Shown here piece by piece: positions 1 through 64,000 of a stretch of DNA of 64,000 nucleotides. A program made the position numbers and the translations under genes. This DNA comes from an uncultured Actinomycetota bacterium (lineage in GTDB: Bacteria > Actinomycetota > Actinomycetes > JAHEKZ01): the NCBI GenBank assembly GCA_963743915.1, contig CAVURN010000005.1:224001-288000 (forward strand), written 5' to 3'. The notes beneath the pieces were generated by a model. It had not been told where the DNA came from, did no database searches, and was given only the letters and a program-made list of their open reading frames with translations. Position 1 is the stretch's first letter. Every line of letters begins with the position of its first letter.

Positions 1-13
1 CCACCGTCGGCAT
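1..13 (-). CDS. 5' end of a gene running off the window (MPTV...), possibly a response regulator or CheB-type gene of the chemosensory cluster
   Basis: ATG at 13 preceded by GAGAGAGG RBS and a sigma-28-like promoter; only 4 codons visible, so the product is a guess from context. Confidence 0.3.
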
Positions 14-42
14 CAGGCGTCCTCTCTCTTCACTCCCCGAGG

Positions 43-71
43 ACTTCGGCGGAAATCGCTCGTGACTTAAC
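43..71 (-). promoter_or_regulatory. sigma-28 (FliA/WhiG)-like promoter
   Basis: minus strand GTTAAG-N15-GCCGAAGT, between the cheA stop and the next ATG. Confidence 0.65.
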
Positions 72-94
72 GGCCGGTCGCCGTCGGGAAGGCC

Positions 95-2305
95 TCAGCG
101 GCCCACCAGTCGACGGACGGTGTCCACCAGCTGGTTCTGGTCGAACTCGCTCTTGAGCAGGTAGGCGTTCGCGCCGGCGTCCAGACCGGCCCGCTTGTCC
201 GCCTCGTCCCCCCGGGAGGTCATGATCACCACGGGTACGGACTCCCATCCGCGCGTCCGACGGATCGTCCGGGTCAGGGTGAAGCCGTCCATGCCGGGCA
301 TCTCGACGTCGGAGAGCACGAGGTCGACGGGATCCCCACCCAGGCGGGCGGCGCCGTCGGCTCCGTCCACTGCCGTCACGACGTCGTAGCCGGCACCTTC
401 GAGGATCACCCGCTGGAGCTCACGCACGCCGATCGAGTCCTCGACCACCAGCACCCTTGCGCGTCCACCGCCTCGAGAGCCGGCGGCGGCCGGCGACGCC
501 GGGGCATCGGTTGCACTCTCGACCGGACGCGCCACCGGGGCATCGAGCGCCACGCCGCGCGCGTACTGCTCGATGGCCAGCTCGCGGACGTCGAGCAGCA
601 GCATGACACTGCCGTCGCTGTCGATGGTGCCCCCGCCGATGAAGGGAGGGCGTCCCAGGAAGCCGCCGAGGTCCTTGACCACGACCTCGAGCTCACCCTC
701 CAGGGCGTCGACGGCCCAGGCCAGCTGCTCGGAGGCGTTGCCGTAGCGGACGACGACGCCCACCTTCGTCTCCCGCTCGCTGTGCGCGCCGAGGGCCCGG
801 CCCAGGTCGGCCAACGGGATCGTCGATCCGTGCCGCACGAGGACCGGCGCGCCCGCGACGGTCGATGTCTCGACGTCGCCCAGGCTGATCGTCTCCACGA
901 CGTTCGTCACGGGGACGGCGTAGCGCTCCTCGCCGAGCCGTGCCACCAGGCACCGCATGACGCCAAGCGTCACCGGGAGGGTCATCACGAAGGTGGTGCC
1001 GACGCCGAACTCGCTCTCGATCTCCACCGTTCCGCCGAGGTCCTCGACCGCCGTGCGGACCACGTCGAGTCCCACGCCCCGTCCGGAGGTGGACGTGACC
1101 TCGTCGCGGGTGCTGAAGCCGGGCTGGAAGAGCACCGAGAAGAGCTGCTGTCCCGTCACCTGGCTGTCCGCGGGAAGCAGCCCACGGTCGATCGCGGAGA
1201 TCCGGAGCGCCTCCTGGTCGATGCCGTGGCCGTCGTCGGCCACCTCGATCACGATCGTCGAGCCGGCAGCTCGGGCCGAGACGGTGACGGTGGCCTGAGG
1301 CGGCTTGCCGGCAGCAGCGCGCACGTCGGGTGCGTCGCAGCCGTGGTCGACCGCATTCGTCACCAGGTGACGAAGGGCGTCCGCCACGCCGTCGAGCACG
1401 CGGGTGTCGAGCTCGACGTCCTCACCGACCAGCCGAAGCCGCACGTCCTTGCCAGTCTCGGTCGCCACCTCACGCACCAGCTGCGGGAACGCGGCCACCA
1501 CCCGACGGACCGGAACCATGGCCAGACCCATGGCGCCGTCGCGCACCTGGGCGAGACGGTTCTGCGCGTCCTCCATCGAGCCGCGCATGTCGCGCACAGC
1601 TGCCTGGAACTGGTCCCCGAGAGCCACCAGGGCGTGGATGTTCTCCGACACCTCTGGCGGAAGGGTGACATCGGTGGCCGTGGCCTGACGCAGCAGTCGC
1701 ACGACGCGGAGGTGCTCGGCCGACATCGCCGTCAGCTCCAGCACTCCACGTTCGACCCGTCGGGTCTCGAGCTCGGCCTCACCGACCACGTCCAGCAGGG
1801 CATGGACCCGGCGGACCGGGACCCGGACCGACTCACCCATCTTCGGCCGGTTGTCGACGGTGTCCGTCTCGGTGTCGTCCTCGACGACCGCAGCCCGCGG
1901 CACCTCGACCGGGTTCTCCCCGTCGAGAGCGCTCCCCAACGCGGACACGAGAGCCGCCAGGTCATCGTCGGCGATCGGACGCTCGGAGCCCGGGAGGCCG
2001 CGGCGGATGCCTTCGGCAGCCGCGAGCAGCAGGTCGACCAGGTCGCGTCGAGGGTCGAACCGGCCGTCCCGCACCGCGCCGAGGAGGTCCTCGGAGAGGT
2101 GGGCGACCTCGACGACACCCTCGAGACCGAGCATGCGTGCCGAACCCTTGACGGTGTGGGCGTCGCGGAAGAGAGCCGCGACCAGCTGCCGCGGCTGCGG
2201 GTGGCCCTCGAGCTTGAGAAGCCCGTCGCAGAGCGAAGCCAGACGGTCCTCGACTTCCTGCCGGAACGTCGCCACCAGCTCCGGGTCGTTGGCCCAGCTG
2301 CTCAT
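95..2305 (-). CDS. cheA: CheA-type histidine kinase with C-terminal receiver domain (Hpt-dimerisation-HATPase-CheW-REC; WspE/FrzE-like hybrid)
   Basis: Hpt [12 protein letters not shown]; [11 protein letters not shown]-box; DDGHG and [11 protein letters not shown]-boxes; CheW-like domain; [22 protein letters not shown] at 2305 overlaps (ATGA) the repaired stop of the upstream MCP. Confidence 0.92.
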
Positions 2306-4042
2306 GCGTCCACCTGCTCTCGATTGTCGTCGGTGGTTTTGAATTGGGCGATGGAGGAGCGACAGGTCGGCGGCGAGGGTGTTCAGCTCGGTCGCGGCGG
2401 CGGCGGCCTGCTTGGAGCCGACCGCGTACTGCCGGGACACATCAGCGACCTGACCCATCGCCGAGACCACCTGCTCCGACGCCGACCTTTGCTGCTGGGT
2501 CGCAATGGAAATCTCCTTGGCCGCAGTGGTCGTCTCATCGACCATCCCAGAGATCTTCTCCAACGCCCCCACCACATCCCGCGCCAACGCCGACCCCGCA
2601 TGCACCTGCCGCGACCCCTCCTCAGAGGCCACGATCGTCGCGTTCGTCTCCGCCTGGATCTGCGTCACGATCGACTGGATCTGCCCCGCCGACTCCTGCG
2701 ACCGCTCCGCCAACTTCCGGATCTCCGCCGCCACCACCGCAAACCCCCGACCATGCTCCCCCGCCCGAGCCGCCTCGATCGCCGCATTCAACGCCAACAA
2801 ATTCGTCTGATCAGCCAACTCATCAATCACCTGCAAAATCCGGCCGATCTCCTGACCCTTCTCCCCCAACCCCAACGCCCGCGACGCAATCACATCCACC
2901 CGAGCCGCGATCTGATCCATCGACTCCACCGACGCCGACACCGCCACCTGACCCTGCTCAGCAAACCCCAACGTCTCCGACGCGAACGCCGCCACCTGCT
3001 CCGCCGTCTCCGCGATCTGCGCCGCCGTCGCCGCCAACTCCTCAATCGTCGCGCTCGTCTCCGCCACCGCCGAGGACTGCTGCGACGCAGCAGCCGCCTG
3101 CTCCCGAGCCGCCACCAACACCTGAGACGCCGCCGCCCCAATCCGCTCCCCACCCGACCGCACCCCAGCCACCAACCCCCGCAACGACCCCAACGTGTGA
3201 TCCAGGGAGCCGGAGAGGGCGAGGATGTATTGGCTGCGCTCGAAGCCGAAGTCTGTTCCCTCGTCGAGGTCGGAGACCTCGACCCGCGCGGTGAGGTCAC
3301 CCTGGGAGGCCGCCTCGAGTGCGACAGACAGCTGGCGCACCTGGTCGACGAGGAGGGCCTGGTCCCAGCCGGTTCCCTCGGCCGTGTCGTAGAGGGTGCG
3401 GCTGACTCCACGGACGATCAGGAAGGCGGCGGGCAGACCGATGCTGAGGGCCACTACAAGGGTGAAGGTCTGCGACCCAGGTGCGGGGAGCCCTCCGACG
3501 GCGATCCACTGGCTGACCGCTGGCAACAGGGCGAGCAGTGCCGCCATCGCCCAGCCCGACGCGTAGACCAGGACCGTGCCGAGGTAGGCCGAGCCGACCA
3601 CGACAGGCAGCCACTCCGCGCTGGTCACGCCCCCCGTCCAGATAGTGGCAAGCGCCACCACGACAACCTGCGCCATGCCCAGCAGGCCGTCCCACCGGTC
3701 CGTTCGGGCGTAGGTGTGGTGCTCCCGGTAGGCGCGGACCGCCAGCAACGACGCGGCAACGGCGATCACCGCTCCGACCGTCCACACCAACCACAGCTGG
3801 GCCTGGATCGGCTCCTTCTCCGCGACGTGCCACAGGAAGCCGATGAGGACGCTGAACGAGACCAGACCCGTGTGCAGAGAGATCGTCTCGCCGACGTTGC
3901 GGCGACTGAAGCTGAGGGAGGCGCCCCCCGCCTTGGTCCGGTCGATCGCGTCCAGGACAGTGCTGACCGACGACTCACTAGACGGCCGTCCGGACGAGAC
4001 TGCACCCGGCGACGGGTCGAGCGGCGCGCTCGTCGTGCTCAC
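2302..4042 (-). CDS. methyl-accepting chemotaxis protein A (multi-TM sensor plus signalling domain); one extra base at ~2359 fuses it to cheA in the given sequence
   Basis: GTG at 4042 with AGGAGGAG RBS; hairpin-tip motif [40 protein letters not shown]; removing the extra base gives ...[19 protein letters not shown] ending at 2302. Confidence 0.88.
2328..3206. repeat. near-identical MCP signalling-domain repeat, copy A (GRINS-like skewed DNA)
   Basis: same sequence recurs at 4685, 6343, 8025 and 9759; + strand is strongly C/A-rich. Confidence 0.95.
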
Positions 4043-4116
4043 TGCTCCTCCTCGAGGCGTGCTGGGCCGCACTGGCTCAGCCCAGGCAGGGACGAGCCAC
4101 ACGGGTTCCTGATGTC

Positions 4117-4159
4117 AGATCGGCCCGAACCAGGCCCGGCTGTAGCCCGTTCGGGGGAC
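4117..4159 (-). promoter_or_regulatory. sigma-28-like promoter for mcpA-cheA with an upstream 20-bp operator-like box
   Basis: CTACAG-N15-GCCGATCT; 4140-4159 is identical to 9657-9676 (ctgtagcccgttcgggggac). Confidence 0.65.
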
Positions 4160-4205
4160 AACGGAAAGCGCCAGCGGGTGCCGGATCTGGCCTTACACTG
4201 GCCGC

Positions 4206-4643
4206 ATGGCGAGGACCCGCTACCCGCTCCTGGTTGCGGGCGCGGGCATGGCGCTGCTCTCGGCATGTCAATCCTCAGGCATCAACGATCAGGACGCTTT
4301 CCTTGCCGAGGTACAGCTCTGCCCGGCCACCGGACGACTCCCCCAGAACCGCACACCCACCTGTGAAGTGCCACCAGAAGGTTTGATCTCCCTTGGCCTT
4401 GACGCCTGCAGCTGGCTTCACGGCCAGCCATTGGCCCGTCTCAAGCCAGCGTCCCAGCCTTACTGGAAGGACCCCCACGACGTGCATAACGTGGCCAGCC
4501 AGTTTGCACGGCAAGAACGCACCACGGCGGCCGTGCCACTGCAGGACGCCGAACAGTCGAATGTCGCGTACTTCGCCTGGCGCCATCTGTGCCGGGACCT
4601 GGAGACCCGGTACAACTTCAACGTGCACGAATACTCCGACTGA
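4206..4643 (+). CDS. small putative lipoprotein (DUF732-like)
   Basis: lipobox LSAC; DAFLAEV...SLGLDACSWL pattern; TACACT -10 box 6 nt before ATG (leaderless). Confidence 0.6.
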   Translation: MARTRYPLLVAGAGMALLSACQSSGINDQDAFLAEVQLCPATGRLPQNRTPTCEVPPEGLISLGLDACSWLHGQPLARLKPASQPYWKDPHDVHNVASQFARQERTTAAVPLQDAEQSNVAYFAWRHLCRDLETRYNFNVHEYSD

Positions 4644-4684
4644 CCATCCCACGCGGCCCGGCGGAGTGGTGCGGGCGACGGATC

Positions 4685-5548
4685 TGGCTCAGGCGTCGGT
4701 GGTTTTGAATTGGGCGATGGAGGAGGACAGGTCGGCGGCGAGGGTGTTCAGCTCGGTCGCGGCGGCGGCGGCCTGCTTGGAGCCGACCGCGTACTGCCGG
4801 GACACATCAGCGACCTGACCCATCGCCGAGACCACCTGCTCCGACGCCGACCTTTGCTGCTGGGTCGCAATGGAAATCTCTTTGGCCGCAGTGGTCGTCT
4901 CATCGACCATCCCAGAGATCTTCTCCAACGCCCCCACCACATCCCGCGCCAACGCCGACCCCGCATGCACCTGCCGCGACCCCTCCTCAGAGGCCACGAT
5001 CGTCGCGTTCGTCTCCGCCTGGATCTGCGTCACGATCGACTGGATCTGCCCCGCCGACTCCTGCGACCGCTCCGCCAACTTCCGGATCTCCGCCGCCACC
5101 ACCGCAAACCCCCGACCATGCTCCCCCGCCCGAGCCGCCTCGATCGCCGCATTCAACGCCAACAAATTCGTCTGATCAGCCAACTCATCAATCACCTGCA
5201 AAATCCGGCCGATCTCCTGACCCTTCTCCCCCAACCCCAACGCCCGCGACGCAATCACATCCACCCGAGCCGCGATCTGATCCATCGACTCCACCGACGC
5301 CGACACCGCCACCTGACCCTGCTCAGCAAACCCCAACGTCTCCGACGCGAACGCCGCCACCTGCTCCGCCGTCTCCGCGATCTGCGCCGCCGTCGCCGCC
5401 AACTCCTCAATCGTCGCGCTCGTCTCCGCCACCGCCGAGGACTGCTGCGACGCAGCAGCCGCCTGCTCCCGAGCCGCCACCAACACCTGAGACGCCGCCG
5501 CCCCAATCCGCTCCCCACCCGACCGCACCCCAGCCACCAACCCCCGCA
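4685..5548. repeat. MCP signalling-domain repeat, copy B
   Basis: near-identical to the other four copies. Confidence 0.95.
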
Positions 5549-6248
5549 GGTGGCCGAGCGTTTCGTCGAGGGACCCACTCAGCTCCTGCACGAAGACGGG
5601 CGCGTCGGCATCCACCGTTCCCAGGGTCACCACGAGGTTTCCGCGGGAGACATCGGCCAAAGCTGACGAGAGCTCCTCCACCTTGGCGTTCACCACGTCA
5701 CGCTCGGCATTGGCCTCGTACCGAAGGTCGTACAGGTACGACGCTGACTGCTCCATGAACCACGTGCTGAGGGCCAGTCCCAGGGCCACCATCACCCCGA
5801 CCGGGATCGTCGTGGGCCCCCAGGTGTCGGTCACGAAGCCCGTCGACAGGAAGGCGAGCGCGAGTCCGACACTCATGAACCGCAGAGTCTTGGGCACGAA
5901 GGTGACGCCGAGAAAGGGGATGACCACGAAGTAGGGAACCCAGGCCACCCCAGCCGGCCCACCGGTCGTGGCCGTCAGCGCGGTGATCGCTCCGAGCTGG
6001 AGCCAGACGGTCGGCTGGTCCCAGATTCCGGTGGTCTCGATCGGCAGCTGCCGGAGCCAGGCACGCGCCGCGAAGGTGGAGGCGACGGCGCCGGTGACAC
6101 AGGAGAACACCCAGAGGGCAGCGAGAACCGGCCAGGCGGCGGCCTCAACGTCCAGGTACCGCACCGTGAGCAGCGCAGCCAGGCCCAGCAGCAGGACCAC
6201 GCCCACATGCAGGCACAAGGTCGACAGGAAGTCGCGGCGGGTGAACAC
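4689..6248 (-). CDS. methyl-accepting chemotaxis protein B
   Basis: intact 519-aa ORF; GAGGAG RBS; ~6 hydrophobic segments plus MCP signalling motif. Confidence 0.92.
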
Positions 6249-6299
6249 GGCACTCCTCGAGGTTCTGGGTCCGTGGGGATCTCCCAGTGGCCCAGTGAA

Positions 6300-6328
6300 G
6301 CGTCGACAGTTCGAGGACTGACCTGAAG
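6300..6328 (-). promoter_or_regulatory. sigma-28-like promoter for mcpB
   Basis: CTTCAG-N15-GTCGACGC. Confidence 0.5.
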
Positions 6329-6342
6329 ACCTGCCTCAGTGG

Positions 6343-7226
6343 TGGCTCAGGCGTCGGTGGTTTTGAATTGGGCGATGGAGGAGCGACAGGTCGGCGGCGA
6401 GGGTGTTCAGCTCGGTCGCGGCGGCGGCGGCCTGCTTGGAGCCGACCGCGTACTGCCGGGACACATCAGCGACCTGACCCATCGCCGAGACCACCTGCTC
6501 CGACGCCGACCTTTGCTGCTGGGTCGCAATGGAAATCTCTTTGGCCGCAGTGGTCGTCTCATCGACCATCCCAGAGATCTTCTCCAACGCCCCCACCACA
6601 TCCCGCGCCAACGCCGACCCCGCATGCACCTGCCGCGACCCCTCCTCAGAGGCCACGATCGTCGCGTTCGTCTCCGCCTGGATCTGCGTCACGATCGACT
6701 GGATCTGCCCCGCCGACTCCTGCGACCGCTCCGCCAACTTCCGGATCTCCGCCGCCACCACCGCAAACCCCCGACCATGCTCCCCCGCCCGAGCCGCCTC
6801 GATCGCCGCATTCAACGCCAACAAATTCGTCTGATCAGCCAACTCATCAATCACCTGCAAAATCCGGCCGATCTCCTGACCCTTCTCCCCCAACCCCAAC
6901 GCCCGCGACGCAATCACATCCACCCGAGCCGCGATCTGATCCATCGACTCCACCGACGCCGACACCGCCACCTGACCCTGCTCAGCAAACCCCAACGTCT
7001 CCGACGCGAACGCCGCCACCTGCTCCGCCGTCTCCGCGATCTGCGCCGCCGTCGCCGCCAACTCCTCAATCGTCGCGCTCGTCTCCGCCACCGCCGAGGA
7101 CTGCTGCGACGCAGCAGCCGCCTGCTCCCGAGCCGCCACCAACACCTGAGACGCCGCCGCCCCAATCCGCTCCCCACCCGACCGCACCCCAGCCACCAAC
7201 CCCCGCAACGACCCCAACGTGTGATC
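6343..7226. repeat. MCP signalling-domain repeat, copy C
   Basis: near-identical to the other copies; shares the stop codon and a few downstream bases with copy B. Confidence 0.95.
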
Positions 7227-7967
7227 GAACGACTGGGCGAGTCTCTCCACCGCGACCGCGTCGCCCTCGAGGGTCGAGAGCGCGACGGCGTGTCCCACCT
7301 CGGCGTCCAACCGGCCAGAAGCGGCCCGCTCCATCGCCGAGGACAGCTCCTCGACGCGAGTGTCCAGATGCGCGCGACTGCGGGCCAGGGTGTCGGCCTC
7401 GTCGTACAACGCGCGCGACAGTGTCCGGATCATCAGATAGCTGGTCGGGAGAACGGCACTCAGCGCCGCCGCCAGCAGGATGTCGAACCGGTCCGACGAG
7501 GCGGACATGAGGTACACCGCCCATGGCGACGCCAGCAGCACAAGAGCGACGTACCAGCGGAGCTCATGGACGAGGGCGCTTGCGAGGTAGGTGAGCGCCA
7601 CGAAGGAGAGGATCCACAAGGGGCTCTGGGCGCCGCCCGTCCAGGCCGCGCCCGCAACCACGGCCAGGGTTGCCGCGGCAGCCGTCGGACCGTCCCAGGG
7701 GTCGGTCTGGTCGTAGCCGTAGCCTCGACGCAGTGCCTGCAGGCTCAGCAGCGTGGTCGCCAGGGCCACCAGGATCTGCACACCCATCACGACAGCGATC
7801 TGCGGTGGCACGGTGCTGCCGGTGGCCCACACCCAGCCCCCGGTGAGGACCAGGACCCCGAGCACCAGACCCCAGTGGAGAGTGATGGTCTCGACGGCGT
7901 TGCGGACGGAGAACCGGACGGATACGTCGGGTTCTGTCTCGCGAGCTGCCGCTGGCGACGAGCTCAT
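6347..7967 (-). CDS. methyl-accepting chemotaxis protein C (extra base at ~6384 alters the last residues)
   Basis: ATG overlaps the mcpD stop (ATGA); multi-TM head; MCP motif; repaired end ...FKTTDA* is identical to mcpB. Confidence 0.9.
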
Positions 7968-9598
7968 GGCCCGGCGCCCCCTGACACCCCCGCCGTCTGG
8001 TTCTCAACAGGTACGTCATGCGCCTTGAATTGGGCGATGGAGGAGGACAGGTCGGCGGCGAGGGTGTTCAGCTCGGTCGCGGCGGCGGCGGCCTGCTTGG
8101 AGCCGACCGCGTACTGCCGGGACACATCAGCGACCTGACCCATCGCCGAGACCACCTGCTCCGACGCCGACCTTTGCTGCTGGGTCGCAATGGAAATCTC
8201 CTTGGCCGCAGTGGTCGTCTCATCGACCATCCCAGAGATCTTCTCCAACGCCCCCACCACATCCCGCGCCAACGCCGACCCCGCATGCACCTGCCGCGAC
8301 CCCTCCTCAGAGGCCACGATCGTCGCGTTCGTCTCCGCCTGGATCTGCGTCACGATCGACTGGATCTGCCCCGCCGACTCCTGCGACCGCTCCGCCAACT
8401 TCCGGATCTCCGCCGCCACCACCGCAAACCCCCGACCATGCTCCCCCGCCCGAGCCGCCTCGATCGCCGCATTCAACGCCAACAAATTCGTCTGATCAGC
8501 CAACTCATCAATCACCTGCAAAATCCGGCCGATCTCCTGACCCTTCTCCCCCAACCCCAACGCCCGCGACGCAATCACATCCACCCGAGCCGCGATCTGA
8601 TCCATCGACTCCACCGACGCCGACACCGCCACCTGACCCTGCTCAGCAAACCCCAACGTCTCCGACGCGAACGCCGCCACCTGCTCAGCCGTCTCCGCGA
8701 TCTGCGCCGCCGTCGCCGCCAACTCCTCAATCGTCGCGCTCGTCTCCGCCACCGCCGAGGACTGCTGCGACGCAGCAGCCGCCTGCTCCCGAGCCGCCAC
8801 CAACACCTGAGACGCCGCCGCCCCAATCCGCTCCCCACCCGACCGCACCCCAGCCACCAACCCCCGCAACGACCCCAACGTGTGATCCAGGCGTCCAGCC
8901 AGGGATGCCGTCTGGTCGCCCTGCAGGGGCAGCTGGGCCATGGCCACCTCGAGGTCGCCCGCTGCGACGACGTCGGCAGCCCCCGACAAGGTGGCGACGT
9001 CGGACTCGACCGCCTTCCGCGTCGTGTGTGCCTCGTGCTGGGCGCGCAGCATGCTCATGGTCATCAGGTCGGTGACGGTGGCCAAGATGATGGCGAGCAC
9101 GCACAGCCCCACGCCGCGTGCTGCTCCCTCGCCGGACCAGGTGTCTGTCACGAGACCGACGATGCCGATCGCCCCGGCGATGAAGAAGCCAAGGAACCGG
9201 GCCACGAACCCGGCGAAGACGCCGCTGGCGTAGGTGATCATGACCAGCGACAACACAGGCACCGGAGTTTCCAGCCCGCCCGCGAACGCACCCATCGTCA
9301 AAGACACCCCGAGCGTCACCGCGGTCGTCGGACGGTCCCACCGGTCCGTCTCTTCGAAGGAGTCCCCACGACGGACCGCGCGTGTCGACAGCCAGCACAC
9401 CAGGGCGACGTTGGTGAGCAGGACGGCATACAGGCCGACCAGGGCCGGCACCTGAAGCACGATGTGCGGTTCGAAGACCGCCGTGGCCCAGACCAGGACG
9501 GGCGCCGCCACCAGCACCCCGAGGTGGGACGCGATGGTCTCGGTGCGAGACCGCGCCACATAGGGGATCTCGCTGTAGTCCACGTCGTCGGCGAACAC
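7964..9598 (-). CDS. methyl-accepting chemotaxis protein D
   Basis: intact 544-aa ORF; GGAGGAG RBS; multi-TM head plus MCP motif. Confidence 0.92.
8025..8891. repeat. MCP signalling-domain repeat, copy D
   Basis: near-identical to the other copies. Confidence 0.95.
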
Positions 9599-9633
9599 CG
9601 GCGCTCCTCCATCTTGATCGGGTGATCAGTACC

Positions 9634-9676
9634 TCTTCGACCAGCCCTGAAGGTGCCTGTAGCCCGTTCGGGGGAC
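9634..9676 (-). promoter_or_regulatory. sigma-28-like promoter for mcpD-mcpC with the upstream 20-bp box
   Basis: CTACAG-N15-GTCGAAGA; 20-bp box identical to 4140-4159. Confidence 0.6.
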
Positions 9677-9728
9677 TGCCCACGATCTGTCACATCGCGA
9701 TCCGGGTCTTCTCCGGCACCGCTCGCGC

Positions 9729-11333
9729 TCAGACCTTGGAACGCTCCAAGGGGGGTTCGGCGTCGGTGGTTTTGAATTGGGCGATGGAGGAGCGACAGGT
9801 CGGCGGCGAGGGTGTTCAGCTCGGTCGCGGCGGCGGCGGCCTGCTTGGAGCCGACCGCGTACTGCCGGGACACATCAGCGACCTGACCCATCGCCGAGAC
9901 CACCTGCTCCGACGCCGACCTTTGCTGCTGGGTCGCAATGGAAATCTCTTTGGCCGCAGTGGTCGTCTCATCGACCATCCCAGAGATCTTCTCCAACGCC
10001 CCCACCACATCCCGCGCCAACGCCGACCCCGCATGCACCTGCCGCGACCCCTCCTCAGAGGCCACGATCGTCGCGTTCGTCTCCGCCTGGATCTGCGTCA
10101 CGATCGACTGGATCTGCCCCGCCGACTCCTGCGACCGCTCCGCCAACTTCCGGATCTCCGCCGCCACCACCGCAAACCCCCGACCATGCTCCCCCGCCCG
10201 AGCCGCCTCGATCGCCGCATTCAACGCCAACAAATTCGTCTGATCAGCCAACTCATCAATCACCTGCAAAATCCGGCCGATCTCCTGACCCTTCTCCCCC
10301 AACCCCAACGCCCGCGACGCAATCACATCCACCCGAGCCGCGATCTGATCCATCGACTCCACCGACGCCGACACCGCCACCTGACCCTGCTCAGCAAACC
10401 CCAACGTCTCCGACGCGAACGCCGCCACCTGCTCAGCCGTCTCCGCGATCTGCGCCGCCGTCGCCGCCAACTCCTCAATCGTCGCGCTCGTCTCCGCCAC
10501 CGCCGAGGACTGCTGCGACGCAGCAGCCGCCTGCTCCCGAGCCGCCACCAACACCTGAGACGCCGCCGCCCCAATCCGCTCCCCACCCGACCGCACCCCA
10601 GCCACCAACCCCCGCAACGACCCCACGGTTCGGTCGAGTGCGTGACCAAGCTCGTCGAGCTGCTCGGCCCGTGCTCCCACGTCGTCGCGCAGCGTCCAGG
10701 TGTTCGCCTCACGGTGACCGTCAGGTCGCCCTCGGCGGTCTCGACGAGCACGCGGGAGAGCTCCTCCACCCGGCTGCTGACCGCCGCCTCGAGCTGTTCG
10801 GCGGTGAAGCGCTCGGCATACAGGTCCGAGGCATAGAAGTAGACGACACCGACCAGGAAGGTCAGCGTGGCGCCGACGAGCAGACCGGTCTGCCAGTGGT
10901 CGGTCCAGGTGTCGGAGTACCAGCCGGCGATTCCGACCGAGGCACCCACCAGCAGGAGCCCACCGCGCAGCGAGTAGCCCAGCTCCACCGACATCCCCAG
11001 GTAGGGCGCCCACAGGAAAGCGAGAAAGAGGGTCGGCGCCGCCAGCCCGCCGGTGACGGCCACCAGGACGGCGACGAGCAGGATGCTCACGTACGTGGTG
11101 ACGCTCTCCCAGCGCATCGTGTCGACGAGTGACTGCCCCTGGTGAACGGCGCGCACCGCGAGTCCGGTGACCGACAGCGCGTTCGCCAGCAGCAGGCCGA
11201 CCGTGACGGCAGCACCCAGCCGGTGGGCGTCGGTGTCGATCGTCGACCACGCCATCCAGGTCGTCAGGACGGCCGCCAGCAGGACGATCCAGTGCTGGCC
11301 ACTCGACTCGATGCTGTTACGACGGGTGTACAC
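9729..11333 (-). CDS. methyl-accepting chemotaxis protein E (apparent frameshifts at ~10709, ~10687 and ~9793)
   Basis: N-terminal TM head in ORF 10323..11333, signalling domain in ORF 9316..11250; removing three single bases gives ...[32 protein letters not shown]...[15 protein letters not shown]. Confidence 0.85.
9759..10625. repeat. MCP signalling-domain repeat, copy E
   Basis: near-identical to the other copies. Confidence 0.95.
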
Positions 11334-11362
11334 CGCGCCTCCTCGTGGGGTGAAGGGACGGG

Positions 11363-11869
11363 TCAGACAGCCGCTCGACGCGCTGACGGAAGCTGGTCGC
11401 GCAGACGCAGGACCGCCTCGGTCGCGAGCAGCGCGACCGGACCGTCGACGTCCACGACCCCCTGCACGAGGGGTGCGATACCGGTCGCGATGGTCGCGGG
11501 GATCGGCTCGAGCGCGTTGGGGTCACAGTCGAGCAGGCCCGGCACCATGTCCGCGACGAGACCGACCTCGACGTCGTCCTCGGACAGCACGACGAGGCGG
11601 GCACTCGTGGGCATCGGCGACAGCGGTGCCCCCACAAGCGGCCGCAGGTCGACCACGGGCAGGACGCGCCCGCGCCAGTTCACGACGCCGGAGAGCCAAG
11701 CCGGGGCGCCGGGAACGCGGGTCACGACGGGGACCGGGACCACCTCGGCGACGCTGGCCATGTCCACGGCATAACGGGCTCCGGCGAAGCGCAGGATCAC
11801 CCCGCCGATCGGCGCGACGTGCTCGTCGGCCTCGGCGGCGTCGGCAAGGCTGGTCGGTGCTGACTCCAC
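11363..11869 (-). CDS. cheW: chemotaxis coupling protein CheW
   Basis: RYAVDMASVAEVV..VTRVPGAPAWLSGVVNWRGRVLPVVDL CheW signature; GTG start 7 nt after the -10 box. Confidence 0.9.
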   Translation of the reverse strand: MESAPTSLADAAEADEHVAPIGGVILRFAGARYAVDMASVAEVVPVPVVTRVPGAPAWLSGVVNWRGRVLPVVDLRPLVGAPLSPMPTSARLVVLSEDDVEVGLVADMVPGLLDCDPNALEPIPATIATGIAPLVQGVVDVDGPVALLATEAVLRLRDQLPSARRAAV

Positions 11870-11876
11870 GGACAGA

Positions 11877-11905
11877 CCATCGGCCGTCCGGGTGACGACC
11901 TGAAG
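11877..11905 (-). promoter_or_regulatory. sigma-28-like promoter heading the cheW-MCP cluster (probably leaderless), overlapped by a BldM/WhiI-like box
   Basis: CTTCAG-N15-GCCGATGG; + strand TCGGCCGTCCGGGTGA at 11880-11895. Confidence 0.65.
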
Positions 11906-11913
11906 TGCCGAGA

Positions 11914-13857
11914 TCAGGAGCGCGCGGGGGCCTTCCCGGGCTCCCGGAGGTCGATCACCTGATCCGTCGAGGCCCCCTGGGCCTCGAGGAGGATGTCCGT
12001 GATCTCCCGGCCGATCAGCTCCTCGCGCTCGAGCAGGGCGTCGCGGAGGGCCTCGACGAGGTGGGTGTTCTCCTCGAGGAGCGCCTTGACGACGACCTTT
12101 TGCTCCTGGAGGAGGTCCTCGACAGCGGCTCGGCCGGATCCGTCGGCCAGCACGCGTCCGACGATGTTGCTGTCGTTGAAGGCGCTGTTCTGCACCGCCG
12201 CGAACGAGATCAGCGAGTCGAGCATCCCGCACGAGCCCACCATCTCGGCTGCGACGTTCGTGGCATACAGGAGGTCTCCCCCCGGGCCGGTCGACACGTC
12301 ACCGAAGAAGATCTCCTCCGAGCACTGACCGCCGAGGGCGATCTGGATGAGGGCCAGCATCTCGGAGCGTGACCTCGTGTAGACCTCTTCGGCGTCACCG
12401 TGCGCCAACATGCCGAGCGCCGAACGCCGCTTGACGATGGTGAGGACCTCCAGGCGGCGCTCCGGCGCCACCAGGAAGGCAGCCGTCGCATGGCCGGCCT
12501 CATGAGTGGCGATGAGCCGTCGTTCGTGGTCGGTGTAGGACACGGGCTGCCCCATGCCGACCTCTTCGACCAGCCGCGCCCGCTCGACGTCCTTCCACGT
12601 CATCGCCGAGTCACCCCGGCGAACCGCGTTCACCAGCGCCTCGTCGAGCAGGTGCTCGATCATCACCGGCGTGTACCCCTGGGTGGCACCGGCGAGCGAG
12701 TCCCGCCTGTCGTCGTCGTCCAGCTCCGCGTTGTGCGACTTGAGGGCCAGGTAGTGGTCGATGATCTCGCGGCGCCCGTTCTTGGTGGGCAGCTCGAAGG
12801 TGAGCCGGCGGTCGAAACGTCCAGGACGCAGGAGCGCGGGGTCGAGGTTGTCCGCGCGGTTGGTCGCGGCGATGAGCAGGATGTTGGTCGGCGGCGGCTC
12901 CGGACGCTGCATCTGCCGGTGAGCGGGCAGGTACAGGTTGGCCCTGTCCACCACCTTGGTCATCAGCTTCTGCCAGCCGGTCGGCTCGTCGAACGACTGC
13001 ATCTGCACGAGCAGCTCGTTGACCACACCACCCACGCCCTCGCTCACCACCGACGCGTTGGTCACCAGCCCGGCCGGCGTCCCGTAGCTGGAAGGCAGCG
13101 ACGTCAGGCCCCCGCACGCCTGGATGCCGAGCGACGCCAGCGACTGCGGCATCGAGGTCGCCGACAGACCCCCTCGGGCCATCGCGATGGCGTCGATCTC
13201 CTCGATGAAGCCGATCGCACCACCTTCCGATCGGGCCACCTTGCGCAGCTGCTTGAAGTACGAGCGGATCTTCCGGGCGGTCGCCCCGTAGTACATCGAC
13301 TGGAAGGACGTGGCGGACACGAACATGAAGGGCACGCCGGCCTCGCGAGCCATGGCCTTGGCGAGGAAGGTCTTGCCGGTGCCGGGGGCCCCTTCGAAGA
13401 GGAGTCCCCGCCGCGGCGTCCCGCCCATGTCGTTGGCGAAGGTGCGGTGGGCCAGGAACAGGTTGAGCGAGCGGACGACCTCCTCCTTGACCGGATCGAT
13501 GCCCTTGACGTCGTCCAGCCGGGTGGCGATCTGCTCGGGCCGGTACAGGACGTGTGGCGAGCGGCCCGCGCCGACCGTGGTTCCGACCAGGATCAGCAGC
13601 AGCGCACCGAAGAAGAGGATGGGAACGAGCAGGTACGCGTCGATGCTCGGCAGGCCCCAGCCCACCGGGTCGCCGGTGACGATCCGGTACCACAGGTAGG
13701 CGGCGGGGATCCCGAGCATCACCGCGAGGCTGCGCAGGCGGCGGCGACGGCGCTGCTCACGGGTGGCACCGACGTCGGCGTCGCGTGCGGTCAGCACCGT
13801 GGCGCTTCCCAGGCCCGTCGGCTTCTCCACCAGCTGATCACGCTCGGTGTCGGACAC
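11914..13857 (-). CDS. FtsH-like membrane AAA+ zinc metalloprotease (M41)
   Basis: two N-terminal TM segments; Walker A GAPGTGKT; Walker B FIEEID; SRH TNRADNLDPALLRPGRFDR; HEAGH zinc motif. Confidence 0.88.
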   Translation of the reverse strand: MSDTERDQLVEKPTGLGSATVLTARDADVGATREQRRRRRLRSLAVMLGIPAAYLWYRIVTGDPVGWGLPSIDAYLLVPILFFGALLLILVGTTVGAGRSPHVLYRPEQIATRLDDVKGIDPVKEEVVRSLNLFLAHRTFANDMGGTPRRGLLFEGAPGTGKTFLAKAMAREAGVPFMFVSATSFQSMYYGATARKIRSYFKQLRKVARSEGGAIGFIEEIDAIAMARGGLSATSMPQSLASLGIQACGGLTSLPSSYGTPAGLVTNASVVSEGVGGVVNELLVQMQSFDEPTGWQKLMTKVVDRANLYLPAHRQMQRPEPPPTNILLIAATNRADNLDPALLRPGRFDRRLTFELPTKNGRREIIDHYLALKSHNAELDDDDRRDSLAGATQGYTPVMIEHLLDEALVNAVRRGDSAMTWKDVERARLVEEVGMGQPVSYTDHERRLIATHEAGHATAAFLVAPERRLEVLTIVKRRSALGMLAHGDAEEVYTRSRSEMLALIQIALGGQCSEEIFFGDVSTGPGGDLLYATNVAAEMVGSCGMLDSLISFAAVQNSAFNDSNIVGRVLADGSGRAAVEDLLQEQKVVVKALLEENTHLVEALRDALLEREELIGREITDILLEAQGASTDQVIDLREPGKAPARS

Positions 13858-13961
13858 CGCGCCTCCTTCGCCCCTGCGCCCGGCCCCGCCATCACCGAGC
13901 GTCACGATGGTGCCCACTCTCCCCCAGCGTCAGCGAGCGCGACAGTGGGCGGAAGGGGGCG

Positions 13962-14876
13962 TCACCCGGTCGGCGTAAGGCCGGCGAACAGGTCGTGCTC
14001 GAGGCCGTCGTCACCGGTCGGCCCCAAGGTGCCGCGGGCCAGCCGGAAGTACTCCACGCCCATGGCTTCCGGACCGGCGAGCTCGGACAGCCGGAAGAAG
14101 TCGTTCTCGGTCCCCACCTGACTGAGATGTTCCCGAAGGGCGGCGATCTTGACCGGCTCGTGCTCCAGCGCTCGCACTCGGGTGGTGACCCACACGTCGT
14201 CCAGTGCCCAGTCGAGCTCCTGGCCCTCTTCGAGTCCGAAGAAGCCCTGACCCCCGGCGGCGACGAAGGCGTCGATGCCCTGCTGAACGGCGGACTGGGG
14301 CAGCGCCGTCCAGTACAGCTTGGACACCTCCCACGCGTCACCCAGCTCGGGGCGGAACGACGGGACCGCCGCCAGCAGCAACGCGTAGCTGGTCACCCGG
14401 TGTGCCTGGATGTGGTCCGGGTGGCCGTACTGACCGAAGTCGTCGTAGGTGACGACCACCTGGGGCCGCACGCGCCGGATCGTGCTCACCAGGTGCGTCG
14501 CCGCCTCGAGCAGGTCGGCCTGCCAGAAGCAGTCGGGGCGGTCGTTGGTGGGCAGACCCATCATTCCCGAGTCGCGGTAGCGCCCGGGGCCTCCGAGGTA
14601 CTCGTGGTCGGTGACGCCGAGAGCGGCCAGCGCCGAAGCCAGCTCGACGCGGCGGTGCCCACCCAGCTCGTCCCGTTCGTGCGCGGCCAGATGCCCCAGC
14701 TCGGGGACGAGGACCTCGCCCTCTTCACCCAGGGTGCAGGTGACCAGCGCCACGTGGGCTCCCTCGGTGACGTACTTCGCCATCGTCACACCGGTTCCGA
14801 TGGTCTCGTCGTCCGGATGCGCGTGGACGAGGAGCAGGCGGCGGTCGGCGGTCGGCACCGACGGGGAGGAAGACAT
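13962..14876 (-). CDS. mshB: GlcNAc-Ins deacetylase (mycothiol biosynthesis)
   Basis: VHAHPDDE, RYRDSGMMG and YGHPDHIQAH motifs; DLFAGL C-terminus. Confidence 0.85.
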   Translation of the reverse strand: MSSSPSVPTADRRLLLVHAHPDDETIGTGVTMAKYVTEGAHVALVTCTLGEEGEVLVPELGHLAAHERDELGGHRRVELASALAALGVTDHEYLGGPGRYRDSGMMGLPTNDRPDCFWQADLLEAATHLVSTIRRVRPQVVVTYDDFGQYGHPDHIQAHRVTSYALLLAAVPSFRPELGDAWEVSKLYWTALPQSAVQQGIDAFVAAGGQGFFGLEEGQELDWALDDVWVTTRVRALEHEPVKIAALREHLSQVGTENDFFRLSELAGPEAMGVEYFRLARGTLGPTGDDGLEHDLFAGLTPTG

Positions 14877-14911
14877 GGAGCCGACTGTACGACTGCTGGT
14901 TGGATGGAGGA

Positions 14912-17008
14912 ATGACGCACCCCGCTGGTGACAGCTTCCCCCGCCAGAACGCCCGGACTCAGCGCTTCACGCTCGGTCGGCCGAGATCGTTCTCGGTGTC
15001 GGAGGACGGCAGCACCGTGCTGTTCGTGCGCTCCGCTTCAGGCTCGGACCGGAGTGGACGTCTGTGGCGCTGGACGGCTGCCGACGGCGAGGTCGAGCTC
15101 GTGGACCCCGGCACCCTGCTGTCCGGGGACCACGAGCAGCTCAGCCCCGAGGAGCGGGCCCGACGTGAGCGGGCCCGCGAGGCCGCTGGGGGGATCGTGG
15201 CCTACACGGTGGACCGGTCCTTCGCCCGTGCTGCCTTCACTCTCTCCGGTCGGCTCTTCGTGACCGACATCGCCGACGGAAAGACGCAGGAGCTGCCCAC
15301 CAGCTCTCCAGTGATCGACCCGCGGATCGATCCCACCGGGCAGCGCCTCGCCTATGTCGCCGGAGGTCGCCTCTCCGTCGTCGAGCTCGCCGACGGCACG
15401 GCGCGCACCGTGACCCCCGAGGAGGGCTCGGACACGGTCAGCTGGGGCATGGCCGACTTCGTCGCAGCCGAGGAGCTCGACCGAAGTCGCGGGTTCTGGT
15501 GGTCTCCGGACGGCAGCCGGCTGCTCGTGCAGCGGACGGACGAGGCGGAGGTCACCACCTGGCACGTCAGCAACCCTGCCGACCCCACCGCGCCGGCGGT
15601 CCCGCACCGCTATCCCGCGGCCGGTTCCGCCAATGCCAGCGTCTCACTGTGGGTGGTACCTCTCGAAGGTGAGCCGGTTGCCGTCGACCTCCCGGACGGA
15701 GCCGAGTACGTCGCGACCGTCCACTGGGGCGAGGGCGGCCTGCCGATCGTGTCCGTCCTCGACCGGGCCCAGCAGCGCATGACCTGGCTGGCCGTCTTCC
15801 CGGACGACGGCAGCACCCGCGCGGTGCGCACGGTCACCGACCCGGCGTGGGTCGACGTCGTCCCCGGGACGGGCTGCTGGGACGCCGACGGCCGCCTGCT
15901 GACCGTCGAGGTGCGGGACGGTGACTATGCACTCTGCTCCGACGGGGAGCGTCGCAGCCCGGCTGGACTCCAGGTACGCGCCATCCTCGACGTCGGCGAG
16001 GACGTGCTCGTCCAGGCGTCGGCGGACCCGGGCGACCAGCAGGTGTGGCGGATGTCTGCGCACGGTGCCGAGATCCTCACCGCGGCACCCGGGTGGCATC
16101 TCGCGGCGCGGGGCGGCTCGACCGTCGTGACGGTGGCCGCCACCCTCGAAGAGCCGCTGCCCGTCACCACGATCGACGATGGGGAGACGCAGCACCAGGT
16201 GGCGTCCTTCGCGGAGCTCCCGCTGCTCGAGCCACGCGTGACCTTGCTCCCCGCGCAACCCGACCAACCCCGCGTCGCCGTGGTGATGCCGACCGACTGG
16301 CAGCCGGGGAGCGGGAAGCTCCCCGTGCTGCTGGATCCGTACGGCGGCCCGCACTTCGCCAGCGTGATGCACCACCAAGGCGCCTTCCGCGAGAGCCAGT
16401 GGTTCGCCGACCAGGGCTTTGCGGTGGTGGTGGTCGATGGTCGAGGTACGCCAGGGACGCCGGCCTGGGAACGCGCCGTCCGGTACGACGTGGCCTCCGT
16501 CGTGCTCGAGGACCAGGTGACCGGCCTCCACGCAGCTGCGCACGCGTTTCTGGACCTCGATCTCGACCGGGTGGCGATCCGGGGCTGGTCGTTCGGCGGG
16601 TACCTCGCGGCGATGGCCGTCATCGATCGGCCGGACGTGTTCCACGCCGCCGTCTCGGGCGCTCCGGTCACCGACTGGCGGCTCTACGACACGGGCTACA
16701 CCGAGCGCTACCTCGGTCTGCCCGACGACAACCCCGAGGTGTATGCGCGCACCGGTCTCCTCGAGCGCGCACCCGGCCTCTCCCGGCCGCTCCAGCTGAT
16801 CCACGGGTTCGCCGACGACAACGTCTTCGTCGCGAACACCCTGAAGCTCTCACAGGCGCTCACCGAGCACGGGCGCCCGCACGAGGTCGTGCCGCTGACC
16901 GGCATCACGCACATGGCCACGCAGGAACAGGTGGCCGAGAACCTGATGCTGCTGCAGGTCGACTTCCTGCGCCGGGCGCTCAGCCTGCCGGGAGCCGCGT
17001 CAGGCTGA
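14912..17008 (+). CDS. S9 family dipeptidyl peptidase IV-like serine peptidase
   Basis: beta-propeller N-terminus (WWSPDG); GWSFGG nucleophile; HGFADDNV; catalytic His. Confidence 0.9.
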   Translation: MTHPAGDSFPRQNARTQRFTLGRPRSFSVSEDGSTVLFVRSASGSDRSGRLWRWTAADGEVELVDPGTLLSGDHEQLSPEERARRERAREAAGGIVAYTVDRSFARAAFTLSGRLFVTDIADGKTQELPTSSPVIDPRIDPTGQRLAYVAGGRLSVVELADGTARTVTPEEGSDTVSWGMADFVAAEELDRSRGFWWSPDGSRLLVQRTDEAEVTTWHVSNPADPTAPAVPHRYPAAGSANASVSLWVVPLEGEPVAVDLPDGAEYVATVHWGEGGLPIVSVLDRAQQRMTWLAVFPDDGSTRAVRTVTDPAWVDVVPGTGCWDADGRLLTVEVRDGDYALCSDGERRSPAGLQVRAILDVGEDVLVQASADPGDQQVWRMSAHGAEILTAAPGWHLAARGGSTVVTVAATLEEPLPVTTIDDGETQHQVASFAELPLLEPRVTLLPAQPDQPRVAVVMPTDWQPGSGKLPVLLDPYGGPHFASVMHHQGAFRESQWFADQGFAVVVVDGRGTPGTPAWERAVRYDVASVVLEDQVTGLHAAAHAFLDLDLDRVAIRGWSFGGYLAAMAVIDRPDVFHAAVSGAPVTDWRLYDTGYTERYLGLPDDNPEVYARTGLLERAPGLSRPLQLIHGFADDNVFVANTLKLSQALTEHGRPHEVVPLTGITHMATQEQVAENLMLLQVDFLRRALSLPGAASG

Positions 17009-18052
17009 CGGGTCGGCGATCAGGGAAGCGTCGCCAGCCTCTTCGCCCTGGATGACCGCCACGGTCTCCGGCTCCACCGGGAAGTGGCAGGCGACCTGGT
17101 GGCTCGGCGCCATCTCGCGCAGCACCGGCTTCTCCTGAGCACAGAGATCCTGCGCCCGGGGGCACCGGGTACGGAACACGCAGCCGCTCGGCGGGTCGAT
17201 CGGGCTCGGCAGGTCACCCTCGAGCAGGATTCGCTTCCGCCTGCGCTCGAGGTTCGGGTCCGGCACAGGGACAGCCGACAGCAGAGCGACCGTGTACGGG
17301 TGCCGCGGGTTGGCGTAGAGCTGGTCGGCGGGCGTGTACTCGACGATGTTGCCGAGGTACATGACGGCGACGCGGTCGGAGATGTGCCGGACCACCGACA
17401 GGTCGTGGGCGATGAACAGGTAGGCGATGCCGAACTCGTTCTGCACGTCCTCGAGCAGGTTGACCACCTGCGCCTGGATCGACACGTCGAGCGCCGAGAC
17501 CGGCTCGTCGCACACGATCAGCTTCGGCTGCAGGGCGACGGCGCGCGCGACACCGATCCGCTGACGCTGGCCGCCGGAGAACTCGTTGGGATACCGGTTG
17601 TAGTGCTCCGGGTTCAGGCCCACCCGCTCCATGAGCTCCTGGACGGTCCGCCGTAGACCGCCTTCGGGCTCGATGCCCTGGATCTTGAACGGCGCGCTGA
17701 TGATGGTGCCGACGGTGTGCCGCGGGTTCAGCGACGAGTACGGGTCCTGGAAGATCATCTGCATCTCGCGACGCAGCGGAACGAGCTCGCGCCGGGACAT
17801 GTGGGTGATGTCGCGGCCCATGAACTCGACGGTGCCGCCGGTGGGCTGCAGCAGGCGGAGCATCGCGCGTCCGGCCGTCGACTTGCCCGACCCGCTCTCC
17901 CCGACGAGTCCGAGGGTCTCACCGGCGTGGATCTCGAGGTCGATCCCGTCGACCGCCTTCACCTCACCGATGGTGCGCTTGAACACCACACCCTTCGTCA
18001 CGGGGAAATGCATGTGCAGACCCCGAGCCTGCATCACCGGCGCGTCACTCAT
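17000..18052 (-). CDS. oligopeptide/dipeptide ABC transporter ATP-binding subunit (OppF/DppF-like)
   Basis: [27 protein letters not shown]-terminal GCVFRTRCP. Confidence 0.92.
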   Translation of the reverse strand: MSDAPVMQARGLHMHFPVTKGVVFKRTIGEVKAVDGIDLEIHAGETLGLVGESGSGKSTAGRAMLRLLQPTGGTVEFMGRDITHMSRRELVPLRREMQMIFQDPYSSLNPRHTVGTIISAPFKIQGIEPEGGLRRTVQELMERVGLNPEHYNRYPNEFSGGQRQRIGVARAVALQPKLIVCDEPVSALDVSIQAQVVNLLEDVQNEFGIAYLFIAHDLSVVRHISDRVAVMYLGNIVEYTPADQLYANPRHPYTVALLSAVPVPDPNLERRRKRILLEGDLPSPIDPPSGCVFRTRCPRAQDLCAQEKPVLREMAPSHQVACHFPVEPETVAVIQGEEAGDASLIADPSA

Positions 18053-19092
18053 CCGGTCCTCCCCCCGCCGTCAGGACACCCAGCCGTTCCTGGGCGATCT
18101 CCCGCCTGCGCTCGGGCGGCAGGTGACAGCGGACCTCGTGCCCCGGGACCGTCTCGACCATGCGAGGGCGGACGTCCAGGCAGGCGTTGTCCGGCACCTC
18201 GTCCTTGTAGGGACAGCGGGGGCGGAAGACACAGCCGGCGGGCAGGTTGATGAGCGACGGAGGCTGGCCGGGGATCGGGTCGAGCCGTGCCGTCCGCGGC
18301 TGGTCCATGCGCGGCATGGAGGCCAGCAGCCCCAGGGTGTACGGCATCTCCGGCCGGTAGTAGACCTCGTCGACGGTGCCTCGCTCGACCAGCCGGCCCC
18401 CGTACATCACGGCCACCTGGTCGGCGACCTCGGCCACCACGCCGAGGTCGTGGGTGATGACGATCAACGCGGTGTGGAACTCCTGCTGCAGGCTCTTGAT
18501 CAGCTCGAGGATCTGCGCCTGCACGGTGACGTCGAGTGCCGTGGTGGGCTCGTCGGCGATCAGCAGGTCCGGTGAGTTGATGAGCGCCATCCCGATCATC
18601 ACCCGCTGCCGCATGCCGCCCGACAACTGGTGCGGGTAGTCGTCGATGCGGCGGTCGGCGCTCGGGATGCCGACCTTGTCGAGCATGTCGATGGCCTGGG
18701 CCCGAGCGTCCTGCTTGGAGATGTCCTGGTGCACCCTGATCGCCTCGACCAGCTGCTTGCCGATCCGGTAGAAGGGGTGGAGCGACGAGAGCGGGTCCTG
18801 GAAGATCATCGCCATCTCACGGCCGCGCAGCGACCGCAGGGCCTCATCGCTCTCGGCCACCAGATCGATGCCGTTGATGGTCACCGATCCGCTGACCGAG
18901 GCAGCCTTGCGGTTGATGAGCCCCAGGATGGCCTGACTGGTCACACTCTTGCCAGACCCGGATTCCCCGACGATGGCAAGGGTCTGACCACGCTCGAGGT
19001 CGAAGTTGACGCCGTCAACTGCACGGACGATCCCGTCCTCGGTCGGAAACTCGACGACCAGGTTGCGGACTGACGAGGTAGGGATCCGTCAC
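18045..19092 (-). CDS. oligopeptide/dipeptide ABC transporter ATP-binding subunit (OppD/DppD-like); extra base at ~19074
   Basis: repaired N-terminus [27 protein letters not shown]...GESGSGKS; LSGGMRQR; DEPTTALD. Confidence 0.88.
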
Positions 19093-20148
19093 GTCAGCCT
19101 CACCCGGGGGTCGATGGCCGCATACAGGATGTCGACGATGAGGTTGGCGATCAGCACGATGACCGAGGTCGACGATCACCACGCCGATGATGAGCTGCAG
19201 GTCGGAGTCGCTGATGGCATCGATGGTGGCACGACCCAGGCCCGGCAGCGCGAAGACCTGCTCGACGATCACCGCACCTCCGAGCAGGAAGGCAAGATCC
19301 AGCCCAGCGGCCGTGACGATCGGGGTGAGACCGGCTCGCAAACCGTGCTTGAAGATGACCGTCCGCTCGGGCAGCCCCTTCGAGCGCGCGGTGCGGATGT
19401 AGTCCTCCCCCAGCGTCTCGAGCATCTGGTTGCGCGTGAGCCGTGCGTAGAAGGCGGCATACAGCATGGCCAAGGTGATCCAGGGCAGGATCAGCGCCTC
19501 GAACCACCCCCAGGGATTCTCGCTGAGGGGCACCCACTCCGGATAGGGCAAGGGTTGCCACCCATCGAAAAGCTTCGGGGGCAGGAAGACGACGAAGTAG
19601 AGCAGCACCAGCCCGATGAAGAACGAGGGGAACGAGTACCCGATGAGCGCTGCGCCCATCGTGGTGCGATCCTGCCAGCGCCCACGCCGCAGGGCGGCGT
19701 AGATGCCCATCAGGATGCCGACCACGAGGAAGAGCACGAAGGCTCCGAGCGCCACGCTGATCGTGATCGGCATCGCCTTCACGATGATGCTGGTGACGTC
19801 GTCCCCGGTTCGGAAGGAGTAGCCCAGGCAGGGCGCGGGACACTCGAACTGGCCGTCCTGCGGCTGCAGGGAGTCGTCGAAGGCAGGACAGGCCATGATC
19901 GGGCCGTCCGCCGGGTAGAAGCGACCGCACGGAATCCCCACGGCGTAGCGGGCAAGCTGCGACCCCATGCTCTCGTCCAGACCAAGACGCTCTCGGATCA
20001 CCTCGATCTGCTGCGGCTCGCAGTTCTTGCCGCACGAGAGAGCAGCCGGATCGGCCGGCAGGGCCGAGAACATCACGAACGTGGTGGCCACCAGCGCCAC
20101 CAGCATGAAGAACACCGCGATCAGGCGGCGGACGATGAACGCACCCAC
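19089..20148 (-). CDS. peptide ABC transporter permease (OppB/DppB-like); extra base at ~19170
   Basis: EAA loop EDYIRTARSKGL; repaired end [20 protein letters not shown] overlaps the oppD start (GTGA). Confidence 0.88.
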
Positions 20149-20214
20149 GCCAGTGAGCTCCTATGCGGACAAGCGACCGACTCGCGGTCGCGCGGAGGGT
20201 TGGGGTGTGACGAG

Positions 20215-20250
20215 GAGGTGGGGTTCCCGGCTGGCCGGGAACCCCACCTC
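20215..20250. terminator. GC-rich stem-loop after the substrate-binding gene (partial terminator or mRNA stabiliser)
   Basis: GAGGTGGGGTTCCCGG-ctgg-CCGGGAACCCCACCTC inverted repeat. Confidence 0.75.
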
Positions 20251-20256
20251 GTCAGA

Positions 20257-21979
20257 TCACTGCTTGACGTACAGGTCCGCGTACGACCACGAGCCGTACG
20301 GGGCCCAGATGTACGCCCCTCCGACGTCAGTGCCGTGCAGGCGCTGCGTCTTGGTGAAGAAGCGCGGAACCACGTAGCCCTTCTGCACGGCCTCGGTGTT
20401 GAGGTCCGCCCACATCTGGATCTGCGTGTCCTGGTCGGTCTCGACCAGCGCCTCCTGGATCCCGTCCTCGAAGGCCTGGTCCTGGGTCTCGCCACCGGTG
20501 TTCAGGCGGGAGAGGTTGAACCCTGCCTCGGCTCCGAGGAGCTCGGGGATGACGGTCGACGGGTTCGCCCAGTCCGGACCCCAGCCGCTGTTCATCAGCG
20601 GGCAGTGCTTGTCCGACAGCACGATCCCGTAGTACTGACCGGGGTCGATCGGGTTGGCGGTCAGCGTGATGCCGGCGGCGTCCATCGACTCGATGAGAGC
20701 CTTGGTGGCCTTGTCGGCCGCCGGGCTCGTCGCGTAGTCGTAGCAGAGCTCAGGCATGGGCTCGCCGGACTCCTGGATCAGCTGCTTGGCCAGCTCGGGG
20801 TTGCCCTCGTCCGGGACGGGCTCGCCGAGGCAGTCCCTCCCAGAGGCCAGTCGGCACGTACCACGGGTCGAAGTTCGACTTGATGAGGCCGTCGGCGTAG
20901 TCACCGGCGAAGTCGCCGCCAGCAGCAGCGCGGAGCGCCGTGCGGTCGATCGCGGCCGCAATCGCCTGACGGTGCTTCTCGTTCGTCACCTGGGTCACGT
21001 CGACCGCGATGTAGGTGACGTACGGGTCGAACTCGTCCACTCGGCGGTCCTCGAAGCGCGGGTCGTTGAAGACCGTGGCGAACCGGGAGGGGTCGAGGTC
21101 GGAGTAGCCGAGCGACGTGGTGTCCTCACCGGCGTCGGTGATCAGACGCTCGTCGATGACGTCCTGCGCCAGTCCGAACTCCATGACGATCTTGTCGGGG
21201 AGAAGGGTGCGCACCGGGTCGGACTCAGGGTCCCATGCCTCGTTCGGGACGAGCACCAGCTCGCGCTTCTTCTCGTACGTCTCGATCTTGTAGGGGCCGG
21301 AGCTGATCGGCCGGTCGTCGTACGACTCGCCGGTGTCCTCGGCCTCGGGAACCGGGCTGAACGCCAGCAGGGTGGTGGCGTAGTTGAAGTCCGGCACCGG
21401 GCGGGAGAGGTTGAACGTGATGGTGTTGCCGTCGCACGTCACGGCCTCGTCGAAGCCCTCGACGTTGTTCTTCGCGCTCTTGTCGTAGGGGCCGGTGTAG
21501 TCCTCGACGTCGAGCATGGAGATGGCGTAGGTCGGGCCGTCGCTGATGACGTCCTGGGCGAACGTGCGTGAGACGCCGTACTTGACGTCCTCACAGGTCA
21601 CGGGGTCGCCGTTCTCGAAGGTGGCACCGTCGCGCAGCGTGAAGGACCACGACGTCGCGTCCTCGTTCGCCGTACCGAGGTCGGTCGCGAGGTCGGGAAC
21701 GATGTTCCAGCCGTCGCCACCTTCCACGAAGTCGTACGTGACGAGCGTGCGGTGCATGTAGGCGCCGGCGAACGCCAGGTCCTCACCCGTGTAGTTGCGC
21801 TGCGGGTCGAGGTGCTGGATCTGGCTCCCGATGGACAGGAACGTGATCGTGCCGCCTGGTGTCGCATCGCCTGTGTCGGATCCGCCGCCGTCGTCGTCCC
21901 CGCCACCGCAGGCGGTCAGCAACAGCGCACCGACGCCGACCAGCGCCGCGCCACGCAGGCCAATTGTGGCCTTACCCAT
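20257..21979 (-). CDS. peptide ABC transporter substrate-binding lipoprotein (OppA/DppA, family 5); extra base at ~20830
   Basis: lipobox LTAC; LDPQRNY, PDLATDLG, TFENGDPVTCEDVKYGVSR; C-terminal half in ORF 20257..20961. Confidence 0.87.
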
Positions 21980-22090
21980 GGGTCTCCTTCGATTCGTGGC
22001 CCGGCACGTGCTCCCGAGCCGCCTGATGCCTCGCCTTGTGAGCGAACTGCCCCGGCCGGGTCGGCCAGGGACGGGTGAGGGGCGTGCCGG

Positions 22091-23113
22091 TCATACCCGG
22101 CCCGCCCGCGGGTCGAGCGCGTCGCGCACGCTGTCCCCGAGCTGGTTGAACACGAGCACCACGAAGAAGAGCGCGGTACCCGGGATGAAGAGATAGGTGG
22201 GCATGACCGTCACGTAGGTGACCGAGTCGGCGAGCATCTTGCCCCAAGTGGTGGCAGGGGGAGCGACACCCACCCCCAAGAAGGCCAGCGCCGCCTCGAA
22301 GGCGATGTAGCTGGGCAGGGTGATGGTCGTGTAGACGAGGATCGGCGCCCAGAGGTTGGGAATGAGCTCCTTGAAGACGATCCTTCGGCCGCTCGACCCC
22401 ATGGCGACCGCCGACTCGACGAACTCGCGCTCGCGCAGGCTGATCACCTGACCACGGATGATGCGGGCCAGGTACGGCCAGCCGAAGACGCCGAAGACCA
22501 GGATCATGTACGTCACGCGGGCCGGGTTGCCCGGAGGTACGCCCATGGCTTCAAGCCGCTGCACGAGCGGGGGTTGCAAGGCCAGCAGCATGATCAGCAG
22601 CGGGAAGACCAGGACGAAGTCCATGAGCCGCCCCAGTGCCGAGTCGACCCACCCGCCTGCGAAGCCGCTGATGGTGCCCAGGATCACGCCGATGACGACG
22701 GTGATGATCGTGGCCGTGATCGCCACCAGGAGCGAGATGCGCGCGCCGAAGAGCAGCATCATCGCGATGTCGGTGCCCGTGCCCGGCTCGACCCCCAACG
22801 GGTGGGACCAGCTGATCCCGGAGTTGAGGAAGCCGAAGGGGAGCCCACCGGTGGACATGTCCAGCTGGTCGACGTGGCTCTTGGTGGGGTTGTCCAGGAA
22901 GAAGTTGGCGATCGGGGGACCCACCGTCACCAGCAGCAGGATCACCACGACCGAGATCAGGGAGAACATCCCCCACTTGTCCCGCCGCAGCCGCGACCAG
23001 GCGATGGCCTTCAGCGAGCGGCCAGCGATCACCTCGGCCTTTTCGCCGTCACCCAGGGGTTGCGCGTCGAGGATCTCGTCCTCGACGGTGCTGGGAATGA
23101 TCGGACTGGACAT
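22091..23113 (-). CDS. peptide ABC transporter permease (OppC/DppC-like)
   Basis: HPLG, EAA loop REFVESAVAMG, GDSVRDALDPR end. Confidence 0.92.
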   Translation of the reverse strand: MSSPIIPSTVEDEILDAQPLGDGEKAEVIAGRSLKAIAWSRLRRDKWGMFSLISVVVILLLVTVGPPIANFFLDNPTKSHVDQLDMSTGGLPFGFLNSGISWSHPLGVEPGTGTDIAMMLLFGARISLLVAITATIITVVIGVILGTISGFAGGWVDSALGRLMDFVLVFPLLIMLLALQPPLVQRLEAMGVPPGNPARVTYMILVFGVFGWPYLARIIRGQVISLREREFVESAVAMGSSGRRIVFKELIPNLWAPILVYTTITLPSYIAFEAALAFLGVGVAPPATTWGKMLADSVTYVTVMPTYLFIPGTALFFVVLVFNQLGDSVRDALDPRAGRV

Positions 23114-23265
23114 ACGGGGCCCGGGACCTCCTGAACATCACGACGCGCCGGCGGATCGCCGGGACGGGGCGAACCTACGGCATGGATTCGTCACCGCCCA
23201 AGGGTTGACCCCACCTCGTGACCTGGTGTGTCCAAATCGTGACACGGGTCCGGAAGGAGGGGACC

Positions 23266-25143
23266 TTAGGCCCGCTTGGCCCGGGCCCTTTGCCGGTTGC
23301 GGTCGTTCTGGTCCAGGATCACTTTCCGTAGCCGGACGGTCGCGGGGGTCACCTCGACGCACTCGTCCTCGCGGCAGAACTCCAGCGCCTGCTCCATGGA
23401 GAGCTGCCGGTGGGGGATCAGCGGCACCAGGACGTCCCCCGTGGCGGAGCGCATGTTGGTGAGCTTCTTCTCCTTGGTCGGGTTGACGTCCATGTCGTCC
23501 GACCGCGAGTTCTCGCCCACGATCATGCCCTCGTAGACCTCGGTCCCAGGTCCCACGAACATCGTGCCGCGCTCCTGCAGGTTGGCCAGCGCGAAACCGG
23601 TCGTGTCGCCACGGCGGTCCGCGACCAACGAGCCCGTGGGCCGCGTCCGCAGCTCCCCGTGCCAGGGCTCGTAGCGCTCGAACACGTGGTGCAGGAGCCC
23701 GGTCCCGCGGGTCTCGGTGAGGAACTCGGTGCGGAAGCCGATCATCCCGCGGGCCGGCACCAGGTACTCCATCCGCACCCAGCCCGTGCCGTGGTTCACC
23801 ATCTGCTCCATCCGCCCCTTGCGGAGCGCCATGAGCTGGGTGACCACCCCGAGGTAGTCCTCGGGGATGTCCACCGTCAGCCGCTCGACGGGCTCGTGCA
23901 CCGCGCCGTCGATCTCGCGGGTGACGACCTGCGGTTTGCCGACCGTGAGCTCGAACCCCTCGCGGCGCATCATCTCGACCAGAACGGCGAGCTGCAGCTC
24001 GCCTCGTCCCTGGACCTCCCAGGTGTCAGGACGCTCGGTCTCGTGGACCCGGATCGACACGTTGCCGACGAGCTCGGCCTCCAGGCGGGTCTTGACCATC
24101 CGCGCCGTCAGCTTGGACCCGCTGTGACCTGCCAGCGGCGAGGTGTTGATGCCGATCGTCATCGAGATCGACGGCTCGTCGACGGTGATGACGGGCAGCG
24201 GACGCGGGTCGTCCGCGTCCGCCAGGGTCTCGCCGATGGTGATCTCGGGGATGCCGGCGACGGCGATGATGTCGCCGTGGGACGCCGACTCTGCCGGCAC
24301 CCGGTCCAGCGCCTCGGTGATGAGCAGCTCGGTGACCTTCACCCGCTCGATCGAGCCGTCCGCTCGGCACCACGCCACCGTCTGACCCTTGGCGATCGTG
24401 CCGTTGTGGACGCGGCAGAGCGCCAGACGCCCGAGGTAGGGCGACGCGTCCAGGTTGGTGACATGGGCCTGCAGCGGAGCCTCGGGGTCGTACCGCGGCG
24501 CGGGGACGGTCTCGACGATGGCCGTGAACAGCGGCTCGAGGTCGGGACTGTCGGGCAGACCGCCGTCCTCGGGCTTGCTGAGCGATGCCCGTCCGTTCTT
24601 CGCTGAGGCGTACACGATCGGGAAGTCGATCTGGGACTCGTCGGCGTCCAGATCCAGGAAGAGCTCGTAGGTCTCGTCCACGACGTCGGAGATCCGCGCG
24701 TCAGGGCGGTCGACCTTGTTGACCACCAGCACCACGGGCAGTCTCTTCTGCAGCGCCTTCCGCAGCACGAACCGCGTCTGCGGCAAGGGGCCCTCGCTGG
24801 CGTCCACGAGCAGCAGGACGCCGTCGACCATCTCGAGCCCCCGCTCGACCTCGCCTCCGAAGTCGGCGTGCCCAGGGGTGTCGATGATGTTGAGGGTGAC
24901 CTGCTGGCCATCGGCCATGTCATGCCTGACCGCGGTGTTCTTGGCCAGGATCGTGATGCCCTTCTCGCGCTCGAGGTCCATCGAGTCCATGACCCGGTCA
25001 GCGACGTCGGCGTTCTCGCGGAACGCGCCGGACTGCCAGAGCATCGCGTCGACGAGGGTGGTCTTGCCGTGGTCCACGTGCGCGACGATGGCCACGTTGC
25101 GCAGGTCCGTACGGGCGGCAGTGCGGGCGGCTGAAGACGCCAT
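23266..25143 (-). CDS. typA: translational GTPase TypA/BipA
   Basis: RNVAIVAHVDHGKTTLVD, EREKGITILAKNT, DTPGHADFGGEVER, GRGELQL, KKLTNMRS. Confidence 0.97.
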   Translation of the reverse strand: MASSAARTAARTDLRNVAIVAHVDHGKTTLVDAMLWQSGAFRENADVADRVMDSMDLEREKGITILAKNTAVRHDMADGQQVTLNIIDTPGHADFGGEVERGLEMVDGVLLLVDASEGPLPQTRFVLRKALQKRLPVVLVVNKVDRPDARISDVVDETYELFLDLDADESQIDFPIVYASAKNGRASLSKPEDGGLPDSPDLEPLFTAIVETVPAPRYDPEAPLQAHVTNLDASPYLGRLALCRVHNGTIAKGQTVAWCRADGSIERVKVTELLITEALDRVPAESASHGDIIAVAGIPEITIGETLADADDPRPLPVITVDEPSISMTIGINTSPLAGHSGSKLTARMVKTRLEAELVGNVSIRVHETERPDTWEVQGRGELQLAVLVEMMRREGFELTVGKPQVVTREIDGAVHEPVERLTVDIPEDYLGVVTQLMALRKGRMEQMVNHGTGWVRMEYLVPARGMIGFRTEFLTETRGTGLLHHVFERYEPWHGELRTRPTGSLVADRRGDTTGFALANLQERGTMFVGPGTEVYEGMIVGENSRSDDMDVNPTKEKKLTNMRSATGDVLVPLIPHRQLSMEQALEFCREDECVEVTPATVRLRKVILDQNDRNRQRARAKRA

Positions 25144-25201
25144 GGGCGTGCAAACTCGCTCTCGAGAAGGGGAAGGACCACCGAACGGTGACCTGACCAG
25201 T

Positions 25202-26068
25202 CTACGGGGCGCGCCTGGGCGTGGTTCGGACGGTCATACCGCTGCCGTCGTCGTTGACGGCATAGGCGATGTCGATCGCGCCGAGCTCGTCGAGGCGAGA
25301 AAGGTGAGTTCCCCCGCACGGCATCTCCCCGGTTCCCTCCGGCAGGGCGCAGGTCCAACGACGCCGCCCGGTGACCCGACGGTCACCGTCGTCCTCCACC
25401 CGGACCTCGGCCGCCGAGGCGATCCACTGGGCCAGCTGGGTCTCGACCGCCTCGACCACCTCCGACAGGGACGCGGTGAAGGCCGCGGCATCGAAACCCT
25501 TCTTCCGCAGGCTCTTGCCGAACCGGTAGGTGTCGGTTGATCCCTCCCGGTCCATCACCGAGGAGACCATCGCGATCTGGTCCAGGTCCGGTCTGCCGAG
25601 GGAGTCGCTCCGGATGTCCTTCCCCTCACGCCAGAACCTCGCGGTGGCTTCGTTCATGGCCAGCGCAGCCAGGTGGCAGGCGGTGTGCGAGGCCGACAGG
25701 TCCGCGCGTCTGTCGGCGTCCACCACGAGCTCGGCCACGTCACCTGGCGAGGGGGCCGGCCCGCCCAGCACGTGGGCCACCAGCCACGTCCAGCCGGCCT
25801 CGCCACGTCTGACGGGGATGTCGCTGCCGACCCGCAGGGCTCCGTCGGGGCCGAGCGCCGCCATCCGGGTGTCGAGGACCGGGACGCCGGACAAGTGCCC
25901 GGTGTCCCCGGGCTGGTCGGGCCAGGAGTGGTCGATCGGGTGGAAGGGCGTGGTGTCCACCACCACGACAGCCCCGTCGGCCCCGCCTGCCACCGTGACG
26001 ACCTGACCGGTCCCACGGGTGGCGCCGTCGGCGAAGGTCACCACCGTCTCCTGCAGCTCCTCGGCCAT
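25202..26068 (-). CDS. AlaX-like tRNA-editing / metal-dependent hydrolase
   Basis: HTACHL and CGGTH zinc-binding motifs; TPFHP N-terminal motif. Confidence 0.75.
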   Translation of the reverse strand: MAEELQETVVTFADGATRGTGQVVTVAGGADGAVVVVDTTPFHPIDHSWPDQPGDTGHLSGVPVLDTRMAALGPDGALRVGSDIPVRRGEAGWTWLVAHVLGGPAPSPGDVAELVVDADRRADLSASHTACHLAALAMNEATARFWREGKDIRSDSLGRPDLDQIAMVSSVMDREGSTDTYRFGKSLRKKGFDAAAFTASLSEVVEAVETQLAQWIASAAEVRVEDDGDRRVTGRRRWTCALPEGTGEMPCGGTHLSRLDELGAIDIAYAVNDDGSGMTVRTTPRRAP

Positions 26069-26179
26069 GGGTGCCAGCCAACACGACCACTTGGGTCAAG
26101 GTGCTGGCGCCCCCGGCGGCCCTCGGCCAGACTGCCCAGGACGATGTGACCCACCTCACCGACGAGGAGGTGCTCCACG

Positions 26180-26431
26180 ATGAGCATTCCGCCCCAGGAC
26201 GTCACGGCCGCGCGTCGTGCCGCCACCGACCTCGTGCGCGCTGTCGAGATCCTCAAGGCCCGGCACGGGGACAGCGTCGACATGCGGCGGCTGCTCGCCG
26301 ATGCCCAGCGGATCAGCGAGGACCTCGACATCCTCGCCGGCCCCGAGGCTCCGTCCATGGACGACGAGCCGATCCTGATCCCCGACCACGACTACCCTCC
26401 GGAGATGTGGCACGACGCGGACCGCGAATGA
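26180..26431 (+). CDS. small protein preceding the Sdh1-type operon (Rv0250c-like)
   Basis: IPDHDYPPEMW motif; RBS GAGGAGG; position at head of the operon. Confidence 0.6.
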   Translation: MSIPPQDVTAARRAATDLVRAVEILKARHGDSVDMRRLLADAQRISEDLDILAGPEAPSMDDEPILIPDHDYPPEMWHDADRE

Positions 26432-26465
26432 CCTGCCCCCCGGCCGCCTCGACCTCGGAGAGCCC

Positions 26466-27284
26466 ATGACCACCACTGCCCCCTCCGGCCCCCTCAGCTC
26501 GGGCACCGGAGCACCGGGCCGTGCCCGCATCACGGCGCGCACCCTGCGCACGGACCGGTGGTGGCTCCAGCCAGCCATCACCATGGTGGTACTGCTGGCC
26601 TTCGTCGTGTACGCCACCTGGCGCGCCTTCGAGAACGCGTACTACTACGCCTCGCCCTACCTGTCGCCGTTCTACTCCCCCTGCGTCGCCGAGAACTGCA
26701 CGCCGGGGTCGGACGACTTCGGCCGGCTCGTCGGAGACTGGTGGGCGCTGTCACCGGCGCTGCTCATCCTGGTCTTCCCTCTGGGATTCCGGATGACCTG
26801 CTACTACTACCGCAAGGCGTACTACCGCTCGTTCTGGATGTCGCCGCCCGCCTGTGCCGTCGCCGAGCCGCACCGCTCCTACACCGGTGAGACCAGGGCG
26901 CCCCTGATTCTGCAGAACTCGCACCGCTGGTTCTTCTACGCCGGCCTGGCGTTCAACGTCATCCTCACCTGGGACGCCGTCCTCGGTTTCCGCAACGCCG
27001 ACGGTGAGTGGGGGCACATGGGGCTGGGAACACTGTTCCTGGTGACGAACGCGACCCTGCTGTGGCTCTACTCGCTGTCGTGCCACTCGTGCCGCAACAC
27101 CATCGGCGGTCGCCTCAAGCACTTCTCCCGGCACCCGATCCGCTACCGCGCGTGGACCTGGGTGAGCCGGATGAACCACCACCACCCGCTCTTCGCGTGG
27201 CTCTCGCTCTTCGGCGTCGCGCTGACCGACCTGTACATCATGCTGCTGGCCCGCGGAACCATCACCGACATCACCTTCTTCTGA
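26466..27284 (+). CDS. succinate dehydrogenase membrane anchor (Rv0249c/SdhF-like)
   Basis: TLRTDRWW, FRMTCYYYRKAYYR and SCHSCR motifs; multiple TM helices; upstream of sdhA. Confidence 0.85.
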   Translation: MTTTAPSGPLSSGTGAPGRARITARTLRTDRWWLQPAITMVVLLAFVVYATWRAFENAYYYASPYLSPFYSPCVAENCTPGSDDFGRLVGDWWALSPALLILVFPLGFRMTCYYYRKAYYRSFWMSPPACAVAEPHRSYTGETRAPLILQNSHRWFFYAGLAFNVILTWDAVLGFRNADGEWGHMGLGTLFLVTNATLLWLYSLSCHSCRNTIGGRLKHFSRHPIRYRAWTWVSRMNHHHPLFAWLSLFGVALTDLYIMLLARGTITDITFF

Positions 27285-27312
27285 GCGACGACCGCCCTCA
27301 CGAAAGGACCCC

Positions 27313-29208
27313 ATGACCGACCTGGAACGCCACTCCTACGACGTCGTCGTGATCGGCGCCGGAGGAGCCGGACTGCGCGCCGCGATCGAGGCGCGCAGTC
27401 ACGGGCTGCGGACCGCGATCATCTGCAAGTCGCTGTTCGGCAAGGCGCACACGGTCATGGCCGAGGGCGGCATCGCGGCCTCCATGGGCAACGTCAACAG
27501 CAACGACGGCTGGCAGGTCCATTTCCGCGACACCATGCGGGGCGGCAAGTTCCTCAACCACTGGCGGATGGCCGAGCTCCACGCGAAGGAGGCACCGGAA
27601 AGAGTCTGGGAGCTGGAGACGTGGGGTGCCCTCTTCGACCGCACGCCGGACGGCCGCATCAGCCAACGCAACTTCGGTGGCCACGAGTACCCCCGGCTCG
27701 CCCACGTCGGCGACCGCACCGGTCTTGAGCTGATCCGGACGCTGCAGCAGCGCATCGTCGCACTGCAGCAGCAGGACGAACGCGAGCTCGGCAACCCCGA
27801 GGCGCGGATCCGGGTCTTCGCCGAGTGCACGATCACCGAGATCCTGAAGGACGGTGACCGGGTCGCCGGGGCGTTCGGGTACTGGCGGGAGTCCGGGCGC
27901 TTCATCACGTTCAGCGCGCCCGCGGTGATCCTGGCCACCGGCGGCATCGGCAAGTCGTTCAAGGTGACCAGCAACTCGTGGGAGTACACCGGCGACGGTC
28001 ACGCGCTGGCACTTCGGGCGGGTGGGTCGTTGGTCAACATGGAGTTCATCCAGTTCCACCCCACCGGCATGGTGTGGCCGCCCAGCGTCAAGGGGATCCT
28101 CGTCACCGAGTCGGTGCGCGGTGACGGCGGCGTGCTGCGCAACGCCGGCGGGCAGCGCTTCATGTTCGACTACGTGCCCGAGGTGTTCCGCGAGAAGTAC
28201 GCCCACGACGAGGCCGAGGGCGACCGCTGGTACACCGACCCCGACACCAACCGGAGACCCCCTGAGCTGCTTCCTCGTGACGAAGTCGCGCGGGCGATCA
28301 ACTCCGAGGTCAAGGCGGGACGCGGCTCACCGCACGGCGGAGTCTTTCTGGACGTCTCGACACGGCTGCCCGCCGAGACCATCCGGCGCAAGCTCCCCTC
28401 CATGTACCACCAGTTCAAGGAGCTCGCGGGGGTCGACATCACCGCCGAACCGATGGAGGTCGGTCCGACGTGCCACTACGTCATGGGTGGCGTGGAGGTC
28501 GTGCCTGACGACTGCGCGGCAGTCGGCGTCCCCGGGCTCTTCGCGGCCGGCGAGGTCGCGGGCGGGATGCACGGCTCGAACCGGCTGGGCGGTAACTCGC
28601 TCTCGGATCTCCTGGTCTTCGGACGCCGAGCCGGGCTGGGCGCAGCACAGTACGTCGCCTCACTCAGCGACGAGCGCCCACAGGTCCCCGCCGCCACCAT
28701 CGACACGGCCGCCGAGGACGCCGTGCGCCCCTTCGCCGGCGACGGCGGGGAGAACCCCTACACCCTCCACACCGAGCTGCAGATGACGATGAACGACCTG
28801 GTCGGGATCATCCGCCGCAAGGAGGAGATGGAAGACGCCCTCGAGAAGCTCGAGGAGCTGAAGGAACGTGCCCGCGGCGTCACGGTCGAGGGCCACCGAC
28901 AGTTCAACCCGGGCTGGCACCTCGCCCTCGACCTGGCGAACATGCTTCTGGTCTCCGAGTGCGTGGCCCGCGCGGCACTCATGCGGGAGGAGTCGCGCGG
29001 CGGCCACACGCGCGAGGACTACCCGTTGATGAGCGACGACTGGCGGCAGTGGAACTTGATCTGCCGGGCGCCGGCAGACGCCGTCGAGGTGGTGAAGCAG
29101 CCGCTGCCCACGATGCCCACCGAGCTGCTCTCGCTCTTCGACCGTGACGAGCTCAGCAAGTACATGACCGAGGACGAGCTGTCCGCGCTTCCGAGGGGCG
29201 ATGCCTGA
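27313..29208 (+). CDS. sdhA: succinate dehydrogenase/fumarate reductase flavoprotein
   Basis: GAGGAG FAD motif, AHTVMAEGG, QFHPT, HYVMGG, HGSNRLGGNSL. Confidence 0.95.
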   Translation: MTDLERHSYDVVVIGAGGAGLRAAIEARSHGLRTAIICKSLFGKAHTVMAEGGIAASMGNVNSNDGWQVHFRDTMRGGKFLNHWRMAELHAKEAPERVWELETWGALFDRTPDGRISQRNFGGHEYPRLAHVGDRTGLELIRTLQQRIVALQQQDERELGNPEARIRVFAECTITEILKDGDRVAGAFGYWRESGRFITFSAPAVILATGGIGKSFKVTSNSWEYTGDGHALALRAGGSLVNMEFIQFHPTGMVWPPSVKGILVTESVRGDGGVLRNAGGQRFMFDYVPEVFREKYAHDEAEGDRWYTDPDTNRRPPELLPRDEVARAINSEVKAGRGSPHGGVFLDVSTRLPAETIRRKLPSMYHQFKELAGVDITAEPMEVGPTCHYVMGGVEVVPDDCAAVGVPGLFAAGEVAGGMHGSNRLGGNSLSDLLVFGRRAGLGAAQYVASLSDERPQVPAATIDTAAEDAVRPFAGDGGENPYTLHTELQMTMNDLVGIIRRKEEMEDALEKLEELKERARGVTVEGHRQFNPGWHLALDLANMLLVSECVARAALMREESRGGHTREDYPLMSDDWRQWNLICRAPADAVEVVKQPLPTMPTELLSLFDRDELSKYMTEDELSALPRGDA

Positions 29209-29973
29209 TGGGATACACCGCACGTCTCCGGGTGTGGCGAGGATCCGACGACCAGGGCGAGCTGCAGGACTTCGAGGTCGAGGTCAACGAGGGTGAGGTC
29301 GTGCTCGACATCATCCACCGGCTCCAGGCGACCCAGACGCCCGACCTGGCCGTCCGTTGGAACTGCAAGGCCGGCAAGTGCGGATCGTGCAGCGCCGAGA
29401 TCAACGGTCGACCGCGCCTGATGTGCATGACGCGGATGAGCACCTTCGACCAGAGCGAGACGGTCACGGTCACACCGCTGCGCGCCTTCCCCGTCATCCG
29501 GGACCTCGTCACCGACGTCTCCTTCAACTACCAGAAGGCCAGAGAGGTCCCGTCCTTTACGCCGCCGGCCGCCCTCAAGGCAGGCGAATACCGGATGCAG
29601 CAGATCGACGTCGAGCGCAGCCAGGAGTTCCGCAAGTGCATCGAGTGCTTCCTCTGTCAGGACACCTGTCACGTCATCCGTGACCACGAGGAGAACAAGG
29701 AAGTCTTCGCCGGCCCCCGGTTCTTCATCCGGATCGCCGAGCTGAACATGCACCCGCTCGACACCCTGGAGCGCCGTCACTCCGCTCAGGAGGAGTACGG
29801 CCTCGGGTACTGCAACATCACGAAGTGCTGCACCGAGGTGTGCCCCGAGGGCATCCACATCACGGACAACGCCATCATCCCGATGAAGGAGCGCGTGGTC
29901 GATGCGAAGTACGACCCCGCGTTCGGGCTCTTCCGGAAGCTGCGCGAGCGCTCAGGCTCGACGCGCAGCATGA
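29208..29973 (+). CDS. sdhB: succinate dehydrogenase iron-sulfur subunit; an extra base near 29955 probably causes the apparent fusion to the next gene
   Basis: CKAGKCGSC, CIECFLCQDTC and CNITKCCTEVC clusters; TGA 29971-29973 overlaps the ATG at 29970. Confidence 0.9.
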
Positions 29974-30350
29974 CCCGCAACGCGGACGAGGCGTGGGATC
30001 TGCTGCTCGCCGTCGAGAGCGGGCAGGTCACCTACTCGGAGGTGCGCCGTGAGGTGGAGGAGCGGCTGGGCGAGGCCCGCTCGGCAGCGAGCACCGGCAC
30101 CGTCCTGGCTCGGGTCGAGGCGGTCAACCATCTGCATGCCGGACGCCTGACCGAGGCCGCCGAGGCCGCCGAGGTCTCGCTCAGCTGGCACCGCAGCCGC
30201 GAGGAGCAGTCGGACGCCTGGGTGACGCTCGCTCGCGTCTACCGGGCCGAGGGCAGGGCTGCGTCGATGGACGAGGCGCTGAGCCAGGCCTCCCACCTGT
30301 GGCCGGAGAACCCCCGGCTGCGCACCCTCGCGGATGTGCCGACGTCATGA
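29970..30350 (+). CDS. small TPR-like helical protein
   Basis: AWVTLARVYRAEGR..A..ALSQA..LWPENP TPR-like pattern; ATGA overlap with the repaired sdhB and with the next gene. Confidence 0.55.
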   Translation: MTRNADEAWDLLLAVESGQVTYSEVRREVEERLGEARSAASTGTVLARVEAVNHLHAGRLTEAAEAAEVSLSWHRSREEQSDAWVTLARVYRAEGRAASMDEALSQASHLWPENPRLRTLADVPTS

Positions 30351-30640
30351 GCCCGCGGCTGCTCGACGGAGAGGAGGTCGAGCGACAGCTGGCCGACCTT
30401 CCCGGTTGGACCAGCGACGGGCAGAGCCTGTACACCAGCCTGGACTTCCCCACCTTCCTCGACGCCATCGCGGCGGTCGACGCGATCGCAGCCGACGCCG
30501 AGCAGATGGACCACCACCCCGACATCGACATCCGCTGGCGCACGCTCCGCATCACGTTGTCGACGCACTCGGCCGGTGGGATCACCCAGCTCGACATCGA
30601 GATGGCCCACCGCATCCGGGCGCACTCACCGAGCGCCTAG
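30347..30640 (+). CDS. pterin-4a-carbinolamine dehydratase
   Basis: DHHPDIDIRW..L.LSTHSAGGITQLD. Confidence 0.9.
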   Translation: MSPRLLDGEEVERQLADLPGWTSDGQSLYTSLDFPTFLDAIAAVDAIAADAEQMDHHPDIDIRWRTLRITLSTHSAGGITQLDIEMAHRIRAHSPSA

Positions 30641-30654
30641 GTGAAGACGCACCG

Positions 30655-31095
30655 TCAGCCGACGATCAGGTCGAACTCCATGTCGTCGTTGTGCGGGTCG
30701 CAGACGACGCGGTAGCTGCCGGCGGTCAAGCGAAGCTTGAACACCCAGCGACCCGTCCCCCGCACGGTTGTCGCGATGGACTTTCCATTGCCGTACAGGT
30801 GCCAGTTGTGTCGTACCGTCGAGTCGCGGACCACGATCCGGTAGCGGCCCGGGCTGGGTGTCCGGTCACTGATCTCGATGTCGCGGTCGTCGTTCACGAT
30901 GCCGACCAGCTTGGGGAGAGTCCCGGCCCTGTTGCTCTTGGCGAGGCTGACGTCCTCACCGCGGTGTCCCGCATCTGTGTGATCCAGGTGACCGGACTCT
31001 GCGGACGCCATGCCGATGGCGCCGGCGACAAGCGCAGCGGCTGCCGCTGACGAGATGAGCAACGAGGAGAGCCTCACCCCGTCAACGGTAGCCAT
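30655..31095 (-). CDS. secreted cupredoxin-like (type-1 copper) protein
   Basis: signal peptide; HNWH...GSYRVVCDPHNDDM provides His/Cys/His/Met ligands. Confidence 0.7.
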   Translation of the reverse strand: MATVDGVRLSSLLISSAAAAALVAGAIGMASAESGHLDHTDAGHRGEDVSLAKSNRAGTLPKLVGIVNDDRDIEISDRTPSPGRYRIVVRDSTVRHNWHLYGNGKSIATTVRGTGRWVFKLRLTAGSYRVVCDPHNDDMEFDLIVG

Positions 31096-31117
31096 CCCCA
31101 GGCCCCACGTGTCGCAA

Positions 31118-31146
31118 GTTCACTAGGGTGGCCCACAGGCCGATCG
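31118..31146 (+). promoter_or_regulatory. sigma-28-like promoter candidate
   Basis: GTTCAC-N15-GCCGATCG, 13 nt upstream of the 31160 start. Confidence 0.45.
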
Positions 31147-31159
31147 CGAAGGGAACGCC

Positions 31160-31507
31160 GTGAGCACACCGGCAGGTTGGTACCCAGATCCTGACGATCC
31201 CGCGTCCCAGCGCTTCTTCGACGGCACGCAATGGACCGAGCAGCGGATGCCGGCCGCACAACCTGGGTTCGAGTCACCACCCGCCGAAGGACCCTCGACG
31301 CCGGGCAACGGACTGTCGATCGCGGCCATCGCCTGCGGCATCGTGGCCTTGCTCATCTGTCCGATCTTGCTCGGTCCTGCCGGGATCGTCCTGGGCGTCA
31401 TGGCCCTGCGCCGCGACGAAAGCCTCGCGAAAGTGGGCATCGGCGTCGCCGTGGGGGGCATGATCGGCGGCTTCGTCCTCGGAGCCGTCCTCGCATCGAC
31501 GAGCTGA
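31160..31507 (+). CDS. DUF2510 / DUF4190-type small membrane protein
   Basis: PAGWYPDP...RFFDGTQWT plus two C-terminal TM helices. Confidence 0.8.
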   Translation: MSTPAGWYPDPDDPASQRFFDGTQWTEQRMPAAQPGFESPPAEGPSTPGNGLSIAAIACGIVALLICPILLGPAGIVLGVMALRRDESLAKVGIGVAVGGMIGGFVLGAVLASTS

Positions 31508-31508
31508 C

Positions 31509-32243
31509 ATGCCCGAGAACTACTTCGACGAAGCGGTGGCCGCAGGCTACGACGACGACTGCGACGACCTCGACCCCGCGGTGCTCGAGCAGACGGTCGA
31601 CTTCCTGGTCGACCACGCACGCGGTGGTGACGCGCTCGAGCTCGGCATCGGGACCGGTCGGGTGGCTCTGCCCCTCGCCGGCCGAGGAGTCTCCGTGCGT
31701 GGCATCGACCTCTCGGCCCCCATGGTCGCGAGGTTGCGGGCGAAGCCGGGTGGCGCGGATATCGAGGTGATCCTCGATGACTTCGCGCACGCGAAGGTCG
31801 CCGGCTCCTTCCGACTCGCCTACCTCGTGTTCAACACCATCACGAACCTCACCAGCCAGGACGAGCAGGTCGCGTGCTTCAGGAACGTCGCCGATCACCT
31901 CGAACCAGGCGGGCGCTTCGTCATCGAGGTGTTCGTGCCGATCCTTCAGCGGCTTCCCCGGGGTGAGACCACGCGCATCTTCCATCAGGACGCGCAGGGG
32001 TTGAGCTACGACGAGTACGACGTCTCCACCCAGCAGATGTACTCGCACCACTACTCGTTCAGTGACGGCACCTACCGGCTCAACTCCATTCCCTTCCGGT
32101 ACGTGTGGCCGGCGGAGCTGGACCTCATGGCTCGCATCGCCGGATTGCATCTCGTGGAGCGCTGGGGCGGCTGGGACCGCGCCCCTTTCACCGCTGAGAG
32201 CACGTACCACGTCTCGGTCTGGGAGAAGGAGCCGTCGGCCTAG
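31509..32243 (+). CDS. class I SAM-dependent methyltransferase
   Basis: ALELGIGTGR motif I; GIDLSAPM; HLEPGGRFVIE. Confidence 0.9.
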   Translation: MPENYFDEAVAAGYDDDCDDLDPAVLEQTVDFLVDHARGGDALELGIGTGRVALPLAGRGVSVRGIDLSAPMVARLRAKPGGADIEVILDDFAHAKVAGSFRLAYLVFNTITNLTSQDEQVACFRNVADHLEPGGRFVIEVFVPILQRLPRGETTRIFHQDAQGLSYDEYDVSTQQMYSHHYSFSDGTYRLNSIPFRYVWPAELDLMARIAGLHLVERWGGWDRAPFTAESTYHVSVWEKEPSA

Positions 32244-32527
32244 ACATCCACCGTCAGGCCGATGGTCACGGTGTGCCCCACTTGGAGCTTCTCCGCCCTC
32301 CGCACCTTGTCCTTCACCGGCACGATGTATCCGCCGTCCTTCGGAAAGAGCGAGGTCGTCCACTCGGTGCGGCCGATCTGCGCGGAGACCGGGATCATGC
32401 CCCATCCATAGCTCACGAGGGGCGAGACGGCCTCCAGCTGCCCACACTCATCGTCCGGGACGGAAACGAAGTGGAACGGTGAAGGCCCCTTCCAGAACCA
32501 CATCTGCCCGCTGAACTCCAGGATCAT
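32240..32527 (-). CDS. DUF1905 family protein
   Basis: FHFVSVP..GWGMIPV.AQIG..WTTSLFPK.G.YIVPVK. Confidence 0.75.
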   Translation of the reverse strand: MILEFSGQMWFWKGPSPFHFVSVPDDECGQLEAVSPLVSYGWGMIPVSAQIGRTEWTTSLFPKDGGYIVPVKDKVRRAEKLQVGHTVTIGLTVDV

Positions 32528-32584
32528 GCGTCGAGAATAGGCGTCGCACTAGAGTGCACTCCTGGTCTGCGGATGGGGTACACC

Positions 32585-33391
32585 ATGAACGCACACGACG
32601 ATCCGGTCGCGACCTTTCGCCAGCTGCACTCCACGGGATGTTTCGTCATGCCGAACCCTTGGGATGTCGGCAGCGCCCGTGCCCTCGAACGGATGGGCTT
32701 TCCTGCTCTGGCCACGACGAGCGCCGGCTTCGCGTGGACACAGGGGCGAGCCGACAACCACGTGACGCTCGAGCGGATGCTCGAACATCTTCGGGCCGTG
32801 GTGGGAGCCGTCCAGGTTCCGGTGAACGCCGACTTCGAAGGCGGCTTCGCGGTAGACCCGGTCGACGTGGCGACGAACGTGAGGCTGGCGACGGAAACCG
32901 GCATTGCGGGGATCTCGATCGAGGACTCATCGGGTGACAGTGGTGATCCGCTCTTCGAGCTCGAGCTCGCGGTGGACCGGATACAGGCCGCTCGCAGCGC
33001 GATCGACAAGAGTGGCTCAGGCGTCTTCCTCACCGGTCGTTCCGAGGGGTTTGTCTGCGGGCGCCCCGACATCGACGAGACGATCCGAAGGTTGCGCGCC
33101 TACGCCGACGCCGGAGCGGACTGTCTCTATGCCCCGCGCATCAGCAGCCTCGAGCACGTGGTCGCGATCGTGTCAGCGGTGGCGCCCAAGCCGGTGAACC
33201 TGCTGATCAACTCCCCCTTCACCACGGTCGCGGAGGCGGCACGGCTCGGCGTCCGGCGGATCAGTGTCGGAGGAACGCTCGCGCGCACTGCCTGGAAGGG
33301 CTTCTTCGAGGCCGCGAAGGAGATCGCTGACACGGGAACCTTCACGCGCTTCGAGCACCTGCCGGATGTCGATGCCTTGATGGACAGGTGA
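32585..33391 (+). CDS. isocitrate lyase/PEP mutase family protein
   Basis: PNPWDVGSAR, ALATTSAG, PVNADFEGG, SIED, YADAGADCLYAP. Confidence 0.88.
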   Translation: MNAHDDPVATFRQLHSTGCFVMPNPWDVGSARALERMGFPALATTSAGFAWTQGRADNHVTLERMLEHLRAVVGAVQVPVNADFEGGFAVDPVDVATNVRLATETGIAGISIEDSSGDSGDPLFELELAVDRIQAARSAIDKSGSGVFLTGRSEGFVCGRPDIDETIRRLRAYADAGADCLYAPRISSLEHVVAIVSAVAPKPVNLLINSPFTTVAEAARLGVRRISVGGTLARTAWKGFFEAAKEIADTGTFTRFEHLPDVDALMDR

Positions 33392-33442
33392 CGTTCGAGG
33401 TCACCGTTGATCGAGCGGTACCAGCCGGGTCAGAATCGGGCC

Positions 33443-33721
33443 ATGTACCGGTCGGCGGATCCCGAGGATGGCGCCTCTCCCGCGGTGGATCCGGTCCAAA
33501 GGACGTACGACACCACCCTCACCGTGGAAGTCGACGGAGAGCTGTTTGCGGTCAGCGTGGGGACGGACGGCGACAATGACTACGTCTGGCTGACCGGCCC
33601 CAACCCCGGTTACGGCTTCGGTGAGAGTGGCCCGTTCGAGCGTTCGCTGGTCGACCACCGTGCGGCGATCCGGAACTTCCTCGACCAGATCGACCCGGAG
33701 ACGGGCTACATCGAGGAGTGA
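33443..33721 (+). CDS. hypothetical protein
   Basis: GC3-biased ORF ending IRNFLDQIDPETGYIEE. Confidence 0.6.
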   Translation: MYRSADPEDGASPAVDPVQRTYDTTLTVEVDGELFAVSVGTDGDNDYVWLTGPNPGYGFGESGPFERSLVDHRAAIRNFLDQIDPETGYIEE

Positions 33722-33733
33722 GAGTGTGAGAGC

Positions 33734-34123
33734 TCACTTCGGAGTGGGCCAGCCTCCATAAGGCACCGTCAGGATCTCCAGGACGTGACCGTCAGGGTCG
33801 TCCCAGTACAAACCACGGCCACCGTCGTTGGTGTTGATCTGCTGCTCGAGCTCGTGGGAGGGGTCGGCCCAGTAGGGCAACCCCCTGTCGACCAGACGCC
33901 CGTGGATGGCGTCGAACTCGGCCTCGCTGACCAGGAATGCGTAGTGCTGGGCGTGCACTTCTCCCTCCAGAAAGTCCAGCGAGATCCCGTTCGCCACCTC
34001 CACGACCGCGAAGGGGCCGAAGCTGCCTGGCTCGGGCAATCCGAGCAGCTCCGCCAAGAACCGCGCCGACCTGGTCTTGTCGCGGCAGTAGACGATGGTG
34101 TGGTTCAACTCGACCGGCATCAT
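33734..34123 (-). CDS. VOC (glyoxalase/bleomycin-resistance) family protein
   Basis: LNHTIV, QHYAFLVSE, GGRGLYWDDPDGHVLEILT. Confidence 0.88.
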   Translation of the reverse strand: MMPVELNHTIVYCRDKTRSARFLAELLGLPEPGSFGPFAVVEVANGISLDFLEGEVHAQHYAFLVSEAEFDAIHGRLVDRGLPYWADPSHELEQQINTNDGGRGLYWDDPDGHVLEILTVPYGGWPTPK

Positions 34124-34313
34124 GTCCTCCGGAGGCGTGTGGCTGCTCACTCTTCACTCTGGCACGAGCATCGTCCAGTGCTCTCCGCCAATCCGGTCTT
34201 CCGTAGCTCGGCACGGACGCCCTCCCGGTCAACGTCACGACACGCTGAAGTGGACCCCACCGGACGCGGCATCTGGTGGATCTCACCCGCCGGTGGTTGC
34301 CTACGATGCGTCC

Positions 34314-34508
34314 ATGAACGACGAGCCCTCCTTGCCGAAGGTCGGCGCACCCGCGACTCGTGCGCTCAACGCCGCTGGCTATCACTCGGTCAAGGACCTC
34401 GACGGTGCAAGCCGTAGGGCGTTGCTGGCACTTCACGGAGTGGGCCCCCGCGCTCTCCGAATCCTGGACGAGGCCATGCGTGAGGGCGAGTTCTCACTGA
34501 CCGACTAG
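34314..34508 (+). CDS. small helix-hairpin-helix DNA-binding protein
   Basis: LPKVGAPATRAL..AG...LLALHGVGPRALRIL. Confidence 0.7.
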   Translation: MNDEPSLPKVGAPATRALNAAGYHSVKDLDGASRRALLALHGVGPRALRILDEAMREGEFSLTD

Positions 34509-34523
34509 AACCGTCGCCACTGA

Positions 34524-35597
34524 TCAGACGTTGAAGCGGAACTCCACCACGTCGCCGTCGTGCATGACGTAGTCCTTGCCCTCCATGCGGACTTTGCCCG
34601 CAGCTTTGGCATCTGCCATCGAACCGGTGGAGACCAGGTCGGCGAACGACACGACCTCCGCCTTGATGAACCCACGTTGGAAGTCGGTATGGATCACGCC
34701 TGCGGCCTCGGGGGCCGTGGCGCCCTTGCGGATCGTCCAGGCCCGGGCCTCCTTCGGGCCGGCAGTCAGGTACGTCTGAAGACCGAGCGTGTCGAAGCCG
34801 ACCCGCGCCAGCAGATCCAGCCCACTCTCCTCCTGGCCGATCGACTGCAGCAGCTCCAGAGCCTCGGCCTCGTCGAGCTCGACGAGCTCGGCCTCGATCT
34901 TGGCGTCGAGGAAGATCGCCTCGGCGGGAGCCACGAGGGCGCGCATCTCGTCCTTCAGGGACTCGTTGACGAGCTCAGACTCGTCCATGTTGAAGACGTA
35001 GAGGAACGGCTTGGCTGTCAGCAGGAAGAGCTCACGCAGCGGTTCGAGGTCGAGACCCGCCGCGAACACGGTCGTTCCGGAGTCGAGTACGGCCTTGGCC
35101 TCCTCGACCGCCGCGACTTGGTCGCCCTTGCCCTTCACCAGGCGCGCCTCCTTCTGGAGTCGAGGCAGCGACTTCTCGAGGGTCTGCAGGTCGGCGAGGA
35201 TCAGCTCGGTGTTGATGGTCTCGATGTCGTCCTTGGGTGACACAGCGCCGTCGACGTGCACGACGTCCGGGTCGTCGAAGACCCGAATCACCTGGCAGAT
35301 CGCGTCGGCCTCGCGGATGTGGGAGAGGAACTTGTTGCCCAGGCCTTGTCCCTCGGACGCCCCCCGCACGATGCCCGCGATGTCGACGAAGGAGACCGTT
35401 GCTGGGAGGGTTCGCTCCGAACCGAACATCTTCGCCAGCACGGGGAGCCGTTCATCGGGTACGCCGACGACCCCCACATTGGGCTCGATCGTGGCGAACG
35501 GGTAGTTCGCCGCGAGGACGTCGTTCTTGGTCAAGGCGTTGAAGAGCGTGGACTTTCCGACGTTGGGAAGCCCGACGATGCCGATGGTGAGTGCCAC
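34524..35597 (-). CDS. ychF: redox-regulated ATPase YchF
   Basis: GIVGLPNVGKSTLFNALT, ANYPFATIEPN, GLGNKFL, EGKDYVM.DGDVVEFRFNV. Confidence 0.97.
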   Translation of the reverse strand: MALTIGIVGLPNVGKSTLFNALTKNDVLAANYPFATIEPNVGVVGVPDERLPVLAKMFGSERTLPATVSFVDIAGIVRGASEGQGLGNKFLSHIREADAICQVIRVFDDPDVVHVDGAVSPKDDIETINTELILADLQTLEKSLPRLQKEARLVKGKGDQVAAVEEAKAVLDSGTTVFAAGLDLEPLRELFLLTAKPFLYVFNMDESELVNESLKDEMRALVAPAEAIFLDAKIEAELVELDEAEALELLQSIGQEESGLDLLARVGFDTLGLQTYLTAGPKEARAWTIRKGATAPEAAGVIHTDFQRGFIKAEVVSFADLVSTGSMADAKAAGKVRMEGKDYVMHDGDVVEFRFNV

Positions 35598-35659
35598 GAG
35601 CCACCATCGTACGGACGCGCCTGACCGGACTTGTCAGTCCCTCCGGGCACTCTGGTGCC

Positions 35660-36778
35660 ATGGACGTCACCACTGGTCTGCTGCTCACGCTCCTCGCACT
35701 GCTCGTCGGCGCCGCCATCGGCGCCGGACTGACGTGGCGACTCGCCACCCACAGGCTCCAGGACGCCCGCTCGGACACCCTCCCGACGGTCGCGCCCGAA
35801 CAGCTCATCGCGCCGGTGACCGAAGCACTCACGCGGGTCGAGCAACAGCTGTTGGACGCCGAACGCCACCGCGCGCAGGCCCACGGCCAGCTGCAGGCCG
35901 AGGTGAAGGCGATGAACGAGACGTCCCAGCTGCTGCGCACCGAGGCGTCCTCGTTGGTGGCCGCTCTCCGGGCCCCCCAGACACGCGGTCGCTGGGGTGA
36001 GGTGCAGCTTCGCCGAGTCGTCGAGCTGGCCGGTCTGGTGGAGCACTGCGACTTCACCGAGCAGCTGACGGTGGGCCGCTCCGACGACCGCCAGCGCCCC
36101 GACCTCGTCATCCACCTCGCCGGCGGCAAGAACATCGTGGTCGACGCCAAGGTGCCCTTCGCTGCCTACCTCGAGGCGAGCGCAGCGACCGATGAGGCGA
36201 CCGCGCTCGACCGCCGGGCCGCCCACGCACGCCATCTGCGCACCCACATCGACCAGCTCGCAGCCCGCGGGTACTGGGAGGCGCTCGCGCCCACCCCCGA
36301 GTTCGTCGTCCTGTTCGTCCCTGCGGAACCGTTCCTGTCGGCCGCACTCGACCACGACCCGACGCTGCTCGAGCACGCCTTCGCGCAGCAGGTCGTCGTG
36401 GCGACGCCGAACACCCTGGTGGCGCTGCTCCGGACCGTCGCCTACACGTGGAGGCAGGACGCTCTCACCGACAACGCCCAAGCGGTGCTGGCGACCGGAC
36501 GCGAGCTGCACCAGCGGCTGGGCACCCTCGGTGGCCACCTGACGAAGGTCGGGTCCTCCCTGGAGGCCAGCGTCCGGGCCTACAACCAGGTCGTCGGCTC
36601 GCTGGAGTCCAGGGTGCTGGTGACCGCCCGTCGGTTCCACGACCTCAAGGTGGTCGACGAGCCCGTGGCCGCCCCGCACACCATCGACCTCGCCCCTCGG
36701 TTCCCGCAGGCGGTCGAGCTGTCCGACTCGCTCGAGCCACCGGGGTCCGACACCGAGCTGCCCCGGGCCACCGGGTGA
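35660..36778 (+). CDS. rmuC: DNA recombination protein RmuC
   Basis: RGRWGEVQL, RPDLVIHL, VVDAKVP, PEFVVLFVPAE. Confidence 0.92.
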   Translation: MDVTTGLLLTLLALLVGAAIGAGLTWRLATHRLQDARSDTLPTVAPEQLIAPVTEALTRVEQQLLDAERHRAQAHGQLQAEVKAMNETSQLLRTEASSLVAALRAPQTRGRWGEVQLRRVVELAGLVEHCDFTEQLTVGRSDDRQRPDLVIHLAGGKNIVVDAKVPFAAYLEASAATDEATALDRRAAHARHLRTHIDQLAARGYWEALAPTPEFVVLFVPAEPFLSAALDHDPTLLEHAFAQQVVVATPNTLVALLRTVAYTWRQDALTDNAQAVLATGRELHQRLGTLGGHLTKVGSSLEASVRAYNQVVGSLESRVLVTARRFHDLKVVDEPVAAPHTIDLAPRFPQAVELSDSLEPPGSDTELPRATG

Positions 36779-36814
36779 CCTGACGGGACTGCTGAAGGCC
36801 TTACGGTAGGCGGT

Positions 36815-37279
36815 GTGTCCGCAACCGTCAGCAGTGATCGGCGCCCCAGCGTGAGCGCACCGGAAGGTCCACGGGAGCCCGAGGGTCGGCTGGTCCGATC
36901 CACCGCCCGGCTCGGCCTGACGTCCACCGGGGTGGCCCTGATCAGTGTCGCCGTCGGTCTGGTGGCGTCGATCATCGCGGAGCTGGTGACCGATGGGCTC
37001 GGCTGGGTCTTCGCCGTTCCCTTCATTCTGGTGTCGGTCTACTGCGCCTTCGAGGTGTCCGCCTCACAGCTGCGGGCCGCCGTCGTCACCCCGCCCCTCG
37101 TGGCCCTGCTGGTGGCGGTGATCAACCCGATCTGGGCATCGGGCCAGGTGGCCGGAGTTCGCGGCTGGACCGTCAAGACCCTGACCACGCTCACGACGAT
37201 GGCTCCGACTCTGCTGCTGGCGACCGGCCTGGCCGCGGCGATCGTCGGCTGGCGTTACTGGCGCGGTCGTTCGACCTGA
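36815..37279 (+). CDS. membrane protein (DUF6542-like)
   Basis: 4 TM segments, AVVTPPL; usual position next to ispH in actinobacteria. Confidence 0.65.
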   Translation: MSATVSSDRRPSVSAPEGPREPEGRLVRSTARLGLTSTGVALISVAVGLVASIIAELVTDGLGWVFAVPFILVSVYCAFEVSASQLRAAVVTPPLVALLVAVINPIWASGQVAGVRGWTVKTLTTLTTMAPTLLLATGLAAAIVGWRYWRGRST

Positions 37280-37291
37280 CGGTGACCCCCG

Positions 37292-38254
37292 TCACGCCTT
37301 GGCGGCCGCCTTCAGGTCCCGCCGCAGCTCCTGCGGCAGCGAGAAGACCAGCGACTCCTCGGCCGCGTTGACCGTCTCGACGTCGCCGTAGCCGCGCTCG
37401 GCGAGCCACGACAGCACACCCTCCACCAGGTCCTCCGGCACCGAGGCGCCGCTGGTGACGCCGACCGTCGACACCCCTTCGAGCCAGGCGGCGTCCACCT
37501 CGTCGGCGTTGTCGACGCGTATTGCGGACTTCGCGCCGGCATTCAGAGCGACCTCGACGAGGCGGACCGAGTTCGACGAGTTGCCCGACCCCACGACCAG
37601 CACGAGGTCGGAGTCCGAGGCCATCAGCTTCACGGCGGCCTGGCGGTTCTGCGTGGCGTAGCAGATGTCGTCGCTGGGTGGGCTCATCAGGTTGGGGTAC
37701 CGCTGGCGCAGCCGATCGACGGTCTCCATGGTCTCGTCCACCGACAACGTGGTCTGCGACAGCCACACCACCTTGTCGGGGTCAGGGACGTGCACGTCAT
37801 CGACGTGGTCGGGTCCGTCGACCAGAGTGATGTGCTCCGGCGCCTGGCCCGAGGTCCCCACGACTTCCTCATGACCCTCGTGGCCGATGAGCAGGATCTG
37901 ATACCCCTCGTTCGAGAACCGGCGCGCCTCGTGATGCACCTTGGTCACCAGGGGGCACGTGGCGTCGATCGTCCGCAGGTTCCGCTGAGCCGCCTCCTCG
38001 TGCACCGAGGGTGCGACCCCGTGGGCGGAGAAGATCACCAGGGCGCCCTCCGGCACCTCGTCGTTCTCGTCGACGAAGATCGCCCCGCGGGCCTCGAGGT
38101 CCTCGACCACGTGTCTGTTGTGGACGATCTGCTTGCGGACGTACACCGGGGCACCGTAGAGCTCCAGCGCCTTCTCGACCGTGACCACGGCTCGGTCCAC
38201 ACCGGCGCAGTAGCCCCGGGGGGAGGCGAGGAGCACGCGCTTGGCCGACGACAT
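37292..38254 (-). CDS. ispH: 4-hydroxy-3-methylbut-2-enyl diphosphate reductase
   Basis: [36 protein letters not shown]. Confidence 0.97.
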
Positions 38255-38337
38255 GCCTCCATCGTAGGTGGCCGAGTCAGGGACGCGACCGGTGGAAGAG
38301 CGGCGGCGTGAGGGTGGGGGCCCGTACGCTCGGCGCC

Positions 38338-39555
38338 GTGGCCCTGCAGACCTCTCCTGAGAAGCCGGCCGCCGTTCGGACGGTGGCCAAGGCGGTCGCG
38401 GGTTGGATCGACCGGCTCGGCGCCATCTGGGTCGAGGGGCAGGTGGCGCAGCTGAGCCGGCGGCCCGGTGCCGGCATGATCTTCCTCACCCTGCGGGACA
38501 CCGCCGCCGACCTGTCCGTCACCGTGACGTGCTCGCGACGCGTCCTGGACGCCGCCGAGCCCACCATCGCCGAAGGTGACCGGATCGTCGTCTTCGCCAA
38601 GCCTTCGTTCTACGCCGCCCGCGGCACCTTCTCCCTCGCTGCCAGCGAGATCCGGCACGTCGGGCTCGGCGAGCTGCTTGCGCGTCTCGAGCGTCTCAAG
38701 TCCACCCTGGCCGCTGAGGGGCTCTTCGCGGTGGACCGCAAGCGGCCACTGCCGTTCCTGCCACGCGGCATCGGCCTCATCTGCGGACGGGCGTCCGCCG
38801 CCGAGCGCGACGTCGTCGAGAACGCGCGACGGCGCTGGCCCTCCGTGCAGTTCGTGACGCGTGAGGTGGCCGTGCAGGGGCCGACAGCTGCGGCTGCGGT
38901 GACCGCCGCGCTGCGTGAGCTCGACGCGGACCACCACGTCGACGTGATCGTCATCACCCGTGGGGGCGGTTCGGTGGAGGACCTGCTTCCGTTCTCGGAG
39001 GAGGGCCTGATCCGGGCGGTGGCGTCCGCGGCCACCCCGGTCGTGAGCGCCATCGGGCACGAGCAGGACTCCCCCCTGCTCGACCTCGTCGCCGACGTGC
39101 GGGCCTCCACACCGACGGACGCCGCGCGCCGGGTGGTGCCGGACGTCGAGGCGGAGCTCGACGCAGTGCTGAAGGCCCGGGGCCGAGTCCGCGAGGCAGT
39201 GCTGCTCCACCTCAACCGCGAGCAGCAAGGTCTCGACCACCTGCGGAGCCGGCCGGTGCTGGCCCAGCCCCAGACACTCGTCGATGCCCAGCAGTCCCTG
39301 GTCACCGACCTCGTCCGCCGGGCCCGGCGGAGCCTGACCACCCGCCTCGAGAACGCCACGCACGACCTGGCCCACACCCGGGCGCGGGTCCGGGCACTCT
39401 CTCCCCAGGCCACGCTCGACCGCGGCTACGCGCTCGTACAGACCGCTGAAGGAGCGGTCGTGCGTGAGCCGCCGCCACTGCATGCGCCGTTGCTCGTCCG
39501 CGTGGCAGCTGGCTCCTTCTCCGCCACCCGCACCGAACCCACGGAGGCCCCATGA
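38338..39555 (+). CDS. xseA: exodeoxyribonuclease VII large subunit
   Basis: WVEGQV OB-fold, [29 protein letters not shown]. Confidence 0.95.
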
Positions 39556-39770
39556 CCGACGCCGCAGCCACGCCCGAGATCGGGTACGAGGCGGCCCGCG
39601 ACGAGCTCATCGACGTGGTCAAAAGACTCGAGGGTGGAGGCTTGACGCTCGAGGAGTCCATCGCGCTCTGGGAGCGCGGCGAGGCACTGGCCACCATCTG
39701 TCAGACCTGGCTCGAGGGCGCGCGCGCCCGGTTGGCGGCCGTGGCCCCCGAGGACGCCGAGGAGGCCTAG
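39552..39770 (+). CDS. xseB: exodeoxyribonuclease VII small subunit
   Basis: [28 protein letters not shown]. Confidence 0.93.
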
Positions 39771-39781
39771 CCACGCAACCG

Positions 39782-40354
39782 TCAGCGCAGCGACGAGGCC
39801 AGCTCGGCCAGCTCAGGGACGTCTGCCTTTCCCGTCACGACGACGGTCACCGGCGGGTTGAGCCGATCGCGCACCAACACCAGTGCCTGCTGTCGGGTGG
39901 TCTCGGACTCCAGCTGCTGCCACGCCACCCCGTCGATCTCGACCTCACCCACGGGTAGCGCGCCGTCGAGCCACTCGTCGATGACGATGGCCGTCGAGGC
40001 GTCCGTCTGCTTCACCTCGGCATAGGAGTCGTCCGGCGTCACGTATCCCACGTGCAGGACACCGCCGTCGACGCCCGAGACGGTTGCACTGTCGAACCAG
40101 GCGCTGGTCGCCGTCCAGCCCTGGGGTGGCTTCGGCTCCCAGACCGCGAACGGTTCACCGGAACGCACCTGCGTCACCACGCGCTCGACGTCGACCGCTG
40201 GGCGGATCGGCCCTTGCACCTCGGGCCGCTGCCAGGCCACGACCCAGTAGGTGGCGAGCACCACGACGCCCACGACCGCCATGGACAGCACGATGTCGCG
40301 GATCGTCTCCGACCCTCGTCGGCGTCCCGGCCCGGAGCCAGCGGTGGATGTCAC
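39782..40354 (-). CDS. DUF4245-like membrane-anchored protein
   Basis: RDIVLSM TM anchor, [16 protein letters not shown]; usual xseB-glpX position. Confidence 0.75.
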
Positions 40355-40541
40355 ACGTCCATGGTTCCTCATGAACGGCCGAAGGGCGTCTTTGCGGGCG
40401 CATCGGACACTGATCGGCGTACTCCGGGCCACGTGCTCCATCCGGGGGCCGAGGGGACTGAGCACTCCGATTCACGTTGGCACCGATGAGAGCCGGATCC
40501 GCGACGGATACGATCGACCCAGCCGACGTGAGGGGACCACC

Positions 40542-41540
40542 GTGACCGAGAGCTCGACCAAAGAGACGCCCGACCGCAACCTGGGACTCGAGCTCGGCCG
40601 GGTCACTGAGGCCGCCGCGATCGCCGCCTCCCGTTGGGTCGGGCGCGGCGACAAGAACGGCGCGGACGCCGCGGCCGTCGAGGCCATGCGTCAGCTGATC
40701 AACACCGTGAGCATGAACGGCACCGTCGTCATCGGCGAGGGCGAGAAGGACGACGCACCGATGCTCTTCAACGGCGAGAAGGTGGGCGACGGCACCGGCC
40801 CGGACGTCGACGTCGCGGTGGACCCGGTGGACGGCACCACGCTGACCGCCAAGGGCATGAACAACGCTGTCTCGGTGATCGCCGTCGCGGAGCGAGGCAC
40901 CATGTTCGACCCCTCCGCCGTCTTCTACATGGAGAAGCTCGCCGCCGGCCCCGAGGCGTCCGATGTCGTGGACATCCGCCTGCCGGCGAAGGAGAACATC
41001 CGCCGAGTGGCCAAGGCCAAGGGCATCGAGGTTCAGGACGTCACCGTCTGCGTCCTCGACCGTCCCCGTCACGACGGTCTCGTCCAAGAGATCCGCGCCA
41101 CAGGCGCTCGGATCAAGTTCATCTCGGACGGCGACGTCGCCGGCGCGATCATGGCGTGCCGCGAGGACACCGGCGTCGACCTGTTGCTCGGGATCGGCGG
41201 TACCCCCGAGGGGATCATCTCCGCGGTGGCCATCAAGTGCTTGGGCGGCGTGATCCAAGGACGCCTGTGGCCGCAGGACGACGATGAGCGACAGAAGGCG
41301 ATCGATGCCGGACACGACCTGTCGGCGATCCTGGCGACCGACGACCTCGTCAGCAGCGACAACTGCTTCTTCGCCGCCACCGGTGTCACCGACGGCGAGC
41401 TCCTGCACGGGGTCCGCTTCCACTCCGAGGGCGCTACCACGCAGACGCTGGTCATGCGCAGCAAGAGCGGCACGATCCGGTTCATGGAGAGCGACCACCG
41501 GCTCGGCAAGCTCAGGCGCTACGCGGCGGTGCAGTTCTGA
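40542..41540 (+). CDS. glpX: class II fructose-1,6-bisphosphatase
   Basis: [38 protein letters not shown]. Confidence 0.96.
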
Positions 41541-42448
41541 CCTCCGAGGGGGCGATCGTCCTCGACGAGGTGGTCAAGCACTACGGTCCGATCACCGCCG
41601 TCGATGGGATCTCACTCACGGTTCCCCGCGGCATCGTGCTGGGGCTCCTGGGTCCCAACGGCGCAGGCAAGTCCACGACCATGCGGATGCTGACCGGGCA
41701 GACGCGACCCTCGTCCGGCCGCATCACCGTGCTCGGCCACGACGTCGCCACGGAGTCGAAGCAGGCACGCGCCCGCATGGGGGTGGTCCCGCAGCTGGAC
41801 AACCTCGACACCGAGCTCACCGTGGAGCAGAACCTGGCGATGTTCTCGGTTCTCTACCGGATCCCGCGACGCGAGCGGCACGACGCCGTGGAGCGCGCCC
41901 TCGACGTCGCACAGCTGCGCGACCGCCGGGACGCGAAGGTCACCGAGATCTCCGGTGGCATGAAGCGCCGGCTGCTGATCGCTCGGGGTCTGGTGCACCA
42001 GCCGGAGCTCGTGCTGCTCGACGAGCCGACTGTGGGTCTCGACCCACAGGTGCGCCAGGAGCTCTGGTCGCTCATCGACGCCCTGCGCAGCCAGGGAACG
42101 ACCGTTCTGATGTCCACGCACTACATCGAGGAGGCCGAGCGGCTCGCCGACGACGTCGCCGTCGTCTCCCACGGGAAGATCGTGGCGCAGGGCAGGCCCC
42201 ACGAGCTGCGCGCCGCCCACGTCGGGGAACGCACCACCGAGTACTACGGACCGCCGGACCGGCTGGCCGCCATCGAGCAGGACGCCCACGGGGCCGGGCT
42301 CGCCACTCGGCGCACCGGCCCTTCCATCGCCGTCCTGAGATCCGAAACAGCTTCGGAGGAGCTGCTCACCCGGCTCGGCGACGGCGTCCACCGTCCGGCC
42401 AGCCTCGAGGACGTCTTCGTGCTGCTCACGGGCGAGGTGCTGGATTGA
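41537..42448 (+). CDS. ABC-2 exporter ATP-binding protein (NodI/DrrA-like)
   Basis: [27 protein letters not shown]; start either CTG 41537 or GTG 41570. Confidence 0.88.
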
Positions 42449-43230
42449 GCGCGCCACGCGCCGTGCGGCGTTACGAGTGGGCGACCTTCGAGGGCGTCTG
42501 GAACCGTGAGCTGACGCTGTTCAAGCGCTACTGGGCGTCCACCACGGTCTCGTCGGTCGTGCAACCGATCATCTACCTGCTCGCCTTCGGCCTCGGGGTC
42601 GGCACCCTGGTGAGCTCGGTGGGCGGCATCACCTACGTCGAGTTCGTGGGAACAGGATCGGTCGCGACGGCCGTGCTGTTCGCGTCAGCCTTTCCCGGCA
42701 TGTTCAACACGTACGTGCGTCGCGTCTTCCAGCGCACCTACGACGCCATCCTCGCCGCACCGGTCAGCGTGGACGAGCTCGCGCTCGCCGAGGGGAGCTG
42801 GATCGCGGCGAAGGCGGGTCTCTACGGTTCCATCCCCTTGGTGGCCACCTTCTTCTTCGGGCTGCAACCGTCACCAGGCATGGTGCTCGTCCCCTTCATC
42901 GGGTTCGTCACCGGCCTGGGGTTCGCGTTCTTCGGCATGTGGGTGTCGGCGATCATCAAGACCATCGACGAGACGACCTACATCACCTCCGTCGTGCTGA
43001 CCCCACTCTTCCTCGTCGCGGGCACCTTCTTCCCCATCGAGAACCTCTCGCCCGCCCTGCAGGTGGCGGCGTGGTTCAACCCGCTCTACCACTGCGTCGA
43101 GCTGGTCCGGGCGGCCAGCTTCGGCTGGGACATGCCCGTCGACCTGTACCACTTCGCGTTCCTGGCCGTGTTCGCCGTCGCCATGTGGGCACTGGCCGTC
43201 CGCCAGCTGCGCCGTCGGCTCGTCGACTGA
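42445..43230 (+). CDS. ABC-2 exporter permease (NodJ-like)
   Basis: TTG start overlaps the upstream TGA; ~6 TM segments; GTFFPI..L, NPLYH.VEL.R. Confidence 0.85.
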   Translation: MSAPRAVRRYEWATFEGVWNRELTLFKRYWASTTVSSVVQPIIYLLAFGLGVGTLVSSVGGITYVEFVGTGSVATAVLFASAFPGMFNTYVRRVFQRTYDAILAAPVSVDELALAEGSWIAAKAGLYGSIPLVATFFFGLQPSPGMVLVPFIGFVTGLGFAFFGMWVSAIIKTIDETTYITSVVLTPLFLVAGTFFPIENLSPALQVAAWFNPLYHCVELVRAASFGWDMPVDLYHFAFLAVFAVAMWALAVRQLRRRLVD

Positions 43231-43272
43231 GCCGTGGCAGCCTCCAGCTGGACGACTCCTTAGGCTGACCCC

Positions 43273-44925
<1,653 letters not shown>

Positions 44926-44989
44926 TCCCGGTTTGGCGTCGCTGGGTATTTCGCGGGATGCGACTGCTTCGAACCGGGACACTGGGGCC

Positions 44990-46195
44990 ATGCCCGATGT
45001 AGCCAGTTCCGCCATGCTCCCCGACGGCGCCATTGTCCGCGGGGCACGGATCGAAGACGTCCCCGCGATGATGGAGATCGAGTCCGCCCGAGAGGGTGAG
45101 GACGACGCCGTCGATCTGGAGCTGGTGGCCAGCACCCCAAGCGGACTGCAGCTGATGAGCGTCGTCGAGCACGACGGGCGCGTCGTGTCGATCGCCACCC
45201 TGCTCGACGAGTCCGTGCGAACGGGCAGCGTCACTCTTCCCGCTGGCCAGATCGAGATGGTGGCAACCGCCAAGCATGCCGAGGGCCGCGGCTACGTACG
45301 CGCGCTGATGGGACGCTGCCACGAGCTGTCGAGAGCACGAGGACATGTGCTGCAGGTCATGATCGGGATCCCCAACTTCTACCGCCAGTTCGGGTACTCC
45401 TACTCGATCCCCATGCACCCGTGGGCAACCGTCACACCTGGAATCCCATCGCCAGATGGCTTCACCGTGACCACGGCGACGGCTGACGACATGGCCACCT
45501 GCCACGCGCTGCAGGAACAGATGCAACAAGCCTTCGACGTCGCAATGCCTCACAGCGCCGACTGCTGGAGGTGGCTCCTCACCCACACATCCAGCAGGCA
45601 GGCGCTGGTCCGCGACGCAGCGGGAGCCGCCGTCGGGTTGGCCCGCGTCTACGCCGACGACGGGTCGGTCGACATGGGTGAGATCACCGCCCACAGTCCC
45701 GAGGCGACAGACGCGCTGCTCGCCCATGCACTGGGACTGACGTCGGACACCGGATCGTGTCGGGTCGGCGTACGTCCCCACGTTCCCGGGCTGGCCGCCC
45801 GGACCCAGGACACCGAACGAGTCGACTGGTACTACGTGCGGATCGAGAACCCGAGCGCGCTGTTCACAGCCATGGCGCCCGTCCTTCTGCGACGACTTCA
45901 CGACGCTGGCAACGCCGAAGGCTCCGCGCTGATCTCGTTCTGGGGTTCACACCTACGGCTGCACTGGACTGCCCAGGACCTTCGGGTCGAGGCTGGCGGG
46001 CCGATGCAGGCACCCATCTCGTCTGGCGGGTCCGGTCTACCGCTCGACGCGCTCGGTTCCCTGATGTTCGGCAGCGGTGCCGCCGGGCTCGAGGACCGCT
46101 ACCCGGATGCCGGGCTGGGACGGCAGGCCGACGTCATGAACACACTCTTCCCACCGCAGTCTGCAGATCTGCTGACCTTCTACTTGCCGTCCTAG
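44990..46195 (+). CDS. GNAT acetyltransferase (Eis-like architecture)
   Basis: VATAKHAEGRGYVRALM acetyl-CoA motif; FYRQFGY. Confidence 0.75.
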   Translation: MPDVASSAMLPDGAIVRGARIEDVPAMMEIESAREGEDDAVDLELVASTPSGLQLMSVVEHDGRVVSIATLLDESVRTGSVTLPAGQIEMVATAKHAEGRGYVRALMGRCHELSRARGHVLQVMIGIPNFYRQFGYSYSIPMHPWATVTPGIPSPDGFTVTTATADDMATCHALQEQMQQAFDVAMPHSADCWRWLLTHTSSRQALVRDAAGAAVGLARVYADDGSVDMGEITAHSPEATDALLAHALGLTSDTGSCRVGVRPHVPGLAARTQDTERVDWYYVRIENPSALFTAMAPVLLRRLHDAGNAEGSALISFWGSHLRLHWTAQDLRVEAGGPMQAPISSGGSGLPLDALGSLMFGSGAAGLEDRYPDAGLGRQADVMNTLFPPQSADLLTFYLPS

Positions 46196-46322
46196 AGTCC
46201 CGCCGTACACCCCACCGTTGACTTGCGGGCCACTCAGGGCGTAGGACCGGACCCAGGTTGTTCATCCCATCGGGACTTCAGCGCCGACGCCGGTCCAGGT
46301 CTCGCGCCAAGGAGAGTGCATC

Positions 46323-46706
46323 ATGACACCAAAGTCATTGACGATCATCGCTGCCGGAGCTGTCGCCCTCGGTCTGATAGCACCGGGAGTCGCCACGGCG
46401 GGCGGCAAGATCGAGAGCACCGTCACCATCCGGGCCGAAGGCGCTGACCTCAGCGGCTACGTCAAGTCTCCGCGACCGCGGGTGTGCGCGAAGGACCGCA
46501 AGGTCGTCGTGTTCAAGCAGGTCGGAACCGAGCAGGACCCGCGCAACGACGACCGGATCGCCAGCGACATCGCGTCCCTCAACGGGGACAGGGCCGAGTG
46601 GAGCACCGGCAACACCGGTGTCTATGGAAGGCTCTACGCCCGGGTGGCGCCGACGCCGGACTGCAAGTCGGACACCAGCGAGACCATTCGCGTCCGGCGC
46701 CCGTAA
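46323..46706 (+). CDS. small secreted protein
   Basis: signal peptide, two Cys, RBS AAGGAG. Confidence 0.65.
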   Translation: MTPKSLTIIAAGAVALGLIAPGVATAGGKIESTVTIRAEGADLSGYVKSPRPRVCAKDRKVVVFKQVGTEQDPRNDDRIASDIASLNGDRAEWSTGNTGVYGRLYARVAPTPDCKSDTSETIRVRRP

Positions 46707-46724
46707 AGGACGCACACCCTCACC

Positions 46725-46758
46725 GGTCGGGGTGGGTGACAGGTCACCCACCCCGACC
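46725..46758. terminator. bidirectional terminator-like hairpin between convergent genes
   Basis: perfect 16-bp inverted repeat GGTCGGGGTGGGTGAC-ag-GTCACCCACCCCGACC. Confidence 0.8.
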
Positions 46759-46773
46759 CAAGGTGATGGAGGG

Positions 46774-49729
46774 CTAGTTCGGCAGGAGCACGATGGTGAA
46801 CATCGTCGCCTTGCCGGACGACGCGCTCGCCGTGGCCGTCAGGCCGGAGCGTGCGCCGGACGCCGACGGCTGGTTGTCGTCGGTGAAGAGGCCGGTCACC
46901 CGCGTCGTCGTCGTCCCGACGAGCGCTGGGTCGACGACGGTCTCACGGACCGTCTGACCGGCAGGCGCCGTCCAGCCGGTGGTCGCCGCGTTCTTGTCCG
47001 CCCAGTACGACAGCACCCAGGCACCATCGGTCGGAACGTTGACGCCTGGCGTCGTGTGCGCAGCACGCGCAGTCGTCTCGATGGCACCGACCGCGCTCGG
47101 CGTCCCGCTCACCCCGGAGTACGCGGCCAACGCCGCTGAGGTACGGGTCGCACCGGACCAGACGAAGGAGATGGCCGACCCCGCGTCCGACGGAGTGGCA
47201 ACCTTGGCGAGGATCACGGTGCGCACGTCGGTGTCGAGCTCTGCGTCCAGCACGGTCCAGCCCGCCGGCGTGGTGAGCGTCTGCAGGGTCGAGCCGCTCA
47301 CGGCCAGGATCATCTGGTCACCGGCGACCACGCCGTTCGGAATGGTCCAGTTGTGGGTCGACCTGCTGGCGCCGGTGTACTTGCCGGACACCCGGAAGGC
47401 GATGGAGGATGTGATGGGTTCAGGCGACACGGACTGTGACGCCGATGTCCGTCCCACCACGGTTGTCGGTCACCGTGACGCTCACGTTGTAGGTGCCGGC
47501 CGTCTCGTAGGTGTGCTGAACGGTCGCGTTCGGGCCGGCAGCGGTGGTGTTGCCGTCACCGAAGTTGAAGGCGTAGCTGACGACCGACCCGTCCGGGTCG
47601 CTGCTGTTCGAGGCGTCGACGGTGCAGTTCAGGCCCTTGCAGGTGACGTCGATAGCCGCCACCGGCGAGGTGTTCGGGCCCGTGCTGCTCGCCGCGGTGG
47701 ACGCGAACATGGCATTGCTGCGCCAGTCTGCCGCCGAGTTGACCGTCACGGCCGATCCGTCGACGCCACCTGCCGCGCCATCGACGCCAGGGGTGAAGTC
47801 GATGCTCTTGAGCACGCCCGCGGCGTCAGAGAAGTAGACCTTGCCGCCCGCGAGGAACATGCCCAGTGGCGTGGTGTTGCCCGAGGCGTTCGCCCCGATC
47901 AGGCTGCCGCCGACCGCGGTGAAGCGCTGGGCGCCCACGATGCCTGACTCCGGCGTGAAGTAGCGGTAGAAGAAGCCACCAGGAGTGTTCCCCTGAGACC
48001 GCGTCGTGTAGTAGAGCCGCGCATTGTCACGGTCGTAGAACATGCCCGTGATGCGGGGGATCTCGGTGCCGAACAGCGTGTACGTCGAGGTGTTCGTGGT
48101 GTAACCGTTGGCGTACAGGTTCAGGTTCCGAGAAGCTCCGAAGGAGCTGCCGTCGTAGGAGCGCGCACGGAAGGTGCCGTCGGCCCAGCCCATGTACACG
48201 GTTCCGTCGATCATGACGGCGCCACGCGCCTGGTCCCACGTGTCCGCAGCAGGGACGGTGGCACTGCCGAGGATGGCGCTGCCGTTGAAGTTGCGGATCT
48301 CCTGGCTCACACCACCGGCGGGTGAGTCGAGCAGCACGACGTCAGCCGGAAGGGTCGCCACCTTGTCGGCCGGCAGTGGAGTTGCGTCACTGTCGAACGG
48401 GAATCCCGCCAGGCGGGGGCGGGTCTCACCGGCCCACTTGTTGGTGTCCGACCCGGCCCACACCTGGCTGTTGGTCACGTCGAAGTCGTACAGGCCCACG
48501 CCACGCGCGCGGCCGGGGTTCCAGGAGAACGGCAGGCCGTTGCGGCTGTCCAGCGCGGCCATGCCCGACCGCGGCACAGCGCCCGGACCGGCGGCGTCGG
48601 CGCGGTAGGGGTTGTTGAACCACCGCATGTGCCCGCCGACGTAGACGACCGGACCGGTCACCTCGACGGCCCAGGACGTGTCACCGCCGGTGTAGTCGGA
48701 CCAGGTCTCCACCTGCGTGCCCGTGCGGTTCGTCTCCCACCGGCTGACCGTGTCGCACAACCGGTCGGCACGGTAGGCGCCGGTCGTCACGACGACGAAG
48801 AAGTTGCCGTTCGGGGCGAAGTCCACGTCGCGCATGTAGGAGTCGAAGCTCCTCGAGCAGTTGGACGTGGTGGTCGACCCGGGCGCAAAGCCGGGGAAGC
48901 GAGTCGTGGACCAGTTGGCCAAGGTGGCAGCAGAGGGGCCGATGTCGAGCAGCGCGATCTGGAGGCGGCTCTGGCCGCCGACCGTGTTGAAGTTGCCGAT
49001 GGCGACGAGCTTGGAGCCGTCGGGGGACACGTCGATCTTGCGGACCGTGGTGGTGCTCGTCGAGTCCCACGCCACACCGCCGAAGTCGGGCACGTCGTAG
49101 TTGCTCAGGCGATCGCCCGTGGTGGCGTCGAGAACGGCCATTCCCGGCTCAGACGCCTGCTGCACGGTGGCGAAGGACCCAGCGATGAAGAGCCGCTGCC
49201 CGACGAGCCGGAGGTCGTAGACCCGATTGTTGATTCCAGGGGCCCAGAAGTCGGTGCGCGAGCCGTCCGAGAGCTGCAGCTCGGCAACGCGGCCTCCCAC
49301 GCCGTTCACGGAGCTGAAGGCGCCCGCCACATAGACGGTGGTGCCCGACGGTCCGGGGACGAGCGAGTCCACCTGATCGTTGAGGGTGGGCATGAAGCCG
49401 GGGATGATCTGGCCGGTGGTGGCGTTGAAGGCGAAGAGGTTCGACTGGTTGATGATCGGCTGGTTGCTGCCCGCGTTCTGGATCTGGGTGAACTGTCCAC
49501 CCACGACGACGGTGTTGCCGATCTGCTTGACGACCTGGACACGGCCGTCGAGCACCTTCGGCGTCCAGTTGTAGGGGTTGTCGCTGGCCAGGAGCTCGTC
49601 ACCGGGCGCTGCCTGCGCCGGGTTGGTCGCGGCCGCAGCCACGGCCACCAGGCTGGTGAGCACCGCGCTCAACGCGAGGAAGACGGCTACGACCCGACGG
49701 GTACGACGACGGTCGACGATCTGGTCCAC
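46774..49729 (-). CDS. large secreted beta-propeller-like/PKD-domain surface protein; extra base at ~47446
   Basis: signal peptide; repeated VVGGQFT / YVAGAFS / FIAGSFA blades; PKD motif DASNSSDPDGSVVSYAFNFGDG..HTY..AGTYNVSVTVTDN; continues in ORF 46774..47460. Confidence 0.78.
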
Positions 49730-50012
49730 AAAGGCCCCCTGGAAGCGTCCCCAACCCTGTGATCCGGGGAACGGTGATGCCCTATGAGACCAGACCTGGA
49801 CGCAAAATCCGAACTGACCACGAACCCCTTCACCCGAACGCTGAAGCGGCAATCCGGAGAGTCATCTGGGCATCACCATGGGTCACCGAAACGGCGCGCG
49901 GATCCAGGACAAAGCGGGCACTGACGCCGCTCATCCTCGCCGAGCGTTGGCGGCCTGTTCGCCCTCAGCAGACGCGCTTGGCATTTCACTGTAATGATGT
50001 AATCCTGCCGCC

Positions 50013-50541
50013 ATGACAGATACACAGCAGCACGACCGAGACTGCCGAGATCCGAGGCTGGCTCACCGGTCGACTCCCCCACTGGTTCGTCGCAGTCCCC
50101 GAGGTGTCCGTCGACCGCGAGGAGATCGTCATCGTCGGAGCCCTGGAGGAGCCCGCCGTCGCCCCGGACGCCGGCCCTGGAGAACGCACCGCCGCACGTC
50201 GAGGGCGGGCCAAGGCGTTCCGCGAGGAGACCCGCGAGCAGCGCATCGCGGTCGCGCGGGAACTCGAGTCCCGCTACGGACGCCATGTGGCCTGGGGGGT
50301 GACCGTCGGTGACGAGCGCGTGCTCTTCACCCACCTCGCCGCTCCGGTGATGACGCGACTCCGCCAGCCGGAGCGTCAGGTCCTCGACACTCTCGTGGGA
50401 TCCGGCGTCGCACGCTCGCGCGCCGACGCACTCGCGTGGTGTGTCCGCCTGGTCGGCGAGCACACCGACACCTGGCTCACCGAGCTCCGGGAGGCGCTGT
50501 CGGCCGTCGAGCGCGTGCGCGCGACCGGGCCTGCCTCCTGA
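50013..50541 (+). CDS. conserved actinobacterial hypothetical protein with RHH-like C-terminus; extra base at ~50031
   Basis: repaired N-terminus MTDTQQTTETAEIRGWLTGRLPHWF...VDREEI; C-terminal PVMTRLRQPERQVLDTLV..GVARSRADAL. Confidence 0.7.
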
Positions 50542-50545
50542 GCCG

Positions 50546-51865
50546 TCAGACCGAGTCAACCGTCGACGGCACGGAGTCATCAGTGCCTGGTACGCCCGCA
50601 CTCGGGCGCACCCTCTTCCATCCGAGGTCGAGCACGACCGCGAGAAGCAGCAGCACGACGAGCGCAGCCGCCGTTCCTGGCTCCTCAGCCAGTGTGGTCG
50701 TGGCAAACGAGAAGAGGGTCGCCAGCAGCGTGATCAGCGCCACCACCAGCACCCACATGTGGGCGCCGGTCTCATGGCGCACCCGCAAGTGGGAGATCGT
50801 CACGAAGGTGAACACGAGCAGCGCCACGGCGCTCCCGATCGACGCGATGGCCGACAGGTCGAAGAGCATGGCCAGTACCAGAGTGGAAGCCGCCATCACG
50901 GCCAGACCGACCGGCAGACGACCCCAGCTGCGGCCGAAGATGGGAGGGAACTGACGCTTCTCGGCCAGGTCCTTCGACAGGCCGGCGGCCGGGTAGATGC
51001 CCGAGTTGGTCGCGCCAGCGGTGGCGAAGATCGCCGTCACGGCCATGAGCACGTAGCCGGCGTCACCCAGCGCAGGCTTGGCGGCCTCTGCGACGGCGGT
51101 GTCACCCGCAGCGACCACCTCATCGACGGTGAGGGCGCCGTACACCCCTAGCGCGATCGCGACGTAGACCACCGTGGCGATTCCGAGGGCCAAGTACATG
51201 GCCTTGGGGAGCTCACGCTTCGGATCGGTCAGGTCCTTCGCCGTGAAGGTCACGACCCCGAAGCCGAGGAACGCGAAGAAGGTGAGAGCGACACTCGAGA
51301 AGATCACCCGCAGACTCGGGTAACCAGAAGGCGCCAAGAGCGACCAGTCAGCGGTGAACAGGGTGACCAGCGAGAAGATCGCGAGGATCCCGATGACAAC
51401 CCGCACGATGAGCCCCTGTGCCTTGGTCACTGCGCTGGTCCCCACCACGTTGAGCAGCGTCACTCCGACGACCAGCAGTGCCGTGAACACCTTCGCCCCG
51501 GCAACGCTGTCATCGGTGAACATCGCGCTGGCATAACCTCCGAACGAGGTCGCCACCATCGCAGTCACGATGAACTGCGAGCCGAAGGCGAGCCACGCCG
51601 TGATGCCGGTGAAGTGACCGTCACCGAAGCCTCGGGACACATACTCGATCAGTCCCGACCCCGACGGGAACTTCGAGCCCAGCTTGCCGAATGAGTAGCC
51701 CTGCAGCGCAGCGATCATCCCGGCGAGGAGGAACGACACCCACACCGCTGCTCCCGCGATCTGACCTGCGGGTGCCAGCAGGGCAAAGATCCCAGCCCCC
51801 ACCATCGCCCCTACACCGATGAACGCTGCCTGGCGAATGGTCATGGACTTCGTGGTGGCAGTCAT
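50546..51865 (-). CDS. APC family amino acid permease
   Basis: GVGAMVGAGIF, FFAFLGF, ~12 TM segments. Confidence 0.9.
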   Translation of the reverse strand: MTATTKSMTIRQAAFIGVGAMVGAGIFALLAPAGQIAGAAVWVSFLLAGMIAALQGYSFGKLGSKFPSGSGLIEYVSRGFGDGHFTGITAWLAFGSQFIVTAMVATSFGGYASAMFTDDSVAGAKVFTALLVVGVTLLNVVGTSAVTKAQGLIVRVVIGILAIFSLVTLFTADWSLLAPSGYPSLRVIFSSVALTFFAFLGFGVVTFTAKDLTDPKRELPKAMYLALGIATVVYVAIALGVYGALTVDEVVAAGDTAVAEAAKPALGDAGYVLMAVTAIFATAGATNSGIYPAAGLSKDLAEKRQFPPIFGRSWGRLPVGLAVMAASTLVLAMLFDLSAIASIGSAVALLVFTFVTISHLRVRHETGAHMWVLVVALITLLATLFSFATTTLAEEPGTAAALVVLLLLAVVLDLGWKRVRPSAGVPGTDDSVPSTVDSV

Positions 51866-51937
51866 GTTCACCACCTCCCCATTCACGGTAGGTGGGACGA
51901 TGCTGGTGGCGTCAGGGTCGGTGGTCCTGGCGCCGGT

Positions 51938-52546
51938 TCACCCCGGCTCGTGGTCGGCGGACTCCACGGCAGCGACCGGCCGCCCATAGTCGACGGCGTC
52001 GCGCACCGGTGCCGGGGTGCGCTCGGCAAGCTGTCGGTCGGGCTCCGCACCAAGCGCCGCGTTGACCGTCGAGAACGCGAGGCGGAAGGCGATGAGCATC
52101 GTGACCTCGGCGATGTCGCGGTCGGAGAATCCCGCGGCCCTCAGCGCCTCCACCTCCCGCCGGGTCGTCGCACTCGGATCCCGGACGACCGACCGGGTCC
52201 ACTCGGCGAGAGCCGACTCGCGTTCGGACAGCTCGGCGGGCGTATCCCCGCGAAGGACACCGGCGGCCACCTGCTCGTTGGCTGCCAGGGCCAGGTTCTT
52301 GCCCCAGGCGAGCGAGCAGTAGGGGTCCGACAGCGCAGCCACGGCCGCCGCGATCACCACCGCCAGCTCCACCTGCGACAGCCTCATGTCCTGCCCCAGC
52401 TGGCCGCGCAGGTCGCGGAACCCCTGACAGACGTCCGGGCGGTGCGCCCATACCCGGGTGTGGTTGCTGATGTAGCCGTCGTCGGCGACATCCTCCTCGT
52501 ACATCGCGCGCACGACGTCGTCCAGCGCGGGTTCGTTGAGCAGCAT
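51938..52546 (-). CDS. carboxymuconolactone decarboxylase / AhpD-like protein
   Basis: DPYCSLAWG, LRAAGFSDRDIAEVT pattern. Confidence 0.7.
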   Translation of the reverse strand: MLLNEPALDDVVRAMYEEDVADDGYISNHTRVWAHRPDVCQGFRDLRGQLGQDMRLSQVELAVVIAAAVAALSDPYCSLAWGKNLALAANEQVAAGVLRGDTPAELSERESALAEWTRSVVRDPSATTRREVEALRAAGFSDRDIAEVTMLIAFRLAFSTVNAALGAEPDRQLAERTPAPVRDAVDYGRPVAAVESADHEPG

Positions 52547-52617
52547 GGATCGATGGTGCTCCTGCACGAGGCCTGGGACAAGGAAGCGCCCCCGGCCCGA
52601 CCGCGTACGGTGGCGCC

Positions 52618-54024
52618 ATGAGCGATGGCGCCTCCCGCACGGAGCACGACACCCTGGGTGAGGTCACGGTCCCCGGTGACGCCCTCTGGGGGGCAAGCAC
52701 CCAGCGCGCCGTGCAGAACTTCCAGATCAGCGGGCACACCGTCTCCCCCGAGATCATCCACGCCCTCGCCGACGTCAAAGCCGCTGCCGCCCTGTCCAAC
52801 GCATCGCTGGGCGTGCTCGAGCCGCGAGTCGCTGACGCGATCGTGGAAGCCGCGGTGGAGGTGGCGTCCGGCCACCATGACGACCAGTTCCCCGTCGACC
52901 GCTTCCAGACGGGGTCCGGAACGTCGACGAACATGAACGTCAACGAGGTCCTCGCGCGCATCGCGAGCAACGCGTGCGGCGAAGCCGTGCACCCGAACGA
53001 CCACGTGAACGCGTCGCAGTCCAGCAACGACGTCTTCCCCACGGCCATCCATCTCGCAGCCGCGCAGCTCCTGCGAGACGACCTGGTTCCGGCCCTGCAG
53101 GGCCTCGAGGATGCGCTCCTCATCCAGTCCCGTGAGTGGGCCGACGTCGTCAAGCCAGGGCGCACCCACCTGATGGATGCCGCACCGGTCACCCTCGGCC
53201 AGGAGTTCGGTGGCTACGCGTCCCAGATGCGTCAGTCGATCGCGCGCATCGAGGCGGTCGTGCCGCGGGTGCTGGAGGTGCCGCTCGGCGGCACGGCGGT
53301 GGGGACCGGCCTGAACGCTCCGCCGGGCTTCGCCGACCGGGCACTCGCTGCGATCGCCGACCGCACGGGGATCGCCCTGACGCGTCCGACGGATGCCTTC
53401 GAGGCGCAGTCGACCCGCGATGCCCTGGTCGAGCTCTCCGGCTGCCTGCGCACCCTCGCCGTGTCGATGATGAAGGTCTGCAACGACCTGCGGTGGATGG
53501 GGTCCGGACCGAGTGCCGGGCTCGCCGAGATCACGCTGCCCGCTCTCCAGCCCGGCTCGAGCATCATGCCGGGCAAGGTCAACCCGGTCGTCCCGGAGGC
53601 CGTGGTCCAGGCTTGCTGCCAGGTGGTCGGCCTGGATACCGCCCTCACGCTCGGGGCCACGACGTCGATGTTCGAGCTCAACACCGCGATGCCCCTCATG
53701 GGATGCAACGTCGTCGACTCCATCGGTCTGCTCGCCAACAGCGCCGTCGCTCTGCTGCAGCTGGTTCCGCGCATCAGCGTCGATCCCGAGCGGCTGCGCC
53801 GTTCCGCTGAGTCGTCCCCCGCCGTCGCCACGTCACTCAACCTGCTCGTCGGCTACGAGGCAGCGACGGCCATCGTCAAGGACGCCGCCGCACGCGGCGT
53901 CACGATCCGACAGGCGGCGCAGCGCCTGGTCGACGACGGGCGGGTGAGCCAGGACGCCCTTGACGAGGCCCTCGACCTGAACCGGATGACCCACCCGCAA
54001 CAGCGACACCCGCACCCTCGCTGA
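52618..54024 (+). CDS. fumC: class II fumarate hydratase
   Basis: QTGSGTSTNMN, GRTHLMDA, GSSIMPGKVNP signature. Confidence 0.9.
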   Translation: MSDGASRTEHDTLGEVTVPGDALWGASTQRAVQNFQISGHTVSPEIIHALADVKAAAALSNASLGVLEPRVADAIVEAAVEVASGHHDDQFPVDRFQTGSGTSTNMNVNEVLARIASNACGEAVHPNDHVNASQSSNDVFPTAIHLAAAQLLRDDLVPALQGLEDALLIQSREWADVVKPGRTHLMDAAPVTLGQEFGGYASQMRQSIARIEAVVPRVLEVPLGGTAVGTGLNAPPGFADRALAAIADRTGIALTRPTDAFEAQSTRDALVELSGCLRTLAVSMMKVCNDLRWMGSGPSAGLAEITLPALQPGSSIMPGKVNPVVPEAVVQACCQVVGLDTALTLGATTSMFELNTAMPLMGCNVVDSIGLLANSAVALLQLVPRISVDPERLRRSAESSPAVATSLNLLVGYEAATAIVKDAAARGVTIRQAAQRLVDDGRVSQDALDEALDLNRMTHPQQRHPHPR

Positions 54025-54051
54025 GGGAACAGACCCTGCGTCGTCCGCGGG

Positions 54052-54819
54052 TCAGGGTTCGAACGCGACGCGTTCGCCCGGCGGCGTCACGAGGACCTCC
54101 GTCTCGAGCCCGAGCTGGGCGACGGCATCGGCGAACGCGTAGGGCGGTGACTCCATCCGAGACAGGTGGAGACGGTGCAGGCCGGTGACGGCCAGCGTTC
54201 CCCAGTGGATCGGCACCGCGTAGCGAGGACGCAGCAGCGCGACGGCCTCCGCCGCGCGATGCGGGTTCATGTGCCCGTCCCCGAGCACCAGCCCCCAGCC
54301 CCAGACCGGCAGCAGAGCCACATCCAGCTCCTCGCCGGTCAGGTGCTTCATGCCCGGGAAGAGGTCGGTGTCCCCGGCAAAGTAGACGCGCGCCGGACCC
54401 GCCTCGATCAGGTAGCCCACCGCCAGCGCCACCGGACCGCGCGGTTCGCGCTTGCCGGAATGCACGGCCACGGTGGTGGTCACCGTGATTCCCGCGTGGT
54501 GGACAACGTCACCGGGGCTGACCTCGGCGAGGTGGTCGAACCCCTTGCTGCGCATCCACGCCCCTGCACCGTGCGGCACCACGATGAGCGGGTCGTTCCT
54601 CAGCATCCGCAGCGACGGCAGGTCGAGGTGGTCGTGGTGCAGGTGGGAGATCAGCACCAGATCGACCTCGTCGTAGCCCCGCAGGTCGGCGGCGTGCGGC
54701 ATCCGACGCAGGATGGTTGCCCCGAGTCGCAGCACCGGGTCGGTCATGACGCGGGCGCCCTCGACCTCGATGAGGACCGTGGCGTGCCCGAGATAGGTCA
54801 GATAGTCCCGGTCCGCCAC
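54052..54819 (-). CDS. MBL-fold metallo-hydrolase
   Basis: SHLHHDHLD, YFAGDT, PIHWGT. Confidence 0.88.
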   Translation of the reverse strand: MADRDYLTYLGHATVLIEVEGARVMTDPVLRLGATILRRMPHAADLRGYDEVDLVLISHLHHDHLDLPSLRMLRNDPLIVVPHGAGAWMRSKGFDHLAEVSPGDVVHHAGITVTTTVAVHSGKREPRGPVALAVGYLIEAGPARVYFAGDTDLFPGMKHLTGEELDVALLPVWGWGLVLGDGHMNPHRAAEAVALLRPRYAVPIHWGTLAVTGLHRLHLSRMESPPYAFADAVAQLGLETEVLVTPPGERVAFEP

Positions 54820-54848
54820 GCGCCCACCCTACGAAAGGACGGCCGCAC

Positions 54849-56141
54849 CTACAGCGTGAGGTCCTCAAGCATCTCGGTGACGAGTGCTGCGATGGGTGAG
54901 CGCTCGGAACGGGTGAGCGTGACGTGCGCGAAGAGCGGATGGCCCTTGAGCTTCTCGACGACGGCCACGATGCCGTCGTGCCGGCCCACCCGCAGGTTGT
55001 CGCGCTGGGCGACGTCGTGGGTCAGGACGACCCGCGAGCCCTGCCCGATCCGCGAGAGGACCGTGAGCAGCACGTTTCGTTCCAGCGACTGCGCCTCGTC
55101 CACGATGACGAAGGCGTCGTGCAGCGAGCGGCCCCGGATGTGCGTGAGGGGCAGGACCTCGAGCATGCCTCGGTCGACGATCTCCTCGACAACCTCGGTG
55201 GTGGTGATCGCCGAGAGAGTGTCGAAGACCGCCTGCCCCCAGGGGTTCATCTTCTCGTTCTCGCTGCCCGGCAGGTAGCCGAGCTCCTGTCCCCCGACGG
55301 CGAAGAGCGGGCGGAACACCACGACCCGACGGTGCTGGCTGCGCTCGAGGACCGCCTCCAGGCCCGCACAGAGCGCGAGGGCGGACTTGCCGGTGCCGGC
55401 GCGTCCGCCCAACGACACGATGCCGACGTCCGGGTCGAGCAGGACGTCGAGGGCGATGCGCTGCTCGGCGCTGCGGCCGTGCAGCCCGAACGCCTCACGG
55501 TCCCCCCGCACCAGTCGCACCTGCTTCTCCGGCGTGATCCGGCCCAGGCCGGATCCCCGCTCCGACAGCAGCACCAGACCGGTGTGGCACGGAAGCTCGC
55601 GCGCGACATCGAGGTCGATCTGGTCCTCGTGGTACAGCCGGTCGAGTGTGTCGGCGTCCACCTCCACCTCGGCCATGCCGTTCCACCCGGACTCGACAGC
55701 ACCCTCGGCGAGGTACTCCTCGGCCACCAGGCCGACGGCCGACGCCTTGACGCGCATCGGCAGGTCCTTGGAGACCAAAGTCACGTGCCGGCCCTCGGCA
55801 GCCAGGTTGCGGGCGACCGCCAGGATCCGCGTGTCGTTGTCGCCCAGCCGGAAGCCGGGCGGCAGCACGGACGGGTCGGTGTGGTTCAGCTCCACGCGGA
55901 TCACTCCGCCGCTGTCACCGATCGGGAGCGGCTCGTCCAGCCGTCCGTGGGCCACCCGGAGGTCGTCGAGCATCCTCAACGCCGAGCGGGCGAAGTAGCC
56001 GAGCTCCGGGTGTGAGCGTTTGGCCTCCAGCTCGGTGATCACCACCACCGGGAGCACGACTTCGTGCTCGTCGAACCGCGTCCACGCGGCAGGGTCGGAC
56101 AGCAGGACTGAGGTGTCGAGGACGAACGTCCGACGGTCCAC
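54849..56141 (-). CDS. PIN-PhoH protein (PhoH2)
   Basis: [11 protein letters not shown] domain; GRAGTGKS; [13 protein letters not shown]. Confidence 0.93.
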
Positions 56142-56312
56142 GGGTGATGGCCTCCTTCGGGTCGCGCATCATCGACGCTACGACGGTGACCGCGGACACC
56201 GGAGACGCCACGCCGGGCCCCACTAGACTCACGCCACTGGTGGTCCGATCGGGTGGTCCGATCGAGCGACCCGATCCTGGGTGCGTCCAGCGGGCCGAGC
56301 GCGAGGAGCAGA

Positions 56313-57125
56313 GTGGGCGACTTCCTGCACGACGACCAACGTCTGGTCTTCGTGGGCGGCCTGCACCGCAGTGGCACGACCCTGCTCGCGCGCCTGATCG
56401 CCGACCATCCCGACACCACCGGGCTCGCTGGCACCGGCGTCCCGGAGGACGAGGGGCAGCACCTGCAGGACGTGTACCCGCCCGCGAAGGAGCTCGGAGG
56501 CTCGGGCCGCTTCGCGCACCATGCGAGGGCGCATCTCACGGAGGACTCGCCGCTCGTCGGGAGGGAGAACGCCCAGCGACTCTGGGACTCATGGCGTCCC
56601 TTCTGGGACTCTGACGCCCCTTGGCTCGTCGAGAAGTCTCCCCCCAACCTGCTGATGGGACGCTACCTGCAGGCGCTCTTCCCCTCCGCGTCCTTCCTGT
56701 TCATCGTGCGCCACCCGGTCACTGTCACCATGGCCACCCGCAAGTGGCGCCGCCGGACACCGTTGCCGCGGCTGCTGGAGCACTGGTTCACCGCGCACAC
56801 CACCGCCCGGACGGACTTGCCCGCCCTCGAGCGTGTCCACGTGGTCAGCTACGAGTGGCTGCTGGCGGACCCTGAGGAGACGTTGGCCTCCGTGGCGCAG
56901 TTCCTCGGTCTGCCCGGCGAGCTCGACCCCAGCGCCATCAAGCCCGACACCAGTACGCCTTACCAGCGGCAGTGGCACGAGCTGCTCGACGCCGGCAAGC
57001 GCGGGGCGACTCGAGCGCGCGAGCGGTTCGGGCCGTTGGCGCAGACGTTTGGCTACGACCTCGACGACCTGGACGTCATCCCGCGCCACCCGCTGCTCGA
57101 CGCCACGGGCACCCGACTGAAGTAG
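56313..57125 (+). CDS. PAPS-dependent sulfotransferase family protein
   Basis: GLHRSGTT 5'-PSB; EKSPPN; IVRHP; VSYE.LLADP. Confidence 0.8.
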   Translation: MGDFLHDDQRLVFVGGLHRSGTTLLARLIADHPDTTGLAGTGVPEDEGQHLQDVYPPAKELGGSGRFAHHARAHLTEDSPLVGRENAQRLWDSWRPFWDSDAPWLVEKSPPNLLMGRYLQALFPSASFLFIVRHPVTVTMATRKWRRRTPLPRLLEHWFTAHTTARTDLPALERVHVVSYEWLLADPEETLASVAQFLGLPGELDPSAIKPDTSTPYQRQWHELLDAGKRGATRARERFGPLAQTFGYDLDDLDVIPRHPLLDATGTRLK

Positions 57126-57887
57126 TCAGCCGCCGTAGCGACGGTGGCGCTGCGCGTACGCGCGCAGCGCGCGCAGGAAGTCCACCCGCCGGAAGTCCGG
57201 CCAGTACGCCTCGCAGAAGTAGAACTCGCTGTGCGCGCTCTGCCAGAGCATGAACCCCGAGAGGCGTTGCTCACCTGAGGTGCGGATCACCAGGTCGGGA
57301 TCGGGTTGTCCCTTGGTGTAGAGGTGCTCCTCGATGTGCTCGGCGGCGAAGTCGCGAGCGAGGTCCTCCATCGGGGTGCCCTGGGCCGCATGCTCGACGA
57401 GCAGCGACCGCACCGCGTCGGCGATCTCCTGCCGGCCTCCGTAACCGACGGCGACGTTGACCATGATCCCGTCGACGTCGCGCGTCGCGGTGGCCGCCGA
57501 CTTCAGGGCCTCAGCCGTGGCCTGGGGGAGCATGTCGAGCGCCCCCACCGGGTTCAGACGCCAGCGACCCGAACCTGCAAGTTCGCCCACCACCTTCTCG
57601 ATGATCTCGAGCAGCGGTTGGAGCTCAGGTTCGGGACGCGAGAGGTTGTCCGTGGACAGCAGCCAGAGGGTGACGCGCTCGACGCCCGCCTCGTCGCACC
57701 ACTCGAGCAGCCGGGCGATCTTGTCGGCGCCCGCCTGGTGCCCGGTGCTCGGGGCACTGCCACTGGCGCGCGCCCATCGACGGTTGCCGTCGAGGATGAC
57801 GCCGACGTGCTTGGGCACCTGCTCGGGATCGAGGGATGCGAGGAGCCGCCGCTCGTAGAGCGAGTACGCGACGTCGCGAAGGCCCAC
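57126..57887 (-). CDS. cis-isoprenyl transferase (Rv1086-like short-chain Z-prenyltransferase)
   Basis: HVGVILDGNRRWA, LSTDNL.R, YGGRQEI, RTSGEQRLSGFMLWQ. Confidence 0.92.
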   Translation of the reverse strand: MGLRDVAYSLYERRLLASLDPEQVPKHVGVILDGNRRWARASGSAPSTGHQAGADKIARLLEWCDEAGVERVTLWLLSTDNLSRPEPELQPLLEIIEKVVGELAGSGRWRLNPVGALDMLPQATAEALKSAATATRDVDGIMVNVAVGYGGRQEIADAVRSLLVEHAAQGTPMEDLARDFAAEHIEEHLYTKGQPDPDLVIRTSGEQRLSGFMLWQSAHSEFYFCEAYWPDFRRVDFLRALRAYAQRHRRYGG

Positions 57888-57951
57888 GCCGGTGTCCCCT
57901 TCCGGATCAACGCCTCGACTCTACCCGCGGAGGGCCCCTTGCTGGACTCCC

Positions 57952-58413
57952 CTACTGAATCGCGGGGAGGACGACCACCGGACCGTGCGCGTGTCGCACC
58001 ACCTCGGTGGACACCGAGCCCAGCCACCGGGCCAGCCCCGAGCCCCGGGCCCCGACGACCGTGACGGCGGAGTCGGTCGACGCATGGACCAGTGCCTGCG
58101 ACGCCGATGAGTGGACGGGAAGCAGGTGGACGACGCCGGCCGGGTTCGGTCCGAGCACCCGCTCGAGGTCCGCCGCCATCTCGGCGCGCACGGCCTCGGC
58201 GAACTCGTCCTCGCTCGGGACGTAACCGACGTCTGCGGTCGCCGGTCGCGGTGCGGACGTGAGCGCCCAGGCGCGGATCACCACGAGCGGGACTCCCCGA
58301 CGCAGCGCGTCCTCGTGGGCCCAGCGAACGGCCCGAGCGGCATCCGGTGACCCGTCGTCGCCGACCACCACGGCACCCCTGGTGACCGGCGAGTCGCCCT
58401 GCTGCTCACTCAT
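57952..58413 (-). CDS. universal stress protein
   Basis: VVVGDDGSP.A.RA..WA; VVGARG..LGSVS..VVRHA..PVVV. Confidence 0.88.
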   Translation of the reverse strand: MSEQQGDSPVTRGAVVVGDDGSPDAARAVRWAHEDALRRGVPLVVIRAWALTSAPRPATADVGYVPSEDEFAEAVRAEMAADLERVLGPNPAGVVHLLPVHSSASQALVHASTDSAVTVVGARGSGLARWLGSVSTEVVRHAHGPVVVLPAIQ

Positions 58414-58439
58414 GCGCACCTCTTCTCGTTCTGGGGCCA

Positions 58440-60455
58440 TCACTCTGTCGCACCCCGCAGGAGCTGCGCGACCTGCCCCCCGTCCCGGGTGGGCCGTTCA
58501 CAGCGGAACTCGCGACAGACGTAGGCCGCCGCGTGACCGTCCACCGTGGAGCGGCCGGCCAGCAGCGGGACGCCACGCGCACCGGGCTCCCCCACGGCCA
58601 CGACCCGGCCGGGTGCCGGCCAAGACCACGCCGCGTGGACCAGCGCGTCGCGCTCCGGGCCCTCCTCCCCCACGACTGCGACCTCGCGGGGACCGTCGTG
58701 CCAGGCCTCAGCGACCGCCAGCCACCAGCCCGCGAATCGCGGTGCTTTCCGTGCCAGGCCGGTTGCGCCGGCCAGGACGGCCTCCGCGGCTGCTCGGTGA
58801 CGCATCTCTCCGCCGAGCGCGGCTGACGTCAGCAGGGCCCCGGCGAGGGACGCCTGGCCGCAGGGGGTGGCGTTGTCGGTCCACTCCTGGGGTCGGCGGA
58901 CGAGCTTCTCGGCGTCGGATGCGGTGTCGAAGAAGCCGCCCCGGCCGTCGCCGAAGCGATCCAGCGCGACATCCAGGAGGTCGATCGCCCGGTCGTACCA
59001 CCGGGGGTCGCCGCTGACCATCGAGAGAGTGAGCCACCCCTCGGCCGTCTGTGCGTAGTCCTCGAGGACGCCGGCGGCATCACCGGCCACCCCGTCGCGG
59101 GACACCCGGCGGAGCCGTCCGTCGACGAGGTGCACGTCCCACAGCAGCTCCGCGCAGGCCGTCGCGGCGTCCACCAGGTCCCCTCGGCCGACGACGGCAC
59201 CGATCTCCGCGAGGGCGGCGATCGCGAGGCCGTTCCACCCCGCCACGACCTTGTCGTCCCTGGCCGGACGCGTGCGCTCCTCACGGACTTCCCGCAGTCG
59301 GTGCCGTACGCGTGACCAGCGGCTGTCGTCGTCGGGATCGGCACGCCGCTGCAGCGTGGACCAGCCGTCCTCGAAGGTGCCCTCCTCGGTGACCGAGAGG
59401 AAGCTGGCCGCCCACAGGCCGTCCTCCCGGCCGAGGGCATCCACCAGCGTCTGTGGTGACCAGACGTAGTACTTGCCCTCGACCCCGTCGGTGTCGGCAT
59501 CGAGTGCGGAGGCGTACCCGCCCTCGGGCGTGCGCAGCTCGGTGACCAGGAAGTCCGCGGTCTCGACCGCGACCCGCTCACCCAGTGGGCGTCCGGACAG
59601 CTGTCCGATGTGCAGGGCCACCCGCGCCAGCAAGGCGTTGTCGTAGAGCATCTTCTCGAAGTGCGGCACCACCCACCCGGCATCCACGCTGTACCGCGCG
59701 AAGCCACCGGAGAGCTGGTCGTAGATGCCGCCCGACGCCATGGCCCGCAGTGTCCCCTCGGCCATCAGCAGTGCGTCTCCGGACCCGGTTCGTGCGTGGT
59801 GACGACAGAGGAACTCGAGCACCATGCTCGGCGGGAACTTCGGTGCCGCACCGAACCCGCCGCGGGCATGGTCGTACTGACGCGCGAGAAGCGGCATCGC
59901 CGCCGCGAGGTCGTCGGGGCTCGGAGGGCCTGCGTCGTCCGCTCGCGCCTCCTCCCGAAGGCCGGCGATCCGACCGAGCACGTCCGATGCCTGGGCACGG
60001 ACGTCGTCCGGCCGTTCCCGCCACACCTCGGAGACGGCGGTCAGCACCTCACCGAACCCTGGCAGCTCGCCGCGCCGCCGCGGCGGGAAGTAGGTGCCTG
60101 CGTAGAAGGGCTCACCGGACGGAGTGAGGAAGACGGTCATGGGCCACCCACCGTGACCGGTCATGGCCGTGACGGCGTCCATATACACCGCGTCGACGTC
60201 GGGGCGCTCCTCGCGGTCGACCTTGACCGAGACGTATCGCGCGTTCATCAGCTCCGCGATGCCGGGATCTTCGAACGACTCGTGGGCCATGACATGGCAC
60301 CAGTGGCAGGCCGAGTAGCCCACCGAGAGGAGCACCGGCACTCCGCGTCGCTGTGCCTCGACGAAGGCTTCGGGGCCCCACGGCCACCAGTCGACGGGGT
60401 TGTCGGCGTGCTGCTGCAGGTACGGGCTGGCGGCTTGCGCGAGGCGGTTCGGCAC
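58440..60455 (-). CDS. thioredoxin-domain YyaL/SSP411 family protein
   Basis: [44 protein letters not shown]. Confidence 0.93.
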
Positions 60456-60508
60456 CGGCTCATTCTCGCGCTCCCGCCCGGGGCGGACACAATTGCGTCT
60501 GGGGAGCG

Positions 60509-60537
60509 TTTCACCTGCCGTGCCGGGGCGCCGATGC
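60509..60537 (+). promoter_or_regulatory. sigma-28-like promoter candidate for the GGDEF-EAL gene
   Basis: TTTCAC-N15-GCCGATGC, ~70 nt upstream of 60605. Confidence 0.45.
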
Positions 60538-60604
60538 CTGAAGATGGGGTGGGCCACCTCCGGCTGGCCCCTGCCCGCCTGCCGTCGACCGTTGTGAGGG
60601 TGCC

Positions 60605-63600
60605 GTGACCTGGGCTCGCCGCCACCTGTGGTGGGCGTTCCTGCTGCTCGGGACGGTGCTGGTCGCCCTCTTCTACGCCCTCCCCTCACTCGAGTCGGTC
60701 CAGCGCCCGGGGCAGCTCCAGAGCCTGTTCTGGGTCGTCATACCGCTGCTCACCCTGGCCGCGATGGCCACCGGCCTCGTGATCCAGTCACCCCCGTCGC
60801 GCGCCGTGTGGTTCTCCCTCATGATCGGCGTGGGGCTCACGGGGCTGGGCGACACTCTGTGGGAGTACCCGGAGTGGGTGGGGGTGCGTCCGCGTGACAT
60901 CCCCTATCCGTCGCTCATCGACTACGTGTACCTCTCGTCGTACGTCTTCCTGTTCGCAGGGATCCTGCTGCTGGTGCGCCGGCGCTCACCCGGCCGCGAC
61001 CGGGCTGCACTGCTCGATGCCCTCATCGTCACGACGGCGGCGGCCCTGACGTCGTGGATCTTCATCATCGAGCCGTCGATCGGTGACACCGACCTCTTGT
61101 CGGCAGAGGCGCTCGTCACGATCGCCTATCCGGTCATGGACCTCCTGCTGCTTGGCGCTGCCACCCGCCTGTGGTTCTCCTTCGACGCGGGCCACAACAC
61201 GTCGCTCCGTCTGGTCGTGATCACCCTCGCTGGCGTTCTCGTCTCGGACACCGCCTACGCGTACCTGGCGTTGCAGGGCACGTGGCAGGACGGCACGGTC
61301 TGGGACCTCGGGTGGTTCCTCTTCTTCCTCGGATTCGGTGCAGCCGCTCTGCACCCCTCGGTGGCGTCCCCGGTGGTCGCGACCTCACCGGAGCGGGCGA
61401 TCAGCCGTTGGCGGTTCGTCGTCCTCCTCGCCCTGATGGCCATCCTGCCTTTGTCGTTACTGGTCGGTCAGATCAACCTCGCGGACTCCACGCGCGGCCT
61501 CGTCGTCATCGTCGGCGCGCTGATCATGTTCGGTCTGGTGCTGCTCCGCCTCAACGACCTGGTGCTCCAGCTCCGCGAGACGCTCCGGCGGGAGCGGGTG
61601 ATCCGCGACGCCAACGGTGCGCTGGCTGCCGCCGCAGACATCGACAGCATCCGCACCACCGTCGTCCATGCCGCCGCCGAGCTGCACCCCGGAAGCCGGT
61701 CCTTCCTGGTCGAGCTGCGTCGTCAGGGCCTCACAGGTGTGGTCGTGCAGACCGTCCCCCCAGGACGGTCGTTCGGACTGCGGCAGGACACGCTCCTGGA
61801 GCTCGACGACATCGCCGGTAGCAACGTCCTGCTCTACGGCGACACGGCGATCCACCGCGATCTGGAGCTCAGCGACCAGGCGTCCGTGACCGTCAGCCCA
61901 CTGACCGGGACGGACGGGATCACCGACGGGTTCCTGGTCGCCGCGGCGCACCCCTCGCTGCCCCGTGAGACACCGCTTGCGCTGGCTGCGCTCACCGAGG
62001 CGGCGTCCCTGGCGAAGTCACGCATCGGGCTGGGGCGCGTGCTGGCCGAGCGGGCCAGCGACCTACGGCTGCGGCGGATGCTGCAGCACTCGTCGGACAT
62101 CATCGCGGTGCTCGACCTCGACCTCAGCATCCGCTACCTCAGCCCCGGGGCCGAGCGGATGCTCGGCATCGCCCCGCAGCACATCCAGGGCACCAGCTGG
62201 CTGGACGCCGTCCACCCCGGCGACCGCGGGAAGGCGAACAGCATCATCGAGGCGTCCACCGCCGACCGACCCGCGCACGCGGAGTTCCGGCTGCTGGCCG
62301 GTGACGGCTCGCACCGATACGTCGACGTGGTTGCCACGCGCGTCATCGAGCACGACGAACCGGGCTTCGTGCTCACCTGCCATGACGTCACCGAGCGACG
62401 GGCCCTCGAGCAACAGCTGTCCTACCAGGCCTTCCACGACTCGCTGACCGGGCTGGCCAACCGTGCGCTGTTCCGCGACCGCCTGGAGCACGCCCTCAGC
62501 CGCACCGCCCGGGGCAGCGTGCAGTTCGCCGTGCTCTTCATCGACCTGGACGACTTCAAGGACATCAACGACTCGCTCGGCCACGCCGCGGGTGACACCT
62601 TGCTGAGGCAGATGACGCAACGGCTGCTGGACGCGGTGCGCGAAGAGGACACCGTGGCCCGACTCGGCGGCGACGAGTTCGCGATCCTGCTCGAGAGCGT
62701 GAGTGGCGAGGACGAGGTGGTGGCCGTTGCTACCCGGATCGTGTCGTCGGCGCAGGAACCCTTCGAGATCGACGAGTCCGTCATCACCAGCGGAGTCAGC
62801 GTCGGCGTCGCCGTCACCGACCGCGAGGCGGAGTCAGCAGAGGCCGTCATGCGCAACGCCGACCTGGCGCTGTACGAGGCCAAGAACCTGGGGAAGAACC
62901 GGCATGCCCTCTTCGCGCCGGCCATGCACGAGCAGGCGGTGGACCGCCTGCAGCTCTCCGCCGACCTGCGCGACGCCCTGGAGTCCGACCAGCTTCTGGT
63001 CCACTACCAGCCGATCGTCGAGCTCACCACGAACCGGATCGTCGGCGTCGAGTGCCTCGCCCGATGGCAGCACCCGACCCGCGGACTGCTCGGGCCCGGG
63101 CAGTTCATCGGGCTGGCCGAGGAGAGCGGTCTCATCGTGCCGCTCGGTCGCGAGGTCATGCGGATGGCGTTGCAGGCCACCGGCCGTTGGCAGAGTGAGC
63201 TGCCCGACCACGCCGACCTCATCCTGACGGTCAACCTCAGCGCCCGCCAGGTCCAGGAGGACGGCCTGGTCGAGGAAGTGCGCCAGGCACTGGCCGACAC
63301 CGGTGTCCGGGCGCAGACGCTGGTCCTGGAGATCACCGAGTCCATGCTCCTGCCAGGAGAGGGCGTGACCATGGAACGGCTGCGCGCCCTGTCCGAGCTC
63401 GGGGTCCGCCTGTTCATCGACGACTTCGGCACGGGCTACTCCTCGCTGAGCTATCTGCAACAGCTGCCCGTCGACGGGATCAAGGTCGCGCGGGAGTTCG
63501 TGTGCACGTTGCGTCCTGGCAGCGCGGACCACGGATCGAACCTGGTGAGCACGATTCGCAGCATCGCAGCCACGCTTGGGCTGTCGTCGATCATCGCCGA

Positions 63601-63751
63601 GGGCGTCGAGACGCCGGAGCAGCGCCAAGCCCTGATCGAGCTGGGCTACCTGCTCGGACAGGGCTACCTGATGGCCCGGCCCATGTCGGAGCAGGCCCTG
63701 ACCGAGCTGCTGCGCGACGAGTCGTCGCTACTGGCTGACGTCACGATCTGA
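60605..63751 (+). CDS. membrane-bound PAS-GGDEF-EAL diguanylate cyclase/phosphodiesterase
   Basis: multi-TM N-terminus; PAS; [10 protein letters not shown]; REED I-site; GGDEF; ECL variant of EAL; DDFGTGYSS; EGVE. Confidence 0.93.
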
Positions 63752-63952
63752 GGGGTCCACGGGGTCGGACGGCTCCTCTGTCTCGAACGTCGGCGGAACC
63801 TTCTTGACGTGGTGCAGCATCGAGCGGATCAGCAGGAAGGTGGCCAGCGCCAGCAGGACCACGATCGCGAACGCGAGGAGCCCTGGCCCGATGCCGGTCC
63901 TCGAGTCCTCCACCGTCCGGATCACGAGGGGCAGCACCGCGAACGTCGACAT
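63728..63952 (-). CDS. small membrane protein downstream of mca
   Basis: PGLLAFAIVVLL..TFLLIRSM..H.KKVP pattern. Confidence 0.65.
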   Translation of the reverse strand: MSTFAVLPLVIRTVEDSRTGIGPGLLAFAIVVLLALATFLLIRSMLHHVKKVPPTFETEEPSDPVDPSDRDVSQ

Positions 63953-63972
63953 GGTGCGATTCTGCCGGACCG

Positions 63973-64000
63973 TCACCGGAGCCCGGCGAACAGGTCGTCC
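63973..64000 (-). CDS. mca: 3' end of probable mycothiol conjugate amidase
   Basis: DDLFAGLR* C-terminus; usual mca - membrane protein - YyaL gene order. Confidence 0.5.

Follow-up and report, generated by a model that had tools for sequence, protein, structure and literature searches.

Five tandem genes for methyl-accepting chemotaxis proteins (MCPs) carry different sensor heads on one common signaling module of ~860 bp, and this module is probably a GRINS-type element (genetic repeats with intense nucleotide skews) residing in a chemoreceptor array. The genes lie between cheW and cheA in the window, by which we mean the whole stretch of 64,000 nt that was analyzed, and the gene order on the minus strand is cheW-mcp5-mcp4-mcp3-mcp2-mcp1-cheA. 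The features, with their positions in the window, are as follows.

95..2305 (-): hybrid cheA; Pfam domains Hpt, HATPase_c, CheW, and receiver
2302..4102 (-): mcp1, the cheA-adjacent chemoreceptor (MCPsignal match, translation)
2336..3203 (-): repeat copy 1, signaling-domain module, 868 bp (five-copy alignment and BLAST against the genome)
2440..3206 (-): skewed core of copy 1, third codon positions A1 C25 G191 T39
roughly 3204-4102 (-): sensor head of mcp1 itself
4206..4643 (+): small ORF between mcp1 and mcp2, outside the repeat
4689..6248 (-): mcp2, with an in-frame C-terminus (translation, Pfam, comparison with relatives)
4701..5548 (-): repeat copy 2, 848 bp
6336..7967 (-): mcp3 (translation, Pfam)
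6360..7227 (-): repeat copy 3, 868 bp
7964..9598 (-): mcp4 (translation, Pfam)
8021..8888 (-): repeat copy 4, 868 bp
9769..10630 (-): repeat copy 5, 862 bp
10631..11414 (-): head of mcp5, orthologous to heads in the relatives G006, G003, and G019
11363..12232 (-): cheW, upstream of the array (Pfam CheW)

The first four MCPs match Pfam PF00015 (MCPsignal) over the full length of the domain with 147.9-148.2 bits (cut-off 34.6). The whole-protein scan covered mcp1-4; mcp5 has a frame break, its head and module being in different frames as assembled, with the shift near 10640-10710. The modules are free of stop codons, and their protein is presumably functional. The gene cheA adjoins mcp1 on the downstream side, and in relatives the mcp1 stop overlaps the cheA start, as judged by comparison of C-termini. 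The upstream border of copy 2 falls 20 nt short of the borders of copies 1, 3, and 4. No Pfam family was found for the small plus-strand ORF, and there are no Rfam RNA families in positions 1-12000 of the window. Six RNA runs each contained just a small part of the stretch (0.05-0.16).

Synonymous skew inside the repeated module

The original prediction was that the coding strand is rich in G and T inside the repeat, and base counts bear this out. On the plus strand, 2440-3206 holds C359 G155 A143 T110, which corresponds on the coding (minus) strand to a GC skew of +0.393 and a TA skew of +0.134. Two hand counts offered with the prediction (plus strand, C37 G9 A11 T3 at 3121-3180 and C30 G6 A14 T10 at 2821-2880) are exact. 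When the window is divided into 300-nt bins, five blocks have GC skew of -0.23 to -0.49 (about 2400-3300, 4800-5700, 6600-7200, 8100-9000, and 9900-10800), and all remaining bins lie between -0.19 and +0.16. The sliding-window check likewise places the modules far above the genome background: they are the top five by absolute GC skew of 11,659 750-nt windows in the 2.9-Mb genome, for which the median is 0.035 and the 99th percentile 0.138.

The skew of the module is synonymous and goes beyond what the amino acid composition yields. In the skewed core of copy 1 (256 codons), GCG makes up 43 of 54 Ala codons (genome 39%), TTG 16 of 17 Leu codons (genome 3.9%), and GAT all 8 Asp codons (genome 7.8%); the counts are 15 of 21 for GGG (genome 23%), 20 of 23 for GTG (genome 42%), and 7 of 17 for ATT (genome 1.8%), the genome reference being 985 long ORFs with high GC3. 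The codon bias that had been claimed for the coding strand holds. By codon position, the GC skew of the module is +0.53, -0.43, and +0.77, and the TA skew at third positions reaches +0.95. When the protein was back-translated with the codon usage of the genome (5000 draws), the GC skew was 0.059 ± 0.023 (maximum 0.138) and the TA skew -0.138 ± 0.030; the observed values lie above these by z = 14.5 and 9.2, respectively.

Along the genes, GC3 skew stays at ~0 through the heads, rises sharply to +0.8/+0.9 where the repeat begins on its upstream side, and drops to 0 or below in its last windows. It had been anticipated that the heads, cheA, and the last ~100 bp (2330-2440) would use normal codons, and they do: the 300-nt bins of cheA have GC skew of -0.02 to -0.09, and 2330-2440 contains C28 G49 on the plus strand. 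Homogenization alone does not impose skew, because the final ~100 bp (2336-2440) are homogenized yet unskewed. Synonymous sites have been rewritten inside the homogenized tract only, with G/T replacing C/A on the coding strand and the protein kept.

Homogenization and the distribution of skew

The five modules (848-868 bp) differ at only 3 positions over ~850 bp in the alignment, and BLAST identity among the copies is 99.8-100%. All four combinations of two SNPs (2516 and 3002 in copy 1 numbering) are represented in the array, so exchange tracts must end inside the module. Past the module border, nucleotide identity falls to 56-66%, and the sensor heads of the array share 29-41% protein identity with one another. 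Modules of one genome are 96.4-99.5% identical (averaged over copies, seven genomes), versus 77-97% for modules of different genomes. The heads find their best matches in other genomes, some of them from different genera: the mcp1 head, for instance, pairs with G004_4, G010_1, G003_1, G006_4, and G019_4, and that of mcp4 with G003_2, G004_3, and G010_2 at 70-74%. Modules homogenized within a genome, with heads orthologous across genera, constitute concerted evolution. Repeated nonreciprocal exchange (gene conversion) keeps the module near identical while the heads evolve as ordinary orthologs, and the SNP mosaic, the within- and between-genome identities, and the orthologous heads all bear out the proposed link to gene conversion. 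Our literature search found no paper that joins methyl-accepting chemotaxis, gene conversion, and concerted evolution.

Copy number and skew go together in relatives. We compared 62 related loci, 58 of them with a match of at least 200 aa; several of these are the same places as in the compared genomes, so that the two sets overlap, and most records are metagenome-assembled genomes. Multicopy loci are skewed in 10 of 10 cases (29 of 29 copies), with GC3 skew of 0.55-0.94. Single-copy loci with good flanks (at least 3 kb on both sides, n = 31) have GC3 skew of at most 0.02 in 29 cases; one well-flanked single-copy ortholog (L057) is weakly skewed (0.25). Neighboring lineages carry unskewed orthologs at an amino acid identity of 75-77%.

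Skew also tracks the extent of the homogenized tract gene by gene. In two congeners (G004 and G010), genes 2 and 3 have 270 extra nucleotides in common (96-100% identity, then 49-62%), and exactly the windows over this stretch carry GC3 skew of +0.4 to +0.9 in genes 2 and 3; in genes 1 and 4 the same windows are mostly ~0 (range -0.2 to +0.5). A second MCP subfamily gives a comparable picture. In G006, its members “x” and MCP6 are 90.0% identical in nucleotides (83.9% in amino acids) and skewed (0.67 and 0.69); in G003, they are 68.4% identical (68.6% in amino acids) and unskewed (0.11 and 0.03). A genome from another family (G027) has two modules 68 kb apart that are 88.0% identical in nucleotides and 82.3% in amino acids, with skew of 0.42 and 0.48.

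The skewed state has changed at least twice. An AU test rejected a single clade of 21 skewed rows (delta lnL 97.6, p 4.8e-5), the skewed group having been defined by the trait, but after a FastTree tree had been seen. From unskewed MCP6 in G003 to skewed MCP6 in G006 (87% amino acid identity), we counted C>G 37, C>T 32, and A>G 22, versus G>C 7 and T>C 4 for the reverse classes. When two unskewed orthologs are compared, the changes are symmetric. Independent contrasts are all concordant, but the pairs are few (two on well-supported branches, four on all branches; sign test p 0.5).

Within the genome that carries the window, three other MCP signaling domains, which share 50-58% of their amino acids with the module, show GC3 skew values of +0.02, -0.03, and 0.00. 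All 25 of the most skewed 750-nt windows fall in repeat families, and the skewed families comprise the MCP modules, MCP6, an rve transposase, a DUF222-HNH pair, and a pair of B12-binding proteins (99.8% identical). The skew of the MCP modules is always G/T-rich on the coding strand; that of the DUF222-HNH genes is the opposite, their coding strand being the C-rich one. Coding repeats of Laminin_G, RTX, and Big_9/cadherin type in the same genome (82-94% identity) are unskewed. MCP6 (C5:295234-296073), which is 61% identical to the module in amino acids and 77% in nucleotides, is strongly skewed (0.61), and we found no repeat partner of >80% identity for it in the same genome. Putative MCP6 orthologs are skewed in 6 of 13 genomes.

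Competing explanations and possible mechanism

The skew would stem from a strand-asymmetric process at the DNA level, coupled to recombination between repeats; biased heteroduplex handling and mutational bias are candidate processes. Alternatively, the direction could be reversed, with conversion favored in the tract by the skew itself, a proposal made by Nivina et al. in the available part of their text (PMC8256042). As regards function, a single CheA/CheW would face the same module for kinase control and adaptation on every receptor, so that new heads could be added without retuning.

Several other accounts have to be weighed against recombination-coupled skew. Selection on mRNA or translation, in which rare, C-poor codons slow the long coiled-coil hairpin or shape the mRNA and conversion merely copies the result, would fit the favored TTG, GAT, ATT, and GGG codons, which are rare in the genome, the constant G/T-richness of MCP modules on the coding strand, and the skew of single-copy MCP6. 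We nevertheless regard it as unlikely, given the normal codons in the three other MCP signaling domains and in 29 of the 31 well-flanked single-copy orthologs, the extension of skew into the linker region along repeat borders specific to one gene pair (G004 and G010), and the skew of unrelated repeat families, including one with a C-rich coding strand. It could also be supposed that the skew simply mirrors the composition of an Ala/Gly/Val/Glu-rich signaling domain. Positions 1 and 2 do have a small positive GC skew (0.10 versus 0.02-0.08 in the three other MCP domains), and Gly and Val are slightly enriched, but the back-translated protein refutes this account, and paralogs and orthologs of similar composition have GC3 skew of ~0; we give it practically no credence. 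The refutation disposes of amino acid composition as a full explanation, the possibility that the original prediction had named as fatal to it.

Codon usage unlike that of the rest of the genome, with an abrupt change at the module border, might suggest foreign DNA, acquired horizontally from a donor with other codon usage and then duplicated. However, the GC content of the module (0.67) is near that of the genome (0.69-0.70), its proteins are placed by the tree among those from relatives, and the unskewed orthologs noted above reside in neighboring lineages. A codon usage that puts 75% G and 10% C at third positions throughout a genome is not known to us, which also counts against a foreign source, and we consider such a source very improbable. 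We would say the same of strand asymmetry from transcription or replication, for example, deamination of the nontemplate strand in a highly expressed operon: coding-strand C>T and A>G changes are indeed frequent, but C>G transversions match C>T changes in frequency, the equally oriented heads, cheA, and cheW are unskewed, and the borders of skew match those of repeats rather than transcription units. An assembly or polishing artefact, whether behind the copies' identity or behind the skew, is extremely improbable. Most of the genomes are metagenome-assembled and one repeat indel is unsupported by short-read contigs; however, the same architecture and skew recur in many separate assemblies, contigs from four of four public runs carry the repeat, with word depth rising on entry (which does not give a copy number), and skew at synonymous sites cannot arise from polishing.

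We also considered G-quadruplexes as a trigger of recombination and found the case unconvincing: there is one coding-strand motif per module, whereas MCP6, the corrinoid pair, and the copies of the transposase have none. The motif density of the genome is 0.042 per kb per strand.

A more specific version of recombination-coupled skew involves NucS/EndoMS. In the available part of a published review, this noncanonical mismatch repair enzyme of Actinobacteria prefers G-T, G-G, and T-T mismatches, hardly touches A-C, C-C, and A-A, and limits recombination between diverged repeats (PMC8228993). The genome has a nucS gene. To our knowledge, some phyla with reported GRINS lack NucS. The mismatch preference described for the enzyme and the skew of the module lie on the same keto-versus-amino axis (G,T versus A,C). 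Going by that published specificity, the skew could conceivably be a footprint of NucS/EndoMS policing recombination intermediates, although we rate this as doubtful. Heteroduplexes of diverged copies would be aborted or tolerated depending on the strand with the keto base, and repeated conversion would ratchet G/T alleles onto one strand. If this were true, chemoreceptor arrays would offer a compact natural setting in which a GRINS mechanism could be tested, because the skewed state has changed at least twice, skewed singletons exist, and pair-specific borders are visible.

Relation to GRINS and other known systems

GRINS are defined operationally as duplicated regions of >500 bp and >80% DNA identity with mean absolute GC skew and mean absolute TA skew both >0.15 in 150-nt windows with a step of 30, according to the available part of the primary paper (Nivina et al. 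2021; PMC8256042). The five copies (848-868 bp, 99.8-100% identity) exceed the length and identity limits, and their mean GC skew is 0.355-0.358 (window background 0.077). Their mean TA skew is 0.114-0.118 with our own borders and 0.101-0.119 with the BLAST borders, and so falls below 0.15; the window background is 0.132. Orthologous arrays of relatives pass the TA-skew cut-off in 10 of 12 cases tested. The module is best worded as “GRINS-like,” because the copies in the window fail the TA-skew cut-off while most of the relatives’ arrays pass it. The GRINS reading as first put forward stands with regard to repeat length, GC skew, third-position bias, and gene conversion, and falls short on TA skew. 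The correlation of GC and TA skew is r = 0.60-0.63 in the five copies; in GRINS, it is reported as 0.70 inside and 0.09 outside (PMC8256042, available part). Between 15 skewed and 39 unskewed loci, Gly (+1.4 percentage points), Val (+1.0), and Thr (-1.7) shift in the direction expected for GRINS, and Gln (+0.8) shifts against it.

As far as the available part of the GRINS paper (PMC8256042) describes them, GRINS and the module have much in common. Both are coding repeats of >500 bp, near identical within a locus and diverged between related loci; both have an intense GC skew that goes along with TA skew and peaks at third codon positions, and may have in common small shifts to Gly and Val and away from Thr; and in both there is a link to gene conversion and there are single-copy skewed regions. 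The transposase and HNH endonuclease repeats of this genome belong to classes that the paper names for GRINS (section 10). The differences concern the hosts (chemoreceptors of an uncultured, small-genome actinomycete here, biosynthetic megasynthases of Streptomyces in that paper), the sign of the skew (one sign over the whole module here, abrupt sign changes there), and the outcome of conversion, in that function is conserved here (one signaling module for all receptors), whereas the paper stresses product diversification. We infer that the same process is acting on chemoreceptors. GRINS are already stated to occur in many phyla and gene families (PMC8256042, abstract and section 10), so what is new is the chemoreceptor setting and not the type of element. 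“Chemotaxis” is absent as a word from the main text of that paper, the supplements of which may list chemoreceptors. Our search on GRINS nucleotide skews returned only matches on PKS or NRPS, and no paper on GRINS and chemotaxis was found among the matches listed, all of which dealt with eukaryotic cell biology.

Identical signaling domains on divergent dCache sensor domains have been described for the paralogous chemoreceptors Tlp2, Tlp3, and Tlp4 of Campylobacter jejuni (PMC9769880, PMC6433261; available parts). Both systems put different heads on one identical cytoplasmic signaling domain, but Campylobacter belongs to another phylum and its genes are dispersed, whereas those here are in tandem. 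In this comparison by description, the available parts of the two papers mention no nucleotide skew or recoding. For chemotaxis, the locus shows an actinobacterial lineage keeping one signaling module on many heads, like Campylobacter, with the addition of a strong codon signature. The frequent TTG, GAT, ATT, and GGG codons of the module, rare elsewhere in the genome, may lower the rate of translation.

GRINS are documented in essentially one primary paper, and such patterns have so far been reported mainly from genes for antibiotic synthesis. The array is a small, easily compared added case. The gene array is conserved across several genera, and neighboring lineages have unskewed single-copy orthologs. 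State changes, a subfamily skewed only where it is homogenized, and a pair-specific border at which, in one gene pair, skew ends exactly at the end of the extra common sequence provide handles on whether skew comes before or after conversion.

Modules of this kind matter for annotation, in that their codon usage can make them look foreign, short-read assemblies can break at them, and they can draw consensus errors. An apparent MCP1-CheA fusion ORF (95..4102, 1335 aa), which arises from a single additional base in copies 1, 3, and 5, was rejected as a probable consensus error. No contig from the four runs has the window’s version across 2358-2364, bearing in mind that contigs can drop rare variants. 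Every contig spanning 2358-2364 is one base shorter (four of four runs), and contigs entering from the unique cheA side end at 2357-2361.

The chemoreceptor array and its recoded module

Within its first 12 kb, the window contains cheW, five chemoreceptor (MCP) genes, and cheA, all on the minus strand. Each MCP gene has its own sensor head (29%–41% protein identity among heads), and all five share, as their 3′ end, a signalling module of 848–868 bp, the copies of which differ at 3 positions in total over their shared core. Upstream of the module border, nucleotide identity is down to 56%–66%. No Rfam families were found in positions 1–12000.

Features of the chemoreceptor array
95..2305, minus strand, cheA (Hpt, HATPase_c, CheW, and receiver domains)
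2336-3203, minus strand, module copy 1
4206..4643, plus strand, ORF of 145 aa between mcp1 and mcp2, interrupting the array, without a Pfam family
4701-5548, minus strand, module copy 2
6360-7227, minus strand, module copy 3
8021-8888, minus strand, module copy 4
9769-10630, minus strand, module copy 5
11363..12232, minus strand, cheW

The hand counts of bases behind the original prediction of intense skew in the core of copy 1 (2440–3206) were exact on recount. In 300-nt bins, the five modules have a plus-strand GC skew of −0.23 to −0.49, with the remainder of the window within −0.19 to +0.16, and of 11,659 windows (750 nt each) taken across the 2.92-Mb genome, they are the top five by skew. 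Within 2440–3206, coding-strand GC skew is +0.53, −0.43, and +0.77 at codon positions 1, 2, and 3, and the third positions comprise 1 A, 25 C, 191 G, and 39 T. As predicted, codon choice departs strongly from that of the genome: GAT is used at 8 of 8 sites (genome 7.8%), TTG for 16 of 17 Leu codons (3.9%), ATT at 7 of 17 sites (1.8%), GGG at 15 of 21 (23%), and GCG at 43 of 54 (39%). Overall, the core has a coding-strand GC skew of +0.393 and a TA skew of +0.134; 5000 replicate back-translations of the same protein using genome codon usage gave 0.059±0.023 (maximum 0.138) and −0.138±0.030, respectively. Because these fall far short, the skew is not explained by amino-acid composition, the alternative that the prediction had itself raised.

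GC3 skew (GC skew at third codon positions, coding strand) is ~0 in the heads, jumps to +0.8/+0.9 at the upstream border of the repeat, and fades to 0 across the final ~35 codons, in agreement with the normal codons noted in the heads and the repeat's final ~100 bp. In the window's genome, this last part (2336–2440) uses ordinary C-ending codons; skew extends as far as the module end in two congeners, G004 and G006, and the window genome's modules are less skewed overall than theirs (0.66 vs. 0.77–0.94).

Some details of the array may be affected by assembly. Copy 1 has one extra base near 2360 (2355–2365), as do copies 3 and 5 at the same position; copies 2 and 4 and all relatives are without it. 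The final ~15 codons are thereby frameshifted, and mcp1 comes to lie in frame with cheA (ORF 95..4102, 1335 aa); all relatives are in frame at the C-terminus (...DLR[A/S]SIAQFK...). Contigs spanning the site were all one base shorter in four of four public runs, and the window's version was found in none. Thus, the fusion ORF was rejected, and both it and the extra base are probably a consensus error where copies differ. In addition, the mcp5 head, orthologous to heads in the congeners G006 (65%) and G003 (64%) and in another genus of the family (G019, 47%), does not share a reading frame with its module as assembled (10640–10710). This gene is either a pseudogene with a still-homogenised module or a second assembly error.

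Homogenisation and copy number in relatives

Tandem arrays of 2–5 MCPs with near-identical modules also occur in four congeners (G003, G004, G006, G010) and in members of the family's other genera (G017, G018, G019). Mean module identity is 96.4%–99.5% within a genome versus 77%–97% between genomes. The heads have their best matches in other genomes and genera; therefore, the array is old and homogenisation is confined to the module. Two SNPs are found in each of the four possible combinations among the five window copies, and the copies vary slightly in their repeat borders; exchange tracts therefore end within the module. The G018 array (L037, G018:C3:170500-184500) shows up as numerous partial matches to the module, in various frames, with only one intact copy; it either carries many frameshifts or was poorly assembled.

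We surveyed 62 loci from genomes of 185,579 species, 58 of which matched over 200 aa or more (L105, L110, L111, and L112 were left out). All 10 multi-copy loci are skewed, in 29 of 29 copies (GC3 skew 0.55–0.94). Of the 31 single-copy loci flanked on each side by at least 3 kb, 29 have GC3 skew of no more than 0.02; in this survey, skew accompanies repetition. The exceptions are L059 (0.81), which is the broken G018 array and is surrounded by partial copies, and L057 (0.25). Six of 17 single matches near an end of the available DNA are skewed (0.38–0.92), as expected if repeats break assemblies. It should be noted that six survey loci coincide with genomes of the array comparison, so the two sets overlap.

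The best IQ-TREE tree of the 62 module proteins requires six changes of skew state, a minimum of two is forced by the well-supported branches, and monophyly of the 21 skewed rows is rejected (AU test, p 4.8e-5). There are two independent contrasts on supported branches, or four on all branches, all concordant and too few for significance. Genes 2 and 3 of G004, and likewise of G010, have an extra 270 nt in common upstream of the shared module (96%–100% identity, then 49%–62%), and GC3 skew is +0.4 to +0.9 in exactly the three windows of this stretch; for the corresponding windows of genes 1 and 4, values are mostly ~0.

MCP6 and other skewed sequences

The genome encodes nine MCP signalling domains. 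MCP7, MCP8, and MCP9 (50%–58% protein identity to the module) have GC3 skews of +0.02, −0.03, and 0.00, with skew at positions 1+2 similar to that of the module. MCP6 (C5:295234-296073, within locus L120, G000:C5:294500-297600, where G000 is the window's own genome) lies 7 kb past the window end and has a large extracellular head. Its signalling domain (61% aa and 77% nt identity to the module) is single-copy, yet has a GC3 skew of 0.61. Putative orthologues within the genus (84%–90% protein identity) are skewed in six of 13 genomes (0.38–0.69) and unskewed in seven (0.03–0.12). From an unskewed to a skewed orthologue, synonymous differences are C>G 37, C>T 32, and A>G 22 versus G>C 7 and T>C 4; differences between two unskewed orthologues are symmetric. 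On the coding strand, recoding runs from amino (A, C) to keto (G, T) bases and is not simple deamination. Amino-acid content shifts slightly with the skew (Gly +1.4, Val +1.0, Thr −1.7 points), with Gln (+0.8) moving in the opposite direction.

A diverged array member, "x", of G006 shares 90.0% nt but only 83.9% aa identity with the MCP6 of that genome, both being skewed; the corresponding two genes of G003 are 68% identical to each other and unskewed. G027, which belongs to a different family, has two modules separated by 68 kb (88.0% nt, 82.3% aa identity), both of them skewed.

Using an equivalent of the GRINS pipeline, with BLAST in place of bowtie2, we found 17 regions of the genome to be duplicated over at least 500 bp with at least 80% identity. 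Besides the five modules, strong skew marks the following.

Skewed repeats outside the array
L114:456-1121 (minus strand) and L115:502-1170 (plus strand), pair of genes for B12-binding corrinoid proteins, 316 kb apart in inverted orientation
L116, L117, and L121, rve-transposase copies, strongly skewed
L118 and L119, DUF222-HNH pair, strongly skewed

The corrinoid pair (99.8% identity over 656 bp) matches the MCP modules in mean absolute GC skew (0.35–0.38) and passes both GRINS thresholds. The DUF222-HNH genes are C-rich on the coding strand, opposite to the modules, and the Laminin_G, RTX, and Big_9/cadherin domain repeats of the genome are without skew. All 25 of the most skewed 750-nt windows fall in skewed repeat families or MCP6. 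A G-quadruplex-type motif (four G runs, coding strand) occurs once at the equivalent site in every module (2856–2880, minus strand, in copy 1) and is mostly absent from MCP6 and other skewed repeats.

Comparison with GRINS and a possible cause

GRINS (genetic repeats in which nucleotide skews are intense) are defined in PMC8256042 by length, identity, GC skew, and TA skew (0.15). Like GRINS as described there, the window copies lie within the limits on the first three, and their GC and TA skews are correlated (r 0.60–0.63) and concentrated at third positions; unlike GRINS, they fall below the TA-skew cut-off (0.10–0.12 vs. 0.15). Of the arrays of relatives, 10 of 12 pass this cut-off, and the fitting term for the window module is GRINS-like.

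The simple model, that conversion makes skew, is at odds with the repeat's final ~100 bp, which are homogenised yet unskewed, with MCP6, which is skewed without a partner, and with the unskewed repeats elsewhere in the genome. NucS is present in this genome; according to PMC8228993, it prefers G-T, G-G, and T-T mismatches and limits recombination between diverged sequences. As a speculative lead, these properties could make the two strands asymmetric in keto and amino bases during conversion.

GRINS are spread over many phyla and families of genes according to PMC8256042, which names transposases, integrases, phages, and endonucleases; the word "chemotaxis" is absent from its main text. In their architecture of divergent heads on one signalling domain, the window receptors resemble Tlp2, Tlp3, and Tlp4 of Campylobacter jejuni, whose signalling domains are described as identical (PMC9769880).
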